Below are positions 1 through 13,421 of a DNA stretch of 13,421 bases, one piece after another; within the stretch, counting starts at the first letter, position 1, and each line of letters begins with the position of its first letter. A model generated the notes under the pieces. The model was not told the DNA's origin and did not search any database. It saw nothing but the letters and a program-made list of their open reading frames with translations. The stretch spans positions 1 to 13,421 of the forward strand of contig JBGAIQ010000089.1 in assembly GCA_044225365.1 (NCBI GenBank), read 5' to 3'. Source of the DNA: Planctomycetota bacterium. Lineage in GTDB: Bacteria; Planctomycetota; B15-G4; JADJEK01. Made by a program: the position numbers and the translations under genes.

Positions 1-8
1 CCACAGCC

Positions 9-70
9 GCCGCCGCCAACCCGGCGGTTACGGATCGCAGCCGCCGCCAACCCGGCGGTTACGGATCGCA
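9..70. repeat. Two perfect tandem copies of a 31-bp GC-rich unit, plus a partial third copy to about 84
   Basis: GCCGCCGCCAACCCGGCGGTTACGGATCGCA at 9-39 and 40-70, then GCCGCCGCCGCCAA. Each unit contains the hairpin CCGCC-AACCC-GGCGG. Lies just downstream of the hydrolase stop codon. Confidence 0.9.
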
Positions 71-110
71 GCCGCCGCCGCCAAAAATCGACCGGCACCG
101 ACCGCCGCTC

Positions 111-869
111 TCAACGGGGGTCGAGGCGCTCGATGAAATCGTCGATCCGTTCGACGATCTCACCGAGATGCTTCTCCATGCGATGCGATCCGTTCGCGAG
201 TCGCACGAACTCGAGCGGCGCGCGGATTCGCGATGCGACCTTCTCGGACTCCTCGATCGGGACCGTCGCGTCCTGATCCCCGTGCATCAAGAGCACCGGC
301 TGGGTGATGGCCCCCGCGATCGCCGCTTCGTCTACGGTGCGCGCGTCGCGCAGCAGCTCGAACGCGAGATCGACCTCGAAGAACTCCCCTCGATACCGAA
401 AGCTCCCGGTGCGTTCCCATTCCGCGAGGACTTTCGGTCCGATCGCCTGCTCGAAGCGCGACCGGAATCCGAATGCCGGCGCAAGCAGCACGAGGCCCGC
501 GACGTGATCGCGATCCTTCGCCGCGGCCATCGCCGCCACGAGTCCGCCCATCGACGAGCCGATCAGCACGTGCTTCTGCCGCAGCAGCAACGCATCGCGG
601 ACGCTCTCGTAGTCCCCCAACTGGCGGCGCAGCGTCAGGCTTCGAAACTCCCCGTTCGAATCGCCGAGCCCTTGAAAGTCGAGCGCGACGAAGCGTTTCC
701 CTCGTCGCGGAAGATCGCTCGCGAGCCGCGTCGCCTTCTCGCCCCGTCGCACGGAGCCAAACCCCGGCAGGAATACCGCGGTCGCGCGACGAGGACCGCT
801 CGGAGCAAAGTCATCGACGGCGATTCGAATGCTCTCGTCATCGCGATGGGGGACGTGATGGACCGTCAT
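111..869 (-). CDS. Alpha/beta-fold hydrolase (esterase/lipase-like; ABHD10/YqiA-like)
   Basis: Oxyanion region FLPGFGS, DFQGLGDS, nucleophile elbow GSSMGG, HGDQDATVP (catalytic Asp) and GSH (catalytic His). Starts 10 nt after the upstream stop. Confidence 0.9.
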   Translation of the reverse strand: MTVHHVPHRDDESIRIAVDDFAPSGPRRATAVFLPGFGSVRRGEKATRLASDLPRRGKRFVALDFQGLGDSNGEFRSLTLRRQLGDYESVRDALLLRQKHVLIGSSMGGLVAAMAAAKDRDHVAGLVLLAPAFGFRSRFEQAIGPKVLAEWERTGSFRYRGEFFEVDLAFELLRDARTVDEAAIAGAITQPVLLMHGDQDATVPIEESEKVASRIRAPLEFVRLANGSHRMEKHLGEIVERIDDFIERLDPR

Positions 870-879
870 CGTTCCGGCT

Positions 880-2550
880 TCAACTTCGCTTGCCGAGCTT
901 CAGGCTCACGGAGAGTGAATCCTTGCCGCGCGCGATCGTGAGAGTCACCGGATCGCCCGCACACTTCTTCCGCGCCAGGAAATCCGTGAACGCCTGACGA
1001 TCCGCCAATTTCGTTCCGTCCGCTTCGAGGATCGCATCTCCCGCGCGAAGGTCGGCTTTCGCCGCAGGCTGATCCGGAACCACCGCATCGATGCGCACGC
1101 CACCGCCGGCGTTGTCCGACAAGGTGGCCCCGAGCACGGCGGGCTCGATGGTGCCGCCCTCGCGCCAACGCGGAACGAGCGCCTTCACGGCCTCGATCGG
1201 CATCACGAAACCGAGCCCGCTGTTCTGTCCGAACGGCAGGAAGGGCGGAAACGCGATCCCGACGAGGCGACCGTGCAGATCGACGACCGCTCCCGCGGCG
1301 TTCTTCATGTTGATCCCGGCGTCGGTCTCGAGCGCGTCGCGGAAGACGTCGATCTGATGCTGCGCCGACAGGATCCCGGTCGTCACGAAACCATCGCGCG
1401 TGATCGCTGCCTCCGGCGGCCCGTCCGGCGCGCCGACCACGATGATGAACTGCCCGATCTCGAGACTCGCCTGCGAGCGAGTTTCGAGCACGCTGAACGA
1501 CTTTCCCGCGGGGTCGATCGAAAGCACCGCGAATCCGGACTTGAAGTCCCGCGCGAGCAGTTTGCCCGCGACCTTGCTCCCGTCTGCCGCATACACGTCG
1601 ATCGCGCTCGGCTCGACGACGAACGGCGCGAGCGCGGTGACCACGATGCCCGTCGCGTCGACGAGCGTGCCGCTGATCGGGCCGCGCCGCGCCGGCAGTC
1701 CGCCGAGCGCGGGAAGGTCGACCTTGGCGTCGGCATAACTCGGCACCACCGTGACGACGCCGCTTCGCGCGCGTTTCGCCGCGATCGCGAAGCCCTGGGA
1801 CATCGTTTCGCTGAGCGACTGCGGAGGCGTCAACATGCGCGGGCGGTCGAAGATCGCCTCGTTCGGCTTCGAGACTGCGTAGTTCGCGACGATGCGGTCG
1901 ATCGGCGTCAGCGTCGCAAGGTCGTCGTCCTTCGGCAAATTGTGCTCGAGCCCGATCAGGTCACCGTGGATGTTGAAGTACGGACCGCCTTCCTGCCCCG
2001 GATTCGTCGCGGCGGAGGTCTCGAGTCGAATCGCGTTGTCCTGTGCATCGCGCCTTATCCCGGAGAGCACGCCGAGCGTGACGGACGGGCCGCTGTCCTC
2101 GGTCGTGTCGAACGAGTTGCCGATCGTCATCAACAAGTGTCCGACCGCGAGGTCGGCGGGGTTGCCCGGTCGTGCGCTCGGAAAGTTCTTCTTCGCTTCG
2201 ATGCGCAGAAGTGCCGTCGCGGACGCTTCGTCGGTGGCGTAGACGGTGGCGCGCTGGGCTCCCAGGTCGGAGAACACGACGTCGACGTACGGCTCCTTCC
2301 GCTTCTTCGCCTCGCTCGCGACCTTGATGTCGGTGAGCACGAAACCCTTCGCGTTCACGCACACGCCGCTCGCGAACTGACCTGCCTGCCCGACGCGAAC
2401 GACGGACGGCGCGATCTTCTTCACGAGTTCGACGACTTCCTTGTCGAGACTGCCGAGATTCGCCGAAGCCTGCGCGACGGCATGACGTGTCGCCGCGAGC
2501 GTCGCGATACCGAGGCAGAGCAGTGAGACGAAGGAACGCGGGGTTCTCAT
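880..2550 (-). CDS. Secreted HtrA/S1C-like protein with two trypsin-like domains and one PDZ domain; both protease domains predicted catalytically inactive
   Basis: Signal peptide (MRTPRSFVSLLCLGIATLAATRHAVA-Q). Domain 1: PSVVRV, SGVCVNAKGFVLT, VTLGVLSG, TSAATNPGQEGGP. Domain 2: SGTLVDATGIVVT, VTTGILSA, ETDAGINMKNAAGAVVD. C-terminal PDZ: VLGATL, PAAKADLRAGDAILEADG. Start overlaps the upstream stop (ATGA). Confidence 0.88.
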   Translation of the reverse strand: MRTPRSFVSLLCLGIATLAATRHAVAQASANLGSLDKEVVELVKKIAPSVVRVGQAGQFASGVCVNAKGFVLTDIKVASEAKKRKEPYVDVVFSDLGAQRATVYATDEASATALLRIEAKKNFPSARPGNPADLAVGHLLMTIGNSFDTTEDSGPSVTLGVLSGIRRDAQDNAIRLETSAATNPGQEGGPYFNIHGDLIGLEHNLPKDDDLATLTPIDRIVANYAVSKPNEAIFDRPRMLTPPQSLSETMSQGFAIAAKRARSGVVTVVPSYADAKVDLPALGGLPARRGPISGTLVDATGIVVTALAPFVVEPSAIDVYAADGSKVAGKLLARDFKSGFAVLSIDPAGKSFSVLETRSQASLEIGQFIIVVGAPDGPPEAAITRDGFVTTGILSAQHQIDVFRDALETDAGINMKNAAGAVVDLHGRLVGIAFPPFLPFGQNSGLGFVMPIEAVKALVPRWREGGTIEPAVLGATLSDNAGGGVRIDAVVPDQPAAKADLRAGDAILEADGTKLADRQAFTDFLARKKCAGDPVTLTIARGKDSLSVSLKLGKRS

Positions 2551-3620
2551 TTCGGGAGCGGCTTCGTGCGCTTCTCGGACGTGAACGTCTTCACGCTCAC
2601 CTTGTCCTTCCGATAGAACGTGAGGCTCAGCTCCGATCCGCCGGGCAGCATCGACGCCTTGTTCTCGAACGTGCTCGGCGTCACCTTCTCACCGTTCAGT
2701 GCGACGATGCGATCGCCGTCCTTCATCCCGGCCTTCGCCGCGGGCGAGCCGGCGACGACGGCTTTGACGAGAACTCCATCATCCGGCCCGGCGCCGTCCG
2801 CGAGGACGAGTCCGTGGAAGCCCGGCTCGATCATCCCGCCTTCGTTCAGCGCTTTCATGAAGTTCTGGACCTGTCGCGCCGGGATCGTGAAACCGACCCC
2901 CACGTTGGTGAGCGCATTCGTCGTCGTCGCGATCTTTCCGTTGATTCCGATGATCCGCCCGTTGGTGTCGAAGAGCGGACCGCCGGAGTTGCCCGGATTG
3001 ATCTCGGCGTCCGTCTGGATCGCGTTCTCGTACGGAAACGTCGGGTCCTCGGCGCGCCGATGCAACCCGGAGACGATCCCGAGCGTGACCACGGGATGGC
3101 CCTTCATCGCGAGCGCGCGCGGGTTGCCGGCCGCGATCACGAATTGCCCGGGCTGGATCAGATTCGATTTCGCCCACTCGGCCGGCGTGACGTCCGTGCA
3201 CTTCGAGAGCAGCAGCGCGAAGTCGTAGCTCGTGACCTCGGAGTGCTCGGTCACTGGCAGCACGCGTCCGTCGTGGAGCACGACCTCGAGGCGGGAGTTG
3301 CCGCGCACGACGTGGACGTTCGTGAAGATCCGACCGTCATTGCTCGTGACGAATCCCGATCCCACGGAGACGACGCGCTCCACCTTCGGCGAGTTCGCGC
3401 CGCCATCTCCACCATTCTTGGGCGCGACCCATTGGTAGTTGAGCACGCTCACCGTCGAGCGCTGCACGCGTGCCGCGAGCGAGATGAAGGCGCGCTCGAT
3501 CTTGTCGGCCTGTTGGAGCACCGCTTCGTCGTCGGCGCCCGCCGCCGCGTTCTGCGAGTGCGCGAAGGAACCGCTCGCGAGGACGAGCGCCGGCACGAGG
3601 TATCGAATCGAGATGCGCAT
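2547..3620 (-). CDS. Secreted HtrA/DegP-family (S1C) serine protease with a single PDZ domain
   Basis: Signal peptide, complete triad TNVHVV (His), YDFALL (Asp), IQTDAEINPGNSGGPL (Ser), and PDZ motif GSPAAKAGMKDGDRIVALNG. RBS GGAGGG upstream of the ATG. Confidence 0.95.
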   Translation of the reverse strand: MRISIRYLVPALVLASGSFAHSQNAAAGADDEAVLQQADKIERAFISLAARVQRSTVSVLNYQWVAPKNGGDGGANSPKVERVVSVGSGFVTSNDGRIFTNVHVVRGNSRLEVVLHDGRVLPVTEHSEVTSYDFALLLSKCTDVTPAEWAKSNLIQPGQFVIAAGNPRALAMKGHPVVTLGIVSGLHRRAEDPTFPYENAIQTDAEINPGNSGGPLFDTNGRIIGINGKIATTTNALTNVGVGFTIPARQVQNFMKALNEGGMIEPGFHGLVLADGAGPDDGVLVKAVVAGSPAAKAGMKDGDRIVALNGEKVTPSTFENKASMLPGGSELSLTFYRKDKVSVKTFTSEKRTKPLPK

Positions 3621-3644
3621 GCCATCCCTCCGCGGAAGCCGCCT

Positions 3645-4571
3645 TCAGGCGGTGGGCTGCAGGGCGGGCACGGTGCCGTTCAAGGTGAGGACCTCGACTC
3701 CGTCCTCGCGAATGTACAGCGTGTGCTCGAACTGCGCGACGAACGCGCCGGCGCGTTCGACGAGCGGCGGATAGACGACGAGTTGTCCCGACATCGCCAT
3801 CGAATTCAGCGTGCGCGCGACGGATTCGTAGGGGAATCGCGACACCAGGCAGCGGCTGCCGAAGGGCAACCCACCGAAACCCTCGATCGCGGAGACCACG
3901 GAGGCGTCCATCCCCTTCACCTTCTTCACGCTCTTCTTCGTCATGAAGACGTGGGGATCGCCCTGCTCGCGCACGATGCCCGTGCCATCGGTGGCGAACG
4001 GTTCGATCGCGACGCAAGTGCCGGCCTTCAGCGTTCCGCGGCCATTCGGCACGTTCGGGATCTGCGGTGCGCGGTGGATGATGTAGCGGCCGACGCCGTG
4101 CCCCGTGAGATTCTTCACGGGCTCGTAGCCGTAGCCGCGGATCACGCGCTCGACCTCGCGGCCGATCACGTTGACGTCGACATCCGGCCCCGCGACCGCA
4201 ATCGCGGCGGCGAGCGCGTCCTTCGACGCGGCCAGCATTCGAGCGTGCCGACCATCCGCGCTGAGATCGATGGACACGGCGGTGTCGGCGACGAATCCGT
4301 CGACATGCACGCCGGTATCGATCTTGATGAGGTCACCCTCTTCGGCGGTCGTGGGGTCGCCGATGTACGGGCAGTAGTGCGCAGCGATGTGGTTGCGCGA
4401 GATCTGCAGCGGGAAGGCCGGCTGCGCGCCGAACTCCGCGATGCGCTTGTGACCCGCGAGCGCGGCATCGATCAACTTCGTGCCGGGCTTGAGGAGCGAC
4501 GCCACGTGATCGCGGACGTTCGCGGCGATCGCCGCAGCGCGGCGCCATTTCTCGAGATGCTCGCGTTCCAT
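3645..4571 (-). CDS. map: Methionine aminopeptidase, type II (archaeal/eukaryotic type)
   Basis: AFPLQISRNHIAAHYCP, KIDTGVHVDGFVADTA (two metal Asp), NLTGHG (His), AIEPFAT (Glu), AQFEHT (Glu), and the type II helical insertion between EPFAT and QFEHT (FGGLPFGSRCL...YPPL). The true start is most likely MEREHL at 4571; the 5708 start in the ORF track is antisense shadow of the next gene. Confidence 0.93.
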   Translation of the reverse strand: MEREHLEKWRRAAAIAANVRDHVASLLKPGTKLIDAALAGHKRIAEFGAQPAFPLQISRNHIAAHYCPYIGDPTTAEEGDLIKIDTGVHVDGFVADTAVSIDLSADGRHARMLAASKDALAAAIAVAGPDVDVNVIGREVERVIRGYGYEPVKNLTGHGVGRYIIHRAPQIPNVPNGRGTLKAGTCVAIEPFATDGTGIVREQGDPHVFMTKKSVKKVKGMDASVVSAIEGFGGLPFGSRCLVSRFPYESVARTLNSMAMSGQLVVYPPLVERAGAFVAQFEHTLYIREDGVEVLTLNGTVPALQPTA

Positions 4572-4578
4572 GGGATCC

Positions 4579-4607
4579 GTTGTAACCGAGAGTGGGGGTT
4601 CTTTCCA
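4579..4607 (-). promoter_or_regulatory. Possible sigma70-like promoter for a (near-)leaderless map transcript
   Basis: Minus strand TGGAAA-17 nt-TACAAC, ending 7 nt before the ATG, with no SD sequence in between. Both hexamers are imperfect. Confidence 0.25.
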
Positions 4608-4739
4608 TCGGCGTCGCGTCGCAATCGAGAATGAGGCCAAGGACCATCGCACGGCGAGAACGTGCGTCCAGTCCCTTTGAGTCCTGCGTAGGATGAGCGC
4701 GAGGGCTTCGATCGCGGGACTTACGAGAGAAAGGGCAGC

Positions 4740-5702
4740 ATGAAGATCGTGATTCCGGGCGGTTCGGGGCAGATCGGAAACGTGCTCGCACGGGCGTTCG
4801 TGGCTCGCGGGGACGAGGTCGTCGTGCTGAGCCGCACGCCGCGAAAGGCCCCGTGGCGAATCGTCCCTTGGGATGGCAAGAGCCTCGGTGATTGGGCAAC
4901 GGAGGTCGATGGCGCCGATGTCGTCATCAACCTCGCGGGACGCAGCGTCGACTGCCGCTACACGCAGGAAAATCGCCGCGAGATCCTGGAATCGAGGACG
5001 CTCTCGACGCGCGTGGTCGGCGAGTCGATTCGAATCGCGAAGCGCCCGCCACGCACGTGGCTGCAGTCGAGCACTGCGACGATCTACGCCCATCGCTTCG
5101 ACGCCGGCAACGACGAGGTGAATGGGATCCTCGGTGGATCCGACGGCGAGAAGGATGCCCCGGACATGTGGAAGTTCTCGATCGAGGTCGCAACGGCGTG
5201 GGAGCAGACCGCGATCGCCGCAAACGTGAAGGATACGCGACTCGTTCTCCTGCGATCGGCGATGACGATGAGTCCGGACGCCGGCGGCGTGTTCGCAGTC
5301 CTCTCGCGACTCGCGCGCCTCGGGCTCGGCGGCGCCGTCGCAGGCGGTCGCCAGTTCGTGTCGTGGATCCACGACGCCGATTTCATCGCGGCGGTGCTGT
5401 TCCTCGCTGCGAACGAGCGACTCGACGGCGCCGTGAATCTGGCATCGCCGAATCCCTTGCCGTATTCCGAGTTCATGCGGGCGCTGCGGCAGGCGTGGCG
5501 CGTGCCGATCGGCCTGCCCGCCACGGCCTGGATGCTGGAGATCGCCACGTTCTTCCTGCGCACCGAGTCCGAGCTCGTCCTGAAGAGCCGGCGAGTCGTT
5601 CCCAAGCGACTGCTTGACGCCGGCTTCACCTTCCGCTTCCCCGACTGGCCCACAGCGGCGATCGACCTCGTCGCCCGCTCCGCTCCGAAGCGAGGCGCCT
5701 GA
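4740..5702 (+). CDS. TIGR01777-family NAD(P)-dependent epimerase/oxidoreductase (YfcH/SDR39U1-like, C-terminal DUF1731)
   Basis: N-terminal Rossmann motif IPGGSGQIG, VINLAGRSV, ILESR, WE, QFVSWIH, VNLASPNP, and C-terminal LKSRRVVPKRLLDAGFTFRFP. Confidence 0.92.
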   Translation: MKIVIPGGSGQIGNVLARAFVARGDEVVVLSRTPRKAPWRIVPWDGKSLGDWATEVDGADVVINLAGRSVDCRYTQENRREILESRTLSTRVVGESIRIAKRPPRTWLQSSTATIYAHRFDAGNDEVNGILGGSDGEKDAPDMWKFSIEVATAWEQTAIAANVKDTRLVLLRSAMTMSPDAGGVFAVLSRLARLGLGGAVAGGRQFVSWIHDADFIAAVLFLAANERLDGAVNLASPNPLPYSEFMRALRQAWRVPIGLPATAWMLEIATFFLRTESELVLKSRRVVPKRLLDAGFTFRFPDWPTAAIDLVARSAPKRGA

Positions 5703-5739
5703 AGGCAAGACGTTCGGGATCGCAGCGAGGATCGATCCT

Positions 5740-5878
5740 CCGGACCGCCGGGGTCTTCCGGACCGCCGAGGTCTTCCGGTCTGCCGAGGTGTTCCGGTCT
5801 GCCGAGGTGTTCCGGTCTGCCGGGGTCTTCCGGACCGCCGAGGTCTTCCGGACCGCCGAGGTCTTCCGGACCGCCGGG
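5740..5878. repeat. Intergenic minisatellite: seven full 18-bp units plus a partial eighth
   Basis: Units start at 5740, 5758, 5776, 5794, 5812, 5830 and 5848 with consensus CCGG(A/T)C(C/T)GCCG(A/G)GGT(C/G)TT. Partial unit at 5866. Confidence 0.95.
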
Positions 5879-5945
5879 CTCCGCCCGGCTCCGTTCTTCT
5901 CTTCTTCCCCCGGACCGCCGGGCTCCGCCCGGCTCCGTTCTTCTC
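5866..5945. repeat. 36-bp direct repeat, two copies with 44-bp period, fused to the end of the minisatellite
   Basis: CCGGACCGCCGGGCTCCGCCCGGCTCCGTTCTTCTC at 5866-5901 and 5910-5945. Confidence 0.92.
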
Positions 5946-5964
5946 CTCGTCCTCCCGACCTGGC

Positions 5965-7371
5965 TTACCCCATCCCCAAGACCACGCCCTTCAACCTCCG
6001 CAGTCCCGCCGCCAGCCGCGCTGGATCGTTCTCCGACGAGAGCGAGACGCGAACGGCGCGCGGCGGCGGCGCGGGCGGCACGCAGAACAGATCCGGCCCC
6101 ACGATGCGCACTCCTGCCGCGGCGGCGGCGGCCACCACGGCGTCCGCACGCAGATCGACCTTCCCGGGCGGAAGCTCGAGCCACAGATGATGCGCACCGC
6201 GCGGCAACGCGTAACGGAAGCCCTGCGAGCGCGGCAGTTCGCGCCGCGCGATCGCGTGGCGTTCGTCGATCGCGGCGCGTCGCGCCTTCACCAGCCTTTC
6301 GGAGTGTCCTTGCTCGAGCAGAAGCGTTCCGATCTCGATCTGCAACGGCGCGGGCGCCCACGACAAGGTCTGCACCGCGCCGCAGAGCTGGCGCGCGAGC
6401 GGGGCGGGCACCACGAGGTACGCGAGGCGCAACCCGGGCGCCATGAGCTTCGTCGAATCGAGCAGGAAGCACGCTCGCTCCTTCATCCGCGAGGCGAGCG
6501 GTGGAACGGCCGTCGCGACGCAACTGTCGTCGTCGTCCTCGAGGACGAACGTCCCGTAGCGCCGCAACACCTGCGCGATCTTCTGCCGTCGCGCATCGGG
6601 AGTGAGCGTCGCCGTCGCGGGGTTGAGCGTCGGCACGCAGTAGAGGAGCTTCGGCGACAGCTTCCTGCACGCGGCATCGAGCGCCTCGGGAACGAGACCG
6701 TGACGATCGACGCGGACGGGATGGAGGCGGATGCGCATCGCTTCGGCGAGGCGCCGGATCCCGGGATAGGTGAGGCTCTCGGTCAGCACGACGTCGCCCG
6801 GCCGCGCGAGCGTCCCGAAGACCGCGGCGATGCCTTGCTGCGCGCCCTGGCACACGAGCATCACGTCGTTCGGCGGCGAGAAGGCGAGACCGATCCGTTT
6901 CAGGTGCGCGGCGATGAGACGGGAGACGCGATCATCGGCGACGAACGTCGTCGCGCGCGGCTTCGCGATCGAGTGGACGCGCTGGGCCATCGTCGAGAGC
7001 GCGTCGCGGAGCGCCGCTTCCTCCATCGCCTGCACGCGCAGCGGCACGCTCGGTCCCAGGTCGAAGACGGCGGGATCGTGGACGCGTTCGACGTCGAACT
7101 CCATCGTTCGCGCCATCGGTCGCCGCACGTACGAGCCGCGACCGGTCTCGCACGCGAGAAGGCCACGCCGCTTCGCTTCGGCGAAGGCGCGCGTGACGGT
7201 TCCGATCGTGACGCGAAGATCGCGCGCGAGTTCGCGCTGCGAGGGCAGGCGCGCTCCGTCGTCGAGACGGCCCGTTTCGATGTCGGCCGCGAGCGCATCG
7301 GCGAGCCGCAAGTAGAACGGCGCCCGCGAGTCGGCGATCTTCGGCCGCCAAGTGTCACCGTGACATTTCAT
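5965..7371 (-). CDS. MocR/GabR-family transcriptional regulator (GntR wHTH plus PLP-dependent aminotransferase-like domain)
   Basis: YLRLADALAADIETGRL...RLPSQRELARDLRVTIGTVTRAF...GRGSYV (GntR HTH); GAQQGI, ESLTYPG, LEDD, DSTKLMAPGLRLAY (PLP-binding Lys). Confidence 0.93.
   Translation of the reverse strand: MKCHGDTWRPKIADSRAPFYLRLADALAADIETGRLDDGARLPSQRELARDLRVTIGTVTRAFAEAKRRGLLACETGRGSYVRRPMARTMEFDVERVHDPAVFDLGPSVPLRVQAMEEAALRDALSTMAQRVHSIAKPRATTFVADDRVSRLIAAHLKRIGLAFSPPNDVMLVCQGAQQGIAAVFGTLARPGDVVLTESLTYPGIRRLAEAMRIRLHPVRVDRHGLVPEALDAACRKLSPKLLYCVPTLNPATATLTPDARRQKIAQVLRRYGTFVLEDDDDSCVATAVPPLASRMKERACFLLDSTKLMAPGLRLAYLVVPAPLARQLCGAVQTLSWAPAPLQIEIGTLLLEQGHSERLVKARRAAIDERHAIARRELPRSQGFRYALPRGAHHLWLELPPGKVDLRADAVVAAAAAAGVRIVGPDLFCVPPAPPPRAVRVSLSSENDPARLAAGLRRLKGVVLGMG
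7353..7365. promoter_or_regulatory. Candidate operator: inverted repeat TGTCAC-N-GTGACA over the 5' end of the MocR gene
   Basis: Perfect 6-1-6 palindrome. Related half-sites CGTCAC (7379), TGTCAT (7395) and TGTCGC (7411) lie in the divergent intergenic region. Confidence 0.4.
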
Positions 7372-7475
7372 CTCGAATCGTCACCGTTCGTGCGTGTCAT
7401 CCCGAGTCGATGTCGCTGCGCGGTATCGTCGGATCCGCGCCGCACCGCGATAGGAATTCCTTGAGGTCGCTCATC

Positions 7476-9248
7476 ATGCCACGGTTCCCCTACGTCGCTC
7501 TTCTGTCCGGTCTCATTTCCGCCTTCGCCGGCGCGGGCGAATCGCGTGCGGGGAATCCCATCGCGACTCCTCCGGCCGAGACCTGGCTGGAGCGGCTCGA
7601 GGGCCGCGGATTCTCCGGAGCCGTGCTCGCGATCGACGACGGCGAGGTCTTGATCGACCGCGCCTTCGGCCTCTCCGACGTCGAGGCGAAGGTCAAGATG
7701 AGCGTCGACTCGGTCTTCGACATCGGCTCCATCACGAAGCAATTCACCGCGGCGGCGATCCTCGCGCTCGATCAGGACGGCAAGCTCGCCGTCACCGATC
7801 TCCTGTCCAAGTACGTCGGCCCCGTGCCGAAGGACAAGGCGACGATCACGCTAGAGCATCTGCTCACGCATTCGGCGGGCTTCCTCGGCGAGATCGGTCG
7901 CGACGAGGACTACGTCGGAAGCGACGATTTCGTGAAGCTCGCGCTCGCTTCCCGACTCCAGTTCGAGCCGGGCTCGGACTACAGCTACTCCAATGTCGGA
8001 TTCGCGCTTCTCGGGATCATCGTCGAGAAGGTCACGGGCAAGGGATACGAGGCGTTCTTGCGCGAGCGGTTCTTCGATCCACTCGGGATGAAGGACACCG
8101 GCTACGTGCTTCCCAAGTGGGATCGCTCGCGAATCGCGTGCTGCTACCAGAATGGCGCGCGCTGGGGACTTCCGATCGACAAGAACTGGCACGCCGATGG
8201 GCCGGGCTGGCACCTGCGCGGCAACGGCGGAATCCTCACGACGCTCGAGGACATGCAGCGCTGGATCGAATCGCTCGACGAAGCGAAGGTCCTCGACGAG
8301 AAGCACTGCGATGAACTCTTCGTCCCGCGCGTGCGCGAGGGCCGCGGTGCGGACACGTTCTACGGCTATGGCTGGTCGGTGTTCTCGTCACCGCTCGGCG
8401 GCCAGATTCGCACGCACGACGGCGGCAACGGCATCCTGTCCGCGGATCTGTGGTGGCACGAACACAAGTCGCGCGTCGTGTTCGTCACCTCCACGCGATC
8501 GGAGTGGATCGCCGACGACATCCGCGAAGGCGTGCTCGACTTCCTGAACGGCGAGGGCAGGCCCATCCCATCGGCGACACGCGCGAGCGATCCCGCGGAG
8601 GGCAAGGCGGCGGAGGGCGTCTATCGCGGACACGGCGGCGGGATCGACGGCGCCGCGTTCACGGTGGCCTCCGACGGCACTGCGTTGCGAATCGACGCGA
8701 ACGACGCGAAAGCGTTCGCGATCCTCTCGGACCCTGGCGCGAAGGACCTCGAAGCGCGCCTCGCGCTCGCGAAGGAGACCGAGGCGATCGTCACGGCGAT
8801 GCAGGGCGGCGATTTCTCGGAACTCGGCAAACACTACGCAGGCTCGCGGGAACCCAGTGCATTCGTCGCTCGCGTGAAAGGAATCTTCGACGACCGGACC
8901 GCCGAGGTCGGCGCATGGAAGTCGCACACGACCCTTGGGCCCGCGCCGTTCGAGCAGGGAATCGTCGTGTGGGTGCATTGCGTCGCGGAGAGGGATTCCG
9001 CGTACGCTGGGTTCCTGTGGAACGAGGGCCATCTCGAAGGGATCACCTTCCGCGATCGTCCGCCCATGCGACGGTTCTTCCCCGTCCTCGCGGACGCGAA
9101 GGAGTCGGGTTCGACGTACGAGTCCTTCTCGCTGCGTCCCGCGGATTCCGCGCTTCCGACGGTGCGGCTCGAGGTGCACCTCGATGGCAAGCGTCGTCGG
9201 ATCGTCGTCGCGGGCGGCGACGCCCGCTTCGAATTCAGCGGTTCCTGA
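7476..9248 (+). CDS. Secreted serine hydrolase of the beta-lactamase/AmpC-like (peptidase S12) family with a C-terminal extension
   Basis: GFSGAVL, FDIGSITKQF (SxxK), LLTHSAG, FEPG, YSYSNVGF (YxN), GMKDT, YGYGW, HDGG. Signal peptide MPRFPYVALLSGLISAFAGA. RBS GAGGT at 7463-7467 favours ATG 7476 over 7410. Confidence 0.9.
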   Translation: MPRFPYVALLSGLISAFAGAGESRAGNPIATPPAETWLERLEGRGFSGAVLAIDDGEVLIDRAFGLSDVEAKVKMSVDSVFDIGSITKQFTAAAILALDQDGKLAVTDLLSKYVGPVPKDKATITLEHLLTHSAGFLGEIGRDEDYVGSDDFVKLALASRLQFEPGSDYSYSNVGFALLGIIVEKVTGKGYEAFLRERFFDPLGMKDTGYVLPKWDRSRIACCYQNGARWGLPIDKNWHADGPGWHLRGNGGILTTLEDMQRWIESLDEAKVLDEKHCDELFVPRVREGRGADTFYGYGWSVFSSPLGGQIRTHDGGNGILSADLWWHEHKSRVVFVTSTRSEWIADDIREGVLDFLNGEGRPIPSATRASDPAEGKAAEGVYRGHGGGIDGAAFTVASDGTALRIDANDAKAFAILSDPGAKDLEARLALAKETEAIVTAMQGGDFSELGKHYAGSREPSAFVARVKGIFDDRTAEVGAWKSHTTLGPAPFEQGIVVWVHCVAERDSAYAGFLWNEGHLEGITFRDRPPMRRFFPVLADAKESGSTYESFSLRPADSALPTVRLEVHLDGKRRRIVVAGGDARFEFSGS

Positions 9249-9434
9249 ATCGTCCGATCAGATCGAGGAATTCGACCGAACCCGGAGCGGGGCGCGCTGC
9301 GTCTCATGGGGCGTAGTACGCAGCACCGATCTTCGGCCTTAGGCGGGGGCACGAGGAGACGGGGGTTCCTCCACACACGCGAAGTCATTTGCGCGGCAGA
9401 GTCGTTTTCGTCGACCTGCCCGTGGTTAGGGTTT

Positions 9435-9606
9435 CGTCGCCGAAGAGCGGCGCCGTCCGTCCGTGGAGTCCCGAACGCGGATTCGATCCGTTTACAAGAC
9501 GAACAACGAGGACTGGGCGACCAGAGCGGGCTCCGCCGGCTTGCCGAGGACGCACCAGGACTCTCGCACCCGCTGCCCGGAGACGGTCGGCGGGTGCTCT
9601 TCTTTC
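9435..9606 (+). ncRNA. Candidate structured RNA / transcription attenuator (unassigned family)
   Basis: Long-range pairing 9442-9462 with 9580-9602, inner stem 9465-9471 with 9558-9564, tetraloop hairpins, and an alternative terminator hairpin 9566-9597 with a U-tract. No match recognised to a known Rfam family. Confidence 0.4.
9566..9606 (+). terminator. Intrinsic terminator-like hairpin
   Basis: GCACCCGCTG-C-CCG [GAGA] CGG-T-CGGCGGGTGC gives 13 bp including one G-U and one mismatch, with a GNRA loop, followed by TCTTCTTT. Confidence 0.6.
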
Positions 9607-9640
9607 GTGCGGTGGGGTGCTCTGGATTTTCCGGCTCGCA

Positions 9641-9656
9641 CCGAACCGCGGTTCGG
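9641..9656. promoter_or_regulatory. Perfect 16-bp palindrome, possible operator or hairpin
   Basis: CCGAACCGCGGTTCGG equals its own reverse complement and lies 46 nt upstream of ATG 9703. Confidence 0.35.
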
Positions 9657-9702
9657 ATTACCGTTGAGGACCGAGCCGACACCCACCCCTAGGAACTGGA
9701 CC

Positions 9703-10575
9703 ATGTCGAGAGCCATTTTCGCATCCCTTTGCGCTGCCGCCTTGTTCGCCTCGGCGTCGATCGCCGGCCAGACCTGGACCTTCGATGTGAAGACCTCGGG
9801 GCAGAACGTGACCTGGACGTCGCCGACTGCCGTCGACCCCGCCGCTTCCGTCTACGCGGTGAACTACACGATCACCAAGGTGCTCGTCGACGTCACCTGG
9901 CTCGGGATTCCCTTCAACGGCATCGACGTCACGAACCAGATCCCGCCGGCGATGCAATCCGCGGCGTTCGAAGTGCCCGGCCCCGCGCCGGTCGCTGCGC
10001 TGAACCAACCGGTCGTGATCCCGCCGCCGCCGACGGCCCCGGCCTTTGCCGCGAACCTCTCGTTCGGACTCGACGCCAACGGCTTTGGCTATGCGAGCGC
10101 CACGAACGTCGTCCTCGGCACCCTCGCGGTCAATCTCGGCGGCATCTTCGGCACGCAGAACGTGACATTGAAGGCCGTACGACTCATCGGGAACCTCACG
10201 ATCCATGGCGCGTGGTTCGATCTCGGGCACGCGCTCGCGGGCAGCCTCGGCACCCCGTTCTTCACGGGATCGGGACCGCTCTCGAGCGGTTCGGCGCTGA
10301 CGCTGACGCTCACCAACGCCTCGCCGTCCTCGCCGACCCTCTTCATCGTCGGACTCTCGACGATCAATCTGCCGTTCCACGGCGGCTTGATGGTCCCCTC
10401 CGTGGATCTCGTCATCCCGCTCGCAACCGATCCGACGGGCAGCTTCTCGCTCCCCGCGAACTGGCCGGCGGGGATCCCGGCGAATACTTCGCTCTACATG
10501 CAGTGCTGGGTCCTGAACCCCGCCGGCACTGCGGTCGATGGGGCGTCGAACGCATTGCGCGCCGTCGCGCAGTAA
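9703..10575 (+). CDS. Secreted hypothetical protein: beta-rich N-terminal domain plus a C-terminal ~120-aa domain of a type recurrent in planctomycete exported proteins
   Basis: Signal peptide MSRAIFASLCAAALFASASIA-G, purine-rich AGGAACTGGA upstream, strong GC3 codon bias from 9703 onward. C-terminus WFDLGHALAG...GGLMVP...LYMQCWVLNP...SNALRAVAQ. Confidence 0.8.
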   Translation: MSRAIFASLCAAALFASASIAGQTWTFDVKTSGQNVTWTSPTAVDPAASVYAVNYTITKVLVDVTWLGIPFNGIDVTNQIPPAMQSAAFEVPGPAPVAALNQPVVIPPPPTAPAFAANLSFGLDANGFGYASATNVVLGTLAVNLGGIFGTQNVTLKAVRLIGNLTIHGAWFDLGHALAGSLGTPFFTGSGPLSSGSALTLTLTNASPSSPTLFIVGLSTINLPFHGGLMVPSVDLVIPLATDPTGSFSLPANWPAGIPANTSLYMQCWVLNPAGTAVDGASNALRAVAQ

Positions 10576-10669
10576 GTCCGCATCCGCCATCCCTTCGCGC
10601 TTCGACCCCTGAACGGCATCCGGATTCGCCCGCTCGACGAGCCACCTCGCGACGTTTAGAAGAGGTTGC

Positions 10670-11959
10670 ATGGCGACGGGATCGAATCCCCCGAGTTCGA
10701 TGGAGGATCTGGACCGGCACACGGCGCTGACGCGACTCGTCACGCAGTTGCCGAAGACCGATCTGCACGTCCATCTCGACGGATCGCTCCGTCTCGCGAC
10801 GCTGATCGAACTCGCAGCGGAGGCGGGTGTCACGCTTCCCTCGTCCACGCCCGAAGGGTTGCTCGAGACGGTCTTCAAACCGCACTACAACAACCTCGCC
10901 GAGTACCTCGAGGGCTTCCGCTACACGGTCGCGGTGCTGCAGACGCCGGAGTCGCTCGAGCGCGCCGCGTTCGAACTCTGCGAGGATTCGTGGAACGAAG
11001 GGGTTTGCTACCTCGAGATCCGCTTCGCTCCGCAGCTCCACGTGTCGCCCCGCCTATCGCTCGCCGATGTGGTGCGCGCCGTGGCCCGCGGCATCGCGCG
11101 CGCCGAGAAGCAGTTCGGAGCCGAGCCGCGGGTCGTCGCGGGCGAGTGGCCGCCCTTTCACGCGGGCATCATTTTCTGCGCGCTGCGCATGTTCCTGCCC
11201 GAGTTCTCGGCGTGCTACCGCGGCTACTTCGACGCCTGCGGATTCTCGCCGCGTGACGAGATCTTCGCCCGCGCGAGCCTCGACCTCGCGCGCGCGGCGA
11301 CGCACCTGCGCAGCGTCGAGGGCCTGCCCGTCGTCGGCTTCGACCTGGCGGGACAGGAGAAGGGCTACCCGGCGGACACGCACGAAGAGGCGTTTCAAGT
11401 GGTCCACGAGGCGTTCCTCGGCAAGACCGTCCACGCCGGCGAGGACTACGGGCCGGAGTCGATCTTCATGGCGATCGGGGATCTGCATGCCGATCGCATC
11501 GGTCACGGGACGTGGCTGCTCGACGCCACGCGAGTCACCGATCCCAAGGTGAAGGACCCGAAGGGCTACATCGAACGGCTCGCGCAGTACGTCGCGGATC
11601 GCCGGATCACGATCGAGGTCTGCCTGACCTCGAATCAACAGACGGTCCCGGAGTTCGCGCAGGACCTCGCGCGGCATCCGTTCGCCGAGATGGTGCGCCG
11701 CCGGCTGTCGACCACGTTGTGCACCGACAATCGCCTCGTCTCGAACACGAGCGTGACGCAGGAGGTCGTGCGCGCGATCACGACGTTCTCGCTGCAGGCG
11801 AAGGAACTCCACGACATCCTCGCGTACGGCTTCAAGCGCTCGTTCTTCCCCGGGCCCTATCTCGAGAAGCGGGCCTACGTGCGCAAGGTCCTCGACGCGA
11901 TGGAAACGGTGTTCTCCCGATGCGACGTCGATCGACTGTTCCCCTCAAAGGCGCCGTAG
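10670..11959 (+). CDS. add: Adenosine/adenine deaminase-family protein (amidohydrolase superfamily, COG1816)
   Basis: LPKTDLHVHLDGS (HxH), YLEIRFAPQLH, VVGFDLAGQE, TVHAGED, DRIGHG, IEVCLTSN, HPF, CTDNRL. Purine-rich AGAAGAGG before ATG 10670; ATG 10700 is an alternative start. Confidence 0.88.
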   Translation: MATGSNPPSSMEDLDRHTALTRLVTQLPKTDLHVHLDGSLRLATLIELAAEAGVTLPSSTPEGLLETVFKPHYNNLAEYLEGFRYTVAVLQTPESLERAAFELCEDSWNEGVCYLEIRFAPQLHVSPRLSLADVVRAVARGIARAEKQFGAEPRVVAGEWPPFHAGIIFCALRMFLPEFSACYRGYFDACGFSPRDEIFARASLDLARAATHLRSVEGLPVVGFDLAGQEKGYPADTHEEAFQVVHEAFLGKTVHAGEDYGPESIFMAIGDLHADRIGHGTWLLDATRVTDPKVKDPKGYIERLAQYVADRRITIEVCLTSNQQTVPEFAQDLARHPFAEMVRRRLSTTLCTDNRLVSNTSVTQEVVRAITTFSLQAKELHDILAYGFKRSFFPGPYLEKRAYVRKVLDAMETVFSRCDVDRLFPSKAP

Positions 11960-12528
11960 CGTCGCGCCACGTCGTCCTCGTCGGGATGCGCGGGGCGGGC
12001 AAGACCACGCTCGGCAAGGCGCTCGCGCGCGCCCTCGGGTGCGAGTTCGTCGATCTCGATGCACGCATCGAGGCGCGCGCGAAGACGCCGATCCGTGAGA
12101 TCTTCGAGCAGCGAGGCGAAGCCTGCTTCCGTGACCTCGAGACGAAGGAGCTCCTCGCCATCGCGAAGACGATGCGACGGCGAACGTCGGATCCCATCGT
12201 GCTCGCGACGGGCGGGGGCGTGATCGAGCGCGCGGCGAATCGCAGGGTGCTGCAGGGTCTCGGGGACGTCGTCTGGCTTCAGGTGAATCGCAAGACCCTG
12301 GAGGCGCGCTTGCGGGCGAGTTCGAGGCTTGGGGGGGCGGGGCGGCGGCCGCTCCTGCTGAAGACGAGCGCGCGGACCCACGGCGATCCTGCTCGCGAAG
12401 TCGGCGCCCTGCTCGTTCGTCGCGGTCGCCTCTATCGGGAGGTCGCGACGCGCGTATTGAGAGCGGGTCGAGACGACGCGGAACGGCTCGCCGCGCGTCT
12501 CGCCGGAGCTCGACTACGAAAGAAGTGA
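11920..12528 (+). CDS. aroK: Shikimate kinase
   Basis: HVVLVGMRGAGKTT (Walker A), DLD, IREIFEQRGEACFRDLE, ATGGG, RPLL, RGRLY. Start is uncertain: the nearest in-frame ATG that keeps beta-strand 1 is 11920, inside add; ATG 11986 would truncate it. Confidence 0.88.
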   Translation: MRRRSTVPLKGAVASRHVVLVGMRGAGKTTLGKALARALGCEFVDLDARIEARAKTPIREIFEQRGEACFRDLETKELLAIAKTMRRRTSDPIVLATGGGVIERAANRRVLQGLGDVVWLQVNRKTLEARLRASSRLGGAGRRPLLLKTSARTHGDPAREVGALLVRRGRLYREVATRVLRAGRDDAERLAARLAGARLRKK

Positions 12529-12546
12529 AGCGGGCGAATGCGGTCG

Positions 12547-12575
12547 TTCCGGTCGTCGTAGAGTCCGCGTACACT
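12547..12575 (+). promoter_or_regulatory. Possible sigma70-like promoter for the HEAT-repeat gene
   Basis: TTCCGG (12547-12552)-17 nt-TACACT (12570-12575), ending 19 nt before ATG 12595. Confidence 0.35.
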
Positions 12576-12594
12576 GCGATCCACGCGTGAATCC

Positions 12595-13421
12595 ATGACC
12601 GACCCGACCCCGAGAATCCGCTTTGCCGCCGCCGCGGCCCTCGCGCTTGCTCTCGCGAACACAGGTTCGCCGAGCGCGTTGGCGTCGGCTTCGTGCATGG
12701 TCTTCGACGATCCGCCCGCGCCGGGAAGCGCCATCGCGAGCGCGAAGCGTGCCCTGTTCTCCGACGCCGCCGACGCCAACGACAAGAAGCGCGCCGCGGA
12801 GACGCTCTTCCAGCTCGATCCGACCTCGCTCGCGGTGCCTCTGTCGACGAGCACCGACGATTCGATCGTGCTCGCGATCCTCGATGCGATTGCCGTCCGC
12901 GCCGATGCCGGAAACTCGGGCGGCGCGCTCACCGACGCCGTCTTCACGCTGCTTCGAAGGCCGGAGCGCAAGGACGTGTTCGCGCGGGCGAAGGCGACAT
13001 TGCGAGCGATGGATCGCGCCGATCAGGCGCTACGCCTTCCGCCGGATCTCGCCGTGCGTCGTGCGCTCTACGCCAAGCTGCAGACGAACGACGCCACGAT
13101 CGTCCGCACGGCGGGGCGCACGCTCGCCGAACTCGGCGATCTCAATGCCGGCAACGAACTCGTCGCGGTGCTCGAGCGCACGGCGGGGCAAGGGCCGGTC
13201 GCCGATGCCGCCGCCGATTCGCTCGAGGCGCTGTTCTTCCAGTCGTTCGGTTCCGATCCCGCATTGTGGCGCGAATACCTGAAGTCTCTCGCGCAGAAGG
13301 GGCTCGATTCCTACGTCGCCGTCCTGCGCGACACCCTCGTGTCGCAACGCGCTTCGGCCGACGAAGAACTCCTGCGGCTCAAGATCGCGCTCGACGAGAA
13401 CGATGCGAAGGCGCTCGTCGC
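12595..13421 (+). CDS. Exported HEAT/ARM-repeat-like alpha-helical protein, 3'-truncated by the window edge
   Basis: Open frame from ATG 12595 to the end, absent from the ORF track because it has no stop: MTDPTPRIRFAAAAALALALA... (signal-like), LQTNDATIVRTAGRTLAELGDLNAGNELVAVLE (HEAT-like), AAADSLEALFFQSFGSDPALWREYL. Confidence 0.8.
   Translation, partial: MTDPTPRIRFAAAAALALALANTGSPSALASASCMVFDDPPAPGSAIASAKRALFSDAADANDKKRAAETLFQLDPTSLAVPLSTSTDDSIVLAILDAIAVRADAGNSGGALTDAVFTLLRRPERKDVFARAKATLRAMDRADQALRLPPDLAVRRALYAKLQTNDATIVRTAGRTLAELGDLNAGNELVAVLERTAGQGPVADAAADSLEALFFQSFGSDPALWREYLKSLAQKGLDSYVAVLRDTLVSQRASADEELLRLKIALDENDAKALV

Follow-up and report, generated by a model that had tools for sequence, protein, structure and literature searches.

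Two adjacent genes in the Planctomycetota DNA analysed here (a single stretch of 13,421 nucleotides, hereafter the window) probably encode an asymmetric 1:1 HtrA heterotrimer with a single active site, which is the best reading of their sequences and of the structures predicted from them. In the textbook picture an HtrA protease is a symmetric homotrimer, in which a neighbouring subunit turns on each active site. In the window, an active protease (P0002, or ACT) and a tandem pseudoprotease (P0001) with two dead domains, D1 and D2, would instead pair 1:1, giving an asymmetric ring that contains three protease folds, a single catalytic site and two PDZ domains, with D1 and D2 standing in for two of the three identical subunits of a DegP- or DegS-type trimer. 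The locus has the following features:

111..869, minus strand: alpha/beta hydrolase gene, downstream context, starting 10 nt past the stop of the tandem gene
880..2550, minus strand: P0001, tandem pseudoprotease, 556 aa (signal-like N-terminus, D1, D2, PDZ)
895..1137, minus strand: PDZ domain of P0001 (residues 472-552; Pfam PF13180)
1156..1812, minus strand: dead domain D2 (residues 247-465; His to Ala308, Asp to Gly339, Ser to Ala418)
1867..2457, minus strand: dead domain D1 (residues 32-228; His to Lys76, Asp to Ala111, Ser to Glu187)
2547..2550, minus strand: ATGA stop/start overlap from the ACT gene to the tandem gene, read on the coding strand
2547..3620, minus strand: ACT (P0002), HtrA-type protease, 357 aa (signal-like N-terminus, protease domain, one PDZ)
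2598..2828, minus strand: PDZ domain of ACT (residues 265-341; Pfam PF00595/PF13180)
2838..3515, minus strand: protease domain of ACT (residues ~36-261)
3312-3314, 3222-3224 and 2985-2987, minus strand: catalytic His103, Asp133 and Ser212 of ACT
3645..4580, minus strand: Peptidase_M24 (methionine aminopeptidase-like) gene, upstream context

An earlier note on this DNA had read an intact His/Asp/Ser triad in the gene at 2547-3620 and, in its neighbour, a PDZ domain and two trypsin-like domains with every triad position lost; each of these observations was borne out. P0002 carries the motifs TNVH103, YD133FA and GNS212GG, and the full triad is invariant in partner proteases of its type (14/14 and, in another set, 40/40). 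When active, D1 and D2 domains were aligned together, the equivalent positions in P0001 were K76/A111/E187 in D1 and A308/G339/A418 in D2. The oxyanion Gly position of D2 is Lys416, and D1 retains the N-P-G loop. No homologue with an intact triad was found among 29 D1 and 29 D2 sequences: the alignment lacks the catalytic His and Ser in all of them, and the Asp site is kept in 5/29 D1 and 2/29 D2 domains (43/84 for D1 in a deeper alignment). As judged by sequence, P0001 is an HtrA-fold pseudoprotease and not a protease. Pfam recognizes two Trypsin_2 stretches (domain matches 1948-2373 and 1255-1674) and one PDZ domain in P0001, with PF13365 above cut-off for ACT, D1 and D2; P0002 likewise has one PDZ, and D1 has none of its own. 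The N-termini of both proteins and their homologues are basic-hydrophobic (peak Kyte-Doolittle 2.4 and 1.9 for the two proteins, from sequence alone). AlphaFold2 folds P0001 alone with a pLDDT of 93.7, and its D1 and D2 ranges alike match DegQ/DegS structures (Z 22-24). In the solved structures searched, no single chain matched D1 and D2 together, a result that does not by itself prove absence.

In a tree of 81 domains, which omits 16 of 39 loci that repeat stretches fetched earlier, ACT (89/91) and D2 (100/96) are each set apart from the other domains by a single branch; the same holds for D1, with weak support (79/46) for its being one lineage. Across five close pairs, dN/dS was 0.10-0.16 for D1, 0.10-0.24 for D2 and 0.11-0.34 for ACT, so that no relaxed selection was detected and the substitution ratios indicate that D1 and D2 are under purifying selection. 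These data bear on the hardly credible notion that the 556-aa gene arose as a duplicate now in decay or from faulty assembly. Such an origin would fit the low mutual identity of D1, D2 and ACT (only 23-25%) and the abundance of long shadow frames in 66% GC DNA, but it is refuted by the presence of the P0001 gene in 12/12 genomes of the family and by its purifying whole-gene dN/dS (0.18-0.26); the open frames and the confident fold also speak against it.

As judged by domain counts, the window pair is one form of a Planctomycetota-wide cassette composed of one intact domain and two distinct dead lineages. One intact and two dead domains in a row were found in 37 of 40 loci, hand-picked from 63 ranked matches. 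A further 32 loci, drawn from the strongest matches in 137 genomes, held 34 cassettes, 33 of them with the order dead, dead, intact and the last truncated where the region stops. Hits below roughly 1e-43 in strength, which may be ordinary HtrA genes, were left out, and 137/401 is not a cassette count. Of 44 loci fetched from named genomes, five contained just one intact HtrA gene of the ordinary kind and were set aside; an intact protease is adjacent in 35 of the 39 D1/D2-bearing loci that remained, and 4 run into the edge of a contig. Related genomes in these locus counts are not independent. The gene pair is conserved, and the ATGA overlap that the earlier note had placed between the two genes is indeed present, with a 4-nt overlap between the ACT and tandem genes recurring in 28/33 cassettes of the window's type.

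The same three domains are encoded in four ways: 1+2, 1+1+1, 2+1 and as a single chain. The first is the form of the window, the second that of L049 and of 21 cassettes in the 34-cassette set, and the third (ACT-D1 plus D2) that of L081, L095, L101 and L115; 23 two-domain proteins joining an intact and a dead domain were present among 270 search hits. Twelve single-chain three-domain proteins have one triad each and occur in both orders, ACT-D1-D2 and D1-D2-ACT; the 10 of these 12 that were looked up belong to clusters of 1-2 members on 1-2 contigs. Because ACT is joined to D1 by only 18-27 residues with no intervening PDZ, P0052, P0071 and P0208 are not simple read-throughs. Among 150 + 120 hits, none had a second intact triad or a fourth domain. 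The cassette is duplicated in L051, L058 and L062, in each case with all three parts together. A second HtrA pair in the same genome as the window consists of an active and a single dead protein with no third gene, an arrangement conserved in 8/8 loci; therefore an active protease is not always accompanied by two dead partners. On balance we favour the view that these proteins form an ancient class of HtrA protease spread through the phylum, in which an obligate heterotrimer of one catalytic and two non-interchangeable pseudo-subunits, encoded by one to three genes, would break the three-fold symmetry and divide sensing, assembly and cutting. Acidobacteriota may have evolved this design separately, as the single-chain dead-active-dead P0096.

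Complex prediction with P0001 and P0002 scored 0.90 in 3 runs; the best of 3 controls, which included no HtrA paralogue, scored 0.02. Of 157 solved complexes, 116 attain the 0.90 mark, as do 2 of 215 mismatched pairs. The runs share at least 79% of their contacts, with a partner pLDDT of at least 79, and ACT is predicted to touch both D1 and D2. The modelled complex resembles solved HtrA trimers, and the passing score may come from predictor memory. ACT retains both of its trimer surfaces and may also form homotrimers. Conservation is higher at the predicted interface than elsewhere in the domains (0.72 vs 0.61 in 29 sequences; 0.56 vs 0.49 in 84), and fusion P0052 is predicted as one unit (pTM 0.88 over 868 residues). 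The proposal of a 1:1 pseudo-trimer of one active and two dead folds, first made in the earlier note, is supported by the predicted ACT contacts with D1 and D2, by the three-domain count and by the fusions.

In the modelled ring the order would be D1, ACT, D2, with the sensor-loop side of D1 facing the ACT activation loops. D1 would be the activating or peptide-sensing subunit and D2 a structural one that supplies a PDZ. Since the dead domains would replace two subunits, they are probably needed to assemble the ring and to switch on its single active site, and they may bind substrate. HtrA activation requires residues from two adjacent subunits, as described in passages of PMC11642142. The step in which D1 activates ACT is weak because the sensor-loop Arg of D1, expected to trigger ACT in the canonical mechanism, is poorly retained (20/29 close and 24/80 wider homologues). 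We infer a periplasmic location and obligate assembly, with envelope protein quality control or regulated processing as the likeliest role.

The same 1:1 complex could have another purpose, with D1-D2 acting mainly as a cap or inhibitor that keeps ACT from forming an active homotrimer until a signal arrives. The predicted complex and the 1:1 coupling fit this equally well; the sensor-loop Arg is not constant in D1, and ACT retains Arg188 and Gln202 of the normal relay (14/14 close homologues). However, ACT could be freed from the ACT-D1-D2, D1-D2-ACT and many ACT-D1 fusions only if these were cut, and two separately conserved dead lineages exceed the needs of a simple cap, so that we regard an inhibitory function as unlikely.

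The heterotrimer must also be weighed against known relatives. HtrA/Deg proteases, MEROPS family S1C, share with the window proteins their fold, scaffold motifs, PDZ and predicted trimer-type interface, and DegP, DegQ, DegS, Deg1 and HhoA are the best sequence and structure matches. They differ in that two of the three folds here are triad-less and come from separate lineages. Both proteins lie well under the NCBIfam cut-offs for DegP/DegQ/DegS/Do (95-126 bits vs 408-756; for TIGR02037 201 bits, the best score, vs 416), and the ESM Atlas returned ordinary S1C clusters only. A literature search, judged by titles and abstract openings, found no such complex described.

MamE/MamO of magnetotactic bacteria is an active HtrA whose activity is promoted non-catalytically by an HtrA pseudoprotease, a pairing that arose three times according to sections of PMC4794232. 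The pairing of active and dead HtrA is shared; MamO, however, has one dead domain that crystallized as a monomer, works via a TauE domain and binds metal, with a surface di-histidine site (PMC4794232, whose main text lacks the word 'trimer'), whereas the window proteins are without TauE and score 78.6 and 54.8 against NCBIfam cut-offs of 800. DEG7/Nma111, reported for fungi and plants, has a duplicated degenerate HtrA domain specialized for protein contacts, according to passages of PMC3194040; each chain holds one active and one degenerate domain with up to four PDZ, and the homotrimer forms through the degenerate domains. P0001, in contrast, has two dead domains, none active and one PDZ, and two distinct dead domains per ring are proposed here. 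Arabidopsis DEG5/DEG8, a heterohexamer, is named in PMC3194040 as the one hetero-oligomeric exception, and the excerpt of PMC3640471 on Deg5 shows no casein degradation by it. DEG5/DEG8 comprises two gene products, each crystallized separately, in a hexamer, unlike a 1:1:1 ring in which triads are lost. PflC of Campylobacter is a triad-less periplasmic HtrA homologue reused non-catalytically (PMC12222027, in part). It serves as a scaffold in the flagellar motor and has one protease-like domain, two PDZ and no active partner, and thus differs from P0001 in architecture; no flagellar genes were found among the 9 window proteins scanned. The ClpP/ClpR cores found in cyanobacteria and plastids work alike, as protease rings with set places for inactive paralogues, but their fold is unrelated, their rings are heptameric and their partners ATP-dependent.

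The degenerate domain of plant DEG7, PflC and magnetosome MamO are also precedents for a dead protein that serves as a stand-alone oligomeric chaperone or scaffold, merely co-expressed with ACT. Chaperone action is possible for inactive HtrA variants (PMC11642142, in part), D2 occurs by itself in 2/40 loci (L083 and L084), and P0001 folds confidently without ACT (pTM 0.91). Yet an independent role leaves unexplained why intact and dead domains sum to three across four arrangements and why fusions occur in either order; a chain with two folds cannot by itself complete a three-membered ring, and conservation extends to the contacts predicted between ACT and both D1 and D2. We consider this explanation rather improbable and retain the asymmetric heterotrimer.

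Artificially mixed HtrA trimers have reportedly been needed so far to separate same-subunit from neighbour effects. If the heterotrimer is real, a ring of this kind found in nature, whose one active site has two fixed dead neighbours, would let each direction of signalling be tested separately, and single-chain versions such as P0052 would offer the same test. HtrA would join the proteases that use pseudo-subunits in fixed positions, with dead units that could control or feed a single cutting site, and a Planctomycetota cassette now annotated as two or three 'serine proteases' would be one enzyme.

Two COG0265 genes, Plim_1243 and Plim_3801, are listed in a study of essential genes in Planctopirus limnophila; their neighbours show values about tenfold higher in its Fig. 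S1 sheet except for Plim_1244, a thiamine monophosphate kinase (PMC10632474, in part). These values have no bearing on the cassette either way, the cassette not being tied to P. limnophila locus tags.

No sigma-70-like promoter was found in positions 1-5000 (0 vs 0.4 in shuffles). The window DNA is 66% GC and long shadow frames are plentiful; stop-to-stop frames of 900-1270 aa around family homologues were rejected as fusions, being shadow frames over separate genes. A neighbour cluster of 5 loci includes the window and may correspond to the alpha/beta hydrolase. The Peptidase_M24 neighbour is conserved within the family only, and one neighbour cluster covers 12 loci including the window.

The genome (6.5 Mb, 94% complete) includes the window as contig C94, and homologues with a named source belong to Planctomycetota. 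The features that matter here are the following:

3645-4580, reverse strand, Peptidase_M24 gene (Pfam)
2547-3620, reverse strand, P0002 (ACT), 357 aa, protease and PDZ domains (ORF and Pfam)
880-2550, reverse strand, P0001, 556 aa, with D1 (32-228), D2 (247-465) and PDZ (472-552) (ORF and Pfam)
111-869, reverse strand, alpha/beta hydrolase gene (Pfam)

By triad and domains, P0002 is an HtrA-family protease with an intact triad (H103, D133, S212), and its gene overlaps that of P0001 by ATGA, both as the earlier note had described. P0001 is an HtrA-fold pseudoprotease. Joint alignment of ACT, D1 and D2 places K76/A111/E187 of D1 and A308/G339/A418 of D2 at the triad positions, which bears out the claimed loss in both domains; the earlier sequence description was accurate in every detail checked. 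Neither protein reached the cut-off of a named NCBIfam family. Pairwise identity among the three domains is just 23-25%. The AlphaFold2 model of P0001 is a single rigid unit (pLDDT 93.7, pTM 0.91), and its D1 and D2 each match HtrA structures with Z of about 22-24; Foldseek also matched HtrA structures.

The earlier note had proposed that conserved adjacency, shared triad loss and a dN/dS below 1 be looked for, and all three were found. The tandem gene is present in all 12 genomes of the window's family and in 12 of the 401 genomes sampled across the phylum (E<=1e-40), 4 of those 12 lying outside the family, and an intact-triad HtrA gene is directly upstream of it wherever the contig extends far enough. 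Species genomes were also scanned, which yielded 44 loci. Once 5 ordinary single HtrA genes were set aside, 39 remained: 35 have an adjacent intact protease, and in the other 4 the contig ends on the side where it would lie. Of 33 cassettes with this gene order, 28 share the 4-nt overlap of stop and start codons, and a signal-like N-terminus is encoded after it. His and Ser are absent from 29/29 D1 and 29/29 D2 homologues and present in 14/14 partner proteases. Across five close genome pairs, dN/dS (Nei-Gojobori) ranged from 0.10 to 0.16 in D1, from 0.10 to 0.24 in D2 and from 0.11 to 0.34 in the active gene; the values of the dead domains indicate that D1 and D2 are under maintenance rather than decay.

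At the level of sequence, the decisive evidence for a count of three protease domains comes from more distant relatives. At one locus (L049), D1, D2 and the active protease are three separate genes. A single-domain D2-type protein, used as query in a stricter first look that yields a floor count, matched at least 63 of the 401 genomes, once each. Among 40 loci fetched with this query, 37 carry active, dead and dead domains consecutively, one has its active gene truncated by the contig end, and two (L083, L084) have D2 alone; ACT and D1 share one reading frame in four of the 40, and one has an extra intact HtrA gene on the opposite strand. When the L049 D2 gene served as query, 32 loci taken from the strongest matches held 34 cassettes, 33 of them in the order dead, dead, active (21 three-gene, 11 D1-D2 plus active, 1 ambiguous) and the last cut by the region end. 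Some D2 domains at these dead-dead-active loci have kept Ser, with or without Asp, but none has the His.

The survey of fusions covered 150 profile hits and 120 relatives of ACT of greater length. Twelve of these 270 proteins are three-domain single chains with exactly one intact triad each, ordered active-dead-dead (5), dead-dead-active (6) or dead-active-dead (1), and none of the 270 (17 of which had a domain left uncalled because it was broken up in the alignment) showed two intact triads or four protease domains. Such chains are rare, the 10 looked up falling in clusters of 1-2 members. In P0052, P0071 and P0208, ACT and D1 are joined by 18-27 residues without an intervening PDZ, so that these proteins are true fusions and not read-throughs; P0052 (868 aa) is predicted as one folded unit (pTM 0.88).

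An IQ-TREE phylogeny of 81 domains (66 from 22 cassettes, plus 15 outgroup rows) separated all cassette domains from the outgroup (support 92/91) and placed ACT (89/91), D2 (100/96) and, weakly, D1 (79/46) each on one side of a branch. FastTree analysis of 380 domains agreed on ACT and D2 and gave D1 as two groups with an unsupported join; a single origin is tentative for D1. The simplest reading is one ancestral three-part cassette, followed by rearrangement, fusion and duplication of the whole set. Unit duplication is seen at L051, L058 and L062; whole-cassette tandem duplicates (two pairs consecutively), or 2-3 copies within about 35 kb, occur at L051, L055, L058 and L062, at L128-L129 and at L131. 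The single-chain dead-active-dead protein P0096 (858 aa, Holophagales) has three domains that cluster together amid ordinary HtrA (99/87), which suggests an independent triplication; the design may thus have arisen a second time beyond Planctomycetota. For P0116 (its dead domains) and L012 (its dead partner), placement comes from FastTree only and is uncertain.

Complex prediction with residues 28-468 of P0001 and 28-264 of P0002 scored 0.90 (3 runs) versus 0.02 for the best of three controls, none an HtrA, with contact agreement of at least 79% between runs and partner pLDDT of at least 79. The pass mark, attained by 116/157 solved complexes and 2/215 mismatched pairs, is roughly valid here given the custom alignments, and the pass may reflect model memory of solved HtrA trimers, which resemble the predicted complex. 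ACT is predicted to contact D1 at 28-47, 153-160, 181, 183 and 206, and D2 at 244-256, 364-368, 392-397, 408, 410, 425-426 and 443-446, through the N-terminal helices and the TxGxxS and QTDA strands. The closest pairs (D1 L159 with ACT I182 and D204; ACT T179 and L180 with D2 D410; ACT L180 also with D2 I393) give the predicted ring order D1, ACT, D2. Conservation is higher at predicted interface positions than elsewhere (29 sequences, p 0.001; 84 sequences, p 0.05), with kin non-independent and burial uncontrolled.

The oxyanion hole of DegS and DegP forms when the LD loop of a subunit is contacted by an L3-loop Arg from its neighbour, within a residue cluster to which a conserved Gln also belongs (PMC11642142). 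We consider it probable that ACT, D1 and D2 form a hetero-ring that supports the activity of ACT, in which ACT would cut, D1 would sense or activate, and D2 would close the ring and supply a PDZ. Residues that we take to correspond to the L3 Arg, LD loop and Gln were mapped onto the cassette by alignment and residue numbering. The predicted ring order turns the L3 side of D1 toward ACT, and ACT Arg188 faces D2 position 408, a Gln in 78/84 homologues and Glu in the window's copy. The weak point is the activation of ACT by D1, since D1 retains the L3 Arg in just 20/29 close and 24/80 wider homologues; a ring that is mainly inhibitory seems unlikely to us. In 24/29 D2 sequences, Lys replaces the Gly of the oxyanion hole. 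The N-P-G loop of D1 is retained (81, 72 and 84 of 84), and D1 may therefore still hold peptide.

Related arrangements are known: active and dead HtrA proteins pair in MamE/MamO (PMC4794232), a degenerate HtrA domain lies within the active chain of DEG7 (PMC3194040), DEG5/DEG8 form a heterohexamer (PMC3194040, PMC3640471), and PflC is a dead HtrA acting as scaffold (PMC12222027). That P0001 is itself an independent chaperone or scaffold is improbable, and no likelier than inhibition. The word 'hetero' is absent from the main text of a review from 2024 on HtrA proteins in Gram-negative bacteria (PMC11642142); a preprint on microbial PDZ proteins describes PDZ expansion in planctomycetes, and its text, supplements aside, lacks the words 'inactive', 'catalytic' and 'operon'. 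Searches of the open literature, which mostly leaves subscription journals uncovered, turned up no account of an HtrA ring with one active and two dead members. Comparative genomics gives good support to the view that the cassette is a new variation on known HtrA systems.

Neighbouring genes say little about the substrate. Within the family, the M24 peptidase gene precedes the cassette (12 loci). The active-first three-gene cassette lies 3' of an NPCBM gene in 27 loci and of a gene annotated TPR in one copy in 29 loci, and in one genome examined further these two genes close a MoxR-DUF58-BatA/vWA run. At L116 (6643-20000) and L085 (1-8135) the three-gene cassette is the end of a MoxR AAA+, DUF58, BatA-vWA, vWA, unknown, NPCBM run. 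A squalene-hopene-cyclase-like repeat gene is 3' of the three-gene cassette in 7 loci.

The same genome holds a second HtrA pair (L012, contig C75, 5144-8025, reverse strand), in which the gene of an intact protease (6604-8025) shares 4 nt with that of one triad-less HtrA (5144-6607, two PDZ), a layout resembling a split DEG7/Nma111. This dead gene has matches in 12/12 family genomes and adjoins an active gene in 8/8 loci fetched, without a third gene; at L140, perhaps through misassembly, the pair forms a single reading frame that contains an internal signal-like stretch. A lone triad-less HtrA and PDZ gene (L013, contig C28, 4345-5646, forward strand), likewise matched in 12/12 family genomes, could be a missing third partner of this pair.

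Elsewhere in the window, positions 1-80, which open the contig just 3' of the hydrolase gene, contain a direct repeat (about 30 nt), and short repeated units with repetitive shadow translations separate epimerase and GntR-family genes (about 5700-5965). The ORF at 9463-10575 (forward strand, 370 aa) includes a signal-like stretch and had zero matches in a Pfam scan; by eye, its C-terminal part resembles that of L012 2825-4471.
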